In this document: positions 1-64,000 of the stretch, piece after piece
How positions within the stretch are numbered: position 1 is the first letter of the stretch
How the letters are laid out: each line of letters begins with the position of its first letter
From: a virus
IMG/VR virus record: IMGVR_UViG_3300026078_000022
Span: 1-64,000 of that record
Reading direction: 5' to 3' (one strand)
DNA length: 64,000 nt
Notes under the pieces: model-generated
Told to the model about the DNA's origin: nothing
Database searches by the model: none
What the model saw: the letters and a program-made list of their open reading frames with translations, nothing else
Position numbers and translations under genes: made by a program

Positions 1-79
1 AATAAATACAACAATGTTGCATATTTTATCTATATAATACTCTCTTTATGCAACTATGCTGCAAACTGCCTTGCACTGA

Positions 80-535
80 CTACAGTAAATTATCTGAACT
101 ATGTAGATCAGGAGTATTTAATAATACTTCTATGTAGCCTGTTTCTTGGTTAACCCATTTTTTTGTAACCCGGACATCGGCTATTTTATTATCTTCTGCC
201 AGCAAGCCATCGAAAAATCCTTTCGCGAGGTTGTCCCAATCGGGCCGTGAGTTATGCAGCATTAAATGCATGCTTTCTTTCTTATGTTTACGCCAAGAAG
301 TAGGAACAGGCATATAGAAAATTATGTGCATCCCTTGCTCTGCTGGGGTAAATCTTTGTTGTTTTGCTAATGCCAGAAGGGATACCTTGTACTTGTTGTA
401 ACGTTCTATCCTGATCAACCTTTTCAACCCGGCAGGGCGAAGTTTATCCCTGGGTATTCTAAAGAATATGGAATCACCCTGAGTAGTTCTGATTGCGCTA
501 ACCGGGGTGATATCTAATCTATACTTCTTTTGCAT
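80..535 (-). CDS. rusA: RusA-family Holliday junction resolvase
   Basis: Motif HNSRPDWDNLAKGFFDGL-EDNKI matches the RusA (K/R)PDxDNxxK...D...DD pattern; upstream FYMPVPTSW also typical. Confidence 0.85.
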   Translation of the reverse strand: MQKKYRLDITPVSAIRTTQGDSIFFRIPRDKLRPAGLKRLIRIERYNKYKVSLLALAKQQRFTPAEQGMHIIFYMPVPTSWRKHKKESMHLMLHNSRPDWDNLAKGFFDGLLAEDNKIADVRVTKKWVNQETGYIEVLLNTPDLHSSDNLL

Positions 536-704
536 TTTTACGTTTCCTTTTACGTTCTTTAATGGCGCTTTCTATAAAAATAGCGGCCATTTCCGAAGCT
601 GTTCTTCTTTCTTCGTTTGCAAATTCGCATAAATCCTCATATACAGAGCTAGGCAACTTCGGCCAAACGCGCTTATCCAAATCCTTTTGTTGTATTTCTT
701 GCAT
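519..704 (-). CDS. Ribbon-helix-helix (Arc/CopG-like) DNA-binding protein
   Basis: 61 aa; beta-strand KRVWPKLP then helices SVYEDLCEFANEERRTASEMAAIFIESAI. Confidence 0.6.
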   Translation of the reverse strand: MQEIQQKDLDKRVWPKLPSSVYEDLCEFANEERRTASEMAAIFIESAIKERKRKRKNAKEV

Positions 705-739
705 AAATTGCTACAATTGCAGCAACAAAAATACTGATT

Positions 740-1615
740 TTATGCCAGTCTTTCATATTCTTCGTGAAAATTATTTAGCCAATCGCGGCATATTTTTACT
801 TTGTCGTAAAGTCGTTGACGCTCGAATGCGGTAAAAGGATCTATTTTGATCTTTGATATTCGCTGGCGGGGTGGCATATGGTTGAATCTCATACTACGCT
901 CCCATTTAGGCCATTCTTCGATAAATTCAGGGGATTCAGTAGTAGCGCATCCTATCTTCCGAGCTACCGTCCATTGCATTTCTATGATATCTTCTTCCGG
1001 GCAGTTGACAAGCGAATTAACGATGTATCCTACCGGGGCCGTGGTAATATCGCAATATCCCTGAACCTGCTCTTTTTGGCCCCCTGATAGCCCTGTATGT
1101 ATCTTTTTCAGGAATGTTGGGTAATCGGTGGCGTTCTTCATATCCGAAATGTTGGTAGCGGCATAAACGTGTTCTCCTAAGTAGGTGTCTATTTCGCCGG
1201 AAATGTATTCGTTGTAGATTCTGTCCTTGTGTATCTTGTATTCTGCGCCGTCTACAAGGCTAAGTAGTTCTATGCTTTCCTTTTCTACTTTTTTGCCCTT
1301 CCTCATGCCCAATAAATCCAAAGATTCTTTGCCCACCGGTATCATTCCTCTTGTGATCCATGCATATTCCACCATTAAGTACTCTATGCAAGTGTCAGAC
1401 AGGATTATTTTCTTTCCATTTTCCTGTTTTACCTTCAATTCGGCAAGTTCTTCCTGTTGTTTTGGTGTTAAACTGCCTTTTTTTTGCAATTTATCCTCCA
1501 ATTCTACCATTCTTACTGCTTGAAGCTCGGTTAATACCGGATTCGATTGGCTATTTGATAGAACTTTTTGAATTGCGCTACATCTGACCTTAAAATTACC
1601 CCAATTTACTTCCAT
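740..1615 (-). CDS. YqaJ/lambda-exonuclease-like PD-(D/E)XK nuclease
   Basis: N-terminal RCSA, then GKKVE, SGEID, SDMKN (D-x-K) and QVQGY motifs in the order of this family. Confidence 0.7.
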   Translation of the reverse strand: MEVNWGNFKVRCSAIQKVLSNSQSNPVLTELQAVRMVELEDKLQKKGSLTPKQQEELAELKVKQENGKKIILSDTCIEYLMVEYAWITRGMIPVGKESLDLLGMRKGKKVEKESIELLSLVDGAEYKIHKDRIYNEYISGEIDTYLGEHVYAATNISDMKNATDYPTFLKKIHTGLSGGQKEQVQGYCDITTAPVGYIVNSLVNCPEEDIIEMQWTVARKIGCATTESPEFIEEWPKWERSMRFNHMPPRQRISKIKIDPFTAFERQRLYDKVKICRDWLNNFHEEYERLA

Positions 1616-1874
1616 CTTTACCTTTTTTAAACTTATCTATTTTATTATCAAGTATTTGACTAATTTCTGCCATTGGATTTTTCATAGAATTATACGCGGT
1701 ATCTAACCCGGCGATAAAACCCAAGCTCAATAGCAATGAAACATCTGCTATTATGATGTCTATTGAGGTATATTCCCCATCCAATTGACCGACAAATAGA
1801 TCTATGCCTAATTCCCTTGCAGACTTTTTGAAAGCAGGGATATTCCTTGATGGAATTTTGCAGTTTATAGTCAT
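1596..1874 (-). CDS. hypothetical protein
   Basis: 92 aa ORF overlapping next gene in operon. Confidence 0.6.
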   Translation of the reverse strand: MTINCKIPSRNIPAFKKSARELGIDLFVGQLDGEYTSIDIIIADVSLLLSLGFIAGLDTAYNSMKNPMAEISQILDNKIDKFKKGKDGSKLG

Positions 1875-1920
1875 GTGTTTAGTACTTATATAGGGGGGTA
1901 TTTATTTGGATTTCAATGAG

Positions 1921-2592
1921 TTAATCATAGTAGTATTCTGTCTCACATTCATCAATAATTATGGTTACTTGTTGAGCGTATAAGCGAAAGAAAAATTTAT
2001 CGAATGATCCATGCAATGATTCGGTTCTTAAGTCACCTCTATGATGACAGTACTGTCCAGCACCGAAGCTATAAGGCTTACCAGTTTTACTATCTATCGA
2101 CATTTCATATTCGCATTCATACCTTTTCTTTCCATCCTCCTTATCAAAGGAAATATGAGTTGACCCGTAATCGCTTCTTTCTACATGCAGTGTAATTTCA
2201 CCGCCATCACTTTTATCTTCTATTTCCTCCTGCTTGAACTTTTCTATTATTTCCGACAACTTCCATTCTTTCTTTTCCAATGGCCCTAAATACTCAGTAA
2301 TAGCCGCTGATATTGGGTCTTTTACTGAGGATAGAAGATGTTTGTCAAGCTGATCCTTAACAATAGACACTACAATGTGATTATAATCTACCGCCGATAT
2401 TTTCTCAAAATCTATCTTGAAAGCCTTATTTATTTCCTCCTTCAGCCCTTTACCAAAATCAGAATAGATTCTTACCATGTCCTGAATTACATCTTCCAAT
2501 GTTTTCTCAACTTTAGTCTTTACTATTTCGGCCAGCTTCCCTTCGGTTATTATCTTATTTAGTTGTTCTTGAACTAATATTTGAATATCCAT
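1921..2592 (-). CDS. hypothetical phage protein
   Basis: 223 aa ORF, A-rich start context. Confidence 0.75.
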   Translation of the reverse strand: MDIQILVQEQLNKIITEGKLAEIVKTKVEKTLEDVIQDMVRIYSDFGKGLKEEINKAFKIDFEKISAVDYNHIVVSIVKDQLDKHLLSSVKDPISAAITEYLGPLEKKEWKLSEIIEKFKQEEIEDKSDGGEITLHVERSDYGSTHISFDKEDGKKRYECEYEMSIDSKTGKPYSFGAGQYCHHRGDLRTESLHGSFDKFFFRLYAQQVTIIIDECETEYYYD

Positions 2593-2660
2593 TATTTTTT
2601 AGTTTAAGTGTTTGCTTTCTGTTACTTGTTCTTTAGTTTCTTCTGTCATGTTGATTTAGT

Positions 2661-2894
2661 TTATTGAATATTAGGTATATATGCGATATCTATGTATACT
2701 ACTTTCAAATTTTCTTGGTTCTTCCACGAATGTTTCAATACCCATTCGGCTATTCGTACGTCTTTATTACATTGAGGGGAATCACCAAAGAATAACGCTT
2801 TTTGTTCCTGCCCGTCTTCACATATCCAATAGCTGCCTCTCCTAACTATCGAGCCGGACTTAGGCTCTGTAACATCTTTAGTATTGTATTTCAT
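2661..2894 (-). CDS. hypothetical protein
   Basis: 77 aa ORF in tightly packed minus-strand run. Confidence 0.6.
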   Translation of the reverse strand: MKYNTKDVTEPKSGSIVRRGSYWICEDGQEQKALFFGDSPQCNKDVRIAEWVLKHSWKNQENLKVVYIDIAYIPNIQ

Positions 2895-2897
2895 ATA

Positions 2898-3131
2898 TCA
2901 TTCTTTTGAATACCCGTTTTTGGTAGCCCATGCATGTAGTTGATCGGTTGAGAATATTTCTTCAGGATCGAATCCTTCGCCGGTAACCCATTCAAGTATA
3001 TCATCCTTGTGGATGCCGGATATGAGTTCGTCTACTTTAGGGTCTTCAGCTATTACGGTCACGAAACCATAACGATTTGACTTTATCCTTGCTTCATCGC
3101 ATCTTATTTCTATCTCTTTTGTTTTGGGCAT
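2898..3131 (-). CDS. hypothetical protein
   Basis: 77 aa ORF, packed operon. Confidence 0.6.
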   Translation of the reverse strand: MPKTKEIEIRCDEARIKSNRYGFVTVIAEDPKVDELISGIHKDDILEWVTGEGFDPEEIFSTDQLHAWATKNGYSKE

Positions 3132-3142
3132 AATATTTTAGT

Positions 3143-3634
3143 TTATTTGAGTTTATTAAGGTCTTTTACCGTTTTGCGTTTTAATATAACGCCTTGTTTT
3201 TTCAACCATTTTTCATCAAGTAGGGTTTGATCTCTAACGGTATCTTTATGTTCTTGGGTTAATATCTCTACTGTATTTTCTGGTTTTATCTCTATTAAAA
3301 CTCCCCAACCACGGCCCATTTCTCTATCCTGTATAAATACAAGATGGCGCTTACAATCTGTTTTATCTTTTGCAAAAGGATATAAATCTTTTACTTCAAA
3401 AGAGCCACTGTCTGCATTATCTCCTATATTATCAACAGTTGGCACCTCTCTCAGTTGTAAATGAATATTTGCCGACTTAAGCATTTCTACAGCCCATTGC
3501 AATTGCTTTTTATGATACGGGTGTATAAAATTGCCGAACCCACTGAAAGTAAATTCGTTACGATCTCTTGTCCCATCCGGGCGTTCAAATACTTCAGTAT
3601 CGTCTCCCTCATTGTAGATTGTGAATTTGTTCAT
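3143..3634 (-). CDS. hypothetical protein
   Basis: 163 aa ORF, packed operon. Confidence 0.7.
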   Translation of the reverse strand: MNKFTIYNEGDDTEVFERPDGTRDRNEFTFSGFGNFIHPYHKKQLQWAVEMLKSANIHLQLREVPTVDNIGDNADSGSFEVKDLYPFAKDKTDCKRHLVFIQDREMGRGWGVLIEIKPENTVEILTQEHKDTVRDQTLLDEKWLKKQGVILKRKTVKDLNKLK

Positions 3635-3637
3635 GTT

Positions 3638-4081
3638 TTAGTTTATTGAGTTTAATGCTTCTACAGCATCGGTTACGAGTTTATGTTTATGTCTGAAGGC
3701 TGCTTTTTTAAGTTTGTCGTATAATTGGATAGCCGAATCATATTGATTAATGAACGGCGATTTATCTGGGTCATCTGTATAATAGGATATAAACGCTTCT
3801 ATGTTTTTGGGATTAACGGCTTCTATACTCCACCATCCATTGTCTGATTGGTGAATTATACCGATGTCGTTTAGGAATGAAGCATATTTACCATCTAAAT
3901 CACACTTGACACCTATCTTATAACTCAAATACAAGCCTATGTCGTTATGTACATCTAGGCATTTATCGAAATAAAACCGGTTTTGTGGGTCTAAATCCCA
4001 TTGTGAATGATTATCCGGGTTGACTCTTATTTTAGATATATCATCTACTATGTGTTCTTTTTTTTCTTGTGCCATACTCAT
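3638..4081 (-). CDS. hypothetical protein
   Basis: 147 aa ORF, packed operon. Confidence 0.7.
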   Translation of the reverse strand: MSMAQEKKEHIVDDISKIRVNPDNHSQWDLDPQNRFYFDKCLDVHNDIGLYLSYKIGVKCDLDGKYASFLNDIGIIHQSDNGWWSIEAVNPKNIEAFISYYTDDPDKSPFINQYDSAIQLYDKLKKAAFRHKHKLVTDAVEALNSIN

Positions 4082-4082
4082 T

Positions 4083-4454
4083 TTAGTTCGATTGTGAATT
4101 ATTTTCAGCTAAAGGTTTCGATGTTAAATGCCAGAAGCCACATATTTCGCATTGGTAGGATCGGTTTGGTTTCTTATGATCTCGCTTATCTTGTTTTATT
4201 AGTTTCAATGCTTTTTTGGCGGCTTCTTCATCTACGTATGAGTTCTTTTCGCAAGGAAGTGGTTCGTATTTAAATTTTAGGGGGAGGTTTGGCAATAAAG
4301 CCCAATAGGATGCTTCTATGTAAATCTTTAGTTCGGGCCACTTAGTTATTAAGTCCTCATGTCGGTATAGTTCTACAAGATATTCTTTGGGTAGTTCTTT
4401 TAGCGGTTTATTCCTGTGCTTACCGAAGGGTATTATATAATCTCCGTAGTCCAT
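4083..4454 (-). CDS. DUF3820-like (PFGKH) domain protein with C-terminal Zn-binding motif
   Basis: IPFGKHRNKPLKELPKEYL at N-terminus; YQCEICGFWHLTS at C-terminus. Confidence 0.6.
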   Translation of the reverse strand: MDYGDYIIPFGKHRNKPLKELPKEYLVELYRHEDLITKWPELKIYIEASYWALLPNLPLKFKYEPLPCEKNSYVDEEAAKKALKLIKQDKRDHKKPNRSYQCEICGFWHLTSKPLAENNSQSN

Positions 4455-4455
4455 A

Positions 4456-4809
4456 TCAGTCTACAATGAGTTGTAAATTATTGACTGCTTCTTTTGGTGT
4501 GTTGCCAAAAGCGGCGACGCTTTCTTGTAAGTTGATAAAATCATTATAATGCGCACACCAACAATCACCATCTTTTTTGACAAGAATGTTTGTATTCCAC
4601 CAGTCAGGACGCGGGCCAACATTAGGTTCCGGATTACTTGCGTTATTACTACAATACATTGCCATACAACGCCAGCCGCCTCCATAATCCCAGCAAACAG
4701 TTCCGCAATTTGGACATGGGCCTAAGTATTTATGCCATTCATCGTGTCCGGGTAATCTTTCTCCGTACTACCATCCTTTATCATTAAAGGGATTATATTT
4801 TATAGCCAT
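4456..4809 (-). pseudogene. Cys-rich (Zn-ribbon) protein interrupted by one in-frame TAG
   Basis: ATG 4809 reads MAIKYNPFNDKGW*YGERLPGHDEWHKYLGPCPNCGTVCWDYGGGWRC then in frame into ORF 4456..4665; TAG at 4770-4768. Confidence 0.6.
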
Positions 4810-4817
4810 GTTACTGT

Positions 4818-5063
4818 TTATTTTTGAGTTTTTAAAATAGTTAATACTTCTTCCCAATATTCGGTGGTTGTAATTTCATCTACCCAAATTTTACCTTCTT
4901 TTTTATAGGTTGACTGCTTCCATGTACATGGTATTATTTGCTCTACACATATAATGGCGCATTGTTTTGCGAATGGGTTTTTGCCGGGACGCATATCATT
5001 TTGAATGTTTAGAGCTTCTTTGTATTTCAGATATAACTCTTCTGATTTTTCAACGGGGGTCAT
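4818..5063 (-). CDS. hypothetical phage protein
   Basis: 81 aa, AKQCAIICVEQII...YWEEV pattern familiar from Bacteroidota phages. Confidence 0.65.
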   Translation of the reverse strand: MTPVEKSEELYLKYKEALNIQNDMRPGKNPFAKQCAIICVEQIIPCTWKQSTYKKEGKIWVDEITTTEYWEEVLTILKTQK

Positions 5064-5066
5064 TGG

Positions 5067-5357
5067 TTATTCGTTTTTGTATTCTTCCAAATGATTCATA
5101 AGTAATTTTTCGAACTCAGCTAATGGCATATTGACTATAAAACTATCCCCACTTTTCATGAAAACGTCTGTCCATATTTTATTATCCTCTCTGAAGTCGC
5201 TTACAGGGATACCCTCATGATAGCTTTCTATACACGTTATCATCACTTTTCTAATTACTTCTATCAAATCGCACTCATCAGGCCGTTTATTAAAGAGTTC
5301 TTGATTTTTAGGATCATACGCGATAGTAGGAAGTTCTACAAAACCATACTTCTTCAT
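5067..5357 (-). CDS. hypothetical protein
   Basis: 96 aa ORF. Confidence 0.6.
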   Translation of the reverse strand: MKKYGFVELPTIAYDPKNQELFNKRPDECDLIEVIRKVMITCIESYHEGIPVSDFREDNKIWTDVFMKSGDSFIVNMPLAEFEKLLMNHLEEYKNE

Positions 5358-5388
5358 GCTAGTGTGTTAGGTTTTTTGTGACATTCAA

Positions 5389-5601
5389 TTATAGCTCTTT
5401 TACTATCCTATGTTCGATAAGGTAATTCTTATAAGAACTAAGAAATAAATCTAGCGCGATACGACAATTCCCATACTGACTGATAAACACATAAGCGCCG
5501 TGTTCATTTGGTTCTATTCCTTCTTCTTTTAGGAAAGCTAATTCGTGTTTAGTAAGTTCTGTAAAAGCGGCATCCATCTTTTGTTTTTCTTCAGTGGTCA
5601 T
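5389..5601 (-). CDS. hypothetical protein
   Basis: 70 aa ORF, ATGA-coupled to upstream gene. Confidence 0.6.
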   Translation of the reverse strand: MTTEEKQKMDAAFTELTKHELAFLKEEGIEPNEHGAYVFISQYGNCRIALDLFLSSYKNYLIEHRIVKEL

Positions 5602-6002
5602 ATAGGTTTAGGGTATTTTTTAAGTCGTTTCTCAATTATATCAAAGGCTGATTTAGTTTCTTTACTTGTGGTTTCTGCTAATGTACGATACGAATACAAT
5701 CCATGCTCCCCATCAAGTACAACGCACGCATATATATCCTTTATTAGTTGGGCTACTCTTATATCTTCGGGTGTTCTATCTACATTTATTACGGGTGGTG
5801 GGCCGGGAGGCTGGGGGTTGGCTTCCATAAATGGTAGGTTCTTTGATTTATACCATTGTTGTACTAATTCCTGAGATTTATCAAGCGCATCCAATGGGCT
5901 TTCGCCATTTGAAGTATCAAGTGCCATTTCTACACTTATCCATTGGGCAACTACTACTCCATTTTCATAATGGGCCGTATACTTAGTTCTGTCTATTTTC
6001 AT
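5598..6002 (-). CDS. hypothetical protein
   Basis: 134 aa ORF, ATGA-coupled, Pro-rich linker. Confidence 0.7.
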   Translation of the reverse strand: MKIDRTKYTAHYENGVVVAQWISVEMALDTSNGESPLDALDKSQELVQQWYKSKNLPFMEANPQPPGPPPVINVDRTPEDIRVAQLIKDIYACVVLDGEHGLYSYRTLAETTSKETKSAFDIIEKRLKKYPKPI

Positions 6003-6268
6003 TTTCCGTTGTTTAATGTTTCAGAATCCCAATTCTTGTCTAAATAGAATAAAGAGCTTTGTTCGCCTTGTTTTGTATAATGACTGCCCATGCTATTGAT
6101 AGTTAAAAATTGCTGATCATTCCAACTTCCGTCGCCTTGTAATAACATCAATCTCTTAACCCCAATAAACGGATGAAACTTATCATTCCCTATTCCTAAA
6201 TCTGCCAATATTACATCATCTGGCAAGTCTTTAATTATCTGCTTTAATATTCCAACTGTTAATTCCAT
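5999..6268 (-). CDS. hypothetical phage protein
   Basis: 89 aa, LTVGILKQIIKDLPDD N-terminus. Confidence 0.65.
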   Translation of the reverse strand: MELTVGILKQIIKDLPDDVILADLGIGNDKFHPFIGVKRLMLLQGDGSWNDQQFLTINSMGSHYTKQGEQSSLFYLDKNWDSETLNNGK

Positions 6269-6273
6269 AAATT

Positions 6274-6405
6274 AAAAAGCCTGAAACAAAGTATCAGGGG
6301 TGAACCGCTTCAAACCTATATGTTTAATTCTCATTTGAAGCGCCCGGATTTCATTTCAGGCATTAAAGTTTAAAAATAAAAGCCAATTGCAGGTTCACTA
6401 TGCAA
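6274..6405 (-). promoter_or_regulatory. structured 5' leader (hairpin loop complementary to downstream terminator-like stem-loop)
   Basis: TTGCA-TAGTGAACC-TGCAA hairpin; GGTTCAC inside GCCTGAAA..TTTCAGGC stem followed by T5 and ATG. Confidence 0.55.
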
Positions 6406-6431
6406 GGCTGATCTACTATGCTTATGTTATT

Positions 6432-6647
6432 CTAAAAAGCAAATCCTTTTGTTTTCTTTTCAATATCATCGGCTAATGCATTTTTACCTAATTCACGTAA
6501 GCGCTTAACACCTGCAACTATGCCATCTTTTATTTGCTTATCGCTTTCGGCCTTATCTATCTTTTTTACTAATGCCTTTGATTCCTTATCATTTTTAAGT
6601 TCATCATATATCAACATTAGTGCTGACCCGATGTTATCGAAATTCAT
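6432..6647 (-). CDS. hypothetical protein
   Basis: 71 aa basic helical ORF. Confidence 0.6.
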   Translation of the reverse strand: MNFDNIGSALMLIYDELKNDKESKALVKKIDKAESDKQIKDGIVAGVKRLRELGKNALADDIEKKTKGFAF

Positions 6648-6692
6648 TTTGTTTATTGTTTTATTAGTGATTAAAGAAAATGATTTTGAAAG

Positions 6693-6740
6693 TTAAAAAG
6701 AGGGAGAAATAAATAGACATAAATCACTCCCTTCTTTTAA
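6693..6740 (-). terminator. intrinsic terminator closing the ncRNA array
   Basis: GAAGGGAG..CTCCCTC stem followed by TTTTT on minus strand. Confidence 0.55.
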
Positions 6741-6765
6741 ACCAGTAGAATAAAACATGAGAACA

Positions 6766-6865
6766 ATTACTAAGGGGAGAGGCGATTAATCTGCATTACC
6801 ACCTAAGACTCATGCAGCTACAGAGTCCCAATTACTTGACGTTATGTTGCTCCCCCCGTAGTAAT
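6766..6865 (-). ncRNA. putative structured RNA A (closing stem + H-type pseudoknot)
   Basis: ATTACTA/GGGGAG pairing with CTCCCC/TAGTAAT; TTGGGACTC/GAGTCTTAG stem whose loop CTGCAT pairs with downstream ATGCAG. Confidence 0.55.
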
Positions 6866-6875
6866 AAATAAAGTA

Positions 6876-7045
6876 TGTTGATGAATGGCAGGGATTTCCA
6901 TGCGTCACCCTGCAAGCCTTTTTCATCTTTCCGGCATTTAGGCATGAGCTACCGGAAACGCTTTTCAACGTATTTGACCGCTCATCGTGTTTACTATTGA
7001 GTTACTTTACATAACATCCTGTCTATTCCACCACATTCATCAACA
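6876..7045 (-). ncRNA. putative tRNA/tmRNA-TLD-like structured RNA B
   Basis: Perfect 12-bp closing stem; TGGTGGAATAGAC D-loop-like segment; GCAGGG..CCCTGC arm stacked on closing stem; GAAA tetraloop. Confidence 0.6.
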
Positions 7046-7074
7046 ATATCATCTATATAAATAAAGAACTTGTT

Positions 7075-7203
7075 TGTACAGCGACCGCAGATGGCGTGCT
7101 TAAAGTAACTTAACACATCTCTTTACACTAGATTACTTCCTTCTGTGTCTACTGCTTTTGTAGGCCAGCTTGTCAGGTTAGTCCCTGCTGCTCATGCCTT
7201 ACA
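7075..7203 (-). ncRNA. putative multibranch structured RNA C with kissing loops
   Basis: Four hairpins; loops AAGTAA and TTACTT complementary. Confidence 0.5.
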
Positions 7204-7222
7204 TATTTAAAAGAACTTAGTT

Positions 7223-7331
7223 TGCCACCCGCAAGGGGTTCGAACCCTATACCTTCCGTTACAATAATAGTGATCAGTTATCTTTCACGGTTATCCCTAT
7301 GATTATTGGCTTACGCCTCACAATGCAGGTG
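7223..7331 (-). ncRNA. tRNA-like RNA D (acceptor stem + canonical T arm, non-canonical D/anticodon arms)
   Basis: CACCTGC/GCGGGTG 7-bp acceptor; AGGG-TTCGAAC-CCCT T arm; 109 nt; no assignable anticodon. Confidence 0.65.
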
Positions 7332-7340
7332 AAATATATG

Positions 7341-7467
7341 AATGAACAGAAAAGAGAATCGCCGGTCGTAATTTCGTAGGCCAGTTACCAAATTACATCC
7401 TACTCGCGTCCCAATAACAGGCTGGCTACCCGCATCATATGATCACTCATAAATGTTTCTGTTCATT
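7341..7467 (-). ncRNA. putative structured RNA E (closing stem, GNRA hairpin, pseudoknot)
   Basis: Perfect 12-bp AATGAACAGAAA/TTTCTGTTCATT; TATGA-GTGA-TCATA; GTAGG/CCTAC crossed with GTAATTT/AAATTAC. Confidence 0.55.
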
Positions 7468-7541
7468 TAGCATCTTCCTTTCGGTCTGTGGCATGAATTT
7501 CTTCACCGCTCACCTTGTCGGGGAAATGCGCTCCCGAGCTA
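7468..7541 (-). ncRNA. putative cloverleaf RNA F with two GAAA tetraloops
   Basis: TAGC/GCTA closing; TCGGG/CCCGA; TGAA-GAAA-TTCA; CC-GAAA-GG. Confidence 0.45.
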
Positions 7542-7634
7542 TTTAAAAGAACTTGTTTAAAATAAGGCCGGGACTAAAAATAATCCCGACTGAGATTCCC
7601 GTACTGATTGTGAGTGAGAAAGTTTATAAATACC

Positions 7635-7835
7635 TTATAAATTTAATACACCTTCACGTTCAAGATAAATATTTAATTCTTGAGCATTCTTTAATACAGC
7701 GAAAGCAGCTTCTGCCATTCTTCGTTTTGTCATTGGAGCAATCCACCCTAAATCATTATCGCTACATGTTTCAGTCTCTAAAAATTCTTCCATTTTGATT
7801 TCTAATTCATTCAAATAGTAATATTCGTTTACCAT
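7635..7835 (-). CDS. hypothetical protein
   Basis: 66 aa ORF. Confidence 0.6.
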   Translation of the reverse strand: MVNEYYYLNELEIKMEEFLETETCSDNDLGWIAPMTKRRMAEAAFAVLKNAQELNIYLEREGVLNL

Positions 7836-7843
7836 GTTATTTA

Positions 7844-8119
7844 TTATAGAAAGTTTTCAAATAGTTCTTCTGCGGTTAAATAAAGACCGTTATGATAAAA
7901 TCTTAACCCTACACGGGTTTTCATACATTCAACTTCATTATTACCCATATATTCTAAGAGTTCTAAACAGGTTAAGCGCATGTACTCGTCCAATGCATTT
8001 TTAATGGCTGATTCTACTGAACTTAATGGACAATTACCTTTTTTATATTGTTCAATAATATATAAAATTGGCGCGTAATCTTTTGTTCCTTTTTCTAATA
8101 TCGCATCTCTATCAGCCAT
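7844..8119 (-). CDS. hypothetical protein
   Basis: 91 aa ORF. Confidence 0.6.
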   Translation of the reverse strand: MADRDAILEKGTKDYAPILYIIEQYKKGNCPLSSVESAIKNALDEYMRLTCLELLEYMGNNEVECMKTRVGLRFYHNGLYLTAEELFENFL

Positions 8120-8333
8120 TGTTATTACCTTTTAATTGATTAATCCTTTGTTTAATTATAGCAGGCCAGTATGCTTGTGTTGAATTGATTTCAAGTAATG
8201 ATTCTAATTCTTTAACGACACAATTATGTACATATAACCTCGCTGCTACATCCATGTCTTTACATGTAATCATAACAGCGCCATTTTCAATAACACCACC
8301 ATTACTTCGTAATACATCAATTAAACTAAGCAT
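8112..8333 (-). CDS. hypothetical protein
   Basis: ORF 8112..8411, start reassigned to ATG 8333 (A-rich context). Confidence 0.5.
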   Translation of the reverse strand: MLSLIDVLRSNGGVIENGAVMITCKDMDVAARLYVHNCVVKELESLLEINSTQAYWPAIIKQRINQLKGNNNG

Positions 8334-8430
8334 TGTTATTTGTTTTATTTTGTATCCTATCTTTTTCATCGACAACCCCAATTGCATATCCAATAAATAA
8401 ACATGTAACAACTATTATTAATAGCAACAT
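8326..8430 (-). CDS. small single-TM peptide
   Basis: 34 aa MLLLIIVVTCLFIGYAIGVVDEKDRIQ..., fills the gap between genes. Confidence 0.4.
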   Translation of the reverse strand: MLLLIIVVTCLFIGYAIGVVDEKDRIQNKTNNNA

Positions 8431-8437
8431 ACGAGTA

Positions 8438-8671
8438 TTATTTAATTCGCCAAATTCGAATGCCGGTTTCTTCAGTACGGATAGTTATTTTTATTGGGTG
8501 TTTACTTTTCTTATTATAAGAATTAAGATTGCTGTACACACTATTTTTGGCTTCAACGCCTTCTATGAAGAAACTATCACCAACCTCATTTAATAAATCA
8601 AATCTATATTTTTTCCGTGGCCGTCCTGAACCAACGTTAACCGGTATTGGTATTTTCTTCGCTATCTTCAT
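8438..8671 (-). CDS. small basic phage DNA-binding protein
   Basis: IPIP..GRPRKKYRFDLLNEVGDSFFI..GIRIWRIK pattern; TATATTTG box just upstream of ATG 8671. Confidence 0.6.
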   Translation of the reverse strand: MKIAKKIPIPVNVGSGRPRKKYRFDLLNEVGDSFFIEGVEAKNSVYSNLNSYNKKSKHPIKITIRTEETGIRIWRIK

Positions 8672-8758
8672 AAGCAAATATAAACACACAATTCATATAA
8701 ACAAATATATTTTTCACACAATTAAATAAATACCCACTCCCACGGATATAAAACAAGA

Positions 8759-8797
8759 AAGCCGGTAGCAGATAGTAGTAGGTATCTGCCCCGGCTT
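8759..8797 (-). terminator. intrinsic terminator
   Basis: AAGCCGG..GCAGATA/TATCTGC..CCGGCTT hairpin with T-rich tail on minus strand. Confidence 0.55.
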
Positions 8798-8816
8798 ATC
8801 GAATTGTTTCTCTGAC

Positions 8817-9254
8817 TTATTTATCGAAATCTACAATCACGATAGAGTCTACATTATAAATCCTAGTTCTTTTGCCTTCAGCAAATATAAGGTCTACATC
8901 ATACTTGACCTTGCCAGAATAAAAATGAACAGCTAATATTTCGGCTGGCAAACCGATGTAAGGTATATCATGATCATCAGGGCGATCTTCAAATATCACC
9001 TTATCACCTACCTGAAAGCGGGATGGCAGAGATGGCCGCTTATTTTCATACTCGCTTTGAAATTTAATAAGATCAGGAATTGATATCTTTACTTCCCCGC
9101 TCATTAAGTGTTGGATAAATTCGGCCTCTGTAGAATAAAATTGGCGGTAATGTGTAAGCCTTTCAAAAAGGAATGATGTAAACATGATATTTATAGACTG
9201 CTTTGCCAGTCCTTGCATTAGATACGAATATACTAAATTTGGTCTATGAGACAA
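8817..9254 (-). CDS. hypothetical protein with C-terminal SH3/KOW-like domain (true start probably downstream)
   Basis: RFQVGDKVIF...AEILAVHF...VKYDV beta pattern. Confidence 0.6.
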   Translation of the reverse strand: MSHRPNLVYSYLMQGLAKQSINIMFTSFLFERLTHYRQFYSTEAEFIQHLMSGEVKISIPDLIKFQSEYENKRPSLPSRFQVGDKVIFEDRPDDHDIPYIGLPAEILAVHFYSGKVKYDVDLIFAEGKRTRIYNVDSIVIVDFDK

Positions 9255-9449
9255 CCGGGTGACATTATAAAACTTGAAGGCACCGGAGACTTCGCAAATA
9301 TGGAGTGCATTGTTATGGAAGTAGATCCTATTGACGGTCGCGTAACTAAAATGAAAGCAGCTATACCAGATGACCGATTAGGTAAAATGGGCTTTATTTT
9401 AGAGGGCGAAGATTGGGTTGCCGTCGAATGGGATATAAATATGAATTAA
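9246..9449 (+). CDS. hypothetical protein (isolated plus-strand gene)
   Basis: 67 aa; TAAATTTG -7 box immediately upstream of ATG. Confidence 0.55.
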   Translation: MRQPGDIIKLEGTGDFANMECIVMEVDPIDGRVTKMKAAIPDDRLGKMGFILEGEDWVAVEWDINMN

Positions 9450-9532
9450 GAACGTTTTCCTGAAATCAAGAAAACGCAAACAATACAACCCCCTACCTTG
9501 TGTGATATGACTTAAATCACACTACCTGACAT

Positions 9533-9574
9533 AAAAAAGCCCCGATACTGCTGATGCAATTCTAATCAGGGCTT
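9533..9574 (-). terminator. intrinsic terminator
   Basis: AAGCCC..GGGCTT stem with T6 on minus strand. Confidence 0.5.
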
Positions 9575-9599
9575 ATCGACAGAACTTATCAGGAAACTG

Positions 9600-9851
9600 T
9601 CAAACTATTAATGGATTAAATAATAAATATTGCTGGCCGCTGCCAAGTTCGATTTTACCAACTTCGGTGTCCCATTCATCTTCAGGAGCATCTATATCAA
9701 CATATGCGGTTTCTGAAGTATGAAGTATTTTGTCTTCATCGAAATCTTCCATTTCATAATGCCCACTTTCAGTTGTGGTTTCGCAGCGCCACCTCAGAGG
9801 CATATCATCCGGGTATTTGGCTAAATACAATTGCAATTCTTTGTTTGTCAT
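9600..9851 (-). CDS. hypothetical phage protein
   Basis: 83 aa, MTNKELQLYLAKYPDDM N-terminus. Confidence 0.65.
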   Translation of the reverse strand: MTNKELQLYLAKYPDDMPLRWRCETTTESGHYEMEDFDEDKILHTSETAYVDIDAPEDEWDTEVGKIELGSGQQYLLFNPLIV

Positions 9852-9872
9852 AATTGATAAGTTTTTGATGTT

Positions 9873-10097
9873 TTAAACAATAACACTGCTAAAATATTCT
9901 TTTAATATAACTTTAGCTTCCTCCCTATTAGGGGATTTACTTTTTGATGGCTTTATTTCCTTACTAACATATAGGGCATCAGTAGTTTTTTCATCTTCAA
10001 ACACAAACCATTTGCCAATACCATAACTATACTCTACTGTATAATGAGATTTCCAATCGAAAAATAAAAATCGCGCATGAACGCATACATAATCCAT
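9873..10097 (-). CDS. hypothetical protein
   Basis: 74 aa; shares 18-bp leader with 9600..9851. Confidence 0.55.
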   Translation of the reverse strand: MDYVCVHARFLFFDWKSHYTVEYSYGIGKWFVFEDEKTTDALYVSKEIKPSKSKSPNREEAKVILKEYFSSVIV

Positions 10098-10242
10098 AAT
10101 TGATAAGTTTTTTTAATAATTGTTTTAAAGAAAGCCCCAACTTCATTTTTAATGTAGTCATTGAAAAGTTTTTAATTGTTAATTAATGAACCCTAAAGAT
10201 AAATACAAATTGATTAATTTAGCAAAATTAAATTCATAAAAC

Positions 10243-10572
10243 ATGAAAACATTAGGGCAAACACTTAAAGAATCAAGGGAGTTAATATCATTAACATTAC
10301 GACAGGTTGAAGAAGCGGTTGGTATATCAAACGCTTATTTAAGTCAACTCGAAAACGATAAGATAAAAAAGCCATCAGCGGATGTGCTTTATAAATTATC
10401 TCATTTATATAAAATAGAAATGGAGACATTGCTTATTGCTGCTGGTATTGTAATCGAAGATCCAAAAGCAAAAATTGGTATTTTAAAAACAATAAATGCG
10501 AAAACAAAACTCACCCAGAAAGAAGAGCAACAATTGTTGGAATATCTTCGCTTTCTTCGATCCAATAAATAA
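10243..10572 (+). CDS. XRE-family helix-turn-helix transcriptional regulator
   Basis: LGQTLKESRELISLTLRQVEEAVGISNAYLSQLENDKIKKPS is a classic HTH_3 signature. Confidence 0.9.
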   Translation: MKTLGQTLKESRELISLTLRQVEEAVGISNAYLSQLENDKIKKPSADVLYKLSHLYKIEMETLLIAAGIVIEDPKAKIGILKTINAKTKLTQKEEQQLLEYLRFLRSNK

Positions 10573-10574
10573 TT

Positions 10575-11350
10575 GCACTATTTACACAATTACCCCCAAC
10601 TATAACCCTCTTACACCCTACCCCTATTCCACCAGATCCGGCAACTCAAAGGGGATTAAAAAAATATTTTCACCCGGGTAATTTTCCCAACAAGGGAATC
10701 CCTTAAACAGAAAGAAAGCAAAATCGCCGCGCCGCCCAATTCCAAAACTCAGACCAGCCAACAACCCGAACCCCCACCCGGGCCAATCAACCCAAAAACA
10801 GAACCCTTACTCTCATTTACCCCCAAGCGTAGATCGCGCATGCTATTTCGCATGCATAGGACGACCGCTTAAACCTACGTGCGTCCTCACAGGATATTCC
10901 TTTCCTGCTGTTCGTGTAGCCTTTGCACACCCTACGGGTTTTTGCAGGCCCGGCGCGGCGGCATGGGCATCGAAAAACTATAGCCTAGCCTGAAATTTCC
11001 GGGAAAAGGAATCCATTAATTGATTATCATATAGTTATGTTATGGTTTGCTGCGCTGATTATTGTTGTGATATACCGTTGTCAATTGCTTTTGATTTTTG
11101 CCCGGGTGTGAGTTTGTTAGCTGCGATTGTCTGCGTTGATGGGGCAATGGGCCTTTCTGTGTGGGATTGGGGCGCTATTGGCTTCCTATTGCGCTACAGG
11201 GGCATTGTGTGGGTTGTGGTGTAATGGTGTATTGCTGGTTAGTTCATTGGTTTTATTGTGGATCAATGTGTTATGGTATATGTATCAGGGGTATTGGGTA
11301 TATTTGAAATATTTGTTGGAATTTATTTGGAATATTATGGGGAGGGGATT
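10575..11350. other. non-coding skew-switch region with hairpin cluster (candidate origin or genome terminus/pac)
   Basis: C/A-rich 10580-10830, GC-rich inverted repeats 10838-11010, G/T-rich 11030-11350; lies at the transcription divergence. Confidence 0.45.
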
Positions 11351-11357
11351 ATCTTTG
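11325..11357 (+). promoter_or_regulatory. Bacteroidota sigma-A-type promoter for the early region
   Basis: TTTG (-33-like) upstream of TATCTTTG (TAnnTTTG -7 box) at 11350-11357. Confidence 0.55.
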
Positions 11358-11361
11358 ACTT

Positions 11362-11529
11362 ATGAAACAAACGCAACAATATCATATCGGAGATACACTT
11401 ACACTAGATAATGGTCGTACTGTTGTTATTCGTAAAGTGATAAATTCCATTATGTTACGTGTTAGTTATGGGTTCGATACCACTGGAAAAGATATTGTGG
11501 GCGTTATCCTTATTTCTATGATTAAATAA
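11362..11529 (+). CDS. small hypothetical early protein
   Basis: 55 aa MKQTQQYHIGDTLTLDNGRTVVIRKV..., below the ORF-track cutoff. Confidence 0.55.
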   Translation: MKQTQQYHIGDTLTLDNGRTVVIRKVINSIMLRVSYGFDTTGKDIVGVILISMIK

Positions 11530-11547
11530 CTATTAAACTGAAACAAT

Positions 11548-11712
11548 ATGAAATCAACACGATTCGATATGTTAGGTTATAAAAGAGAAGCTAACAAACA
11601 ATGGTCTTTCTATGACCTCGCTACAAATGCCTCCATTGGGCCAAAATATACATCTGAGCTAGAATTATTGGCCGATTTAAACAGATTCGCCACTGAACGC
11701 GGCTATAACTAA
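11548..11712 (+). CDS. small hypothetical early protein
   Basis: 54 aa MKSTRFDMLGYK...GPKYTSELELLADLNRFA. Confidence 0.55.
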   Translation: MKSTRFDMLGYKREANKQWSFYDLATNASIGPKYTSELELLADLNRFATERGYN

Positions 11713-11739
11713 TACAATAACCCTTTAAATACCTTGATT

Positions 11740-11958
11740 ATGAAACAGATAGATATTCAATTCAGCGGTTACGGCCATTTCAAAGTTACTACTACCTACA
11801 GAGGTAAAGAGTATAGCACTGTTACGACTAATACATTGGCTATTGATCGTTACAAAGATGACGAAACGGCTGCAACACGTGGTAAATTCTATAATACCCG
11901 AAATCAAGCTGCTACAGCATTGTACAATGAGATTAAAAGGGCTAATGGCCTGCAATAA
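11740..11958 (+). CDS. hypothetical phage protein
   Basis: GYGHFKVTTTYRGKEYSTVTTN ORF; ATG at 11740. Confidence 0.65.
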   Translation: MKQIDIQFSGYGHFKVTTTYRGKEYSTVTTNTLAIDRYKDDETAATRGKFYNTRNQAATALYNEIKRANGLQ

Positions 11959-12060
11959 TATTCGGGACGGTAAACAATAGGCACCAACCAGCCTACGCGG
12001 GAACTGCGAAAGTGCCAACCTTCGGGTTTAAATCTATTGATAACTATTCAATTTATTTTT

Positions 12061-12357
12061 ATGACAACAACAAAAATGACAAAGATTGACTTGCTGGCCG
12101 ATTGTATGGATGTCAACGGAATAGATATAACTTCAGAAACAATAATGGCAACAAGAAATCATTTTATTGATATTTCGAAAAGATGTATTTCTGATGCAAA
12201 AAGTGGGGAGGTTAGAGTTAATGATCTTGACAAATATGTAGAATGGCAAGAGCGCTCTATTGAAAGAACTAAACAAGGGGATAATGACCATACGTTAACT
12301 TTTTTACAGCATGCGTTGTGGTTACAAACTGGCGAATGCGTAGCTATCCTTCCGTAA
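12061..12357 (+). CDS. hypothetical phage protein
   Basis: ends TFLQHALWLQTGECVAILP; ATG at 12061. Confidence 0.65.
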   Translation: MTTTKMTKIDLLADCMDVNGIDITSETIMATRNHFIDISKRCISDAKSGEVRVNDLDKYVEWQERSIERTKQGDNDHTLTFLQHALWLQTGECVAILP

Positions 12358-12402
12358 CAACTATTAACTAATTACTATACACTATACCTTTAAATTTTTT
12401 TT

Positions 12403-12711
12403 ATGACAACAATACCTAAGACGCTCCATTACGATCAGTTGCCTAAGACCAATCTAATTGAATTAAAGGAAGGGGATAGTATTAGTCTGATTACCTATAA
12501 ATTACCAGACGGCGCAAAACATGATGAGAGTGATTATATCTATTCTCACGAAAGATTAGGCATAGTTAAATGGGTTAATTCTGACGGTGCATTTATGGCA
12601 GAAATGGAATCTGTTAGCGGTAAAGTCAAAAGAGATCATGTATTTACGGTTACGCAACTCAACCGCGTATGCTTTGCTGGAATGGCTCATGTACTTCATA
12701 AACTAAATTAA
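12403..12711 (+). CDS. hypothetical protein
   Basis: 102 aa ORF. Confidence 0.65.
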   Translation: MTTIPKTLHYDQLPKTNLIELKEGDSISLITYKLPDGAKHDESDYIYSHERLGIVKWVNSDGAFMAEMESVSGKVKRDHVFTVTQLNRVCFAGMAHVLHKLN

Positions 12712-12735
12712 TAAACATACTTAAACAACAACACA

Positions 12736-12858
12736 ATGAAAACTAATACAGTAATATACGAAACAGGCGCTATTAGCCATGCCGTTAATGATCTGATACT
12801 CTTTACTGATAACGCACTGAACGAATGGAATATTGTGTTGTTGTCATATAATGGCTGA
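12736..12858 (+). CDS. short ORF, possibly truncated gene
   Basis: 40 aa MKTNTVIYETGAISHAVNDLILFTDN..., good start context. Confidence 0.35.
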   Translation: MKTNTVIYETGAISHAVNDLILFTDNALNEWNIVLLSYNG

Positions 12859-12924
12859 AACTCTTGCACAACTCTAAAAAGGGGAGTAAGCCATTAATTT
12901 TAAATCTCTTAAACTGTATTAATT

Positions 12925-13101
12925 ATGCCAACTCAAAAAAGGTACTATATAAAAATAGAAACTGGCACTGATGATACTCAGGAATTAGCCGATATGTTAC
13001 GCCAAATCGCTATTCAATTAGAGGAAGGAATAGTAAAAGGATATTATCCTACATGGACTATAGAAACTGAAGAACACAATCCTGAAAATACTATGGATTA
13101 A
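12925..13101 (+). CDS. small hypothetical protein
   Basis: 58 aa ...ELADMLRQIAIQLEEG...GYYPTW. Confidence 0.55.
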   Translation: MPTQKRYYIKIETGTDDTQELADMLRQIAIQLEEGIVKGYYPTWTIETEEHNPENTMD

Positions 13102-13183
13102 ATAACAAGGACAAGGCCCGTTTGCCGGTATCGTGGTTTTAAACCGGCTCCCCTCCGGGATTAATTTTTTAAAATACTCTTGT

Positions 13184-13402
13184 ATGAATAAGAACCAAGT
13201 AATTCGCATATTTAAAAAATATGGATTTTCAGAAAATGATTACGAAAAAATATTCTTAGCCATGTCTGAAGTATTAGAGGCAGCGGCCCGTCAATTAGAG
13301 AAAGATGAACCATATGCCAAAATACCTATTGATAATTATTTATCAATGAGTACTGATTTATCTGATATGCAACAATTCATCATTAATAATAACCTCTATT
13401 AA
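13184..13402 (+). CDS. hypothetical protein
   Basis: ATG 13184 inside ORF 13133..13402; shares 15-bp leader with next gene. Confidence 0.6.
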   Translation: MNKNQVIRIFKKYGFSENDYEKIFLAMSEVLEAAARQLEKDEPYAKIPIDNYLSMSTDLSDMQQFIINNNLY

Positions 13403-13412
13403 ATACTCTTGT

Positions 13413-13595
13413 ATGCACGATTTAACTAATGCACAAAAACAAATAGTTGACCTCATTAGTGCAAAAGCTATTCATAAGGATGATAAAGGATATTATTACT
13501 TAGTGCCTGCAAAAACCCGCAGATCAGGTAAAATGCGCATAAGCGACAAAACAATTAATTATCTTAAAAAGTTAGAGCTATGGAAGATAAACTAA
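13413..13595 (+). CDS. hypothetical protein
   Basis: 60 aa basic ORF. Confidence 0.55.
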   Translation: MHDLTNAQKQIVDLISAKAIHKDDKGYYYLVPAKTRRSGKMRISDKTINYLKKLELWKIN

Positions 13596-13837
13596 AACAA
13601 GCCGCCTGCATTCATGCGGATGGCTGGCTAGTCCCAACATTGGGAGCAATTCGCGGAGCCTTTAAAGCTGGTGCAAAATGGCAAAATGAACAGGACATGG
13701 AACTCTTACAAAAAGCACTTACTTTGTTAGCTGATCTTAATGGCTCCTATTTCAAAGATGATGGAACCCCCGGTACTGAAGTATGGCGAAGGTCTAAGCA
13801 AATTCAGGAATTACTTTATAAACGTATAAATTCCTAA
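13580..13837 (+). CDS. hypothetical phage protein
   Basis: 85 aa with AFKAGAKWQ motif. Confidence 0.65.
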   Translation: MEDKLKQAACIHADGWLVPTLGAIRGAFKAGAKWQNEQDMELLQKALTLLADLNGSYFKDDGTPGTEVWRRSKQIQELLYKRINS

Positions 13838-13887
13838 CGACTGAACCACCACGAGACTGAGACGCAAACCCATAAAACCCATAATCT

Positions 13888-14007
13888 ATGCCTTTATACC
13901 CAGACGAAACCGTATTAAATGGTTATTCCGGAGGAATGGCTTTGTATATCCCTGATTGGGAATGTTTCGAAATATTATTTCCTGTAACTGTTTTAAATTA
14001 CAATTAA
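13888..14007 (+). CDS. short hypothetical ORF
   Basis: 39 aa filling intergenic gap. Confidence 0.3.
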   Translation: MPLYPDETVLNGYSGGMALYIPDWECFEILFPVTVLNYN

Positions 14008-14013
14008 CCAACA

Positions 14014-14217
14014 ATGAAAGTAATCAACATAAGAGACATCCATATAAACGACTGCACAATGGATACACAATGTGAACACTGTCAACACATAGACGTTGAT
14101 AAACATGCCTACAACGATTATAATTATATACATAATGTAGTTCCCGATAGGCACTGCCCTAATTGTGGTTTGAATGCTAAGGGCGAACTAAAAACAAATA
14201 ATTCACCTTTAAATTGA
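14014..14217 (+). CDS. Zn-ribbon protein
   Basis: CEHC...CPNCG. Confidence 0.65.
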   Translation: MKVINIRDIHINDCTMDTQCEHCQHIDVDKHAYNDYNYIHNVVPDRHCPNCGLNAKGELKTNNSPLN

Positions 14218-14221
14218 TTGT

Positions 14222-14422
14222 ATGACAATAAAATTCACAAAAACAATTGAACTCAGTGGCGATGTATGGTTTCGAATCTATGCGAATGATTCATGCGTTC
14301 GTGCGTTTATGGAAAGCGATGAAATGAAGGCCCAAGACTTTTATAACACTTTAATCGCTAATGCTGAAAAAGGCTTCCCTATTACTGAAGTATTAGCGTC
14401 ACAAGAAATACCTAATCTTTAA
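14222..14422 (+). CDS. hypothetical protein
   Basis: 66 aa ORF. Confidence 0.6.
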   Translation: MTIKFTKTIELSGDVWFRIYANDSCVRAFMESDEMKAQDFYNTLIANAEKGFPITEVLASQEIPNL

Positions 14423-14431
14423 AATTATTGT

Positions 14432-14653
14432 ATGCAATTAGAACTTATAAATTTAGGGCGCGATAAAGTCTGCCAAAAAATTGAAATGAAAAAGCTGACA
14501 TGGAATAAAATTATGAAGGAAGTTAAAAAACATTTGATGTCTAAATCTATAGATGTTGTGGAATCAGATGTGAGTGGAACTTATAATGTATATGTTGGCG
14601 GCTTCCGGGAAGTAGGGCAAATCAAATTAGACCCTCCTGACCTTTTTAAATAA
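14432..14653 (+). CDS. hypothetical phage protein
   Basis: 73 aa, LGRDK...KKHLMSK...VGGFREVG. Confidence 0.6.
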   Translation: MQLELINLGRDKVCQKIEMKKLTWNKIMKEVKKHLMSKSIDVVESDVSGTYNVYVGGFREVGQIKLDPPDLFK

Positions 14654-14686
14654 CTCTTTTATATAACCTTTAAAACTCAACTTAAC

Positions 14687-14995
14687 ATGAAAAGATTGCT
14701 TTTTAAATACCTCTTTCGTGTTCGATATGATACCGAAAAATTTAAACGATTCCGGGCATATGTGATTAATTTCTATGACCATTATGACCCCGAATATACT
14801 TTCTACTCTTATCGTATAACTAAGATTAGGATGTACGATTACCCGTCCTCTATTGTTATAGAAATTCATTCTTTGTCTCCGGGTATGATCATAGGGATAA
14901 AAGGGGAAACACTTGAAAGACTTAAATTCTTTTTTCAAGCCAGATACCTTAAACCAATAACTATAAAATTGGAAGAAACTAATCCTTTTAAATAA
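14687..14995 (+). CDS. type II KH-domain protein resembling the N-terminal domain of ribosomal protein uS3
   Basis: IVIEIHSLSPGMIIGIKGETLERLK..KPITIKLEE parallels uS3 [23 protein letters not shown]..KxVxINIxE. Confidence 0.7.
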   Translation: MKRLLFKYLFRVRYDTEKFKRFRAYVINFYDHYDPEYTFYSYRITKIRMYDYPSSIVIEIHSLSPGMIIGIKGETLERLKFFFQARYLKPITIKLEETNPFK

Positions 14996-15013
14996 CCTTT
15001 AAATTTTAACAAC

Positions 15014-15394
15014 ATGAAAAAATACTCAAAACAAATTGCAATCGTCGCTTTCGTTCTTATCGCTAATCTTTTAGCTTTTACACGCATACATGCGCAGCAA
15101 TTAGCAAAGCCAGATACATGGGTAAAAACATGGGCCGATACAGCTTCTCACAAAAGTGTCGCTCCTGAATTATTGGCCGATGAAACTACAATCACTTATC
15201 TAAAAAATGACGCTAAAATAGAATGCGATAATGAGGAAATAGCACAAAAAATCTTAAGGCGTTATGACCAGATAATTAAACGTGTTGTTTGGTCTTACAA
15301 AAAAGATCGTCACGGCGAATACAAACACTACATTATAGTAGTAGGCAAACAAGACGCTAACCTTATTGTAGAATGGGCAAAAACAAGTCTATGA
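15014..15394 (+). CDS. secreted hypothetical protein
   Basis: Sec signal MKKYSKQIAIVAFVLIANLLAFTRIHA|QQ. Confidence 0.65.
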   Translation: MKKYSKQIAIVAFVLIANLLAFTRIHAQQLAKPDTWVKTWADTASHKSVAPELLADETTITYLKNDAKIECDNEEIAQKILRRYDQIIKRVVWSYKKDRHGEYKHYIIVVGKQDANLIVEWAKTSL

Positions 15395-15404
15395 ACAAAA
15401 AATA

Positions 15405-15593
15405 TTGTACTTAACTGAAAGAAATGGTGAGACAAAAGAATTTCCTTTAAATAGTCAGAATATTATTCTCCCCAATGGTGCGGAATTTACATTACGATGG
15501 GATAATATTAGACAAGGATTGACAATAACTAAACTTACAGACGGAGACTTATTTATTCAACCCCAAGTCAGTAATCAAATATTAATAAAATGA
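15405..15593 (+). CDS. hypothetical protein (5' end possibly frameshifted from ATG 15391)
   Basis: 62 aa ORF with TTG start; coupled ATG is one base out of frame across an A6 run. Confidence 0.5.
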   Translation: MYLTERNGETKEFPLNSQNIILPNGAEFTLRWDNIRQGLTITKLTDGDLFIQPQVSNQILIK

Positions 15594-15880
15594 AGAAATC
15601 ACCCCATTACAACCGTAGAACAAACATACATATCTGCTTCTTGTGTTTGATTGGATTTATTATTTTGATGGCTCTTTCTTGTAGTAGTCCGCGTTCTGGC
15701 TGCTATGGTACTAGACACATGGTAGGCTATGGACTTAATCAACAAACCGGATCTAAAGTAAGAAAGCTAATAGCTACCTATGGAGGATCTTGGGTAAAGA
15801 ACTTAGAGGCGGGTAAAGTAGTAGTCTTTAATCCAGAAGGTAAACTTATTGGGTATTATACTGAAAAATTATCAAAATGA
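15590..15880 (+). CDS. putative lipoprotein
   Basis: Hydrophobic stretch ending ALS|CSS lipobox. Confidence 0.55.
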   Translation: MKKSPHYNRRTNIHICFLCLIGFIILMALSCSSPRSGCYGTRHMVGYGLNQQTGSKVRKLIATYGGSWVKNLEAGKVVVFNPEGKLIGYYTEKLSK

Positions 15881-16110
15881 TTACTCCTATTAACACAAAA
15901 CTAATCGGCACAATTACTTGGTTTGATGTCAATAAAATTAAACCCGAATCCAACGAAAATATTTCGGGAGCGCCATTAAAGACATATCTAGTCGCGTATA
16001 ATGGGATGGCTATAAGTGTGGCTAATTTTGACCCCTATTTCGATATGTTTATTAATTACAACTTACCGGATACGCCAACTCATTGGGCACATATAAATTG
16101 GCCTGCATAA
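15877..16110 (+). CDS. DUF551-like phage protein
   Basis: ITWFDV..KP...YLVAY...PTHWAHI. Confidence 0.55.
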   Translation: MITPINTKLIGTITWFDVNKIKPESNENISGAPLKTYLVAYNGMAISVANFDPYFDMFINYNLPDTPTHWAHINWPA

Positions 16111-16144
16111 TTCCTATGAGGACTAAGCAACTCTCCTAACCACT

Positions 16145-16176
16145 AAGCCGGAGGCTGTTTTTGTTTCCGGCTTTTT
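16145..16176 (+). terminator. intrinsic terminator
   Basis: AAGCCGGA..TCCGGCTT + T run. Confidence 0.6.
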
Positions 16177-16188
16177 AAAAATTATATT

Positions 16189-16476
16189 ATGGAATATACA
16201 CCGGGATATTGGTTTGTAAGCACAAGCAATTCATCTTTAATAACTGCCAATAATGGGGAACTACATAATTGGCAAATGAATAATGTTTGTCAAGTCTATG
16301 GAATGCCTGACGAACAAAGGGAAGCCAATGCAAAATTAATAGCTGCGGCCCCTGAAATGGCAAATGCGCTGAAAGCGTTTATCTGCGCCTTTAATTCTAC
16401 AGATAAAGACAGAAGATCGCGTCTATTATCCGCTTGTAACCAAGCTAAAGCAATAATTGAAAAAGCAACCAAATGA
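16189..16476 (+). CDS. conserved phage hypothetical protein
   Basis: TPGYW...EANAKLIAAAPEM motif. Confidence 0.7.
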   Translation: MEYTPGYWFVSTSNSSLITANNGELHNWQMNNVCQVYGMPDEQREANAKLIAAAPEMANALKAFICAFNSTDKDRRSRLLSACNQAKAIIEKATK

Positions 16477-16712
16477 AAGTATACATAACAAAATATGCTC
16501 TTACTTTAGGTATACAAGAAAGAGAAGTAATTGATGTAGGACATGGTACAGTAAGAGACGTAGATACATTCATGCCTCAATATTTTTACATTGAGGGCAA
16601 AGGCTGGCATAAAACAATGGAATCAGCCTTGAAGGAAGCCAATAGAATGAGGGAAAGCAGAATAAAGGCACTCGAAAAACAAATTGAGAAACTAAAAGAA
16701 TTAACTTTTTAA
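16473..16712 (+). CDS. conserved phage hypothetical protein
   Basis: KVYITKYALTLGI...KALEKQIEKLK. Confidence 0.7.
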   Translation: MKVYITKYALTLGIQEREVIDVGHGTVRDVDTFMPQYFYIEGKGWHKTMESALKEANRMRESRIKALEKQIEKLKELTF

Positions 16713-16724
16713 GGGTTAAGCAAC

Positions 16725-16811
16725 AAGCGGGACTAATGGCCTGATTTCAATTAGGGCAAAGATCGTTTGGTTTAATCTGCATAATTTTCTCGAATTGCGT
16801 CCCGCTTTTTT
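16725..16811 (+). ncRNA. cloverleaf RNA / terminator-like element
   Basis: 9-bp AAGCGGGAC/GTCCCGCTT closing stem enclosing three hairpins, then T run. Confidence 0.45.
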
Positions 16812-16832
16812 ACAACATTAAAAACTTCATCT

Positions 16833-17189
16833 ATGACTACAGAACAATTAAGAAAAGAAATAAGCGTTTATAATTTTGGCTTATCAAAAATTGGCATTTA
16901 TGTTGGATATGCACAAAATGGAGTTACTAAAACTCTAACCTTTACTCCTGAAGAAACAGCCATTCAATTACAAGCTATTGGCTCTATTCATTCATGGGTA
17001 GCAGAACCATTTTACATTTACATAGAAGAAGATAAAAAAGTAAATTGGACTGCTTTTTATAAGAACTTCGTATTCTCACAATGGGAAGCATTAACCCTAG
17101 TAATCCGTCATGAATTGGGAAAAGAACTTGAAAAAGATACTAACTTACTGGAAATGGATAAAGCTATTGAAGCACTAAAAAACATTTAA
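16833..17189 (+). CDS. hypothetical protein
   Basis: 118 aa, last gene of plus-strand block. Confidence 0.7.
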   Translation: MTTEQLRKEISVYNFGLSKIGIYVGYAQNGVTKTLTFTPEETAIQLQAIGSIHSWVAEPFYIYIEEDKKVNWTAFYKNFVFSQWEALTLVIRHELGKELEKDTNLLEMDKAIEALKNI

Positions 17190-17221
17190 GGTTATTTTTT
17201 CATAGGGTTAAGCAATATAAA

Positions 17222-17254
17222 AGCCATCTGTGTCTACAGACGGCTAACTTTTTT
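17222..17254 (+). terminator. intrinsic terminator
   Basis: AGCC-ATCTGT-GTCT-ACAGAC-GGCT + T run. Confidence 0.55.
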
Positions 17255-17328
17255 AAAACTACTCCTCAGACCGCACGAACCCTTAGAGCGGTTTAGGTTT
17301 ATAAAAATGATACCGAATTAAATATAAC

Positions 17329-17357
17329 AAAAAACCGGGATAAATGGCTCCCGGTTA
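17329..17357 (-). terminator. terminator of the late/lysis operon
   Basis: AACCGGGA..TCCCGGTT + T run on minus strand, after endolysin. Confidence 0.6.
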
Positions 17358-17394
17358 AACTATGACTACCAAACTGAACTACAATCAAAACATT

Positions 17395-17922
17395 TTACAT
17401 TAACAATTTCAATAAGACAGCAGCGCCACATTGCTGATCTACTGCATCCGGATCGAATTTCCCATCTGCTACATATTTCCCTGAGTGATAATTACTTGAC
17501 CAACTCCACAAATATGGACTCGGTAACCCACGCTTTTTATACCCCAATCCGTTGTAAGCCTCAATATGCTCCAATGCTGCGGGCATTGACCAATCTGTTA
17601 TTTTATCCCATCCCATCATTTTTAAAGCATCTATAGCGCTTTCCTGCCACGAAAAAGGTGGCTCCCCTTCAATTGGTCTTCCCTTAGGTACATGTACCGT
17701 TCGGGCTGTTAAAGGATCTCCATTGTGAAGGTGTCTAAGTATACTTAATCCAGATTCTCTATAATGAATGGCTGCAATTACATTAGCTGGTACATTAGTT
17801 TCTTGTGAAACAACTGAATACAATCCTTGCTTTGCTTTTATTCGCGTGATAATGTTATCAATATCCTGCATCTTATCAGGATCAATAATCATTATGTCAT
17901 AAAGTCGCTTATAGTCTTCCAT
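17395..17922 (-). CDS. endolysin, lysozyme-like (COG5526-type)
   Basis: IHYRES, HLHNGDPL, PKGRP, EAYNGLGY, SPYLWS, GKYVADG motifs. Confidence 0.85.
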   Translation of the reverse strand: MEDYKRLYDIMIIDPDKMQDIDNIITRIKAKQGLYSVVSQETNVPANVIAAIHYRESGLSILRHLHNGDPLTARTVHVPKGRPIEGEPPFSWQESAIDALKMMGWDKITDWSMPAALEHIEAYNGLGYKKRGLPSPYLWSWSSNYHSGKYVADGKFDPDAVDQQCGAAVLLKLLM

Positions 17923-18044
17923 CGGTAGTAATATTTAAGTTCTTGTATAATCCTTTCACAAATTTCCTGAGTCCCTTTTATGGTGCATAAATGCCATAGT
18001 GAATCTTCAAGTAGTTCGTAATATCCAATTCCCAAACAAGTCAT
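17892..18044 (-). CDS. small hypothetical protein
   Basis: 50 aa, ATGA-coupled to the upstream membrane gene. Confidence 0.35.
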   Translation of the reverse strand: MTCLGIGYYELLEDSLWHLCTIKGTQEICERIIQELKYYYRWKTISDFMT

Positions 18045-18460
18045 TTCAAGTAAATAACGTATACAATAAAGAAAATGATATAATCAATTTTTAGTGCTTT
18101 CAATACTGGTATGGGCAATCTATTTTCTATTTTATCCCACCAACTACCTTTGACTTTTATATCTGTAGCCGTCATTGAGCCGTTATACCACCAAACTTCC
18201 TTTCGAGCCATATTAAGTATTAAATCAAAAAAGGCTAATCTACAAAGAACTCCTAATATTCCAATTTTTAGGAGATACCATAATCCAAAGGCGGCGACAA
18301 ACGGAGCTGAACCTAATAATACACTTCCTGCATATAAAAGCCCTTTGAAGAAATGATTAATAGTTTTATTCTCTTTGAATAGCTTCGATTGATGTAGCGC
18401 CTGCCATGTGATAATAGCTAATAAGAATAAGCAGGTTAGTATTTTGTCGTAAACATTCAT
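18041..18460 (-). CDS. multi-pass membrane protein (lysis region)
   Basis: ~4 hydrophobic segments; start MNVYDK overlaps upstream TAA. Confidence 0.65.
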   Translation of the reverse strand: MNVYDKILTCLFLLAIITWQALHQSKLFKENKTINHFFKGLLYAGSVLLGSAPFVAAFGLWYLLKIGILGVLCRLAFFDLILNMARKEVWWYNGSMTATDIKVKGSWWDKIENRLPIPVLKALKIDYIIFFIVYVIYLK

Positions 18461-18663
18461 TACTTCCTGTTTCCTACGGTAAAAAATCCGATCAAACCAG
18501 CGGCAGCGAGAACACAACCTACAACAATCATTGCTACGGCTCCATGCGTTCTAGCTGGTATAGTTGATTCGTTTTTATCCCATCCCCATGCTGCTAAACC
18601 TAATCCAACAAAAAAACAAATTACTGCCCAAAATACTGGGTTCTTTAATTCTGAATTTGACAT
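18460..18663 (-). CDS. small two-TM membrane protein (holin candidate)
   Basis: 67 aa, two TM helices, basic tail. Confidence 0.55.
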   Translation of the reverse strand: MSNSELKNPVFWAVICFFVGLGLAAWGWDKNESTIPARTHGAVAMIVVGCVLAAAGLIGFFTVGNRK

Positions 18664-18664
18664 A

Positions 18665-19438
18665 TTATTTTCTTTTTAATGATAAAGGCATATTAACTTC
18701 TGTCTCAAAACCATTCCCATATCTTCCAAACATTCCACGAACTCCTATTTGCAACTTATATTTATTCTGATACATTAACCCCACCCCGGCCATTGTTGGA
18801 GTATAAGGCACCCATAATACACTCCATGAAAAAAACAATTGCCCATGAGGTGTTAACTTTTTCTGTGCTTCCTTACTTACTTCTAAGCAATCCTGAAGTG
18901 TTCCGGCAAGCTGTGTATTTTGCTGATCTAATTGGTTTATTCTATTCTGTTGCAGATTTAATTTACTCTGCGTTACTTGTTTTACACTATCTAATTGAGA
19001 TAGATATAATTTTACTTTTGCTTGTCCTCCTTTTAATTCGGCAAAACAATCATGACATTCATTCACATATTCATTTGGGACGGTTGTAACATTTGTATCT
19101 GTGGCTGGCTGAATATCTTTATATTTATTGATAAGTATTGTAATCCTTTGGTCTGCTGAATCAAGTGAATATTTAGTAGAAATTAGTTGATTATTTTTAA
19201 GCGCTAATTGCCCATTGACAAATTCTAATGAATCCCGATAGCTTTTTTTAGTACTATCAATAACAACTTTTAAAATCCTTGTTACGTTACTTAAGCTATC
19301 GGTGGATCTATGCCATTTTTCTGCCACTGCTACCGATGCCTGTCCTTGATGACAACCACGAATAGAGGCAAATAATATGATACCTAATGCGATCAATACC
19401 GCATAAACCTTCCAAGGCTGCTTTATTTGAATTGTCAC
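18665..19438 (-). CDS. spanin-like protein (N-terminal anchor, coiled coil, C-terminal beta strands)
   Basis: TM + IRGC, long heptad region, amphipathic beta C-terminus; in lysis cassette. Confidence 0.5.
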   Translation of the reverse strand: MTIQIKQPWKVYAVLIALGIILFASIRGCHQGQASVAVAEKWHRSTDSLSNVTRILKVVIDSTKKSYRDSLEFVNGQLALKNNQLISTKYSLDSADQRITILINKYKDIQPATDTNVTTVPNEYVNECHDCFAELKGGQAKVKLYLSQLDSVKQVTQSKLNLQQNRINQLDQQNTQLAGTLQDCLEVSKEAQKKLTPHGQLFFSWSVLWVPYTPTMAGVGLMYQNKYKLQIGVRGMFGRYGNGFETEVNMPLSLKRK

Positions 19439-19439
19439 G

Positions 19440-19610
19440 CTACTTTTTTAATGGTTCTAGTTTAATATCTTCATCAGACAACGCTTCAAGAGTGCTTTTC
19501 TTTATTAGTGTCCATTGCCTCCAATCTGGTAGCATGGCTTGTATATGCTGTAAGCATTGTAAGTTATCGTATGCTACTGTATTCGTTTTACCATTGATTA
19601 TAATGTGCAT
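19440..19610 (-). CDS. small hypothetical protein with its own promoter and leader
   Basis: ATG 19610 (MHIIINGK) follows structured leader; the TTG-extended ORF runs through that leader. Confidence 0.45.
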   Translation of the reverse strand: MHIIINGKTNTVAYDNLQCLQHIQAMLPDWRQWTLIKKSTLEALSDEDIKLEPLKK

Positions 19611-19618
19611 ATAATATG

Positions 19619-19722
19619 AAAAGCCGCGCCTTGAAGGTTCACCAGATGATCCTACAAGGATTTCTGCTTCAAAACGCGGCGCTCCAATTAATAATTTCAA
19701 ATCTGGTGAACTACCAAATATA
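19619..19722 (-). promoter_or_regulatory. promoter plus structured leader (attenuator-like)
   Basis: TATATTTG box; GTTCACCAGAT (19711-19701) complementary to ATCTGGTGAAC (19647-19637) inside a GCCGCG/CGCGGC stem + TTTT. Confidence 0.55.
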
Positions 19723-19734
19723 GTAATTATTTTA

Positions 19735-19992
19735 TTATTTCCTATTTTGTTTTTCCTGAAGTTGGATAAGAATTTGGGTAAGTTGATCTTGTATTTTATC
19801 GAATCGCTGGTTATCTGATATGGTTTTGTCTTTTATTAAAAGGTTAAAATCTCGTAACGAACTTTCAAAGAACTCATTTTTTACCCTAAGTGTTTCTACT
19901 TTATTGGATAAGTTTACAACCATAGTTCCTACGGTGATTATTAATAATATAAGCGAAACTAGAGCTTGCCAGATTTTAAGTCCTTTTTCCAT
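19735..19992 (-). CDS. single-TM coiled-coil membrane protein
   Basis: MEKGLKIWQALVSLILLIITVG + heptads; start reassigned. Confidence 0.6.
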   Translation of the reverse strand: MEKGLKIWQALVSLILLIITVGTMVVNLSNKVETLRVKNEFFESSLRDFNLLIKDKTISDNQRFDKIQDQLTQILIQLQEKQNRK

Positions 19993-20450
19993 TTTCTTTG
20001 TGTGATTAGGTACAATGACAGTAGAACCATCAACATACTTTCCAACCATATCACCGTCTCGTTTTGTTTGAAGCATAACCAGTAATGTATTAAATCAATC
20101 AAGTTAATAGCTAAAATTACTTTCAAGGACAAAGAATAACTACGGCTTTTGGTTTTCAAGAGTATGAAAGAAAGTACTATTAGTAAATTAGATAAAATAT
20201 TTCCGGTGTCATAAATGTACCATTGAACATCTTGCATAAATGGCTTCCCATTCTTTTTTACTTCAAGTATAAACAAGGATACCTTATGAGGTTTTGCATT
20301 ATTCCAAAATCGGTGAAATATTGTAACAGGCCATGAAAGATACAATAGAATTAGACTAACTGCCCCGTTCCTTATCAGGCGGCGGAGTGCTGCCGCCGCT
20401 GTCATCGGTAGTGTCACTAAGCGGAGCATCCATTGCTGTAATTTCTGCAT
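19959..20450 (-). CDS. multi-pass membrane protein (start uncertain)
   Basis: Four hydrophobic segments. Confidence 0.55.
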   Translation of the reverse strand: MQKLQQWMLRLVTLPMTAAAALRRLIRNGAVSLILLYLSWPVTIFHRFWNNAKPHKVSLFILEVKKNGKPFMQDVQWYIYDTGNILSNLLIVLSFILLKTKSRSYSLSLKVILAINLIDLIHYWLCFKQNETVIWLESMLMVLLSLYLITQRKWKKDLKSGKL

Positions 20451-20547
20451 CTAATTCGTTTAAATGGCTATTAAGTTCTTCATTACCGTGAACGGCTGAC
20501 CATTCTCTTAGTTTGGTCAACAAATCTACAAATCGTTGCTTTGACAT
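20356..20547 (-). CDS. small hypothetical protein
   Basis: 63 aa, helical N-terminus, DDSGGSTPPP tail. Confidence 0.55.
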   Translation of the reverse strand: MSKQRFVDLLTKLREWSAVHGNEELNSHLNELDAEITAMDAPLSDTTDDSGGSTPPPDKERGS

Positions 20548-20551
20548 TTAA

Positions 20552-20962
20552 TTATTGTTTTTGAGTTACAATTAAATCTGTTTGCTTTATTTTATCAGCT
20601 ATTTTAGCCGCAAATGTATCTGATGCAAGTACACCTATATTTTTAAGGATCATAAATGCCCTGTCAATTAATAATCCTGTAGCTACAGCTAATAAAACCA
20701 TCCATCTCGCATCAATATACTCATATATTAATCTGATAAGTAAAGGAATTGCCAGAAAATTGGAAACTAACCGCCAAACATTAGCAGCAAATAAAAAGCT
20801 CCAACTGAATTTATGTGGGGTATTAGTACTAGCTATATCTCTATGGCTGGCTTCGTGGATTAAAGAAGCCGCAGCAGCAAAATAAGCTATAACTAAATAT
20901 GCAAGGAAGGCCCCTAAAGTGCCATTACCTAAGATTACATGCCAAAAATCAGGATATTTCAT
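20552..20962 (-). CDS. holin-like three-TM membrane protein
   Basis: 136 aa, three hydrophobic helices, first gene of lysis cassette. Confidence 0.55.
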   Translation of the reverse strand: MKYPDFWHVILGNGTLGAFLAYLVIAYFAAAASLIHEASHRDIASTNTPHKFSWSFLFAANVWRLVSNFLAIPLLIRLIYEYIDARWMVLLAVATGLLIDRAFMILKNIGVLASDTFAAKIADKIKQTDLIVTQKQ

Positions 20963-20968
20963 TGTTTA

Positions 20969-21373
20969 TTATTTTATCCAGTAAGTACCATTTATTGTTA
21001 TCGTTTGTGCTCCGGAAACTTCAGATGTAAATGTTACAGTTAAAACATCATTCGTGGCATCAGAAAGAACTGTGCCGATATGCCCGCTGTTAGTTCCAGA
21101 AGCATCATATAAGGTTGTGAAATTAGAAGCAATAGGTAACGAAGCATTAAAACTTGTACTTGTGCTGCCTGCTGTTGGCGTCACATCTATCTCTGCACTA
21201 AATATTACTTTATTCCCTATTCTTATATAATTTCCGGAATGAGGCGTATTACTGGAAACGTTAGTAGTACTAGTTATTGTTGGTGTCCATGTTCCAAAAG
21301 AACTAGGGTCATATGCTTTTGGTGAAAAAGCAATAATGATAACCACGAACGATATTAATATTATCTTATTCAT
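20969..21373 (-). CDS. tail-fibre-type beta-sandwich protein with signal peptide
   Basis: GTWTPT..GNYIRIGNKV..SLPIAS..INGTY fibre C-terminal pattern; hydrophobic N-terminus. Confidence 0.6.
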   Translation of the reverse strand: MNKIILISFVVIIIAFSPKAYDPSSFGTWTPTITSTTNVSSNTPHSGNYIRIGNKVIFSAEIDVTPTAGSTSTSFNASLPIASNFTTLYDASGTNSGHIGTVLSDATNDVLTVTFTSEVSGAQTITINGTYWIK

Positions 21374-24300
21374 CGTATATCCCAAGCAGTTCCACTGCTA
21401 GCTTGTATTGTTTTAACCTGATATTGTGTTGTTAACGTAAAAGAAGATGCCCCGTCAATTAAATTACCACTACTTGCCTGAATTGTAACAGTATTAGCGC
21501 TATTATCTAATCGCTTGAATATATACACTATCCCTATCGTTCCCGCGAATGCTGTTGACGCTGCCGGAAGTGTTACAGTAATATTATTACTTGCCGCATT
21601 TATTCTAAAATAGTATTGAGTTAATCCAGCAGTAATATCAGTTGTAACACTATCAATCCTATAAAAATTTCCTGCCTGATTTTCAAATCCAGATACATAA
21701 GTATTACCCCCCGTTGCATATAATGGTGCCGTAGAGGGCATTTGAGTTGTACCTAAACTAGCGTTATTATTTGTGTCTATCAATACGCCAGACCCTTTGC
21801 TAAATGTTCCCGGAGTGGGGGTATATCCAATTTCATAGTGATCATCTGCGCCTAAAATAGCAGCGGTGTAAGGGAATGTTCCGCTATTAGTGCTATACAC
21901 AAACGTATTGGCATTAACCCTATAATTCCCTATGGTAGCAAACGTTAGATTATTGTTACTCCCTGTTACTGTTCTATTCCCTGCTAATGTTCCATCTCCT
22001 GTATATAATGTATTGCCTATGGTGCTTGTGCTTAATTTACCAGTGGCATCTGCCGTTACATATCGCGTACCGGTTCCGGCCAAGTTACTCATTAGGATAG
22101 TTCCATCAGTATTTAGACTTAATTGATTTGTGTTTGGTGAAGATGCTGACCCTGTAAATATTTTTATTGGCCGATTAGTTCCAGTTCCGTTGCTTATTGA
22201 CCAAATATCATATTCGGTTGCATTTGCACGTTCTAATAGAATCTCATAATTCGCCCCATCCGCAACAATATCCGTATTGGCTATCTGCAAATCTCCCCTT
22301 ATCGTACCGGTATATCCAGTTCCTTTTGGTATTACCCTCAACGAACTTGCGACATTGGTTCCCGTAGATGGATAAATATCTAATGTAGGGAAGTTATCCG
22401 TTACGGCATTGTTGGTCATTTTAGAATCTCTATTCGTTCCCGAATGCGTAAAAATAACAGAGGCGCTAGTGCTTATATCGTTTGTTGTAGTATTACCTAT
22501 GGTAGTCACTTGTTGCAATGTAGGATATAACGCAAATGCGTCTCCCGCTGTGGTCGTTATTGCAGCGCCAGAACCAAGAACATATTGACCAATGCCTTTA
22601 AAATTACTAAGTGTATACTGATTAACAGTAATACCTGCTCCAACATTTAAAAATGCTGTCCCTGTATTATTATGAGAATATATACAATTTGTAACATTGA
22701 TAAAATCTAATGTGCCATTTTCAACAACTCCATAACTAACTGAATCAGTGTTTATATTGGATAATTGCAAATTATGAACTGTAGCACCTGAATTAATATT
22801 GACAATAGCCATATCTCTGAAAGTGGGAACATTTGTGAGAGCAACATTATTAACCAATAAATTATTAACTATTGCCCCATTGGATAATTTAATCACTGGC
22901 ACTGTATTATTTGTTGCGCCACCATAATTAATTCCATCCACCATCAATCTATCTATATTTGCATGCGCATCTAAATTTATTAACGGGAAACCAATGCCAC
23001 TAAAATCTCCACGAAATACATTCTGAATAGTCAGATTACTTATTACGCATCCAAGACTTATATAAACATCTTTATATGAAAATGAGCTTGATTTGACCTC
23101 CATGTTCCAATCACTTAATACGATATTTCCTACGTGACCCGCCCCGGCCTGTGCAGGACAACCATCAGACCAGTTATCAATAATTAAGCTTTGGAGCTCC
23201 GTTGTGCCTTTTACGTTTGACACGTTAACTCTGTCTATAGAATCAGCAGATGAAAGCATTCTGCCTCCGAATCTAGTCCCATCCATAGCCTCCCATCCAT
23301 CAATGTTTACATCAGTAATAGCACCATGAGTGGCAAACGGGTCATAGGTGTTTATGTTGCCCCCCGGAACACATATCCCGGCTGTATCTGTATTTTGCCA
23401 AACGTCATTTGCATTTAAAGCCCAAGCATCATCATTTGTAAGAGCCTGAAGATTTTTAATTGTAATAAATCTGGACGGCCCATTGATATGAACGCCATCA
23501 AAATTGCCGTAATTCGTACTATTTGATCCGGGCCCATAATTTATCAAGTTATTGGTCATCTTTATGTTTTCGCAATTCATAAACCAACTGTGAAACGTAC
23601 GACTAACCAGTAACTGACATCCATCTATCGTAATGTCTTTTGCTCCAACAAATTTATACAAACACACCCACCCGTTAGAACTTGTATGATGTGTTTGATG
23701 CCCACCATTTCCATTTATTACCAGATTACGAATAACAAACCCACTATCATTTCTTGCGCCTGTAGACTTATTAGCATTCATAAAAATATTACAATTCATG
23801 CTATCTTGCGCAATTACGCCACCATTTTTAACGCCTTCGATATCAGTCCCCGGATATACAATCAATGTACTATCTACCCCGCTTTTCGTGTCCCATATTA
23901 TAATACACGGATTCCCGTTACACTTGTCTAATACGTTCTGGATTAAATGTCTTGCATTTGTGCCTTTGTTGGTAGAACCGATTTGTAAATCAGCATCATT
24001 AGGTACACCATATTGCGACAATGTAAATACATTCCCTTTTAAATATCGTACATCTAATGTAGTAGTATCTATTTTTGTAGTTATAGTATTAGATACTGTA
24101 GAAGAATCCATTAATATACCATAACCCGGATTTGCTGTTTTGATATTACCACCTGTAGTAGCTACCCACCTATACCCAGACCCAATATTAGCTAATGTGA
24201 TGCCGCCACTTCCACCGCCTGCTCTTTTAAATATATTACCAGATGCATCTACTACTAATGAATTAAAGCTGGTATCTATTGTTTGAAAGTTTGTCCCGGT

Positions 24301-25869
24301 ATATTGATCGAACGTGGTTTGCCCATTGCCAGCTATAGCCATTTTCCTACCCAATGTACCGCCATTTGCATTCCAAAATTCAAAAGATGAAGTATAGGAT
24401 GCATCTGTAGCGTTAGAGTATTTATAAATAATTTGATGAGAAAGCCTATTGCTACCCGTAGTTGTTGAAATATAGGAATCATCTGAATATCCGATTCCGT
24501 TGGCTCCAAACGCTTGAGATGATCTTGTTGTGCTTCTGGCTGATATTATTGTATTGTTAGAATGAGGCACCATTACACCTTCCCAAACTACTCCACTATC
24601 TGCACGACCATATATGGCATTACCTAAAGTAGATAAACCAAATAAGCCATAACCTCCGGAGCCAGTTGCAGTACCATATACTCCTACCCCTGTGGTGGCT
24701 ACCCCCAAAACACCACGGCCATCTACAGTTTGTCCCCTTACTGCAATCCCAGTACTACCGGTAGTTGAAACATCCAATTGCGCTCCATCTCCGAATGCGC
24801 TAATACCTGAATATATTATTCTATTAGCTCCCGCCGCACTAGTTATTGTAGTTGGTTGAATTAATGCTCCACCTAACTGTATGTTATCTCCTGTTTTAGT
24901 TAACCCGTTGTCAGCAGTTAATACGCCACCACTCCCTACCCAATTTGCCATTGGATATAATACACCTGTAGTAGTATTATATCCAATTGGTTTTATATTT
25001 GTTGTATCTGTAGATGGTGATAAACCGGGGAACCCATTGAATTGTATTTTTCCTGTTGGTTTTTGAATTACTATCCCTGTATAAATACCACTTACATTTT
25101 CACCTATAGTTATCCCCGTTGTTGAATCTATTAAGATGCGCCTCGCTCCATTTGGTTGTGTAGATACAATTTGAATATTATCCTGATTAGTATATATTGT
25201 ATTGATAGAACTAAAATCCTCATATCTCCCGGAAATTACTGTATTGGTATTATCAATAGTAAATCTGGTTGTACTAGTTATTCCATTTGCTGCAACAATT
25301 GAAAGATCATGCGTCCCAACAGTTATAGGGGTAGATTGAATTAAAGAGCCGCCTAATTGTATAATATTACCAGTTTTGGTTAATCCATTATTAGCTAATG
25401 AATTTATTATACCGGCAAATGTTTCAGTATTATTCTTATATTTAAACAAACTATCATTTCTAGTATATACATTTTGCACCCACTTGTTAGTAGTATCTGA
25501 AATATTAAATTTCAGGTTCAGTGCATTCTGTAGATCAGTCTGATTACTTAAAGTACCTGTTATTGAACCCCATGTAGTAGCAGTTATGTCGCCTGTCTTT
25601 AGAATTTGTGTCCACTTATGACCTCCGGTTAATACTGTATCTCTTATCCATAGTTTCGCTCTTAGCCTATCATAAATAAGATTTCCTATAGTATCTAAAC
25701 CAGTTGTTACTGTATCTCGAAGACGAGGTAAGTATAAATTATTTATAACACTTTGGTTATAATCTTGTACTGTAATACTTGAAGAACTTCGAGGATTAAC
25801 AAATGCTTGCGAAAATGTTAACACCGAACACAATAATAGTGTCAATAAAAATAATATACGCTTCATCAA
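21370..25869 (-). CDS. tail fibre/tailspike with pectin-lyase-fold (GH28-like) depolymerase domain
   Basis: 1499 aa, Gly/Thr/Asn-rich; WGSITGTLSNQTDL motif; beta-helix with NFDGVH and NDDAWAL; C-terminal TVTLPAAS..IDGASSFTL. Confidence 0.75.
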   Translation of the reverse strand: MMKRILFLLTLLLCSVLTFSQAFVNPRSSSSITVQDYNQSVINNLYLPRLRDTVTTGLDTIGNLIYDRLRAKLWIRDTVLTGGHKWTQILKTGDITATTWGSITGTLSNQTDLQNALNLKFNISDTTNKWVQNVYTRNDSLFKYKNNTETFAGIINSLANNGLTKTGNIIQLGGSLIQSTPITVGTHDLSIVAANGITSTTRFTIDNTNTVISGRYEDFSSINTIYTNQDNIQIVSTQPNGARRILIDSTTGITIGENVSGIYTGIVIQKPTGKIQFNGFPGLSPSTDTTNIKPIGYNTTTGVLYPMANWVGSGGVLTADNGLTKTGDNIQLGGALIQPTTITSAAGANRIIYSGISAFGDGAQLDVSTTGSTGIAVRGQTVDGRGVLGVATTGVGVYGTATGSGGYGLFGLSTLGNAIYGRADSGVVWEGVMVPHSNNTIISARSTTRSSQAFGANGIGYSDDSYISTTTGSNRLSHQIIYKYSNATDASYTSSFEFWNANGGTLGRKMAIAGNGQTTFDQYTGTNFQTIDTSFNSLVVDASGNIFKRAGGGSGGITLANIGSGYRWVATTGGNIKTANPGYGILMDSSTVSNTITTKIDTTTLDVRYLKGNVFTLSQYGVPNDADLQIGSTNKGTNARHLIQNVLDKCNGNPCIIIWDTKSGVDSTLIVYPGTDIEGVKNGGVIAQDSMNCNIFMNANKSTGARNDSGFVIRNLVINGNGGHQTHHTSSNGWVCLYKFVGAKDITIDGCQLLVSRTFHSWFMNCENIKMTNNLINYGPGSNSTNYGNFDGVHINGPSRFITIKNLQALTNDDAWALNANDVWQNTDTAGICVPGGNINTYDPFATHGAITDVNIDGWEAMDGTRFGGRMLSSADSIDRVNVSNVKGTTELQSLIIDNWSDGCPAQAGAGHVGNIVLSDWNMEVKSSSFSYKDVYISLGCVISNLTIQNVFRGDFSGIGFPLINLDAHANIDRLMVDGINYGGATNNTVPVIKLSNGAIVNNLLVNNVALTNVPTFRDMAIVNINSGATVHNLQLSNINTDSVSYGVVENGTLDFINVTNCIYSHNNTGTAFLNVGAGITVNQYTLSNFKGIGQYVLGSGAAITTTAGDAFALYPTLQQVTTIGNTTTNDISTSASVIFTHSGTNRDSKMTNNAVTDNFPTLDIYPSTGTNVASSLRVIPKGTGYTGTIRGDLQIANTDIVADGANYEILLERANATEYDIWSISNGTGTNRPIKIFTGSASSPNTNQLSLNTDGTILMSNLAGTGTRYVTADATGKLSTSTIGNTLYTGDGTLAGNRTVTGSNNNLTFATIGNYRVNANTFVYSTNSGTFPYTAAILGADDHYEIGYTPTPGTFSKGSGVLIDTNNNASLGTTQMPSTAPLYATGGNTYVSGFENQAGNFYRIDSVTTDITAGLTQYYFRINAASNNITVTLPAASTAFAGTIGIVYIFKRLDNSANTVTIQASSGNLIDGASSFTLTTQYQVKTIQASSGTAWDIR

Positions 25870-25888
25870 ATCAGGCTTTTAACTTTAT

Positions 25889-26302
25889 TTATACCGCCCC
25901 GTTAGGGAAAATATAAAAAACATCATTAATAGTATACGTTCCCGGAATTAAAATCTGAACACCACCACCAGCTAATGGCAACCATTCACTATTCGGATAA
26001 GTTCGATTGTTTGGATCATATTCTAAAAATCTATTAATACCACTATAATACAATATTTCTTTAAACCCATCCAATGCACTTACGGCAAACTGGTTGCCCA
26101 CTGTTAATTGATTGCCAGTAAATCTTACTATTCCCGGCCCTAGCAATGCAGTAAATAAGCATTCCTTTAGTGTGCCAAATTGAATAAAACCAACTCCATC
26201 AGGCAAACTCCCTCCGATAAACATCAAATAGGAATTGTCAGGAGGGCATCCCACTATCTGCGGAGTAACCTTTGATATATCAAAAGGGCATGGTATCGCC
26301 AT
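25889..26302 (-). CDS. hypothetical (probable tail accessory) protein
   Basis: 137 aa upstream of tailspike. Confidence 0.6.
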   Translation of the reverse strand: MAIPCPFDISKVTPQIVGCPPDNSYLMFIGGSLPDGVGFIQFGTLKECLFTALLGPGIVRFTGNQLTVGNQFAVSALDGFKEILYYSGINRFLEYDPNNRTYPNSEWLPLAGGGVQILIPGTYTINDVFYIFPNGAV

Positions 26303-26631
26303 TATTTATTGATTTTTACTAAACAATTACCAATAGTAACAAAACAATCTCCAAACTTAACATCACATAATCCGGGACAACAATCACAACTTGTACTTAT
26401 CCATTGATCGTAATCGGATCTGCTTTTAAATTGAGTACTGCCTAAAGTTTGGCCATCATAAACAATTAAAAACACTCGCTTTGCAACTCCACATCCATCA
26501 TCATCGAAATCACGGACAACATTAACTCCAATTGGGATAGCCCTATCACAAAAAAGTGACATTGTCGGCGGGAACTCTTGTATTGCGCCATTTATAGTAT
26601 CTGCTCTGAAATTGAATGACTTACGTGCCAA
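26302..26631 (-). CDS. Cys-rich hypothetical protein
   Basis: 109 aa, SCDCCPGLC. Confidence 0.6.
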   Translation of the reverse strand: MARKSFNFRADTINGAIQEFPPTMSLFCDRAIPIGVNVVRDFDDDGCGVAKRVFLIVYDGQTLGSTQFKSRSDYDQWISTSCDCCPGLCDVKFGDCFVTIGNCLVKINK

Positions 26632-26652
26632 ATTTAACGTTTATATTGCAAT

Positions 26653-27927
26653 TTAGGTAAGATAATTTATACCGACTTTTTTAAGATTTGCTATTTGTTC
26701 ATGTGCTTTTTCCAAACAATCCGAATTTATCTGTATATCAAAGCCTTGTATACTCTCGGCTATTTTTTTTGCCATATTTATGGCTTCTTTCATGGTATGC
26801 CCCATACCCGAAACAGACCCGATTTCTTGCATGGTCAAGTCAGCCGGAGGGACATAATACCATACGCCGTCTTCATCTATGACTAAATATTTTATTTTCA
26901 CATATTGCTTGTATTCATCTGGAATTATGATAGGTACGGGATCTGTTTTTGCTGTTTCTGATTTAATAATTAGCTGAACTCCCCATTTATATTTGTATTC
27001 AATTTTTGGTACTATGCCATTAGCTACTAACCATACGATTTCTGGGAAATTAGAATAAAGCTCTAAATATAAATCTCCCGGTGGATTTGGAATGCGCTGA
27101 GTTAAATCACAACAATAACCACGCTTATCTTTACCTATAATAACTTCATTACTGTGCGCCCCTCTATAGTTTAATTCACCGAAAATTTCAGAAAATTTGT
27201 CTGTCACTTCTTTCAATTGCAATGGAAGTTTATTATATTCCGTAAATGTGCCACAATACCCAGTATCCTTTAATTCAATACCAGTTAAAACTTCAAATGG
27301 GTACTTCCCATCAATACAAAATGAATCAATACCTATTTCAGCGATTGACTCTATAGGTTCTTCAACGATGTAGTTTTCTTCCGTAGCAAACGTTCCCATG
27401 TTATTTTTTATTCTTAATAATTCCATCTTCGACAATGCATAATTTTTATGCTTCCACGTTTCCATGTCACCTCTGAGTTCACTTTTGACATAAACGTTTG
27501 TTTTGTTTTTTAAAAATTCCTCTAATTCATCCACGCCTCTTATAGAATAATAAACCCCAACTGGCAATCCTATGTCCTTCATTGTTTGCTTTAATACTCC
27601 TTTGCTATGCTCTAATTCACATGCGCGTCGGCAACCGAAAACACGCTTTCCAATACTAACAAAGTATTCTTGTAATTGAGGTTCATGTGAATCCGGGAAG
27701 CACACAATGTCTATATCATGTATACATTCAGCCCATTCTTTTACTTTAATTACATTTGAAACATTTCTTCCTACATCTATAGGTTTATGAGAAGGGTATC
27801 CATTTTGTACGATAGGCATCCAATAATAGCTTTTGCCAAAACCATCCTCTCTACCTAATCGTTCCGCAAAAGATAAATAATTGCCATAATCTATGGTTAA
27901 ACAATTAAAACTTTTTAAGTCTATCAT
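26653..27927 (-). CDS. PurD-like ATP-grasp ligase (divergent active site)
   Basis: LEHSKGVLKQTMKDIGLP, VYVKS, IVEEPIE, YRGAHSNEVII, DLTQRIPNPP align with the PurD ATP-grasp scaffold. Confidence 0.75.
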   Translation of the reverse strand: MIDLKSFNCLTIDYGNYLSFAERLGREDGFGKSYYWMPIVQNGYPSHKPIDVGRNVSNVIKVKEWAECIHDIDIVCFPDSHEPQLQEYFVSIGKRVFGCRRACELEHSKGVLKQTMKDIGLPVGVYYSIRGVDELEEFLKNKTNVYVKSELRGDMETWKHKNYALSKMELLRIKNNMGTFATEENYIVEEPIESIAEIGIDSFCIDGKYPFEVLTGIELKDTGYCGTFTEYNKLPLQLKEVTDKFSEIFGELNYRGAHSNEVIIGKDKRGYCCDLTQRIPNPPGDLYLELYSNFPEIVWLVANGIVPKIEYKYKWGVQLIIKSETAKTDPVPIIIPDEYKQYVKIKYLVIDEDGVWYYVPPADLTMQEIGSVSGMGHTMKEAINMAKKIAESIQGFDIQINSDCLEKAHEQIANLKKVGINYLT

Positions 27928-27928
27928 C

Positions 27929-28315
27929 TTAAAGACTATTTACTTTGTTACTATATTCATTCCAATTGATACCCAATTTAGAACACAATGCCATTTCGAT
28001 GCCGCTTGCAAATGTGTGAAAATCTAAATACGGTGCTCTTGAATCAAATCCCGGTTCTTCATCATCTCTATGCAACCCTTGTTCTCGTTCCTTTTCATAC
28101 ATTATATCGAAATCGTCTATTTCTTTAATAGGTATCCCCGCCTTCCTTACTAATCTTTCTTCTATCAGTTCGTGTATGGCTACCATCGTTTCCATATATA
28201 TGTCTCCTAAGTCACTCACTTTAATATGTAATGTTCCTTCTTCGTCATAACGATAGTCCCCTACTGTTGGATAAACCTGCTTATCATGGGATATAGTTTC
28301 AATAATTATTTTCAT
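27929..28315 (-). CDS. small putative metallohydrolase (HExxE...H)
   Basis: VGDY, VAIHELIEE, EPGFDSRAPY..FHTFA..IE. Confidence 0.5.
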   Translation of the reverse strand: MKIIIETISHDKQVYPTVGDYRYDEEGTLHIKVSDLGDIYMETMVAIHELIEERLVRKAGIPIKEIDDFDIMYEKEREQGLHRDDEEPGFDSRAPYLDFHTFASGIEMALCSKLGINWNEYSNKVNSL

Positions 28316-28496
28316 TCCTCGTTTTTTTTAAATGAACAACGTAAATAATGAAATAAACCACAAGACAAATAACAATGAATATTTTGGTTATTGCATCAAT
28401 AATGGCATTAAACCATTCAGGAGGATCGAATAATAATCCGATTGATACTAAAATACCAATGATTATTAAAATCACATGACCTATTTTATTTTTCAT
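28299..28496 (-). CDS. small two-TM membrane protein
   Basis: 65 aa, two hydrophobic helices. Confidence 0.55.
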   Translation of the reverse strand: MKNKIGHVILIIIGILVSIGLLFDPPEWFNAIIDAITKIFIVICLVVYFIIYVVHLKKTRNENNY

Positions 28497-31400
28497 TCTC
28501 CTGTTTATTTAATTCATAAAGCTGTTTAATTTGGTCGTCTCGCTGTTTCTTCAAATCATCTATTTGCTCCTTATCGCCTTTTGCTTTCTTTAATTCTGCG
28601 ATTGCTGAATTATATTCTTTCATTATTGATGTAGCTAGTTTATAGTTATCTTCAGTGAGAACATTTTTCCTATCCCCCGTCAATAATTTTATCTGATCTT
28701 TAAAATCTAATGGCTTTCTGGTTATAACATCGCCTTTTTCATCTACATCTGTCCATTCCCAAAATTTATCTGCTTGTCTTAATGCCCCTTTTGTTACATC
28801 CTGAGTAATTCCAATAGGATTTATTACTTTGGCTTGTGGTATGGCATCCTGAATAGCTTCTAGGTTGGCAATGGCCGCAGACATAGCGGCATCGGGAGTG
28901 GTTTTCCCTTTTTCTATGTTATCCCCATATACCTTAGCTAAATTTAATCCAAACAATGTAGGATAGGCAGCCGGTGTGTGTTCAATAATTTTGGACATTA
29001 ATTCTCCCATTTTTTTATGACCAATCATTATTTCACCGGGATTCAATTCGCCTTCTTCTAAATCTTCTTCTTTTTTCTTCTTTTCACCTTTATGATGAAA
29101 GCCGCCAAAGGCCATTAAACCGCTTATCATGGCGAAGGCATACAATCCTAACCCAAATCCTCCTTTCCTAAAACATCTGGCAATAGTAGCTGCCTGATTA
29201 GCATCCATATTTGAGATATGCTCTTTAATGGCATCTTTAAATTCTTTTGTGCCGGGATCTAAGTCGGTATGTAATTTAACCTGTTTATTGGCCTCTCTAT
29301 ATTGTTGCCCTATCTTGTAGAATGCTCTTAATGATCCTATCGTATATTCCATTACTGCTTCATGTAGGATATTCACCGGCACCCTTGTTATAGCAACATC
29401 AAATCGCAATCCTTCGGCAATAGCTTTAGAGTATTTTTCCCATGCTGTCCCTTTAGCGTAATTATCAACTCTTTTAGTAACTTCATTCCATAAGTCAGTT
29501 ACCAGATTTTTTTGTTGATACTTACCTCTCTCCCAATCCAAATATGATTCATGGCCTATTTTCAATAATTCATCTGCATTAGAAACGTCTACCCCGTTAT
29601 GCATAGCATCTTCTAATCTAGCTACAAAACCGGACGCAAAACTTGCTCTCGCTGAAAACGTTTTTAAAGCGGCATGTGATCTACCAATGAACCCTATAAC
29701 ATAATTAATCTTATCTATAGCACCACCGTCTTTAATACTTTCAGTGTCTGTATAACCTAATTCTCTTTCAATTTTGTTTGAACGATATAGTAATGCATCT
29801 AAAGCATCTTTCAATGAACTGTTACCAATATAATCATACACAAAAACACTCGTTGCATCCAGTAACGAATTGTTCATGTTATTTTTAAGTTCCTGTAGTT
29901 TATCTTGAACATTTTTATCATTAGGGCTCAACGCTGCCACTTTCTCATATGCATTATAGGCATCCCTATCAGCGTTGTATTTTGTATTTGCTTTGTCTTT
30001 AATTTCTATCATTTTCTTGTCGCCTACTTGCCTCAATAGAGCGGTATAGCTTTCTTTTACTGATCGCCAACTAGAACTTTCTCCACCTGCCTTTGCTCTA
30101 TTATAAAATTCAGGAAAAGTAGCCTTGAATAATTGACCGAATGTTAATTTAGTCGCTGTCTCTATATTGGCCCTTATTACGGCAGTAGCCGCTACTTTAG
30201 CGAATGTTCCGAACCTGTAAATAAGAGCCGCTACATATACCGCCCTAGTTAATTCGAGTGCTTTCCTTACTTTAGATTTATTTTTATCTCCTAATTCTTT
30301 TTGTTTTTTTCTCGTTTCCGAATCTAGTTTGTTTTTTTCGATCTGTAGTTTAACTAATTCAGCATCCGTTGACTTTAATATAGTTGGTATTTTTTCATCA
30401 TTAAATTCACCGGCATTTATTTTCCTTAAAGTTTCCTTATTAGATCGTTCTAAATTATCTTTTGTGCGTTGTAGTTTCAACTTTTGCTCAGAATCTTCCT
30501 TTTCTGAGTTGAATTTATCAACCGCTTGCCGTAACCCTTTTCTTACATCTGCAACCGGGATCATATCACTTAACTTTAATGCCTTATCAAAATCAGATTG
30601 AGTTTTTTTAAGTACATTTTCTGCATTATCCATTACAGCTTTCTGACTTAATTTTGAATTATCAGAAAGTTTTATTTTAGACGCGTCTAATTGACCTTTT
30701 AATTTTGTAAGTGCTGACGTTTGCTCTGCTGTTAACCCTCCTTTAGTTATTAAATCATCAATCTTGTTTGATAACGAGCTCAAACGGTCATTATGTGATT
30801 GCGCTCTCGTTTCATATGATGCTTTTGAAAATTTATCTTCATTGGTTGTTTTAAGGCCAACATCAACCATGATATTCTTTAATTCTTTTTCTCTTGCTGC
30901 AATATCTTTATCAACTTGTATTTCCTGTGATTTATTACCAGAACGACTATAAATGTCTTTTTTACTTTTTAAATCGTTAATGTCCTTTTCAATTTTAGCT
31001 ATCTTCTGCAACTTGGATTTATCTCTTTCAAATTCACTTTGCAATTGCTTTAGAGTTGGTATCTTAAATTCTCCTGTTTTTAAATATGCTTCCGTTAACT
31101 TTTCTTTTGTTACATTAGATAATTCTTTTTCCAGCTTATTGGTTACATGTTCTAGTAAATCTTCCGGTGCCACTTCTCCTATATGTGATTCCACGAAATC
31201 CTTAATAAGATTCTTAGAAACCATATCAGTAGTTATAGTTGTTACCTTATTGCTTGTAGCCAATTCTTTTATTTTACTTAAAGATTCATCTTGTTTTATT
31301 TGTCGATCAACAAACTGATTAAAATGATTTTTTATGGTATTACTATCAGCATCTTTTAGGTTATTATCCTTTACATATTTATCAATAGCTTCAGCAATTG

Positions 31401-34400
31401 TAAATCCAGTTTCTACCAATCGAGCTATCCCTTCAATTGCTAGATTCAATAAAGGAGTGAATCCGGGGATAGATACCTGTGCTCCCCCTAATTTACCTTG
31501 TCGAATTTTATCAGCCCATTCTTTACCTTTATTTTTTAAATAATCATCTCTTTTTTCATCAGCCTTTTCTTTTTTAGTCGCGGGTTTCTGAACCTTCTTT
31601 AATTTTTCATCATATTCTTTTTTAAGATCGGACATTCTTTTTTCAAATTCTTCCGTCATTCTTTTGTCCTTCAATTCCTGTTCACGCTTCATTAAGTCCT
31701 TTTCTTTCTCCCATTGGTTCGCTGTCCATTCTTTTTCTTCTTCCGTTAATTTTTCACCACCTTTGGCATTCAGTAACTCCATTCGACGTACTTGCAATCC
31801 ATATTCAGGATCAAGTTTCATTTCTGATTGACGAAAACCAAATGCGCGGCCTGCTTCAGACGGATTAATGGCTTTTGCTACAGCCATTAAATCTTCGTTT
31901 AATCCCTGATATTGAACTATAGCATGAATCCTTTCTGTTTCATTTGGAGAATCCCATCCCGTAATATCATTAATGGCTTTTTCTGTTTCTGCCTTAAAGT
32001 ATTGGAATACGGCTAAATCTTCAGACGTAGGGTTAAACAATACATTGTTATCGGATAATATTGAAAAATACCCTACCCTACTTTTGGCCGCATCATATAA
32101 ACTTTTATCCGGATACATTTCCTGAAGATTATTCAAGGCAGATTCGATAATGCCAACCCATTTTTTTCGTTCGGCATTAGCCTCAAACATATCCTTCACA
32201 GCCTTAATTTCTTCTAATTTGGCCTTTCTTATAGCTGTCCATTCTTCTTTAGGACTACCAACTGTAGTGGTTTGCGTAGTTGGTGGTGGGGGTAAAGGCG
32301 TTACAGGCTCGGCAACGCCTTCTTTACCTGATCCCGTGTCGGGTGTTACATCTTGCCGTAGCCCTTCGGTTTCTTTGGCTTCGGTTTTTTTGGTTTTGTC
32401 TTCATCTGTTTGTGTTTTTGGTGAATCTATTTGCTGTTGCGTGTCACCGGCTTTTGTCCCGGTTTCCGTTGTGAATTGAATGTTGCCGCCGCTATCTGTT
32501 TTGCCTCCTTCAGTGGCTTTCCCTGTTTCAGAAGCGATTCCTTGATTTTCTCGTATTTTTTCGGCATCTGTTTGAGTTTTTGATGGTTCTATTAATTTTT
32601 CTTGTGAAATTTCTTTTTGAATTTCTTCATAAGTATTATCAAATAATTGTGCTGGCACTTCGCCTATCATATCAGCGCGTAACTGAATGGCTATATCGAG
32701 TGCTTTTTCTGCATCTTTTATTTCGATTAAATTTCCATTTCTATCTTTAACCGTTACTGATTCAACATTACCATTCTTATCAAATTTAATAGGATTCTCC
32801 ATTTCTTCTTCCGTAGGCAATGTTAAATCCCTATCCGTGATAGCCTTTTCTCCAATAATTCGTTGTTGACCTTGTGGTACATCCAGTACATATTGACCGC
32901 CTTTTATGTTAAGGGTGCCGGTTGCTGTGCTTCCATCAGGGGTTGTGATGGTTGCTTTACTTCCGGCTGATTGTTCAAGGGCTGGCCTAATCTCTCTTGT
33001 AGTCTTTGTAGGAATTGAAGCTGTTTTTGCTTCGGTAACTGTGCTAGTTTCAGTCTTTGTTCTAAAGTCATAGCCCTCTATTTTTTGTATTAAAGGTTCA
33101 ATAAGATTCGCCGATGATTGTTTTTGCTCATCGGTCATATCAGATTTATCTACCTGATCGAGTACATCGTATAAATGATTAGCCGCTTCGTCAAGTTCTT
33201 TTTCATTTATATAGTCAGCATTGTTTATCCGTTGTAATATAGGAGAGACGGTTTCATATGCTTTCGTTTGTTGTATGCTTTCGTATGTAGGTTTAACAGG
33301 GAATAATTCTTTGGCATGGTCTACTATATTTTTGCCATATGTTTGTTCGGCGGCGGCTGATGGATCACCGACTTCGGCGGCAACTTTATTAAGCGCCTGA
33401 TCTGCTACCTCTTTAAAGAAATCATGGACAACTTCAGGGTTACCTTTAGCTTGTTCTAAAACCGATTTGGCAATATCCGCTTGCGTTCCTTTTAATTCGT
33501 TATTATTTAACGCTTGTTCTAGTATAGAACGACTTTTATCTAATTGTTGCGCTTTCTTTTGTTCGCTGGTTATTTCTGTTTTAGGAGCCGAATAAAATCC
33601 TTCCGGCGCACTTGGGTTTCCTAATTGCTGTTTCCTTTCCTGAAGTTGTTTGTTTAAATTTTCATCCCCTTTTACCTCTACACTATCTGATAAATGAATA
33701 AGCGTATTTAAATGACCTTGCTGATCTAATTTTTCTATGCCAGATAAAGGAACTATTTTAGTTTGTTCGCCTCCACCGGGTAAAGTAAAAATAGCGTATG
33801 CGCCTTTACCTTTTACCAATTGATCTAATTCCTGTTGAGTTTCTTTCAACTTAGATTCATAGCCTATTCTCAATCCTTCATCATCTGTTTCACTGATTGC
33901 CTTCTTTAGCCTATTGGCACTTTCGGTTAAAGTAAAATATGCTTTTGCATCGTCTCCCTTTAATCCTAATCCTTCAAATTCCTTTAATTTCTTAGCCGAT
34001 AACATTATTTTTTCCTGTTCTGCCTGAAATTGTTTTTCGTCTATAACGCCGGTATTAAATTGATGCTGCAAATTTTCCATTGCAAAATCAATCCCATGTT
34101 TACCGATTATATCAGCATAATATTGTGCTTTTGCCTGTGGTATTAAGGAGCTAATTTGATTATATACTTTACCAGCCATTGATACCATCCCGGATTGTCC
34201 CAATGTAGACGCAATAACATCCAAAGTGGTTTCCGGGTGTTCTTTAATATAACTACCGAAACTACCTTTATATCCTTCAGCCTCTTGCGCTTGCGTATAA
34301 TTTTGCCAATATTCAGTAGGTAATTCCTGCGTTAATTCCTGTGCAGTACCAACAAGGTAATTTCTAACGCTACCCCCTTTTAATAAATTTTGCAATCCCG

Positions 34401-36057
34401 CGGCCTCAATAAAATAAAGAGGCATCATTACTAACTGTTTATCTTCATATCGCTTTGCCCCTTCAATAGCTTTATTAGGATCTCCGGTTTGATCCATAAT
34501 TTGTTGATATACCTGACCAGTATTTTGCGATTTTTCTCCATAGTAGGAGGTCAACCCTGTACCAATTGTACCCACTATTTCAGGCAATCCTAACCCCTTC
34601 GTACCTAATGATAATCCAATTGCAGGTAGCATTATAGGAGCCGAAGCGCCAAGTGATGTACCTGTTCCGGTAACAGCCCTTTTAAGGAAATTTTCTTTAT
34701 AGGTATATTCGGCAGGTGCATTTACGGCGGCTTCATAATCCTTCCCTTGCAAATATCTTGTGAATGAATTATTATAACCTTTACTGCTTAAATAGCTGCC
34801 TATATTAGCAAGTCCACTGTACCATCCGCTCTTAACACTTTTTTGAAACAAACCAGACATAGGCGCTTGCCCTGCATCTGATAAAATATCTAATCCCTGT
34901 CTTAAAACATTGTTTCTTCTTTGTATTTCGCTTTCTACTTTGTTATTAGCATTTTCTATTTTCTTTCTTTCGGCTTCAGGGATAGCCTGCCATATCATTT
35001 CATCCGTAACTGATTTTTCAATATTCTGAATTTCAGAATTTATATTTCCGTATTTGTTCTGTGCATTAATATTGAGTTGCCGAACTCCTTTCTGATACTC
35101 ATTATCTAATTGAGATATTTGGGTATGATATTTATTGTTGAGTTCCTTTAGCTTATTATTTGCGTCTTCCTCACTAAGTTGTTTTTGTTGAAACTGATTC
35201 TTAATTTCTTCAACTTGTTGCATGTATTGTTGCCCAAATTCAGTGACTTTAGGCTTCAATACATCGAGTAAATTAGCGGCTTTAGCTTTAGTTTCTTTTT
35301 CTAGTAAATCAATATTGTTCTTTTGTTTGGTAGTTAGCTTGTTTAATAAGTCAATCCCGTATTTATCGACATTGATCCCTTCTTTTTTATATTCTTCTTC
35401 CCGAAGTTTTTTTCTTTCAGGTTGATCTAATTCGTACTGGCCGGATTGCTTTAATAAGCTAACCATCATATCCCTTGTATAATTACCGGCTTTATTTGCT
35501 TTCGTAAGTTTATCAAAGTAAGAGATAGCATCGGCAGCCTTAAAATTACCCATAGGATCAAAGAAATCCTTATACTTACCTGTTTCTATTAATCCCTTAA
35601 TAGGCTCATATAATTGTTGCTGGTTATCCTTTAAAATTTGTTCTTTTCGCTGAACTGATTTATCAAGATTGGTTTTCGCTTCTTTTTGGTAATCGGCTGC
35701 AAACTTTGTATTTGGAATAGAAATACCTTCTCCTATATCTCCGGTACTAAAGGAAAATTCTTTGGCTTTCTTATATTCATCGTTCTTTTGTGAAACGTCC
35801 CTTATAGCATTTTCTATGCTACTCCAATCTTTCGGGCCGGGAGGCTTTGTATCGGAACCCGATGTAGAAGGTTGCGGTGTTATCGTCGGCTGAGCGCCAA
35901 CAACCGAAGGAGATGCTTTGGAAGTAGTGCCACCATCTTCTTTTTTTTTTAAGATCGGCAATCCTGCTTCGGTGGTATCTGTTGATGATTGAACTGCTCC
36001 TGATTTATTAAAAATAGGCAATCCATCTTCTGTTATATTTTTGGCTTTAACGCTCAT
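28486..36057 (-). CDS. giant internal virion / DNA-ejection protein
   Basis: 2523 aa, helical and coiled-coil with Gly-rich hydrophobic segment; third of three genes of increasing size after the tail genes. Confidence 0.65.
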   Translation of the reverse strand: MSVKAKNITEDGLPIFNKSGAVQSSTDTTEAGLPILKKKEDGGTTSKASPSVVGAQPTITPQPSTSGSDTKPPGPKDWSSIENAIRDVSQKNDEYKKAKEFSFSTGDIGEGISIPNTKFAADYQKEAKTNLDKSVQRKEQILKDNQQQLYEPIKGLIETGKYKDFFDPMGNFKAADAISYFDKLTKANKAGNYTRDMMVSLLKQSGQYELDQPERKKLREEEYKKEGINVDKYGIDLLNKLTTKQKNNIDLLEKETKAKAANLLDVLKPKVTEFGQQYMQQVEEIKNQFQQKQLSEEDANNKLKELNNKYHTQISQLDNEYQKGVRQLNINAQNKYGNINSEIQNIEKSVTDEMIWQAIPEAERKKIENANNKVESEIQRRNNVLRQGLDILSDAGQAPMSGLFQKSVKSGWYSGLANIGSYLSSKGYNNSFTRYLQGKDYEAAVNAPAEYTYKENFLKRAVTGTGTSLGASAPIMLPAIGLSLGTKGLGLPEIVGTIGTGLTSYYGEKSQNTGQVYQQIMDQTGDPNKAIEGAKRYEDKQLVMMPLYFIEAAGLQNLLKGGSVRNYLVGTAQELTQELPTEYWQNYTQAQEAEGYKGSFGSYIKEHPETTLDVIASTLGQSGMVSMAGKVYNQISSLIPQAKAQYYADIIGKHGIDFAMENLQHQFNTGVIDEKQFQAEQEKIMLSAKKLKEFEGLGLKGDDAKAYFTLTESANRLKKAISETDDEGLRIGYESKLKETQQELDQLVKGKGAYAIFTLPGGGEQTKIVPLSGIEKLDQQGHLNTLIHLSDSVEVKGDENLNKQLQERKQQLGNPSAPEGFYSAPKTEITSEQKKAQQLDKSRSILEQALNNNELKGTQADIAKSVLEQAKGNPEVVHDFFKEVADQALNKVAAEVGDPSAAAEQTYGKNIVDHAKELFPVKPTYESIQQTKAYETVSPILQRINNADYINEKELDEAANHLYDVLDQVDKSDMTDEQKQSSANLIEPLIQKIEGYDFRTKTETSTVTEAKTASIPTKTTREIRPALEQSAGSKATITTPDGSTATGTLNIKGGQYVLDVPQGQQRIIGEKAITDRDLTLPTEEEMENPIKFDKNGNVESVTVKDRNGNLIEIKDAEKALDIAIQLRADMIGEVPAQLFDNTYEEIQKEISQEKLIEPSKTQTDAEKIRENQGIASETGKATEGGKTDSGGNIQFTTETGTKAGDTQQQIDSPKTQTDEDKTKKTEAKETEGLRQDVTPDTGSGKEGVAEPVTPLPPPPTTQTTTVGSPKEEWTAIRKAKLEEIKAVKDMFEANAERKKWVGIIESALNNLQEMYPDKSLYDAAKSRVGYFSILSDNNVLFNPTSEDLAVFQYFKAETEKAINDITGWDSPNETERIHAIVQYQGLNEDLMAVAKAINPSEAGRAFGFRQSEMKLDPEYGLQVRRMELLNAKGGEKLTEEEKEWTANQWEKEKDLMKREQELKDKRMTEEFEKRMSDLKKEYDEKLKKVQKPATKKEKADEKRDDYLKNKGKEWADKIRQGKLGGAQVSIPGFTPLLNLAIEGIARLVETGFTIAEAIDKYVKDNNLKDADSNTIKNHFNQFVDRQIKQDESLSKIKELATSNKVTTITTDMVSKNLIKDFVESHIGEVAPEDLLEHVTNKLEKELSNVTKEKLTEAYLKTGEFKIPTLKQLQSEFERDKSKLQKIAKIEKDINDLKSKKDIYSRSGNKSQEIQVDKDIAAREKELKNIMVDVGLKTTNEDKFSKASYETRAQSHNDRLSSLSNKIDDLITKGGLTAEQTSALTKLKGQLDASKIKLSDNSKLSQKAVMDNAENVLKKTQSDFDKALKLSDMIPVADVRKGLRQAVDKFNSEKEDSEQKLKLQRTKDNLERSNKETLRKINAGEFNDEKIPTILKSTDAELVKLQIEKNKLDSETRKKQKELGDKNKSKVRKALELTRAVYVAALIYRFGTFAKVAATAVIRANIETATKLTFGQLFKATFPEFYNRAKAGGESSSWRSVKESYTALLRQVGDKKMIEIKDKANTKYNADRDAYNAYEKVAALSPNDKNVQDKLQELKNNMNNSLLDATSVFVYDYIGNSSLKDALDALLYRSNKIERELGYTDTESIKDGGAIDKINYVIGFIGRSHAALKTFSARASFASGFVARLEDAMHNGVDVSNADELLKIGHESYLDWERGKYQQKNLVTDLWNEVTKRVDNYAKGTAWEKYSKAIAEGLRFDVAITRVPVNILHEAVMEYTIGSLRAFYKIGQQYREANKQVKLHTDLDPGTKEFKDAIKEHISNMDANQAATIARCFRKGGFGLGLYAFAMISGLMAFGGFHHKGEKKKKEEDLEEGELNPGEIMIGHKKMGELMSKIIEHTPAAYPTLFGLNLAKVYGDNIEKGKTTPDAAMSAAIANLEAIQDAIPQAKVINPIGITQDVTKGALRQADKFWEWTDVDEKGDVITRKPLDFKDQIKLLTGDRKNVLTEDNYKLATSIMKEYNSAIAELKKAKGDKEQIDDLKKQRDDQIKQLYELNKQENEK

Positions 36058-37631
36058 TGTAATCCTGCTTGTTTAATATATTCATCTACGGTCATACCAG
36101 ATTGTTGTGCCGCGTTCTGTACTTGTTCCTGCGTAAATGTTCTTTTACCTAATTTGTAACTTTTCTTTTGTGTCTGACTTATTTGTCCTTCTTTCTTTTG
36201 TAATATTTCATAAAGACCACCCTTGTTATGTGTCAATGCATCATCAATTAATTTATTTACCTTACCAATATCTTTATTAGGGAACATATTTTTAGTAGTA
36301 TTTTTCAACCACGTGCGGGAATCTATTGGTATAGTTTCAGATACCATCCTTTTCCCGTTTTTAACTACTATATCCCCTCCTGTACCTAATTTTGTCGTCG
36401 GTGTTTTTTGAAAGTAAACCAAACTTAATTGATCCTTATCTTTGTCATACCTGATAACATCAGGTGTTTTAGTGGTTTTACCATCTTTATCAATACTGCT
36501 ATATTGTTTAATTAAATCAGGATCTGCTATCTCTACAAAATCTTTAGTACCACCGCCCTTTTGAACTTCTGTGATTGGTGTACCTTTTGATATTTTTGCC
36601 AGCGCATCATCAATAACCGCATCGGCCCCAAACAAATCCACATCCTCTGCATCCTCCAATTTCCTTTTGGCTAATCCATACATAGCCCATCTTTGCTGAA
36701 CCCCTTCCTTCTTTAATTTTAATTCTTCTGCTTTATATAAATTAGGATTGGCCTTAATCTGATCTTTGGTTATTTGTTGAATATCCTTATCAGAATTAAA
36801 AGCCATTTCTCCTAATGTTCTAAAATAATTCTCTACCGATCCGAATTGTTTCTTTTGCTCGTCTGACAATTGATTAAATTGCTGATCTACTGCTCCTTTT
36901 ATTGAATGGCCATATTTGTCTTTTTGAAGGGATAAAGCGCCCATCCATGATTTCATAAAGGCATCCTTGCTATACTTAGTTCCTTCTACCTCGCGTATAA
37001 ACTCATTTCCCGGTTCACCTGCTGCATTAGTAAGCGTACTTTTAGCAAATTTCTGCTGAACTGTAGGACTTGCTAATATGCCTTTCATTAATTCCTGAGC
37101 GTCGAATATCGGAGGCATATTCAGCATATATGGATTGCGCTTGCCTAATGGTTGCTTCCAGTATTCGTTAATGGTTTTTTGGTTTTCGGGGGTATTTAGC
37201 TCAGGGTTACGATTCATATACTCCCGATGGGCAAAATCATATACTCTATTGAGTTTACTTTCTGTGGCGGCGCTTCTTAATCCTGCTATCTTAGCCTGAA
37301 TCTCTCCTAATTTTTGACCACCAAAAAAGGCACGCGGATTATCAGCAATATCTTTAAAAATATCGGCTGTTTGTTGTTTAAGTGCATCTCGATCTTGGGT
37401 TGCAATTTCCATCCCCGATATATCACCTAAATCTTTATATGATTCCTTTAGATTAGTAAGGAAGGTATTATACTTACGCCAATCATTTTCTGCTTTGAAA
37501 CGGGCATTTTCATTAAGTTGCTTAACTAATCCTGAATTATCAATGACTGTAGCCGGAGTACCGGAAGCCTTTTCTGCATCCGCACTTGCCCCTGCATTTA
37601 ATATTTCTCCTAAAGATGGTTCGGCTGCCAT
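36054..37631 (-). CDS. internal virion / ejection protein
   Basis: 525 aa helical; position between small and giant ejection genes. Confidence 0.55.
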   Translation of the reverse strand: MAAEPSLGEILNAGASADAEKASGTPATVIDNSGLVKQLNENARFKAENDWRKYNTFLTNLKESYKDLGDISGMEIATQDRDALKQQTADIFKDIADNPRAFFGGQKLGEIQAKIAGLRSAATESKLNRVYDFAHREYMNRNPELNTPENQKTINEYWKQPLGKRNPYMLNMPPIFDAQELMKGILASPTVQQKFAKSTLTNAAGEPGNEFIREVEGTKYSKDAFMKSWMGALSLQKDKYGHSIKGAVDQQFNQLSDEQKKQFGSVENYFRTLGEMAFNSDKDIQQITKDQIKANPNLYKAEELKLKKEGVQQRWAMYGLAKRKLEDAEDVDLFGADAVIDDALAKISKGTPITEVQKGGGTKDFVEIADPDLIKQYSSIDKDGKTTKTPDVIRYDKDKDQLSLVYFQKTPTTKLGTGGDIVVKNGKRMVSETIPIDSRTWLKNTTKNMFPNKDIGKVNKLIDDALTHNKGGLYEILQKKEGQISQTQKKSYKLGKRTFTQEQVQNAAQQSGMTVDEYIKQAGLQ

Positions 37632-37634
37632 AAT

Positions 37635-38342
37635 TTATCCCGGAATTGCTAGTGATGTATTAATTGCTCCCATCCCTGTGTCTACTGGCCCCTGAACAGA
37701 CGTTGGCCTTAATGAAATATCTGAATCTCCACCTACTGTAGATTGAAATGGATCTGTCTTATTACCAAATAATTTATTCATTAAGTTCTGATTTGAACTG
37801 CCTGTTCCATAGGCCATTCCAGCCCCGGCGATTGTTTGAAATCCACCCCATATGTTCTGTTCTGCTGCTTCCCTACGCTTAGTTAATTCTTTCAATTTGG
37901 CCTGATATGGCTGATATTCATTAATTGTCCATTGTGTTGATTTTTGACCGGCCAAATCTTTATTGGCATTCATAAAATATTGGATATTCTTTAAATGAGT
38001 TTCGGCATCTTCGGCTCCTATTTTACTCAGGCTTCGGTTATAAACATCCATTAACTTTGAAATATCGTTAACGCCGCCGCCTGTCTGAGTAAGGGCCCTA
38101 ATTCCGGCACCTAATCCCTTTCCTGCTTCGGATGTTAAATAATCTTTTGTAGCAGAAGGCATACCTTGTCCCGCTTCAGTTGCCATTATGTTGCGGTTCT
38201 CGTAATATTCAGGCTGAATACCATACAATGCCGGATGTAGCCGCGACAATTCCCTACTAGCCTCTTTTTCTTTTTTGGCTCCTGAAATTAGTTGCCCAAC
38301 TCCCAAACCCGCTGTCGCTATGGCTCCTGCTGCTAAAGGCAT
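37635..38342 (-). CDS. small internal virion / ejection protein (T7 gp14-like role)
   Basis: Gly/Ala-rich hydrophobic N-terminus and GGFQTIAGAGMAYG segment. Confidence 0.6.
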   Translation of the reverse strand: MPLAAGAIATAGLGVGQLISGAKKEKEASRELSRLHPALYGIQPEYYENRNIMATEAGQGMPSATKDYLTSEAGKGLGAGIRALTQTGGGVNDISKLMDVYNRSLSKIGAEDAETHLKNIQYFMNANKDLAGQKSTQWTINEYQPYQAKLKELTKRREAAEQNIWGGFQTIAGAGMAYGTGSSNQNLMNKLFGNKTDPFQSTVGGDSDISLRPTSVQGPVDTGMGAINTSLAIPG

Positions 38343-38343
38343 G

Positions 38344-38799
38344 TTAATTGCATTTTAAAATAAGAAATAGCTTTTTATCAAATTCCAACATCCTATCAAA
38401 TTCAAATCCGGCTTTTATCAATGTTTTTAACGCTGGTTCATTCCTACAATATATTCCTGTTTTAAAAGGGCCATTAAACTTATGTCTCACTACTTGCCAG
38501 AACTCAGTCAAAAATGATCGGTTTCTAAATTCCTTTAAAACATGAAACCCTTCTAAAACCAATTCATCCATCAATGTTTTGTGATATACGAAATATGCCG
38601 CTAATTCCCCTTCCACATTTATCACGTACATTACCGAAGTATCCGAAATACTATTTAATGTATCTTTTATGTTTTCTTCTACTGTTCCTGCGAACTTGTG
38701 TATTAATTTATGGAAGTTATCATCTTCACGTTCATAAAAATATTGAACAATAGCTCTTTTGTCGTCAACTTCAAAGCAGTATATCTTGCCTAAACTCAT
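38344..38799 (-). CDS. GNAT-fold acetyltransferase
   Basis: FHVLKEFRNRS (motif A-like) and NEPALKTLIKAGF (motif B). Confidence 0.6.
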   Translation of the reverse strand: MSLGKIYCFEVDDKRAIVQYFYEREDDNFHKLIHKFAGTVEENIKDTLNSISDTSVMYVINVEGELAAYFVYHKTLMDELVLEGFHVLKEFRNRSFLTEFWQVVRHKFNGPFKTGIYCRNEPALKTLIKAGFEFDRMLEFDKKLFLILKCN

Positions 38800-39124
38800 T
38801 GGTACTCAAAAATATGTTAATTTCTTCATTTATTGCATTACTAAATGGCTGAAATGCAGGTCTTAAAACTTCCTGAAACTTCACTGCATTTTGTCCATTA
38901 TTCGATAATAATATGGTAAAAAACCCAATAAGCACCCCAGTTGTAGCGGTAAAAATCTTGTATGGTATCACATTTTCGGTAACTTTTGCTACTTCTGCAT
39001 CCGTGTAAGTCTTTATTACTGCTCCTATCTGATTTTTTATAGTAGGGATATTTGCCCGATTTTCGATGATCGTTGCCGGTATAGTTCGTTTATAATCAGG
39101 GTCATATTTTATGATATACAGCAT
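38771..39124 (-). CDS. hypothetical protein
   Basis: 117 aa, coupled to the tail gene. Confidence 0.65.
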   Translation of the reverse strand: MLYIIKYDPDYKRTIPATIIENRANIPTIKNQIGAVIKTYTDAEVAKVTENVIPYKIFTATTGVLIGFFTILLSNNGQNAVKFQEVLRPAFQPFSNAINEEINIFLSTNEFRQDILL

Positions 39125-42100
39125 TATTTTTTCAGGTTTCCAGAGCTAGTAAATAAAAAGTAAGCCCCTTTAAATTCATTGTATTGATTTAGGTTATTCA
39201 AATCCATTATAAACCGGCAAACAAAGTATAACCCGATATTTCTATTGCCGTCCAGCAACATACTTCTGAATAATTCATCCGGTGATATGGGAGGATAACT
39301 ATTTGCATTTCTTAAAACGGATGCAAAAAATAAGTTCTCTTTCTTCTTAAATTGATTCAGAGACAGCCACGAATAAGAGTTATAAAAATTTGAATAAATA
39401 AGGTCTAGCCAGAAACAATAAGGATTACTATCTATTGAAATGGATTGTAGGATTTTATTGGTATCGGGGGCCTTGTTGAGAACTCCAATAAAATTAGGAA
39501 TTACCTGCTGTCCATAATATTCGGCAAAACTTTCACTGCCTGAATTGTGATAATAAGGAGAGCCCCCCGCAAAAGAAACCAGTTGAACGCCTGATTTATC
39601 CCCTTTTAATACCGCGTACGATTCCGGGACAAAGCCGACTGATCTTACCCATCTACCCGTAGGAATATTATATACAATGGTTTCCTGATGTTTTAAATCC
39701 CAATTGAACCGATTGTTTATGTATGAAGTTAGATCATTTGAATTGTTTCGACGGGGCCGGAAAGAAACATATACATTATTCCTATCCATATCAATGCCTG
39801 TCATTACATCGAATCTCTTTTCTTTTTCTACGCTTTTATTCCACGACTTTATAAACTTAGTTTTTGATATAAAATATGATTTCACATACCCTTGCGCCCC
39901 ACTTTCTGCATTAAATTCTGTAATGTCAATAGCACTTCTGTAATCACAAAGTATAAATGCTTCGTTCATTCCATCGTACCAAAACGCATATTTATCGTAA
40001 AACAAAACACTTCCTGTATCCTCAAAAGATACTCCATATTCGCTACCTAATTTTTGATGTGGCTCACTGAGTTTATCATCCAGATTAGCCACTTGTACCC
40101 CTTCAGCATTAGCGAATATGTATTGAAAATTAAAGTTCGTGGTGAACCAATTATTTTCACAAAGGAACATTACAATACTTCCTTGCGTTTTCATGGCTAC
40201 TATACCACCCCATGAGAAACTTTCTTTGAATTGCTTTCTGTTTTCTGACCGGAATATACCTAATCCATTTAAAGCACCATCCGATATGAAATTATCCCCC
40301 TTTATCACATCTAGTGGATACCATTGTTGCCGGGCATTATCATTTTTAACGTTTTGACGGCCACAACTACTACAGTTAGCGCCCCAATTGTCGCTTATGT
40401 TAGCGCTTTCAAAAGGATGATTAAAAAATTCTAATCCCACATTGGGAATAGGAATGTTTCTTGTCAGGAAGTAAGTATCCCAAAATTCCAGATCAATGGT
40501 AGCCGGGAAATTGTATAAGGGAACATTATTAACGTCATAGCCGGTAAATATGGCTATCCGGTTATTAATGATCGGCCAAAAACCTGCTACTTCACAATAA
40601 GGTATAGTTTCTGATTGTTGTGTAGGTGTGTATATTTCTATCCAAAAACCATTTTTATTGAATACTTTATTAAGTCGGAGATCATATCTGACAATAAGCG
40701 TAATTGATTTATTGTTGGCAATTGTTGCTTGTGAAGGATTCTCCACCGCCGTAGTGGGTAATATACCTGCATTAACGGCTGCCTGATTATAATTAGTACC
40801 TAAAATCTGAACATCAATCGGATCTCCATTAGTGGATACATCCAATAAATGACCATCTCCATCGTCCAAAATCCTTAACCTGTCTCCTGTTACAAATTGG
40901 TAATTTGATAAGGTTGTGAAGTTTCGAGCAATATTATAATTGTAAAGCGAATCAATGGCTATAGAGCAAAACACTGCCGTATTAGGATCATTTACCACAT
41001 TTCCACTGCTATCAATAAAACTGATGCTATCGCCAACCCATTGTATATATTTTAAGACACTCAAATTTTTAGATACAGAAAAAGTAAACCATTTAATGTC
41101 TGGGTATGCTGAAAAATTCAGTGCATTAGAAATTACCGATTTAAAAAACGTAGCTTTAACATCATCCCTTTCAAGGAAAGACGGCACAGCAACATCTTTA
41201 ATCACATTAACGAACATTAATCGGCCAGCCAAATCAGCGCCATAGCATCCTACCGAATATTTTCCTCCTTCTTTTAATGAAGTTTGTGATGAAGTTTGAA
41301 TATTTATTGATAAGTTAATTGGAATAGGATAATCCCTTATCTGACAATTAACGCATGGCGATAATGATTCATCAAATAAAAATAACGGGATGTTACCGCA
41401 GTTGGATATTGTTATAATATATGAACCACCTGCATTTATATAAATGTTGTTTACTCTATTACCTTGCTGTCCATTATGCACAATTAACGTGAATGTGCCA
41501 TCTTGCTTACTGCTTACTGTACCACCACCAACTATAGAAACGGATATACCTGAGTAATCAATTGTGCCATCCAAATTAGTTATCTTACCTGATACTACTA
41601 TCCGGTTACAATCTCCTACTACTCCATTATTGTAATCAGTCAGATATGCCGGTGAATTTTGACACCATCCTATTCCTGATCTGCTAGTTACAATGGTAAA
41701 GTCAATTGGATAGGCACAGTTTAATTTAGTCTGATTAAACTCAATATCTACAATATCTGCATTGGACGCTTTTGTATACGCAAAATAAAACCCATTTTTG
41801 TCCGTAACCATCCCTCCATTATCTAAATCACCATGATTCATTGTATATGCAAACGATTCTATAGGTATAGGATCATTTACTGATTCAAAAAAATAGCCCT
41901 CTATAAACCTAAATTTTTTATTTCCTTGTTGCGTTATATAAGGACAATAAACATAGAACAAATCACTTCCGTTCCCCCATACATCTACGTCTGCGCCTGT
42001 ACAATCAATCTCCATTTCTTTTGAATAGGTAACTACTCCTGTATTGGGTACGATAGATGTATTATTGCCTGATATTATCGTTGTTGACCTTGAATTAGCC

Positions 42101-43818
42101 AACCCCAATATATACGTACTCTTGCTTCTATAATCACCCGTACTTGCTACATTATGTCTTCCCAATGTAGCAATATATCTTCCGGCAGGAACTATAAAAT
42201 CAAACACGCATACAAAATAACTTCCACTATCATATATAGTTTGAATAGCGGTTTTACTTTCGTTTATTGTTAAATCGTATGGCGCTGCACTAACTTTACT
42301 CAATGTAAAATTTGGTGCAACCTGATACCACACACCATCTGAAAAATAAGGAGTACCTTTTAAATAACAACGAAGTGCTTTTTTATCTGCAAAATTCAGG
42401 TCAAATGTTGTAGTTTCAGTTTGATCGAATGCGATATTTCCACTTCCAAAATCTATACCTCCGAATCTTACTGTTGTGTCGCTACCTAGAAAATAAGATA
42501 TTTGTGAACAAAAATCAAAGCTATCCGCGCATCTACCGATATAAGCATATAATCTTATTTTTCTTACCGGTACATTACAGCCACTTGTTTCTTTTTCCTG
42601 AACTACTATATCTATATTATTTGTTATTTCACATCCGAAATTTGGGTACCCATATCTATTATCCCCAAAAGCAATTGAATCTCCCAAATCTGTCATACCT
42701 ACGCTTAATTGCGGCAAATCATTTTGCAGTCTTAATGCGTTGGGCTGATCTATTATTTCTGATACTTTTGAGAAATCGAATATGTAATCAATAGTATTAA
42801 GCGTAGCATTATAATTATAATTTGACCACGGATTTACTCGTAACCAATAATCAGTCCCTAATATCTCATTGGGAGATAAACCACACGTAGAATACTTGTA
42901 AATCGTATCATACAAAAACCAATCACCTCCGCATTGTCTTACATAAATCCTAATTTTCTCAGTCAATGGCGAACCCGCATCCATTGTTATTTTACCGTTC
43001 TTAGGTAATTGATCAGGATTATTAAGAAAATCCTCTGATTTTATTATCAGAGGTAATGAATAAGGAGACAAGGTAGTATATCTACCATCTGTATTTACTT
43101 TATCATAGGCAAACTGAAAAGACTTATCAATAAGACGGTTAATTTTACCAGTGTCCTGATTTGTATTTGGGATAGGCACTACCACCGGTTTGTACATTGG
43201 GGGGCGTACTGCTAACTCCAAATATTCCCTACGGTCGAAATGAGGCGGTTGCAATTTCCAGTAATGGAATAAAGATGCATTAAAACCATTTGTTTTAATA
43301 GCTGCTACTACATTAATAAATCCATGCCAGTTTTTGCTATCAGTCCATGTGAGAAACTTTTCTACTACATTTCCATGCTTATCGCTTACTGTTCTTATTT
43401 TAACCCGGTGATCTGAAATAAAAGCATCCTGATCATCTCTAAAATTAAGTTCAGGATCTATTATTATTTTAGTCCATGTTAATTCATTTCCATCTACTGA
43501 ATAAATGCCATGATTACCATTTCCGTTGAAATTGAAACAGAATGTTTCTTGTGTTACTTCAGAAAAGTAGTTACCAACGTTTTTATTATACCCATCCGGT
43601 AGTATTACGTTCGGAATAACAATATTACTTCTACCGGGGCTTAATACCAGAAAGTTTTGTCCTTCACCTGTTCCGTTATCTGTGCCCAATCCTAATGCGG
43701 GATTCCCATTCACGTCCCACGCCATATCCTTTATGAAAGGGCTCTCATTTGCCTTAATCTGTGTGTAATCAGCGTCGAGATTAAGAAATATAGGTTTTAT
43801 TCCGTCTTGTGCCTGCAT
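39124..43818 (-). CDS. tail stabilization / muzzle (nozzle) protein, P22 gp10 / crAss Tstab-like
   Basis: 1564 aa beta-rich; C-terminal YGVSFEDTGSV..FWYD..YYG..KKKENLFFASVLRN pattern; position. Confidence 0.6.
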   Translation of the reverse strand: MQAQDGIKPIFLNLDADYTQIKANESPFIKDMAWDVNGNPALGLGTDNGTGEGQNFLVLSPGRSNIVIPNVILPDGYNKNVGNYFSEVTQETFCFNFNGNGNHGIYSVDGNELTWTKIIIDPELNFRDDQDAFISDHRVKIRTVSDKHGNVVEKFLTWTDSKNWHGFINVVAAIKTNGFNASLFHYWKLQPPHFDRREYLELAVRPPMYKPVVVPIPNTNQDTGKINRLIDKSFQFAYDKVNTDGRYTTLSPYSLPLIIKSEDFLNNPDQLPKNGKITMDAGSPLTEKIRIYVRQCGGDWFLYDTIYKYSTCGLSPNEILGTDYWLRVNPWSNYNYNATLNTIDYIFDFSKVSEIIDQPNALRLQNDLPQLSVGMTDLGDSIAFGDNRYGYPNFGCEITNNIDIVVQEKETSGCNVPVRKIRLYAYIGRCADSFDFCSQISYFLGSDTTVRFGGIDFGSGNIAFDQTETTTFDLNFADKKALRCYLKGTPYFSDGVWYQVAPNFTLSKVSAAPYDLTINESKTAIQTIYDSGSYFVCVFDFIVPAGRYIATLGRHNVASTGDYRSKSTYILGLANSRSTTIISGNNTSIVPNTGVVTYSKEMEIDCTGADVDVWGNGSDLFYVYCPYITQQGNKKFRFIEGYFFESVNDPIPIESFAYTMNHGDLDNGGMVTDKNGFYFAYTKASNADIVDIEFNQTKLNCAYPIDFTIVTSRSGIGWCQNSPAYLTDYNNGVVGDCNRIVVSGKITNLDGTIDYSGISVSIVGGGTVSSKQDGTFTLIVHNGQQGNRVNNIYINAGGSYIITISNCGNIPLFLFDESLSPCVNCQIRDYPIPINLSINIQTSSQTSLKEGGKYSVGCYGADLAGRLMFVNVIKDVAVPSFLERDDVKATFFKSVISNALNFSAYPDIKWFTFSVSKNLSVLKYIQWVGDSISFIDSSGNVVNDPNTAVFCSIAIDSLYNYNIARNFTTLSNYQFVTGDRLRILDDGDGHLLDVSTNGDPIDVQILGTNYNQAAVNAGILPTTAVENPSQATIANNKSITLIVRYDLRLNKVFNKNGFWIEIYTPTQQSETIPYCEVAGFWPIINNRIAIFTGYDVNNVPLYNFPATIDLEFWDTYFLTRNIPIPNVGLEFFNHPFESANISDNWGANCSSCGRQNVKNDNARQQWYPLDVIKGDNFISDGALNGLGIFRSENRKQFKESFSWGGIVAMKTQGSIVMFLCENNWFTTNFNFQYIFANAEGVQVANLDDKLSEPHQKLGSEYGVSFEDTGSVLFYDKYAFWYDGMNEAFILCDYRSAIDITEFNAESGAQGYVKSYFISKTKFIKSWNKSVEKEKRFDVMTGIDMDRNNVYVSFRPRRNNSNDLTSYINNRFNWDLKHQETIVYNIPTGRWVRSVGFVPESYAVLKGDKSGVQLVSFAGGSPYYHNSGSESFAEYYGQQVIPNFIGVLNKAPDTNKILQSISIDSNPYCFWLDLIYSNFYNSYSWLSLNQFKKKENLFFASVLRNANSYPPISPDELFRSMLLDGNRNIGLYFVCRFIMDLNNLNQYNEFKGAYFLFTSSGNLKK

Positions 43819-44960
43819 TATGAAAACCAGTCATTTTTGTGGTGATGTTGATAATAAGAGGGCATTTTAACCGGGGGTGTTGTTATCATTTTAAGTTCTG
43901 CAATCCGGTATTTATTTAGATCACCTAATAATCCCCATTTCTGCGCTGCATATTTTCGCTCATACACCATTGCTAATTGTTGTTTGTCGTCTTTATGCGA
44001 ACTCGCAAACCATTGCAACCCGGACATAAAGCATTCTTTAGCCATGTACGGGATCATTAGATTTTTCAACTGAATATCAGCAAAATATCTAACCATAACA
44101 TGATCGAATGGGAAATCATGTGGTAATACTAATCGGTTGCCAAGTTCATTTAAGTTATAAATATTACGGAAATCTATTCTACCATGCAAATGACTACCGC
44201 ACTGAATACCAAACCAATCTATTTTTGATGAACAAAAGTACCTCCATGTATCTACATTGCGATTGCCACAAAATGATTGTGCGTTACCACCAAACGGGAT
44301 GCCATCTGTTTTAATTCCACAGGCATGACATAAGGCATCTACATTGGCATCCGTATCACAACAACAACCATTATTATCTACATCTACCTTACACAGTTTT
44401 GTATTTTCTGTTTTTAATATCGTGTTTGTCCATATTCCATTTGTGTAAACTCGTTCAGGGAATTGTGTTTCCTGATAAAAAAAACCCTGTGGATCAATAT
44501 ACTTACGATCTACACAAGTAAATGAAATATCATTACCATTAGGTAATTTATCTGTTTTTACTGAAGTGATAGCCTCATATCCTTTTATAGTATTACAAAG
44601 TTTATAACCACACTTAAATTCGCAGGCGCAATCTTTGGCAGTTGAAATATCTACTATATCATCCGTAATTCTTTCGTTCCTCCATACCGGCAGAAATGCT
44701 CCTGTTCCATCAATTACATTTACGGAACATAATCTAAGTGCATCACATGGTAATTCAATTGAATTGGTTCTTTTATTAACTTTAAATTTTGATCGTACTG
44801 GAATTTTTACCCGATCGAATATCTTTAATGAATCTTCGTTTAAATCGTTATAAACGTCTTTACTACAGTTCAGATATAAACCCTTATTACGCTGTAACGT
44901 GTCTCCGCTTCTTAAACAAAGATCCTTCACAACCGAAGTTATATGTTCAAATTTTGGCAT
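43818..44960 (-). CDS. tail ring / tubular-type structural protein (Cys-rich insert)
   Basis: 380 aa, IELPCDALRL; position between ring genes and muzzle. Confidence 0.5.
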   Translation of the reverse strand: MPKFEHITSVVKDLCLRSGDTLQRNKGLYLNCSKDVYNDLNEDSLKIFDRVKIPVRSKFKVNKRTNSIELPCDALRLCSVNVIDGTGAFLPVWRNERITDDIVDISTAKDCACEFKCGYKLCNTIKGYEAITSVKTDKLPNGNDISFTCVDRKYIDPQGFFYQETQFPERVYTNGIWTNTILKTENTKLCKVDVDNNGCCCDTDANVDALCHACGIKTDGIPFGGNAQSFCGNRNVDTWRYFCSSKIDWFGIQCGSHLHGRIDFRNIYNLNELGNRLVLPHDFPFDHVMVRYFADIQLKNLMIPYMAKECFMSGLQWFASSHKDDKQQLAMVYERKYAAQKWGLLGDLNKYRIAELKMITTPPVKMPSYYQHHHKNDWFS

Positions 44961-45629
44961 TTATATCTGGCTTTGCTGTTCTTGTAATCTACGTTTCAAT
45001 TCCAATACATTCTTATCGTAACTGTTATCTACCACTTTTACGGGGAATGGCTTAACTTTCAATGATACTCCTAACACCGTATTAGCTACGTCCATTGCCT
45101 GATCTAAGCTAACATCAATATCCGGTGAATCATAAGTGGTTTCTATATCCAGAGCTGTTATGCATGGCGGCAAATGATATGCATTAATTCCTTTTCCTTT
45201 TACCACATAGAATTTAAAAAAATCATAATCGCCGCTCAAATAAAAGTTTTCTTCTCCGGGACTTACTTGTGATAACTCAATACTATCATCACCTCCTGCG
45301 CACCCATCTGCAACGGGATAAATGTTTGTGAAATGCATGTTTTTAGGAAGCCTGTATAAATCTACATCTCCCATATCAGCCCGCCTCATGCCTCTTTTAT
45401 CGGTATCTGTTAATGCAAATCTTTTAATTGAAAGTATTTGAGAATAAAAATAATACTCCTCCCCATCCAATGACTTCTTACTTCTGAAGTATTGTTCACG
45501 CATCATTGCAGATAAGGCGGCTTTTGCATACTGCATCATATCTGCTTCAGTCAACGTCTGATTAGTTGCCTTTGCAGAACCGACTTGGTAGAAGCGCCAA
45601 ATCACCTCAGAAACGGTCTTTAACGTCAT
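44961..45629 (-). CDS. tail ring / head-tail connector protein
   Basis: 222 aa; position in structural operon. Confidence 0.45.
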   Translation of the reverse strand: MTLKTVSEVIWRFYQVGSAKATNQTLTEADMMQYAKAALSAMMREQYFRSKKSLDGEEYYFYSQILSIKRFALTDTDKRGMRRADMGDVDLYRLPKNMHFTNIYPVADGCAGGDDSIELSQVSPGEENFYLSGDYDFFKFYVVKGKGINAYHLPPCITALDIETTYDSPDIDVSLDQAMDVANTVLGVSLKVKPFPVKVVDNSYDKNVLELKRRLQEQQSQI

Positions 45630-46274
45630 TTATGACATATTGTTTTTATTGTAATAATATTCGCATGTTTGTGCGAACGATTTTCTTCTTAAATGATCCG
45701 TTATAGCTGTAGCATTCACATTAAACAACCTTGCCCAATCTTGTAATATCATTTTTTTACCATTGTATTCTAACCATTTATTATTTCTTCTATTACCTTG
45801 TTGTTGTTGTTCTGTTGCCCATCTAACATTATTTGGTTCGTAATCTCCATTTACATTAGGGTACCGATCTAAGCTATGTTTTGCAGTTGGTCTATCGCCT
45901 ACATCTTTATAAAAATTTTCAAAAGATTCAAGCCAACGATCACATACCTTTATACCTCTACCTCCATAATTATTATATGCAGGATTATTTTCATTATAGC
46001 AACGACTTTTAATTGCTAACCAACAAGTATATTCAGGAGTTGTTTCTTTACCACTATTCCCATGAATCGTATTTACCTTAGCTGCTATTTCTTTATGTAA
46101 ACAACCACAACTTTTAGTCAACCCTCTTTTCAAAAAATTACCATATACAATAGTTTCATTACCGCATTCGCACATACAGAGCCATCTTGTACCTTGATTT
46201 TTCGCATGTGGGCTTTCTGATATAACTAGTAATCGGCCATACTTTTTACCTAATAAATCTGATTTTTTACTCAT
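45630..46274 (-). CDS. HNH homing endonuclease (free-standing)
   Basis: CMCECG, TKSCGC, YGGRGIKVCDRW, SLDRYPNVNGDYEPNNVRWAT. Confidence 0.85.
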   Translation of the reverse strand: MSKKSDLLGKKYGRLLVISESPHAKNQGTRWLCMCECGNETIVYGNFLKRGLTKSCGCLHKEIAAKVNTIHGNSGKETTPEYTCWLAIKSRCYNENNPAYNNYGGRGIKVCDRWLESFENFYKDVGDRPTAKHSLDRYPNVNGDYEPNNVRWATEQQQQGNRRNNKWLEYNGKKMILQDWARLFNVNATAITDHLRRKSFAQTCEYYYNKNNMS

Positions 46275-46277
46275 GAA

Positions 46278-46643
46278 TTATAATTTCTTATACATAAAAT
46301 AATTCAAATACACAAGTATAAACATATCAAATATAAAAACCAATATCTCTATTGGATAGAAACCAAATATGCACAATACAATAGGCCAGTAAGTTAATGC
46401 CCCTATAACAGAACTTTCGCATTTTACACATCCCCACAATGGCCGCGTCCATTCTTTACCTTTATGCTTCTCAAAGAATGAAGGAGATATACTATAAAAT
46501 ATATTTCCCGAACATTTTTTGCCAGTATTAATATCATCCACACAACCGCCTTCAAAACAGGTATGCCAACCGTTTATCGCCATGCTTTGAAGCACCACAA
46601 ATATTAAAAATGAAATTATGTATAATATTAATTGCTCAATCAT
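46278..46643 (-). CDS. membrane protein with CxxC
   Basis: Hydrophobic helices around RPLWGCVKCESS; ATGA-coupled start. Confidence 0.6.
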   Translation of the reverse strand: MIEQLILYIISFLIFVVLQSMAINGWHTCFEGGCVDDINTGKKCSGNIFYSISPSFFEKHKGKEWTRPLWGCVKCESSVIGALTYWPIVLCIFGFYPIEILVFIFDMFILVYLNYFMYKKL

Positions 46644-47374
46644 AGAATACTTTTTTGTGAAAGCACAATACTCCATTCCTGCAATTCCCTATCCTTAGCA
46701 TATGCCGAATACAAAGACATTAATCCATTAAATAACGGAGTATAACTAGCGTTAGTCCATTCAGATTCTGTTGAACCGTCCGGATTAAATAAAAATGTAT
46801 CATCAGGTTGAGTAAAATAGTTGTAAACTACAGGCGTTTCTTGTTTACAATATAATACATAAACAGTGCTTATATCATAAGGACATACTTGCAATTGTTT
46901 ATTACCAATAAATCTACAAATAGGATTTATTAAGGTAGGATAATTGTAAGTACTTGTTGTTTTATAATCAAATTCGGATTGTGGTGTAATAATTACGGGC
47001 CTCGTTTGGCACCCGCGTTTTAAATTTTGAGTTTTAAATTCTGCTTCTGTATCAATTATGATAGGTGAACTACAATCAGATCCATCTGGCTTTAATGAAA
47101 TAAAAGGATTACCTAATAAATTCCTGAAATCATCAGGAAGTTGTACAATCCCATTTTTTACAGGGATTTTAACAAATCTCATAAAAGGCTCTATCATTTC
47201 CTGAATGTCTTCCCTCGATGGATAATATTTGCACAACTCAGATAAGAGTAAACTTGTTACTGCATTATATTGATCGCTATAAATTTTAGGACTATAGAAA
47301 AAGTTCTGATCTTCCGATGCAACCGAAAGAATAGACTTCAACATTGGGTCAAGTTTCACCTTATCATTTGCCAT
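46640..47374 (-). CDS. tail ring / tubular protein (P22 gp4 / crAss ring-like)
   Basis: 244 aa, QLPDDF, YPTLINP, VLYCKQETPVVYNY. Confidence 0.5.
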   Translation of the reverse strand: MANDKVKLDPMLKSILSVASEDQNFFYSPKIYSDQYNAVTSLLLSELCKYYPSREDIQEMIEPFMRFVKIPVKNGIVQLPDDFRNLLGNPFISLKPDGSDCSSPIIIDTEAEFKTQNLKRGCQTRPVIITPQSEFDYKTTSTYNYPTLINPICRFIGNKQLQVCPYDISTVYVLYCKQETPVVYNYFTQPDDTFLFNPDGSTESEWTNASYTPLFNGLMSLYSAYAKDRELQEWSIVLSQKSIL

Positions 47375-47377
47375 ATA

Positions 47378-49744
47378 TTAAACTGTAGATACACATATAA
47401 ATTTAAGTGCTAAATCCTGAACTCCGGTATTATTAGTAGTACTTATTGCAAAGAAAAATTGTGTTGCATCAAAGGCTCCTACTTCTAAAGTACAATCAAA
47501 GTTTGCATTAAATTCAGCCCATGTACTATTTCCGTTATTACCTAATATTGCTATCGGTAAATAATTATCGTCTACTAATGCACTAGGAAAAGTATACACG
47601 TAGGCTGATAATCCATTTGTACTACTAGCTAATAATGTACAATGCGGATCTGTAGGTGGTGTATTCATATCCCCTATTTCAATGTACCCTGTCTTTAATA
47701 TCTTATTAAGATTAGGCACGAATACATTTTGTATAGGAAACGAACCCGTTACTACGGCAATATTACCGACCCCGGTATTAGTGAGATTATATTGGGTAGA
47801 AGGGCAAGTAACTGCACAAAAAGCATCTTTAACCGAACTATCGGAACTTATAGAGTTAATTACACCTAATGCTATTTGTTTGTTGCTAAATCCTACACAA
47901 TTAGTCCCATCATTACCATATGCCCTTGCATTACCGGTAAAGTTAGAAGAGGGGCTATCCTGAAATATAGCTTTCAATTTGTCACAGGTAACGGTAGTTA
48001 CAGTACTTATTCTGGCTGCTAGATTACAAATTGACGTAGCAACCCCTGAATTAAAATCACTTTGTTTTTGATCTATCCCATAATTATTTGTTACAATATT
48101 CCCATTATAATCGAATGAACAAAGTGACAGGGCATTACCTAATGCCACTTGTAGTGCAGTTATATTACATAGATAATCAATTATAGCCTGCAATACTTCT
48201 ACTAATGTTTTATTTGTTGACTGAAATTGGATGGTCAACGTTGGTGTACCTACTGTCATTGTAGATACATGATTAGTATTGTTAGTTGTACTAACACTTA
48301 ATGTACCAGAATTGTATGATACCGACCATGCACCTAGTGATAAGCTATTTAACCATGTTTGTATTCCAGATGGATCGTTGGCGAATAGAGGGGGTGCGGA
48401 ATATATTGTTCCGTTTATTACTATATTGGTAATAGTCGTTGATCCTGTCAATCCCGCCTGAGTGAAAAAATAATGTGCAGCAGTTAGATCAATTACACAT
48501 TGACCCAACAATCCGGTTATGAGTGAACCAGATGATACAATAAGTTGGTTAAATTGATTTAATAATGTTGGATCATTTTCAATGGCAGTTAAAATATAAC
48601 CAGCCATTATGGTATAATTGAAAGTAATTTTATACTTAACCGTATTTGTTACTGAAGTATCTATGGCTATTGAAAACGCTAAATCCCCTGTATCTCCTTT
48701 TACAACCTGATATGTTTTTGATGTAATGGTATACGTCTTTGTGCTACCGGTCGTTACGGCTGAAGTTGTTACATCTCCACCCCCGACAATAACTATATCA
48801 TAAACACTAGGATTAATTGGTGTAATCTCATTTTGACCTATGGATGTAACACCACAATTACAGGTAAGCGCCTTTTTGATAAACTCAGATTCTATGGATG
48901 AATCCTGACCATTTATCTCTTTTAACAATCCAGTTAATAAATATGGGGATATTTCAGCTAACTGATGTTTTGCATGTTGTCCAATTGCATTATCACAATT
49001 CTTTCTGGCCGTATCCTGAACTTGTGCAATGCAACATATCAAATCTGACATTTTATCGGCACATACTACATCAAAAGTACTATTGGTGAGATACGTAACA
49101 TCCAAAAATACAGCATCCCCTAAATCATAGGCTGCTACCGTACTACAATTAATACGATATTGTCCGGTATAAACTACATTATTACTAAAAGGTGTGCCGG
49201 TAAATGTTACAGCACTTATTGTTCCTGTTGGATAATAAAGTGTTCCTGATTTTGTTACCGATGAAGGCTGTGAATTATTATACGTAAGTAGTGTTAATTC
49301 CTTAACAGTTAAGTTATTATTTACGCAATCTACCGACAATTGAAACATTCCGGGAACATACCCGCTATCCTGAAAGTTTACAGGCTGACAAATTGTTTTA
49401 TATAAAGGTACTGTTTGATAAATTGATCCATTTTGATCTTTAATTGCCGATATGATCTGGTAGGTTTGAAATAAGAATGCGAAATTAACAGAACTTAAAT
49501 CAAGAGTAAATATCTGTGTAACTGATGGGACAATATAGTTTGAAGGCGTCGAAAAGTCAATCGGGGTCAAAATAACTCCGTCCCCATCCACTAAAGAAAA
49601 TGATATCCCTTGAACAGCAGTAATACCACTTCCCTGATAGGTTGTAGCTGATGTATCAAAAATTACTGCGCGATTAAAAATATCAAAGGTTACTTTAACG
49701 TTTAAAGTTCCAATGTTCCCCTGATTTATTATAAGTTGAGGCAT
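47378..49744 (-). CDS. virion structural protein (Cys/Thr-rich, fibre-like)
   Basis: 788 aa; LQAIIDYLC repeats-type segment; position after head genes. Confidence 0.55.
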   Translation of the reverse strand: MPQLIINQGNIGTLNVKVTFDIFNRAVIFDTSATTYQGSGITAVQGISFSLVDGDGVILTPIDFSTPSNYIVPSVTQIFTLDLSSVNFAFLFQTYQIISAIKDQNGSIYQTVPLYKTICQPVNFQDSGYVPGMFQLSVDCVNNNLTVKELTLLTYNNSQPSSVTKSGTLYYPTGTISAVTFTGTPFSNNVVYTGQYRINCSTVAAYDLGDAVFLDVTYLTNSTFDVVCADKMSDLICCIAQVQDTARKNCDNAIGQHAKHQLAEISPYLLTGLLKEINGQDSSIESEFIKKALTCNCGVTSIGQNEITPINPSVYDIVIVGGGDVTTSAVTTGSTKTYTITSKTYQVVKGDTGDLAFSIAIDTSVTNTVKYKITFNYTIMAGYILTAIENDPTLLNQFNQLIVSSGSLITGLLGQCVIDLTAAHYFFTQAGLTGSTTITNIVINGTIYSAPPLFANDPSGIQTWLNSLSLGAWSVSYNSGTLSVSTTNNTNHVSTMTVGTPTLTIQFQSTNKTLVEVLQAIIDYLCNITALQVALGNALSLCSFDYNGNIVTNNYGIDQKQSDFNSGVATSICNLAARISTVTTVTCDKLKAIFQDSPSSNFTGNARAYGNDGTNCVGFSNKQIALGVINSISSDSSVKDAFCAVTCPSTQYNLTNTGVGNIAVVTGSFPIQNVFVPNLNKILKTGYIEIGDMNTPPTDPHCTLLASSTNGLSAYVYTFPSALVDDNYLPIAILGNNGNSTWAEFNANFDCTLEVGAFDATQFFFAISTTNNTGVQDLALKFICVSTV

Positions 49745-49844
49745 TATCTTCTGATTTAATTCTTTAAATCACTAACGTATTTGAAGGGATGATAAATTAT
49801 ATGTGAAAATACCATTTTTTTAGGTTTTTACATTATTTTTGATT

Positions 49845-49936
49845 ATAAATATACCGACCGCAAGCGGTTTATAATAAACTATTTATGGCCTGAATTTTTT
49901 AGGACGTCTTGCGGCGTTTTAAGAAAGGAAGGCCAA
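49845..49936 (+). promoter_or_regulatory. kissing-hairpin 5' leader of the GIY-YIG gene
   Basis: CCGCAAG in loop of ACCG/CGGT hairpin; CTTGCGG at apex of a long hairpin closed by TGGCCT/AGGCCA just before ATG. Confidence 0.55.
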
Positions 49937-49945
49937 TCTTATTTT

Positions 49946-50887
49946 ATGGCAATTTGTGGTGTTTATCTAATAATTAGTCCTATTGGAAGACGATACATTG
50001 GAAGTAGTATTGATATTGAGGCTAGATGGAAAAGATACAGGATAATGAATTGCAAAAGTCAAATTTTACTTTACAGATCGTTCAAAAAATATACACCAGA
50101 TAAACATAAATTTACAGTGTTATTAGAATGTCTTCCTGAAGAAAGGCTTATTTGGGAGCGCATTTTTGGTGATTTATACCGATCCCTTAATGATTTTGGA
50201 GGGTTAAATAATAGCCTTCCTAAAACAAACGATAAACCACAAATTTTTTCAAAGGCATTTAGGAATAAGGTAAGTAGTACGTTAAAAAAGATGTATAAAA
50301 ATAATCCAGACTTATTGAAACAAATGAGCGATAAGAAAAAAAAGTTTCTCAAAGACAATCCGGATTTTATTAAAAAAATAACAGAAAAGGGGAATATCAC
50401 AAGACAAACTCCTGAATACAGGAAAAATAGGAGTGACATAGCAAAAAAATACGCTAATACACCAGAAAGAAGAAAATTTCAAAGCGAATTCATGAAAAAT
50501 AGATTTAATAATCCAGAAGAAAGAAAAGCACAAAGTGAAAGAACCAAAAAATATGTAAGTAACCCAGAAGTTAGAAAGAGATTAAGTGAACAATCAAAAA
50601 AACAATTTGAAAACATTGAAGTAAGGAAACAATTTTCTGATCGAACTAAAAAATATTTTATAGAAAATCCAGATGCAGCTAAAAGACATGGAGAATTAAT
50701 GAAAAAAAGATTCAAAGAAAATCCAGACAAAGTAAACTGTGCTAAAAAAGTTATCAATACAGAAACTAGTGAAATATTTTATTCTATAAAAAAAGCTGCT
50801 GCTAGCATTGGGATAAGCAAATCTTCTTTAAGTATGAAATTAAACGGTATTACTAAAATAAATGATACTCCCTTTAAGTTTTTATAA
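49946..50887 (+). CDS. GIY-YIG homing endonuclease with NUMOD-like repeats
   Basis: GVY..YIGSS..RW; basic NPE(E/V)RK repeats; C-terminal NUMOD1-type IFYSIKKAA. Confidence 0.85.
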   Translation: MAICGVYLIISPIGRRYIGSSIDIEARWKRYRIMNCKSQILLYRSFKKYTPDKHKFTVLLECLPEERLIWERIFGDLYRSLNDFGGLNNSLPKTNDKPQIFSKAFRNKVSSTLKKMYKNNPDLLKQMSDKKKKFLKDNPDFIKKITEKGNITRQTPEYRKNRSDIAKKYANTPERRKFQSEFMKNRFNNPEERKAQSERTKKYVSNPEVRKRLSEQSKKQFENIEVRKQFSDRTKKYFIENPDAAKRHGELMKKRFKENPDKVNCAKKVINTETSEIFYSIKKAAASIGISKSSLSMKLNGITKINDTPFKFL

Positions 50888-50925
50888 AAAAAAGAGACTT
50901 GTTATATCTGGCAAGCCTCTTTTTT
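50886..50925. terminator. bidirectional terminator
   Basis: A-run AGAGACTTG..CAAGCCTCT T-run between convergent genes. Confidence 0.65.
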
Positions 50926-50947
50926 ATGAAATATATGTACTAACCCA

Positions 50948-51529
50948 TTAGCTGCTGCAACTACCGCTCAAAATGACATCCCCACCTACCGGTGTTAAAG
51001 TGGTATAGAACGATTGAACGGTATAGTGCGATAACCCTGTAATATGGGATTTAAGAATCGCTCCACCAACAATATTAGTCAAATAATCCAATGCAATATT
51101 ACCATGCGCTGTTGTTGTGCCATCATCCAGACGTAAAATACAGAAGCTATTTAACGTAAGCGGATTGAATGATGGGATACCTGTTGTATAGAATCGTGTT
51201 ACGACTGTCGGAACAGAATCGCAGCAGGCATTACAAGCATCTACTAGGCCAGAAGCAGATGCAATATCAATCATAGCATCCTTTCCGTCCTGTTCGATCC
51301 ACCAACCTTGAAGAGTATTTGCATCAAGAACTTGCGGCGAAGTAGGATAGAATGTCGGTGTGTAGATAATGGTAGTTCCGTCACCCGGTGCTAATTCACG
51401 AAGTAACCAAACCCTGCGAGGGCTGAAGGCATTCAACCGATCACAATTGATCGTTATGGTTTGGTTTTCATCACCTACATACCGGTGGGCTGTACCGTCA
51501 TAAATGACATATGCGTTTACTGTTGACAT
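50948..51529 (-). CDS. probable capsid accessory / structural protein
   Basis: 193 aa, ACNACC; last gene of capsid operon. Confidence 0.5.
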   Translation of the reverse strand: MSTVNAYVIYDGTAHRYVGDENQTITINCDRLNAFSPRRVWLLRELAPGDGTTIIYTPTFYPTSPQVLDANTLQGWWIEQDGKDAMIDIASASGLVDACNACCDSVPTVVTRFYTTGIPSFNPLTLNSFCILRLDDGTTTAHGNIALDYLTNIVGGAILKSHITGLSHYTVQSFYTTLTPVGGDVILSGSCSS

Positions 51530-51537
51530 TTAATAAG

Positions 51538-52509
51538 TTATTTTAATTTTTCGGCGATTTTTTCTATCTTTTGTATACCTTCAAATACTTCAGGTTCAAG
51601 GAAGTTTTCATACGCCCAGTTAATCATATCGCGTCCTTTTGCTGGAATATTTTCTAAGATGGGTTCTTTTTTGTTTTGACCTACTGCAATGAACCCATCT
51701 TTAGTTAAATCAATTGCATGATAGGATTCTAACTTTGAAAATACATCTGACACTTTCCGTTTGTAATCATGGACGCGAGAGGCAAACACATGAGGTTTTT
51801 GGTCAGCAAATAATTTCAGTGTGGTGAAAATTTCCTGAACATCATCCTTATTTACTTCTTTAGTTTCTATACCTTTTACAATATCGAATAGATTACGTAT
51901 TGATTCCGGTTTTGAAGATGCTTTATTTACCAAAACAATGTTATCAAATTTACTGTCAATTTCTTTTGTTTCTTCCCGGTCTACTTCTTCCTGATGTATC
52001 TCTTTGAACATCCATCCTTCTGCTTCAGGGTTGTGATAGATAGAATGTTCGTTATGATGATGAACTTTTAGCATTTGTACTAATGAGCCTTGACTTTGTT
52101 CATCAAATTCATTAGGCCCATGTGACAAAGTAATCAAAGCGGCATAAGCGCTGTCTTCCGGAATATCTACTTTTAAACGTAGATCCTGATAATCCCTGTC
52201 AATCGTTTGGTATCCGGGAACATATCTGCATCTGATGGGAGTGGCAATATTTTTATGCGTCCCCCATTTAACAAATTCTATTTCTCCGGAATAATTTTCA
52301 TCTTCTACATTCACAATTCTATCGGGTCTTTTACTTTTTATCAGTCGTATACCCCATGCCTCAGTACCATTAGGAATACCATACGCACCTACTTGTATAG
52401 ATACTTCTTTAGGTTCTCCTTTTATGATGTCATTCCGACCGCTTACCAAATATCCTGATAAAGCGTTTGTTTCTCTTTTACGACCACAAAAAATATGATA
52501 TTTACCCAT
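51538..52509 (-). CDS. conserved protein downstream of MCP (crAss gene-75-like position)
   Basis: 323 aa; synteny only. Confidence 0.5.
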   Translation of the reverse strand: MGKYHIFCGRKRETNALSGYLVSGRNDIIKGEPKEVSIQVGAYGIPNGTEAWGIRLIKSKRPDRIVNVEDENYSGEIEFVKWGTHKNIATPIRCRYVPGYQTIDRDYQDLRLKVDIPEDSAYAALITLSHGPNEFDEQSQGSLVQMLKVHHHNEHSIYHNPEAEGWMFKEIHQEEVDREETKEIDSKFDNIVLVNKASSKPESIRNLFDIVKGIETKEVNKDDVQEIFTTLKLFADQKPHVFASRVHDYKRKVSDVFSKLESYHAIDLTKDGFIAVGQNKKEPILENIPAKGRDMINWAYENFLEPEVFEGIQKIEKIAEKLK

Positions 52510-52527
52510 AAATCTTTTTAGAAATTA

Positions 52528-53991
52528 TTAATTAGTTTGAGCATTTGAGGAACCTCTCCACACCATACCTAAACGGGTTGGTGCATGTATTTCGATACCG
52601 AACGTATCTTTAATACCGATACGCAGGTTCCTTTCCAAGCGCTCTCTGGCATCATCTACCCACACTCTCATGTCGCGTCCGGGTTCTGCGCCTTCGATAT
52701 TCACAAAGTTTACGATTGGTACGCGATTACCCATTGTATCTGTAAAGGCTTTCAAAGGCATGAGCATTGCGAAATTGCTCAGGATATGCCCATAACGATA
52801 GCTATCAAACATATCTACCTGATAAGCCCGGAAGTTGTAGTTACTCCACATGAAATCCTTGAATTGGAAGTATGTAAAGTCTCTTGCACCTTCACCACCT
52901 TCACCAAATAATTTGTAACGGTAGTTTTGATTATAGTTGCGAACTAAAGATGCCATTGCTTCGCCCCAATCAATTCCAAAGTTGAAATCATGGCATAGCA
53001 TATAATCATTCGACCCATTGATTTTGCGAAGATTTTTAATCATTGCGAAAAGAAGGCTCTTGAATGATCCGCTCATGAATGTATCATAAGCGAAATTGAA
53101 CATGCCGTATTTCTCAATGGTTGGAATTACCCCGTTGAAACCTTCATTAGCTGTGATGTCTCTTTGATCGAACAGAGTTTTCATGTTTCTGTTAGCGATC
53201 AATTTGGCTTCAGCTTTCTGGCTCATGGATGGGATATACCAGTAATCAATTGCCTTTCCGAATGGATCAAGACCTTTGATGATAAAGAAAGTTTTGTCGT
53301 AAACGAAATTATCAATTTCACTTTCATCTACGGCCAAACCATCTTCATATTTTTGAACCCATGATTTGTAAAGAATTGGAGGATTACCTACTTCACCGTG
53401 TGTCGCGATAGGATTGGTGTTATTGATATTGTAAGGTACCATTGGTGCCATTACAAGAACGTAGGTATTCCGTTGTGTCAGGTTGATTACTTCTCCGTTG
53501 ATTGGAGCAATTGTAATGCTAATATTACCGGCTGAATTTTCAGTGACATTGGTGATGTTTACCTTCTGCCGGTTATGTTTGAAGTAAGCCTGAAAACCTG
53601 CAATTGGCTTACTATAAAGGCCATTTAAACTTTGGGAGAATCTGTTTACTGTGGTGGTAACAGCACCGCCGCCAATTGGTAAGGGGCCAGTAAGACCGTT
53701 AATGGAAAATGCCTGTGTTTCGAAAATGTCATATTCGGCCCAATAAAATGTATTAGCCTTTACCATTTTCTTGTCGGCTCCTAAGAGGCTTTGCACTTGG
53801 CTCCATAACCCCCAAAAACCCGAATCCTGATAAGGTAATACAATAGCGGCCTGACCACTAATGTTTCCCCTGATTTCTGGTTTATAAACCATTTGGGCAA
53901 GAGGGTCATACATTTGGGTAGCTGTCTGACCTTTGATGGCTGCATTTATCGCCATCGTACCACCTTCAGAAAAAAATTGATTAGCGTCCAA
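52528..53991 (-). CDS. major capsid protein
   Basis: 487 aa after acidic scaffold gene; FYWAE, EGFNGVI and GIEIHAPTR motifs; apparent high-expression codon bias. Confidence 0.75.
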   Translation of the reverse strand: MDANQFFSEGGTMAINAAIKGQTATQMYDPLAQMVYKPEIRGNISGQAAIVLPYQDSGFWGLWSQVQSLLGADKKMVKANTFYWAEYDIFETQAFSINGLTGPLPIGGGAVTTTVNRFSQSLNGLYSKPIAGFQAYFKHNRQKVNITNVTENSAGNISITIAPINGEVINLTQRNTYVLVMAPMVPYNINNTNPIATHGEVGNPPILYKSWVQKYEDGLAVDESEIDNFVYDKTFFIIKGLDPFGKAIDYWYIPSMSQKAEAKLIANRNMKTLFDQRDITANEGFNGVIPTIEKYGMFNFAYDTFMSGSFKSLLFAMIKNLRKINGSNDYMLCHDFNFGIDWGEAMASLVRNYNQNYRYKLFGEGGEGARDFTYFQFKDFMWSNYNFRAYQVDMFDSYRYGHILSNFAMLMPLKAFTDTMGNRVPIVNFVNIEGAEPGRDMRVWVDDARERLERNLRIGIKDTFGIEIHAPTRLGMVWRGSSNAQTN

Positions 53992-54013
53992 AGTTTGAAA
54001 TTTTTAATATTTT

Positions 54014-55009
54014 TTAATAGCCGTGTATTTTAGAGCGCACTTTAGCCTGACTTTCTGCAATCTCCTGATCGGCATTCTTAATGTTTTCTTGTGATTGTCC
54101 ACCACCTTTTATAATGGCGAATGGTTGGTTTGCACCAACATTGGAACCTTTTAAAACGCCCCTTCCATGTCCTGTTTCAAAACTTTTTGAAAGAGCAGTT
54201 TCAAAATATTTTTGTTTTAAAAATCCGTTTATTTTTTTTGCAAGTGCTGGCTTTATTTCATCCAATTTACCGTTACTATCTAGGTATGACCGGAATGTTT
54301 TTGGATTAATAAAGGTTTTGGCTAGTTCTTCCCGGTCTTCTTTTGATAATTCTACTTCTACAGATATTTCTTCATCGCCATCTTTGGTTTTAAAGAAAGA
54401 CAATTTATCGGGGGTATTTTCTTTTATGAGATCGTCAATAAATTTCTTGTAGGGAGCTACTTGTTTCTCGATAGCTCGATCTTCATCATATTGAGTTTTG
54501 GCACTCTTATAAGTAGATTCTAATGGATTTTTTATTTCGGCGGCTTCTTTCTGAAGTCTGGCTAAACCGCGTGCCCTTGTTTTTTCGTTTTCAGAATTAA
54601 GTTTATACTCAAATTCAAAGGCATCTTTTAGTTCGTCATCCGTTATTTCGGGGTTATCTTCTTTCTGCTCATTGGCAAATCTTTCAAACACTAAATCTCT
54701 TTCTGCTTTTTTACTGATAGTATCGAATCTTGAAAAATCATCATCCTTCATCAAGTCCTTTTCTACTGCATATTTCCGGAAGTTTACTTTTTCAAGTTCA
54801 GCTTCTTTTGCAACTTGTTCGGGTGTTTTTTCTGGTTCTTTTGAAACTATTGATTCTTTATAAGCCCTTAATTCGGCTAATTCCCTTTGAATATCTTCAG
54901 GGATTACAACTTCTGTAGATGTATTTTGAGTAGAAGATTCACCGCCTCCTGCGTTACTTCCGGTTTCTCCGGCATCACCATCATAAATAAAACGTGGGAA
55001 AAGAATCAT
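54014..55009 (-). CDS. capsid scaffolding protein
   Basis: 331 aa, acidic and helical, immediately upstream of MCP. Confidence 0.6.
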   Translation of the reverse strand: MILFPRFIYDGDAGETGSNAGGGESSTQNTSTEVVIPEDIQRELAELRAYKESIVSKEPEKTPEQVAKEAELEKVNFRKYAVEKDLMKDDDFSRFDTISKKAERDLVFERFANEQKEDNPEITDDELKDAFEFEYKLNSENEKTRARGLARLQKEAAEIKNPLESTYKSAKTQYDEDRAIEKQVAPYKKFIDDLIKENTPDKLSFFKTKDGDEEISVEVELSKEDREELAKTFINPKTFRSYLDSNGKLDEIKPALAKKINGFLKQKYFETALSKSFETGHGRGVLKGSNVGANQPFAIIKGGGQSQENIKNADQEIAESQAKVRSKIHGY

Positions 55010-55085
55010 AAATCTTTGAAGTTCATGTAAAATAAAATCTATTTAATAATAATGCTTTATATTTACTGCGGTAAAAACCTGATTT

Positions 55086-55397
55086 ATGGCGAAAAAACCG
55101 AACCCGGTTATCGAAGTTTATAAAGGTGTTAATATTAGGGCTATCAATGAAGTCCGGCTCTCTCTCAATCCCAGTTACTTTAAAAAAATAATAGACGAAG
55201 TTGATAAAACAGGTTTATCAATTCATAAAGTCATTGCTTATAGTGGTAAACCATGTGATAGATGCAAGAATACTGATGTTACCGTTTATGATAGTGACGG
55301 TAATCCAAAATATGTCAGACGGGGAATACTTCATATACCAGATTCTAACGGCGTGGATATAATAACTAAAGCAAAAAATAGATGCAACAAGCAGTGA
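55086..55397 (+). CDS. hypothetical protein (CxxC)
   Basis: 103 aa, divergent from capsid operon. Confidence 0.6.
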   Translation: MAKKPNPVIEVYKGVNIRAINEVRLSLNPSYFKKIIDEVDKTGLSIHKVIAYSGKPCDRCKNTDVTVYDSDGNPKYVRRGILHIPDSNGVDIITKAKNRCNKQ

Positions 55398-56029
55398 AAT
55401 TAGCTCAACGAATGAGCAAGCAACTTGATAAGAATTGGTTACCTGAACTAGAAGAAATTAACCTTCATAAACTATTCCATCCGGTTTACACATTCCCGCA
55501 CAACATAATTACTCTAAATACAATTGTAGCCTATATAATTCTAGCATACGACAGTGATTCGGGTTGGATAAATCTAAAACAAAATAGGCTTGACAATAAA
55601 TTAGATATTTTAAAATCTCTTGACGCTAACCCTGAAGAAGAAGTATATCAATCAATCTTAAATCTTGACACTACAGATATACAAGATGTTATCCACGAAT
55701 ACCTTCAAATACAAATTGATTGGAAGTTTAAAACTATTATTGCTTGTTTCGATTATCACAGTAAGCATATTCGATCCGCGACTGAACCGATCCCCGCTTC
55801 AGTTACAGATGAACTTGAAAAAAGTAAAATAAACAAGGCGAAGGGAGAACTTCTAAAGGAAAGCATCCGACAAAGGACTGTAGGCGAAGAACTGTTATTA
55901 GAACTAAAAAAAGAACACGTTAAATTAGACCATGTAACTCAAAGTGAATTTAATTTCATTGCTACGGATGTTGAGCATGTTGATGTCATGAGCTGGCGAC
56001 ACTGGATTCGTTCTTTAAAACAGAAGTAA
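55382..56029 (+). CDS. conserved phage protein (possible terminase small subunit)
   Basis: 215 aa helical with YIILAYDSDS motif; function inferred only from packaging-region position. Confidence 0.4.
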   Translation: MQQAVKLAQRMSKQLDKNWLPELEEINLHKLFHPVYTFPHNIITLNTIVAYIILAYDSDSGWINLKQNRLDNKLDILKSLDANPEEEVYQSILNLDTTDIQDVIHEYLQIQIDWKFKTIIACFDYHSKHIRSATEPIPASVTDELEKSKINKAKGELLKESIRQRTVGEELLLELKKEHVKLDHVTQSEFNFIATDVEHVDVMSWRHWIRSLKQK

Positions 56030-56213
56030 TATACTTGCGTATATCCCTTCTGTTTTTTAATTGCCAATAGGTCGTATCCTTGATATTATATTTTTCACAT
56101 GCCTCTTTAGTTTTTAATCCGGAATTATAAATCTCTATCGCTAATTCGGTAGGCAAATACACTCTCTTATATTGCTTTCCTGTAACATGGTCAGAGGTAA
56201 TATTTGTGGCTAT
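55986..56213 (-). CDS. small HTH protein with ATA/GTG start (or endonuclease remnant)
   Basis: LPTELAIEIYNSGLKTKEACEKYNIKDTTYWQLKNRR. Confidence 0.4.
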   Translation of the reverse strand: MATNITSDHVTGKQYKRVYLPTELAIEIYNSGLKTKEACEKYNIKDTTYWQLKNRRDIRKYITSVLKNESSVASS

Positions 56214-56235
56214 TTATTATGCAATAATAAATAAT

Positions 56236-57420
56236 TTATTCTAACAAACTTTCCTTTTTTAATCCTTCGGCCATTTTTATCCGTTTCATTACATTATCAT
56301 AGGGGCCAGACCAACTTTCATCTGGTCTTTTTTCTAAAAACTTATCATTCTTTAGATACCCTTTTTGGTTATATGATTCCATCATTTTTTGAGCGTTTCC
56401 TTCTCCCGCATTATAGGAAACTAAGGTGAAAAAATCACGCGCTTTGGGAGATAATTTAATGTTTCTTTGTTTTGAAAAATCATCCACTTCATCCCGGCTT
56501 GATCTCATCATAGCCGCTTTTGCTTGAAGCCCGGCTTCAGGTGTTTTAAAGTCTGCCGAATTTACCTTAGCATGCTTTTCATTTTCATGAGTACTTTTTA
56601 TAAACTGATCTTTAAATTCAGCCGGTAAATATCCCTTTTTTACTAATCCGGGGAAGGCATCATAAAAATTATCCACTCCCAAATTTTTGTATCCACTTAC
56701 GGGGTAGTCTTTATTTTCACTCCAAGTATTTACCATGCCTTTTGAATCTGCGTACAAACCACTCATTCCTTCTTCCATTGCTGATGAATAAAGTAAAGCA
56801 GGATCTAGGTCTAATTTTTTAGCCGAATCAATTGCCATTTGTTTCGATGTAGTTCTCCCCCATGATGGAATTTCATTAACGCGTAATGGTGTATCTCCGC
56901 GTTTTTCTAATAATCCCGCCCCATGTTTATTAATAAATTCTTTCGCATATGACAACCTTGATTCGGGATTTTTAAAGTCAGGTAATGGTATTCTATCTCC
57001 GGCGTTTACTACGTTATCAGATTGAGCCGTTTGTTGTTGGGCGGCTTGTTGTTGTGGTTGAGGAACAACCGGCGCATTAGGGTTCTTTTTATATTGAAGT
57101 TTGCCTGATGCATCCTTAGTGACAGTATATCCTAATTTGGTATATTGATCTACTATTTTTTGTTCGGCAGGAGTAAAGTTACCGGCTGGTTTTTCTGGAT
57201 CACCCGTACCATTACTTAAAAATGATTGTAATTTATCTTTCCATGCACCGGAAGTACTACTATCGGAATTAAATGCCAATACGTTATCCATGAACTTATC
57301 AGAATTTTCTTTTCCCAATATGCCCTGTAATCTAGTTTTATCGTTAACTATATTTTGATCGGACATGCTATCGTATTTTGTTCCGATCACCTTTGATAGA
57401 AGATTCTTTAATTCTTCCAT
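56236..57420 (-). CDS. lytic transglycosylase (SLT-fold) domain protein
   Basis: LDPALLYSSAMEEG catalytic-Glu helix and SYNAGEG motif. Confidence 0.7.
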   Translation of the reverse strand: MEELKNLLSKVIGTKYDSMSDQNIVNDKTRLQGILGKENSDKFMDNVLAFNSDSSTSGAWKDKLQSFLSNGTGDPEKPAGNFTPAEQKIVDQYTKLGYTVTKDASGKLQYKKNPNAPVVPQPQQQAAQQQTAQSDNVVNAGDRIPLPDFKNPESRLSYAKEFINKHGAGLLEKRGDTPLRVNEIPSWGRTTSKQMAIDSAKKLDLDPALLYSSAMEEGMSGLYADSKGMVNTWSENKDYPVSGYKNLGVDNFYDAFPGLVKKGYLPAEFKDQFIKSTHENEKHAKVNSADFKTPEAGLQAKAAMMRSSRDEVDDFSKQRNIKLSPKARDFFTLVSYNAGEGNAQKMMESYNQKGYLKNDKFLEKRPDESWSGPYDNVMKRIKMAEGLKKESLLE

Positions 57421-57421
57421 A

Positions 57422-59950
57422 TTATTCAGTTATTGGCGTTAATTCTTTACGTTGTTCCTTTGCGTCTTCCAATTCAGCCTTTTGTTTATTTTCTTCGAGA
57501 CGATTTTGCTTACGTTGATCACTTAGAATTGCCATTGATTGCGTTTTTTGCTTGGTTAGTTGATCTTGAAGGGCTGCATCAATTTGACCTTGTGTTTGTA
57601 TATTCTGATCTTTGGCTTGTCCTTTCGCTTGATTTAACATCATGGCTGTTTGTAATTGCATTTGTTGCAATTCTTTGGCGCGTTCGTGTTGCACTGCTTC
57701 CATATCCGCCTTTTCACGCGCACGTCTTTTAGCCGCCAATGATAATAATACAGCACCATACTTGTAATTCTCCTGAATGGTATCAATAATCATTTCTACA
57801 TCTTCAAAACTTATTTCTCCATCCCGTAACATTTGAGTAGTAAGTTCTGTATAATATTGCTTCTTAGCTTGTGTATCTTCGAGAGTTACGGTTAACCCTA
57901 TTTCTTCAGGTTGCAATTCTTCCACCGATTCCAATAACATGGCATTAGCTACTCCTACTACACTTTCAAACTCATTCCATCGTTGCTTATAATTAAGTTG
58001 TTTCCGTTCCTTTGTTATATTTATCAGGAATTGCACGCATCGCTCCCCAAACATAACTAGAAATTCACGCGCTGGCATTTCGATAAACCATAAGCCATCC
58101 CGTGTAGCTGCTATTGAAGCCTGAATGCCTGCTACGGCTGTACGCGGTTTAGGATCGGCTCCTTCCGTAATATCATTTTGAGCAAGCGATAAAGTCAAAA
58201 GGTTGTATTGTTCCAATATCAATTTCAAGAACCGTTCAGCTTTATCCAAATGCTTTGTATCAACCAGTACAAAGAATTTGCTAGGATCTTGAACTACCAC
58301 ATTACCGTTCTTATCCCTGAATTTCATAAAAGCAATTCCACCTTGTCGCATTGCTTTCCATTGTTCCATGCCTGCATCAATGCCATTGCCCCCTGTTGGC
58401 TTATCTGGATTGCCGGGATCTACTTTATTTTTTTCATCCACCGCTTTTAAAAGACCGGATATGAAATCCCAATCTATTACCATGCTTGTGGTATCCTGAA
58501 CAATACAGTTTTGGAACTTATGCCAAAGCGTACGAATCTTAGGCATGTATGCTTCTTTTATGTCCGTGAAAGACATTCTTTCGTCTTTCCAGATAACCAA
58601 TGAACTTTTAGCATACCGCATATCAACGCCGTAACGATACATATCAATATCCTTTTTTATATTGAATATGTATCTGGATTGCCATGCCCAATCTATTGGT
58701 GCATTACGAGATAGTCTTTCTCCCGGTGGTGGTACATAATAACAACTATACCAGACATTGTAAATCTTTTGTCGCTGTTCTGTTTTATATTTATTGGGAG
58801 TATTTTTATGGGGTAACCAGCTTAATGGCTTTCGTTCCCAAACGGGGATACGATTATTTACATAGCTTTCTGAAAACTTATCGGCATCCTGAGTAAGACA
58901 AGAAAGTTTACCTATTCTTATTTTGGCATTGCTTCCTTTAACGCTTTTTGCTCCTTTCCAATCCATGCCGTGCGCAGCGCCTTGCGTTTTGTTTATCTCA
59001 AAAACTTCTTTCAGTTCTTCGTCAGAAAGTTTAGTAGCAAATTGACGCACAAATTCAGCAAAGGTTATATCTTTTTCATAAAACCAGAATTGAATATCCT
59101 CCCCGTTTTTTTCGTTGAATGAACTGGTGAAAAGTTGGTCTGGTTCAAGATATTCTACTAGACCACGGCCTGTAGTTTCATCAATAGTCCATGTTCCGCA
59201 AGCTCTATTAAAGTGCTTCAGGTCATTATTAAAGCTCTGACATTTTACATGCCACTTGTTGAGGTTGATTAGATAATGACTGATACCTAGCTCGAATGCT
59301 CTTTCAATATCGCCCTTGTACACATAAGAATCGTATAAAGCTAAGTCCTGACTATCTTTTAATTGATTCCGGATGTAATCGACTATGTTACCTATCGTAT
59401 CAACCATTTCGTCGCCTTTTTCTTGGCTTAATGATTGAACATAGGCATAAGGAGATTCACTTTCACTTATAGGAGGATAACCTATTTCGACTAGAATTTC
59501 ATTTAAAATTCCACGGAAAGCATTTTGGTAAAGGATTTTGTACTTTTCTTTTATGCGTTGCCCTTTGGCAAACTTGTCGATTTCGTTTACCTGAATCTGG
59601 TTTACTATCCCTATTTTATCGAGTTTGGCCCGGACAATATTATCAATATGTACATCTATGGGGCATGTTTTCCAATCGGCTGCGAAGTATTGTGCTTTAC
59701 CGCCTCCACCCATTGGAGTAGGGGGATCAATCAAATTGATGTAATCTTGCTTGTCTATTTCTCCACGTTCTAACCTGCGATATTCTCGTTTTCGTTTAGT
59801 GTTTAGGAAACATACACCTGCCTGTTTTGCGTAAAACAAGAACTGACTCATCCAAAGCTGGCCTTTGTCTTCGGATGGCATAAACGTAATGTCACTATAA
59901 AAAGTTGTGTTATCGCGAACCGGTAGATTATTCCCTTTCTTTTCGGCCAT
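57422..59950 (-). CDS. portal protein
   Basis: 842 aa between terminase and scaffold/MCP; Gln/Glu coiled-coil C-terminal barrel. Confidence 0.8.
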   Translation of the reverse strand: MAEKKGNNLPVRDNTTFYSDITFMPSEDKGQLWMSQFLFYAKQAGVCFLNTKRKREYRRLERGEIDKQDYINLIDPPTPMGGGGKAQYFAADWKTCPIDVHIDNIVRAKLDKIGIVNQIQVNEIDKFAKGQRIKEKYKILYQNAFRGILNEILVEIGYPPISESESPYAYVQSLSQEKGDEMVDTIGNIVDYIRNQLKDSQDLALYDSYVYKGDIERAFELGISHYLINLNKWHVKCQSFNNDLKHFNRACGTWTIDETTGRGLVEYLEPDQLFTSSFNEKNGEDIQFWFYEKDITFAEFVRQFATKLSDEELKEVFEINKTQGAAHGMDWKGAKSVKGSNAKIRIGKLSCLTQDADKFSESYVNNRIPVWERKPLSWLPHKNTPNKYKTEQRQKIYNVWYSCYYVPPPGERLSRNAPIDWAWQSRYIFNIKKDIDMYRYGVDMRYAKSSLVIWKDERMSFTDIKEAYMPKIRTLWHKFQNCIVQDTTSMVIDWDFISGLLKAVDEKNKVDPGNPDKPTGGNGIDAGMEQWKAMRQGGIAFMKFRDKNGNVVVQDPSKFFVLVDTKHLDKAERFLKLILEQYNLLTLSLAQNDITEGADPKPRTAVAGIQASIAATRDGLWFIEMPAREFLVMFGERCVQFLINITKERKQLNYKQRWNEFESVVGVANAMLLESVEELQPEEIGLTVTLEDTQAKKQYYTELTTQMLRDGEISFEDVEMIIDTIQENYKYGAVLLSLAAKRRAREKADMEAVQHERAKELQQMQLQTAMMLNQAKGQAKDQNIQTQGQIDAALQDQLTKQKTQSMAILSDQRKQNRLEENKQKAELEDAKEQRKELTPITE

Positions 59951-59998
59951 TATATCAATAATTTATACCAAATCTAGTGATTTTTAAATATTATTTCA

Positions 59999-60592
59999 TT
60001 ATCCTTTATAATCACTATAGATACTCATATCAAATTCCCGTTTGTATCGTTCTTTATTTAATTCCCAATTTATGCCAGAACCGATTACCGTAAACCCAAA
60101 TCCTTTATGTCTCAGATCAAGGGGCCAGCCTAATCTAATGGGGTACAGTTTAATATTAGTTTCCCCACAACATCTGCAAAGCCCTATTTTATTGCTTTTT
60201 AACTGTTTGGGAATGTATTTGTCCCCTTCTAACATACAATCATAACAAATATCAGGGGGCAGTAATTTTGGGTGTTTAGGCTCAGGCTGTTTATTTAAAA
60301 CCTGCCAATTGATACATTCAAATACTCCATCACGTATCCAAATTCTACGGGTAAAATGATGACGAAGTTTTCTTATTTCTCTTAACGTAAGGGGTTCAGT
60401 AGCTTCATAAATTTCTTTCTTTAAATCCGCGTCCACACGCACATGAGTATATTCTGTCTTTCTATATTGATCCCCAACTTTAACTATTTGTCCGTAATGA
60501 GAATGCCCATCTACCAAAAGGACTTCCGGCCATTTGAATAGAATACCGCCCCATTTAGCCTGTGTAAAAAGTTTTAATCTTCTAAACTTCAT
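59999..60592 (-). CDS. hypothetical protein (C-terminal Cys motifs)
   Basis: 197 aa; CYDC..CRCC. Confidence 0.65.
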   Translation of the reverse strand: MKFRRLKLFTQAKWGGILFKWPEVLLVDGHSHYGQIVKVGDQYRKTEYTHVRVDADLKKEIYEATEPLTLREIRKLRHHFTRRIWIRDGVFECINWQVLNKQPEPKHPKLLPPDICYDCMLEGDKYIPKQLKSNKIGLCRCCGETNIKLYPIRLGWPLDLRHKGFGFTVIGSGINWELNKERYKREFDMSIYSDYKG

Positions 60593-60602
60593 AACAACTT
60601 AT

Positions 60603-61754
60603 TTAATCAATTCGAGCCAAAACATCCACATCATTAATGCACGAAAATTTCTTCCCGTCAATCATTACCGAAAACACGTCGAAGTCATTAACTAATACCT
60701 TCATGCCGGGTACAATATCGTAATTTTCTGTACTTTCTTTTGCTACTGAAAGTACCTCTCGTTCAATAACCATTTCAGTTTCATAATATATTAATCCACT
60801 ACGAGTTACCTTTCCTACTACGTTACTTTTATGCTCCAATAATACAAAAGGTTCGCGGGGATGTATATTGCTATCTCTGACTACGGCTATTAGGGATGAA
60901 AGATTATCGTAGTCCCCTTTGAACCAAACAGCTTGTGTTCTGTTTCCTTTTCTGTTTTCATGCACAATATTATCATCTTCGTGGCGTGTGGTAATGGCAT
61001 CCACTACCACTAATTTATCCGCCCCATCATACCCTACAATAATATCATCGTTATTATCTACAAGGTAATGGATTATGGCGGTATCGTCAGGTAAGACATT
61101 TTCAACATTGGCCCCTGCTTCAATAACTTGCCCCCCTGATACGAATATTTCGGCTTTCCTATCGTTCAGTGTATTTTCATCTACGGTTATAAATAGTAAA
61201 GCAGGTGTACCATCGTCACGAATTATTCGCTTTCTGAAAAGACTTTCTCTACTTTCTTTGGTTATTTTTATCAATACAAAATCAGGATTCGGAATAAGTT
61301 TACTTCCCATTTCTTTAGCTAACACATTTTTTTCTGCCACTAACACATACTCTTTGCCATCTTTAGAATAAGATAGTATTTCAGATTGCCCACGGAAGTA
61401 AATTAAGTCTCCCGGCTGATAATAATTCGCGTCACTACCTGATTCAACTACTCTCCCGTAATTTTTCAGATCCCGGTTTATGATATTCTTAACTTTTTCG
61501 TCGTATACCTTATTCTCTTTTTCTTCCTTAGCTATATCATGTATCCCGTGTTTCTTTTTACTATGCTCAATAAGTTTTGATGTAAGGTCATTCTTTTGAA
61601 ATGGCTTTTTAAAAACTATATCGGACATTGCTTCTTCAAACTCAGAAAAATTATCTAGGCTTTTACCATCCATAATGTATAAGCCAGATTCGGTCATTTC
61701 TTCTGAAACGTGTTCTAACCTTTCTATTAAAACTGTATTACGTAATGGTTTCAT
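60603..61754 (-). CDS. co-chaperonin with three tandem GroES-like domains
   Basis: MKPLRNTVLI..TESGL..GRVVESG..QPGD..EKNVLA; IPNPDFVLI..GQVIEAG; IHPREPFVLL..TRSGL..VPGMKV..DVDVLA. Confidence 0.75.
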   Translation of the reverse strand: MKPLRNTVLIERLEHVSEEMTESGLYIMDGKSLDNFSEFEEAMSDIVFKKPFQKNDLTSKLIEHSKKKHGIHDIAKEEKENKVYDEKVKNIINRDLKNYGRVVESGSDANYYQPGDLIYFRGQSEILSYSKDGKEYVLVAEKNVLAKEMGSKLIPNPDFVLIKITKESRESLFRKRIIRDDGTPALLFITVDENTLNDRKAEIFVSGGQVIEAGANVENVLPDDTAIIHYLVDNNDDIIVGYDGADKLVVVDAITTRHEDDNIVHENRKGNRTQAVWFKGDYDNLSSLIAVVRDSNIHPREPFVLLEHKSNVVGKVTRSGLIYYETEMVIEREVLSVAKESTENYDIVPGMKVLVNDFDVFSVMIDGKKFSCINDVDVLARID

Positions 61755-62050
61755 ATATATTGATATGCAATGCTATTTTCCTTGTTAATTAATATTTTTT
61801 GCCCATTAAAATATAAGTAATATGTATCTATTATGTAATCCTCTTTGAAATATAAGCACGAAAAATTCAAGTATAACCAATTTGTCATTTCTTTGTATAA
61901 ATCTTTATTTACAACTATGCTTAGTATTTCTTCATAATGTTCATCTTTTAAAATATTGCATATCGTTTCTAATACGGTAATATCAAATTTCTCAAAGTCT
62001 ACCGTAAAAGCATTCCCTTTATCGGATAATTTAAAAGATATTGATTGCAT
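61751..62050 (-). CDS. hypothetical protein
   Basis: 99 aa, AT-rich. Confidence 0.5.
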   Translation of the reverse strand: MQSISFKLSDKGNAFTVDFEKFDITVLETICNILKDEHYEEILSIVVNKDLYKEMTNWLYLNFSCLYFKEDYIIDTYYLYFNGQKILINKENSIAYQYI

Positions 62051-62057
62051 ATAATAT

Positions 62058-64000
62058 TTAATTTCTTACCGGATTCAGTTCCATTAATTTTTTCATCATA
62101 TCATCAATGTTACTATCAGTTGCATTAGTGTAAACTATTTGTTTTAATCCATCATGCAACATAATAGTAGCCATTGTAGCGTGTGATTTGGTAGTATTCT
62201 GCATGTCAAAGTTTTTGTAATCAATCAACGCTTCATCGAATGGGAATGTCGCAACCATGTCCTTATCGTTTTCATCTTTTGGTTCAGCGAAATGGGTTAT
62301 CAAATTTTGTAAACCATTCTCTACCACTTTCCCTTTGCTATCCGTCCATATTCCCCATTTACCGTCTTTTGGATTTTTAAGCAGGAAGGGGAGCATATTA
62401 TGATCGTCAAACTCTTCTTCGGTTGTTTCGACCTGACGTTCAGCCATGCAAGGATAACCCCAATATTTGCAGGCTTTGATTACTTCTTTATGCGCATCTC
62501 GCGGGTTGTTTGGCCGGTACAACATGAATGCGCAATACTCATTATCTATCCCTGAATTAAAATAATCGAATTTCTTATAAACGATAGCACATGCCTGAGA
62601 TAAGTTATCACTTGTTGTATTGTCGGTTTTATACCGAATAGGGTCATAACCAATACACCCTTCAGGATTGGTAGCCGGAAAATGAACCTTCCCATAAAAT
62701 CTATACCTATTTCTGGTATCAATTCCTTTATCTACCGAAAAATAAGGATGCACTGCTACCAACCATACGCCCTCCTGATCTTCCTCAAAGTATATTTTCC
62801 CTTTTTTATCTTCTAGTAAATTACCGCGAACATAAGGTTTTCCATCTCGCGGCATTTGCTTTAATTCCTGTATACGGCTTTCCATACGGATAATTGGGAA
62901 GTATACTTTATCCGTAGCGGCCATTAACCCATGCTTCTTTTCTATTGGCAACCGGCGAAGGGCAAATACGTATTGCTTTGAATTTTTGTCGTACTTATTT
63001 ACTTCACCCCAAATATAGGCTTCTGCTTTATCCCGGTTAATTTTTCCGAATCTTGTATAGGCCGGATCTCTATGCTCTTGTGGAATATCGGCAGAATGAA
63101 TAGCGCCTACAAACCATTCATAAAGGCCACTTGTCGTTCTACCGTTTTGGTCGCGTACTTTCGGGTTACTGTCAAGAATGATTTTGCATCCTTTCTTCAC
63201 CGCGTTCAGGTAATCGTCCGAATCTCCCATAGTTGAAAGAACGTCTACCTTTCCTTTGATGCCGTATTCTACTACGCATTTTTTATTAATATCTAGGGTT
63301 TCTTCCGGATCGGCAGTAGTCCACTTAAAACTTTCATCCTGAATGATTAATCTTTTCTTTTCGCCATCCATTGCAGCGGGGGTAGTTGGATAAGGCGTTA
63401 CCTTTCCCCCTAATGGAATATCTTTTTCATCTGAATCATTCAGAATATCAACCCGATTGGATATTAATTCGAGGCTATTACGCGGTTTTTTCCCATTTGG
63501 GGAATAAAATTCCTCCCGCATCCATCTGGGCCGCGAAAGATAGGTATTTACCAGAGGATGCATTAAAGAATTTAAACATTTCTTATACTCATTGCTTTGC
63601 AGGCCGACATATGAATTTTCGTCTTCAAGCAGTGTATAAATGGCTTCCTCAATTTCTTCGGCCGTCATTCCACAACGACGACACTTTAAGATTGCTTTGC
63701 CGTAACTGTTCGTATCCTTTCTGACTAAATCCCTGAAATAGAAGTCAAATCGTTGTTGTTCAAGGTATTCAGCATAACCAAAATCAAATTTATTAATGAC
63801 AAGAAAATCCCAGTGCATCCCCGTTATCCATACTGGCTCCCCATTAATAAACATCCAATGCCCATTTAACCACTTATCCCGCATCCCGGAAATGTATTCG
63901 ATACGCTCCCGTTCTGTCATCCTCCTTACATCCTTTATTTCTGGCCGCCTCCATATCTGGTCATGGCGCTTTAGATTATACCCTTCAATGAGTTTTTCAT
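62058..64000 (-). CDS. terL: terminase large subunit (5' end beyond window)
   Basis: KCRRCGMT Walker A, IIQDE Walker B, LSTMG, IGYDP nuclease motif; frame stays open from 63920 to the window edge. Confidence 0.9.
   Translation of the reverse strand, partial: EKLIEGYNLKRHDQIWRRPEIKDVRRMTERERIEYISGMRDKWLNGHWMFINGEPVWITGMHWDFLVINKFDFGYAEYLEQQRFDFYFRDLVRKDTNSYGKAILKCRRCGMTAEEIEEAIYTLLEDENSYVGLQSNEYKKCLNSLMHPLVNTYLSRPRWMREEFYSPNGKKPRNSLELISNRVDILNDSDEKDIPLGGKVTPYPTTPAAMDGEKKRLIIQDESFKWTTADPEETLDINKKCVVEYGIKGKVDVLSTMGDSDDYLNAVKKGCKIILDSNPKVRDQNGRTTSGLYEWFVGAIHSADIPQEHRDPAYTRFGKINRDKAEAYIWGEVNKYDKNSKQYVFALRRLPIEKKHGLMAATDKVYFPIIRMESRIQELKQMPRDGKPYVRGNLLEDKKGKIYFEEDQEGVWLVAVHPYFSVDKGIDTRNRYRFYGKVHFPATNPEGCIGYDPIRYKTDNTTSDNLSQACAIVYKKFDYFNSGIDNEYCAFMLYRPNNPRDAHKEVIKACKYWGYPCMAERQVETTEEEFDDHNMLPFLLKNPKDGKWGIWTDSKGKVVENGLQNLITHFAEPKDENDKDMVATFPFDEALIDYKNFDMQNTTKSHATMATIMLHDGLKQIVYTNATDSNIDDMMKKLMELNPVRN

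What the first reader, a model, noticed from the sequence alone, without database searches (positions are those of the whole stretch)
6766..7554. Array of about six discrete structured non-coding RNAs where a phage tRNA cluster would be
Seen: about 800 bp with no credible ORF in a densely coding genome, GC-richer than its flanks. It divides into 74-170 nt units, each closed by its own terminal helix (two are perfect 12-bp stems) and separated by short AT spacers. Three spacers carry the same AAGTTCTTT motif and a terminator closes the array. G-U pairs and GNRA tetraloops (GAAA, GTAA, GTGA) all favour the minus strand, co-oriented with neighbouring genes. Two units keep tRNA elbow/acceptor features and at least four have pseudoknot or kissing potential; none is a canonical tRNA. 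Inference: a polycistronic, processed operon of tRNA-derived or mimic RNAs, for example decoys against anticodon nucleases or RNA-sensing defence, ribosome/synthetase modulators, or antisense regulators. This is the best candidate for an undescribed system here.
Basis: partly seen in the sequence, partly recalled or inferred. Interest (0 to 1): 0.85.

Follow-up and report, generated by a model that had tools for sequence, protein, structure and literature searches.

The report
Phage island of tRNA-like small RNAs
A 1-kb protein-free stretch in the terminal repeat of an uncultured soil phage is a real, conserved-in-place cluster of small folded RNA genes headed by a shared 16-base signal; one is a tRNA look-alike that cannot read codons, and related phages carry different tRNA-like RNAs at the same spot.

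Summary
The observation largely holds. Window 6648-7634 has no credible ORF under four genetic codes. It is GC-richer than its flanks (0.40-0.45 against about 0.30), is bracketed by hairpin/T-run terminators, and holds two perfect 12-bp closing stems and three copies of AAGTTCTTT.

Only three of six units (S2, B, S6) fold better than shuffles. Only one unit (D, 7222-7331, minus strand) is demonstrably tRNA-like. Kissing or pseudoknot potential is above chance in at most two units.

No tRNA, tmRNA or Rfam family matches. The stretch lies in a perfect 11,478-bp inverted terminal repeat of a 102-kb Bacteroidota-type podophage, so it is present twice.

Comparative data are decisive:
- Syntenic relatives have an ORF-free RNA island at the same locus with unrelated sequence.
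- Those islands carry the same 16-nt motif, exact in one relative.
- They hold tRNAs or remodelled tRNA-like RNAs: an anticodon-less Ala-type, odd-loop and rearranged forms, and a normal tRNA-Leu.
- Metagenomic variants conserve the units better than the flanking genes, show one compensatory pair, and swap whole units.

Best reading: a hypervariable cassette island of early, stable, partly tRNA-mimicking RNAs, each headed by a dedicated promoter-like motif. Function is inferred as a decoy or hijack of tRNA-binding machinery; seed-type sRNAs are the main rival. Expression is untested.

The parts
7567..7590 (-). Intrinsic terminator of the upstream protein operon, immediately before the array
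   Evidence: Terminator scan: 10-bp stem, 5 G-C pairs, T-run
7539..7558 (-). Motif copy 1 (AAACAAGTTCTTTTAAATAG), promoter-like head of unit group 1
   Evidence: The identical 16-mer AAGTTCTTTTAAATAG is found in the relative L085 at its RNA island.
7470..7538 (-). Unit S1 (69 nt): first hairpin 7518-7537 plus weaker hairpins
   Evidence: Fold z is only -0.6. Variant contig X4 carries G7520A together with C7535T, a compensatory G:C to A:U change in the first hairpin. Loop-loop match GCAUUU/AGAUGC reached by 7/1000 shuffles.
7339..7469 (-). Unit S2 (131 nt): four-way junction closed by a perfect 12-bp stem
   Evidence: Stem 7341-7352/7456-7467; z -3.0 to -3.1; identical in X4 apart from the two bases at its foot
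7222..7331 (-). Unit D: non-decoding tRNA-like RNA. It has a 7-8-bp acceptor stem, a GGC-GUAA-GCC hairpin in the D position, a canonical T loop UUCGAAC, and an anticodon arm expanded by about 28 nt.
   Evidence: ARAGORN calls it only at -ps80 or at -ps70 with an 'intron'. Rfam tRNA gives no hit at E<=10. Fold z -1.2 to -1.4.
7203..7221 (-). Motif copy 2 (CTAAGTTCTTTTAAATATG)
   Evidence: A 21-mer with one mismatch is present in relative L090.
7080..7202 (-). Unit S4 (123 nt), not detectably structured
   Evidence: z +0.4. Complementarities to unit B (10/10 and 12/13) are not significant by duplex shuffles.
7052..7075 (-). Motif copy 3 (AAACAAGTTCTTTATTTATATAG)
6870..7051 (-). Unit B (about 180 nt): multi-branch fold closed by a perfect 12-bp stem
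   Evidence: Stem 6876-6887/7034-7045; z -2.2. 6863-7065 is 99.5% identical in a contig of run X5 whose sequence on both sides is different.
6760..6866 (-). Unit S6 (107 nt): junction with two hairpins closed by a G-rich stem
   Evidence: z -3.2 to -3.5. It is skipped (6732 joined to 6863) in the X5 variant, so it is a dispensable cassette.
6690..6759 (-). Single-stranded U-rich tail and closing hairpin plus T-run (terminator of the array)
   Evidence: z -3.7 for 6690-6745. The simple scan does not list it because its loop is long.

Best explanation
The stretch is a cluster of small structured RNA genes on the minus strand, present twice because it lies in the 11.5-kb inverted terminal repeat.

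Layout. It consists of three groups, each headed by the same ~16-nt element (A)AGTTCTTT(T)AAATA(G). I read this as a dedicated promoter, or the very 5' end of the RNA. The groups are S1-S2-D, S4, and B-S6-tail, and the array ends at an intrinsic terminator.

Family. It belongs to a position-conserved but sequence-hypervariable cassette locus of a clade of uncultured soil/freshwater Bacteroidota podophages. The cargo of that locus is tRNAs, remodelled tRNA-like RNAs that keep the acceptor and T arm but not a working anticodon arm, and other folded RNAs.

Proposed working (inferred). The RNAs are made early from whichever genome end enters first. The tRNA-like modules are matured and stabilised by the host tRNA machinery (RNase P, 3' trimming, CCA addition). 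They act as non-decoding mimics that occupy or divert host factors recognising the tRNA top half, such as tRNA-targeting defence nucleases, synthetases or ribosome-rescue factors.

Shown: anatomy, conservation, modularity, motif and synteny. Inferred: transcription, processing and target.
For: 1. ORF-free, GC-rich and bracketed by terminators.
2. Synteny. In L082 the ORF-free island lies between homologues of window genes 7844..8119 and 5598..6002. In L083 it lies between homologues of 8817..9254 and 2898..3131 (gaps).
3. The motif is conserved across phages whose islands are otherwise unalignable. It is exact in L085, has one indel in G004, and occurs as variants in G003, L082, L083 and L090. 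Several copies sit right after a hairpin plus T-run. In the genome itself the tight form occurs only in the array, and a looser form sits in two divergent promoter gaps.
4. The relatives' islands hold tRNA-related genes:
   - L083 tRNA-Leu(UAA), 62 bits.
   - L085 tRNA hit, 46.8 bits, with a 2-nt 'anticodon' by ARAGORN.
   - G004 64-nt tRNA hit, 35.2 bits, whose anticodon arm is a tetraloop hairpin and which has G3.U70 and A73.
   - A Leu-type tRNA-like with a giant variable arm.
   - tRNA segments in permuted order in L085.
5. Unit D keeps the acceptor and a canonical T loop.
6. Selection. The array is 97.4% (X4) and 99.5% (X5) identical against about 91.5% and 96% for flanking coding pieces (Fisher p about 0.01 each). 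There is one compensatory pair.
7. Cassette behaviour. Unit S6 is skipped, unit B sits in a foreign context, and the flanking ORF 7635..7835 is replaced. Relatives share modules pairwise in a mosaic pattern.
8. Precedent. Cellulophaga phage phi14:2 makes abundant, early, non-decaying non-coding RNAs from gaps near its genome start (bioRxiv 10.1101/2020.03.07.982082), and one gap holds a tmRNA.
Against: - There is no transcript evidence.
- Three of six units (S1, D, S4) fold no better than shuffles.
- No unit has a sequence homologue in any of the relatives' loci examined. Structures therefore rest on single sequences plus one covarying pair.
- The pattern 'T arm and acceptor kept, anticodon arm lost' is partly an ascertainment effect, because tRNA-likes were found through their T loops.
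- The motif matches neither the Bacteroidota -7/-33 consensus nor a sigma-70 pair, so 'promoter' is an inference.
- No phage gene for tRNA processing, repair or Ro60 was seen among 40 ORFs scanned against Pfam, the ten ORFs flanking the array included.
- Unit D lacks obvious synthetase identity marks: C1:G72, C3:G70, G73.
Confidence: 0.5

Rival explanations
1. The units act mainly as base-pairing regulatory sRNAs of the Bacteroidota GibS/FopS type. A conserved single-stranded 5' (or 3'-tail) seed, here the GUUCUUU...AUAG motif itself or the U-rich ...CUCAUG... tail before the terminator, would pair with translation-initiation regions of host or phage mRNAs. The folded domains would only stabilise the RNA.
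For: - In relative G003 the motif-headed units are short RNAs ending in terminators. They give weak hits to Bacteroides sRNA families BTnc231 (E 0.036) and FopS (E 2.7 and 6.6), whose consensus starts with a very similar U-rich ...UUUUCAUAG/G... 5' end.
- FopS sRNAs repress susC-type transporter mRNAs through such a 5' seed, and a copy was seen in a Bacteroides phage (PMC11697453).
- AUAAGGUUU words recur after tRNA(-like) units in G003, L083 and L085.
- S4 is unstructured, as seed sRNAs are.
Against: - All Rfam hits are far below the gathering scores and occur only in a distant relative. The window itself has none at E<=10.
- The window's motif lacks the anti-start CAU.
- In L082 the motif precedes a protein ORF by 13 nt, which fits a promoter better than a seed.
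- It does not explain the large multi-branch folds or the tRNA-like modules.
Confidence: 0.2
2. It is the decaying remnant of an ordinary phage tRNA gene cluster, made of pseudo-tRNAs and spacer debris with no present function.
For: - Relatives have real or near-real tRNAs at the locus (L083, L085).
- Unit D looks like a tRNA with a damaged anticodon arm.
- Three units show no excess folding.
- Sequence content turns over completely between relatives.
Against: - The units are more conserved than neighbouring protein genes in two independent variants (p about 0.01 each).
- There is a compensatory change in S1.
- Perfect 12-bp closing stems and z of -3 in S2 and S6 are not expected of debris.
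- The 16-nt motif is kept exactly across phages with 65% protein identity.
- GC stays elevated in an AT-rich genome.
Confidence: 0.12
3. The whole 800-1000 nt is one large ornate RNA, in the manner of GOLLD or ROOL, which are phage-associated, sit near tRNAs and sometimes embed a tRNA. The repeated motif would then be an internal structural repeat.
For: - The size, phage context and embedded tRNA-like element resemble GOLLD (my own knowledge of Weinberg et al. 2009; not tested beyond Rfam).
- The 5' and 3' ends are 88% complementary over 17 nt (6730-6746 against 7551-7567).
Against: - No Rfam hit to GOLLD, ROOL or any large RNA even at E<=10.
- The whole-array fold gives z of only -1.7.
- Units are deleted or exchanged independently in variants.
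- Each motif copy follows a closed unit or a terminator.
- The end complementarity is A/T-rich and contains the TTTAAA palindrome.
Confidence: 0.08
4. It is a DNA-level element rather than RNA genes: a replication, packaging or recombination site of the terminal repeat, with the motif as a protein-binding or cassette-exchange site.
For: - It lies inside the terminal repeat.
- The motif bounds exchangeable cassettes. This resembles the promoter-plus-stem-loop cassettes (PeSLs) proposed to mediate shuffling in T4-type phages (my own knowledge).
Against: - The strand-specific layout (terminator, motif, unit, T-run) fits transcription.
- The T loop and acceptor are in RNA order.
- A:U to G.U changes that only preserve pairing on the minus strand occur in the G003/G004 shared unit.
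- Real tRNA genes occupy the locus in relatives.
- A separate, more origin-like AC-arm/core/GT-arm element lies at 10580-11300.
Confidence: 0.05

Closest known systems
T4-type phage tRNA region with co-transcribed small stable RNAs of unknown function (species 1 and 2, RNA C and D) (my own knowledge; no family model exists)
   Same: A phage locus dedicated to small stable RNAs. It mixes tRNA-shaped and other folded RNAs, is set among small early genes, and is hypervariable between relatives.
   Different: This window has no canonical tRNA at all. The units are headed by their own repeated motif, the locus sits in an inverted terminal repeat, and there is no sequence relation.
Early, abundant, non-decaying long non-coding RNAs of Cellulophaga crAss-like phage phi14:2, in the g004-g006 gaps (bioRxiv 10.1101/2020.03.07.982082)
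   Same: A Bacteroidota podophage with kb-sized ORF-free gaps near the genome start among early genes. The gaps contain a tRNA-related RNA: ARAGORN tmRNA at NC_021806 4031-4500, Rfam 46 bits. The word AAAGAACTT is also repeated there.
   Different: There is no alignable sequence. phi14:2 has a full tmRNA and the window has none. The repeated word is in the opposite orientation relative to transcription. The phage family is different, with TerL unrelated at this level.
Phage tRNAs as counter-defence against tRNA-cleaving systems (PMC10264068, PMC11464382, PMC11555353; bacterial Schlafens PMC13056530)
   Same: Phage-encoded tRNA-shaped RNAs whose value lies in confronting host nucleases rather than in codon supply.
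   Different: Those are decoding tRNAs with altered anticodon loops that replace cleaved host tRNAs. The units here cannot decode, so they could at most titrate, not replace.
GibS/FopS seed sRNAs of Bacteroides (PMC7366714, PMC11697453; Rfam RF04319, RF04180)
   Same: The phylum, a U-rich conserved 5' word followed by a terminator hairpin, multicopy and paralogous organisation, and presence of a copy in a phage.
   Different: Only sub-threshold hits, and only in relative G003. The window's units are much larger and highly folded.
tRNA-like-domain-only or truncated tmRNAs and Y-RNA-like (YrlA) tRNA mimics
   Same: The acceptor and T arm are kept and the anticodon arm replaced. The G004 unit has the G3.U70/A73 alanine marks of tmRNA and tRNA-Ala.
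   Different: Unit D of the window lacks G3.U70. There are no tmRNA or Y RNA hits, and no Ro60/Rsr gene was seen in the ORFs scanned.

Membership tests
tRNA (Rfam RF00005 / ARAGORN) | Cloverleaf scoring above the family threshold | tested here: not met
   ARAGORN finds 0 genes in the window. There is no RF00005 hit at gathering score or at E<=10, and none in the whole genome at E<=1.
tRNA (Rfam RF00005 / ARAGORN) | 7-nt anticodon loop on a 5-bp stem | tested here: not met
   Unit D needs a 28-nt 'intron' at a non-canonical position, or a mispaired model at 80% threshold.
tRNA (Rfam RF00005 / ARAGORN) | Acceptor stem plus canonical T arm (UUCGAAC loop) in the right order | tested here: met
   Unit D only: CACCUGC/GCGGGUG stem and AGGG-UUCGAAC-CCCU T arm.
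tmRNA (RF00023 and related; ARAGORN -m) | tRNA-like domain with G3.U70 plus a tag reading frame | tested here: not met
   No hit. The positive control phi14:2 is found by both tools.
Large ornate phage-associated RNAs (GOLLD, ROOL and others in Rfam 15) | Match to the covariance model | tested here: not met
   No match at E<=10 over 6500-7800.
Bacteroidota GibS/FopS/BTnc231 sRNAs | Match to RF04319 or RF04180; single-stranded 5' seed plus terminator | tested here: not met
   The window has none. Relative G003 gives only 17-22 bits against cut-offs of 56-80.
Clade-specific RNA cassette island (defined here) | Syntenic ORF-free gap between the same flanking genes | tested here: met
   L082 and L083. 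G004 is at a similar distance from the contig end, with a homologue of the 291-aa gene nearby.
Clade-specific RNA cassette island (defined here) | (A)AGTTCTT(T)(T)AAA(A)TA motif heading the units on the transcribed strand | tested here: met
   Three copies in the window. Also in L085 (exact), G004, G003, L082, L083, and L090 (opposite strand there).
Clade-specific RNA cassette island (defined here) | At least one tRNA or tRNA-like module | tested here: met
   Window unit D; G004 (2), L085 (2-3), L083 (1), L082 (1).
Clade-specific RNA cassette island (defined here) | Transcribed into discrete stable RNAs | not testable with these tools
   No RNA run holds the sequence, and no isolate exists.

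The most novel reading that the evidence does not exclude
A clade of soil Bacteroidota phages carries, in its terminal repeats, a rapidly exchanging toolkit of non-decoding tRNA mimics and other ornate small RNAs. These would be transcribed from a private 16-nt promoter class and neutralise host tRNA-directed immunity or reprogramme translation without any protein. This would be an RNA-only counter-defence arsenal organised like an integron of RNA cassettes.
Probability: 0.25. Interest if true: 0.85.

Novelty: new variant of a known kind. Interest (0 to 1): 0.6.

Why it matters
Phage tRNA clusters are usually read as codon supply or, recently, as replacements for tRNAs cut by host defences. 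Here a whole clade keeps the locus, its private start signal and the tRNA top-half shape while dropping the ability to decode, and it swaps the cargo between close relatives. That points to selection on RNA shape rather than on decoding.

If the RNAs are expressed, they give a tractable set of natural tRNA mimics and unknown folds (S2, B, S6). They could be used to probe which host factors they bind: RNase P/Z, the CCA enzyme, synthetases, tRNA nucleases, ribosome rescue factors.

The locus also flags a candidate new promoter class in Bacteroidota phages. It shows that tRNA finders and Rfam miss such islands entirely.

Tried and rejected
Searches for homologues of the window's units that found nothing:
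- blastn against 50,697 phage records.
- Exact 21-23-mers of units B, D and S2 in IMG/VR.
- blastn of the array against five TerL relatives and against 24 anchor-gene loci, where only the motif matched.
- The shared G003/G004 module pattern found only those two records.

Searches for relatives:
- Single-protein search for related loci with TerL and with the 134-aa neighbour found nothing.
The 367 homologue contigs of the anchor protein and the roughly 270 TerL relatives could therefore not be fetched.
- The metagenome records found through TerL could not be searched or extended, because no handle was given out.
- The closest TerL relative (95%, WNFY01000300.1) is a 79,062-bp contig that equals only the unique region, so it lacks the island.

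Expression:
- No RNA holder was listed for the stretch, so expression could not be examined. The laid runs were DNA contigs only.

Ideas tested and dropped:
- Alternative genetic codes as an explanation of the gap.
- A crAss-like virion RNA polymerase. No DFDxD-type motif is present in any ORF of 400 aa or more, and PHROGs has no hits for the giant proteins.
- Inter-unit antisense pairing between S4 and B.
- General kissing-loop design.
- A GIY-YIG reading of the ORF next to the L085 island, which gave no Pfam hit.
- Phage-encoded RNA-processing enzymes. Pfam scans of 30 further ORFs found only RusA, an HTH_3 regulator, NinG, a DnaJ domain, a DNA methylase and weaker sub-threshold matches. The ten ORFs flanking the array gave only sub-threshold matches.
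- The G001 motif match, which lies inside a long ORF and is taken as chance.
Full report
**What the window is.**
- The window is the first 64 kb of a 102,001-bp IMG/VR virus record. Its first and last 11,478 bases are perfect inverted copies. The array is therefore present twice, at 6750-7560 and again at 94442-95252 of the record.
- The large terminase is only about 24% identical to those of Flavobacteriia podophages (Cellulophaga phi38:1, Flavobacterium 'elemo' phages).
- It has many uncultured relatives on 75-94-kb contigs. The DNA occurs in rhizosphere and soil metagenomes.
- A 95%-TerL relative is a 79,062-bp contig that matches the unique region between the repeats. Another relative carries the same terminal gene inverted at both ends (L083/L084). 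The repeat is therefore probably real.

**Checking the observation.**
- Between the minus-strand genes 7635..7835 and 6432..6647 there are 987 nt without an ORF above 52 aa. This holds under tables 11 and 4, TAG=Q and TAA=Q.
- GC rises to 0.39-0.445 from 0.29-0.33 in the flanks.
- The two perfect 12-bp stems and the thrice-repeated AAAGAACTT word (plus strand) are confirmed.
- On the minus strand the order is:
  1. operon terminator (7590-7567);
  2. motif 1;
  3. S1, S2 and D;
  4. motif 2;
  5. S4;
  6. motif 3;
  7. B and S6;
  8. a U-rich tail and a hairpin plus T-run (z -3.7).
- Against 200 dinucleotide shuffles, S2 (z -3.1), B (-2.2) and S6 (-3.2 to -3.5) are unusually stable. S1, D and S4 are not. 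The array as a whole gives z -1.7.
- ARAGORN, Rfam at gathering scores and Rfam at E<=10 find nothing.
- Relaxed ARAGORN recognises only unit D. It has an acceptor stem and a canonical T arm, and its anticodon arm carries about 28 extra bases.
- Its other relaxed calls span motifs or need 94-314-nt 'introns', and I discard them.
- Loop-loop complementarity beats shuffles only in S1 and marginally in S2. Inter-unit duplexes are not significant.

**Population variants.**
- A contig of run X4 covers 7288-7591 with 7 substitutions and one indel, while the neighbouring ORF 7635..7835 is replaced by 34 unrelated bases. Its further flanking pieces are about 89-93% identical.
- Two of its substitutions, G7520A and C7535T, are the two sides of one base pair of the first S1 hairpin (coordinates read). 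This is a compensatory G:C to A:U change.
- A contig of run X5 keeps 6863-7065 (unit B) at 99.5%. It joins 6732 directly to 6863, so S6 is absent, and it continues beyond 7065 into different sequence that ends in a T-loop-like GGATTCGA.
- Array pieces are less diverged than flanking coding pieces in both runs (Fisher p about 0.01 each).
- The units therefore behave as conserved, exchangeable cassettes.

**Distant relatives found through TerL.**
- None of six IMG/VR relatives aligns to the array.
- G004 (TerL 42%) has a 1.1-kb ORF-poor stretch about 6 kb from its end on the same strand. It contains:
  - a hairpin plus T-run followed by AGTTCTTTAAATATA;
  - a 64-nt RNA that passes the Rfam tRNA threshold (35.2 bits). 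Its anticodon arm is a 6-bp hairpin capped by a 4-nt loop, and it has G3.U70 and A73;
  - a tRNA-Leu-like RNA with a canonical D arm and T arm, a 5-nt anticodon-position loop and a roughly 35-nt variable arm.
- G003 has a 420-nt gap. In it AAAGTTCTTTTTTCATAGGG follows a terminator and heads short terminator-ended RNAs.
- G003 and G004 share an 82-nt module (77% identity, E 1e-13). Its changes include two A:U to G.U switches that keep pairing only on the minus strand.

**Closer relatives found through the 291-aa anchor protein.**
- This gene (window 740..1615) is well conserved. An alignment of it retrieved 24 IMG/VR loci.
- In L082 the ORF-free island lies between homologues of window genes 7844..8119 and 5598..6002. 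In L083 it lies between homologues of 8817..9254 and 2898..3131. This is the same locus.
- The sequences do not align to the window, except for the motif.
- L085 contains the exact 16-mer AAGTTCTTTTAAATAG and a second TTTTAAATAG.
- L082 has AAGTTCTTAAAATATA 13 nt before a 63-aa ORF.
- L083 has AAGTTCTTTGAATTTTATTTAT.
- L090 has a 21-mer one mismatch from motif 2.
- Cargo of these islands:
  - L083: a normal tRNA-Leu(UAA), 62 bits.
  - L085: a 46.8-bit tRNA for which ARAGORN finds only a 2-nt anticodon.
  - L085: a 77-nt unit with T arm and acceptor 3' strand followed by acceptor 5' strand and D arm, which is permuted order. The fold is ambiguous. Its D arm matches that of the G004 64-mer.
  - L082: a tRNA-like with a GGTTCAAATCC T loop.
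- Modules are shared pairwise (G004-L082, L082-L083, L083-L085, G003-G004) in a mosaic pattern.

**What the motif is.**
- It marks the start of units and several copies follow a terminator.
- Its tight form is confined to the islands. A looser TTCTTTAAA(A/T) sits in the two divergent promoter gaps of the genome, at 10132 (minus strand) and 49760 (plus strand). In one relative it precedes an ORF.
- I therefore read it as a promoter of a phage-specific class. It resembles a -10-only element such as TAAATA with a conserved upstream half.
- It fits neither sigma-70 nor the Bacteroidota TAnnTTTG/TTTG consensus (PMC7366714).
- The alternative is that it is the 5' seed of the RNAs. This is raised by weak Rfam hits of the G003 units to Bacteroides BTnc231 and FopS, whose models begin with a similar U-rich ...UUUUCAUAG word (PMC11697453).
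- No crAss-type RNA polymerase motif is present in any ORF of 400 aa or more.

**Function.**
- Nothing here tests function.
- The most economical reading of the anatomy is an early, terminally duplicated RNA island. Its tRNA-like members use host tRNA maturation and then act as non-decoding mimics.
- The recurrent pattern across four phages is that acceptor and T arm are kept while the anticodon arm is remodelled. The Ala identity marks of the G004 unit fit this. However, the pattern is partly an ascertainment effect.
- The phi14:2 precedent shows that such islands can be highly expressed in Bacteroidota phages. There the non-coding RNAs are early, abundant and non-decaying, and one gap holds a tmRNA (bioRxiv 10.1101/2020.03.07.982082).
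- Seed-type regulation is the main rival. Neutral decay is disfavoured by the conservation data.

**Verdict.**
- This is a real, conserved-in-place, modular RNA gene island. It is a new variant of the phage tRNA/stable-RNA cluster theme.
- There is one clear tRNA mimic in this window, and there are several unclassified folds.
It was too generous on tRNA features and pseudoknots, and its functional ideas remain open.
- Other readers of this scan noted the same array in the other repeat copy, and noted comparable non-canonical tRNA arrays in unrelated phages. These were used only as leads.

Noticed in passing
window 1-11478 (and record 90524-102001): A perfect 11,478-bp inverted terminal repeat. 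It carries RusA (80..535), about 25 small ORFan genes, the RNA island and an HTH_3 regulator (10243..10572). A relative (L083/L084) also has its terminal genes inverted at both ends, and a 95%-TerL contig equals only the unique region. Long inverted repeats are unusual for tailed phages.
   Followed up: partly
window 10580-11300: A strongly A/C-rich arm (about 10580-10830), a GC-rich (about 0.5) ORF-free core (10830-11040) and a G/T-rich arm (about 11040-11300), just inside the repeat boundary at 11478. This may be an origin or another RNA.
   Followed up: no
L079 (NC_021806, Cellulophaga phage phi14:2) 4031-4500: One of the two gaps reported to give abundant early long non-coding RNAs holds a tmRNA gene. 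ARAGORN gives the tag GSSVQKLAMVA and Rfam gives 46 bits against a cut-off of 47. The record shown does not annotate it. Upstream, at about 3545-3585, AAAGAACTT-type words are tandemly repeated before a removed ORF.
   Followed up: partly
L038 (G004) 6069-6132, minus strand: A 64-nt tRNA-like RNA with G3.U70 and A73 (alanine identity marks), canonical D and T arms, and a 6-bp hairpin capped by a 4-nt loop in place of the anticodon arm. It passes the Rfam tRNA threshold, but ARAGORN and the filtered cmscan miss it.
   Followed up: partly
L085 7120-7196: tRNA-derived segments in permuted order: T arm and acceptor 3' strand, a short loop, then acceptor 5' strand and D arm. The unit ends in a T-run and is directly followed by the exact 16-nt motif. 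The MFE fold offers two alternative closures.
   Followed up: partly
L082 5102-5293: A 63-aa ORF with repeated (N/D)DP(F/W) words starts 13 nt after a copy of the motif, inside the RNA island. It has no Pfam match.
   Followed up: partly
L083 10562-10711: The extreme contig end is a 63-nt perfect inverted repeat with a 24-nt loop. It is either a fold-back assembly artefact or a terminal hairpin. The window's own end has nothing similar.
   Followed up: partly
window 21370-43818: Three giant minus-strand ORFs (1499, 2523 and 1564 aa) have essentially no PHROG match, and no ORF of 400 aa or more carries a DFDxD-type RNA polymerase motif. They are presumably virion or ejection proteins.
   Followed up: partly
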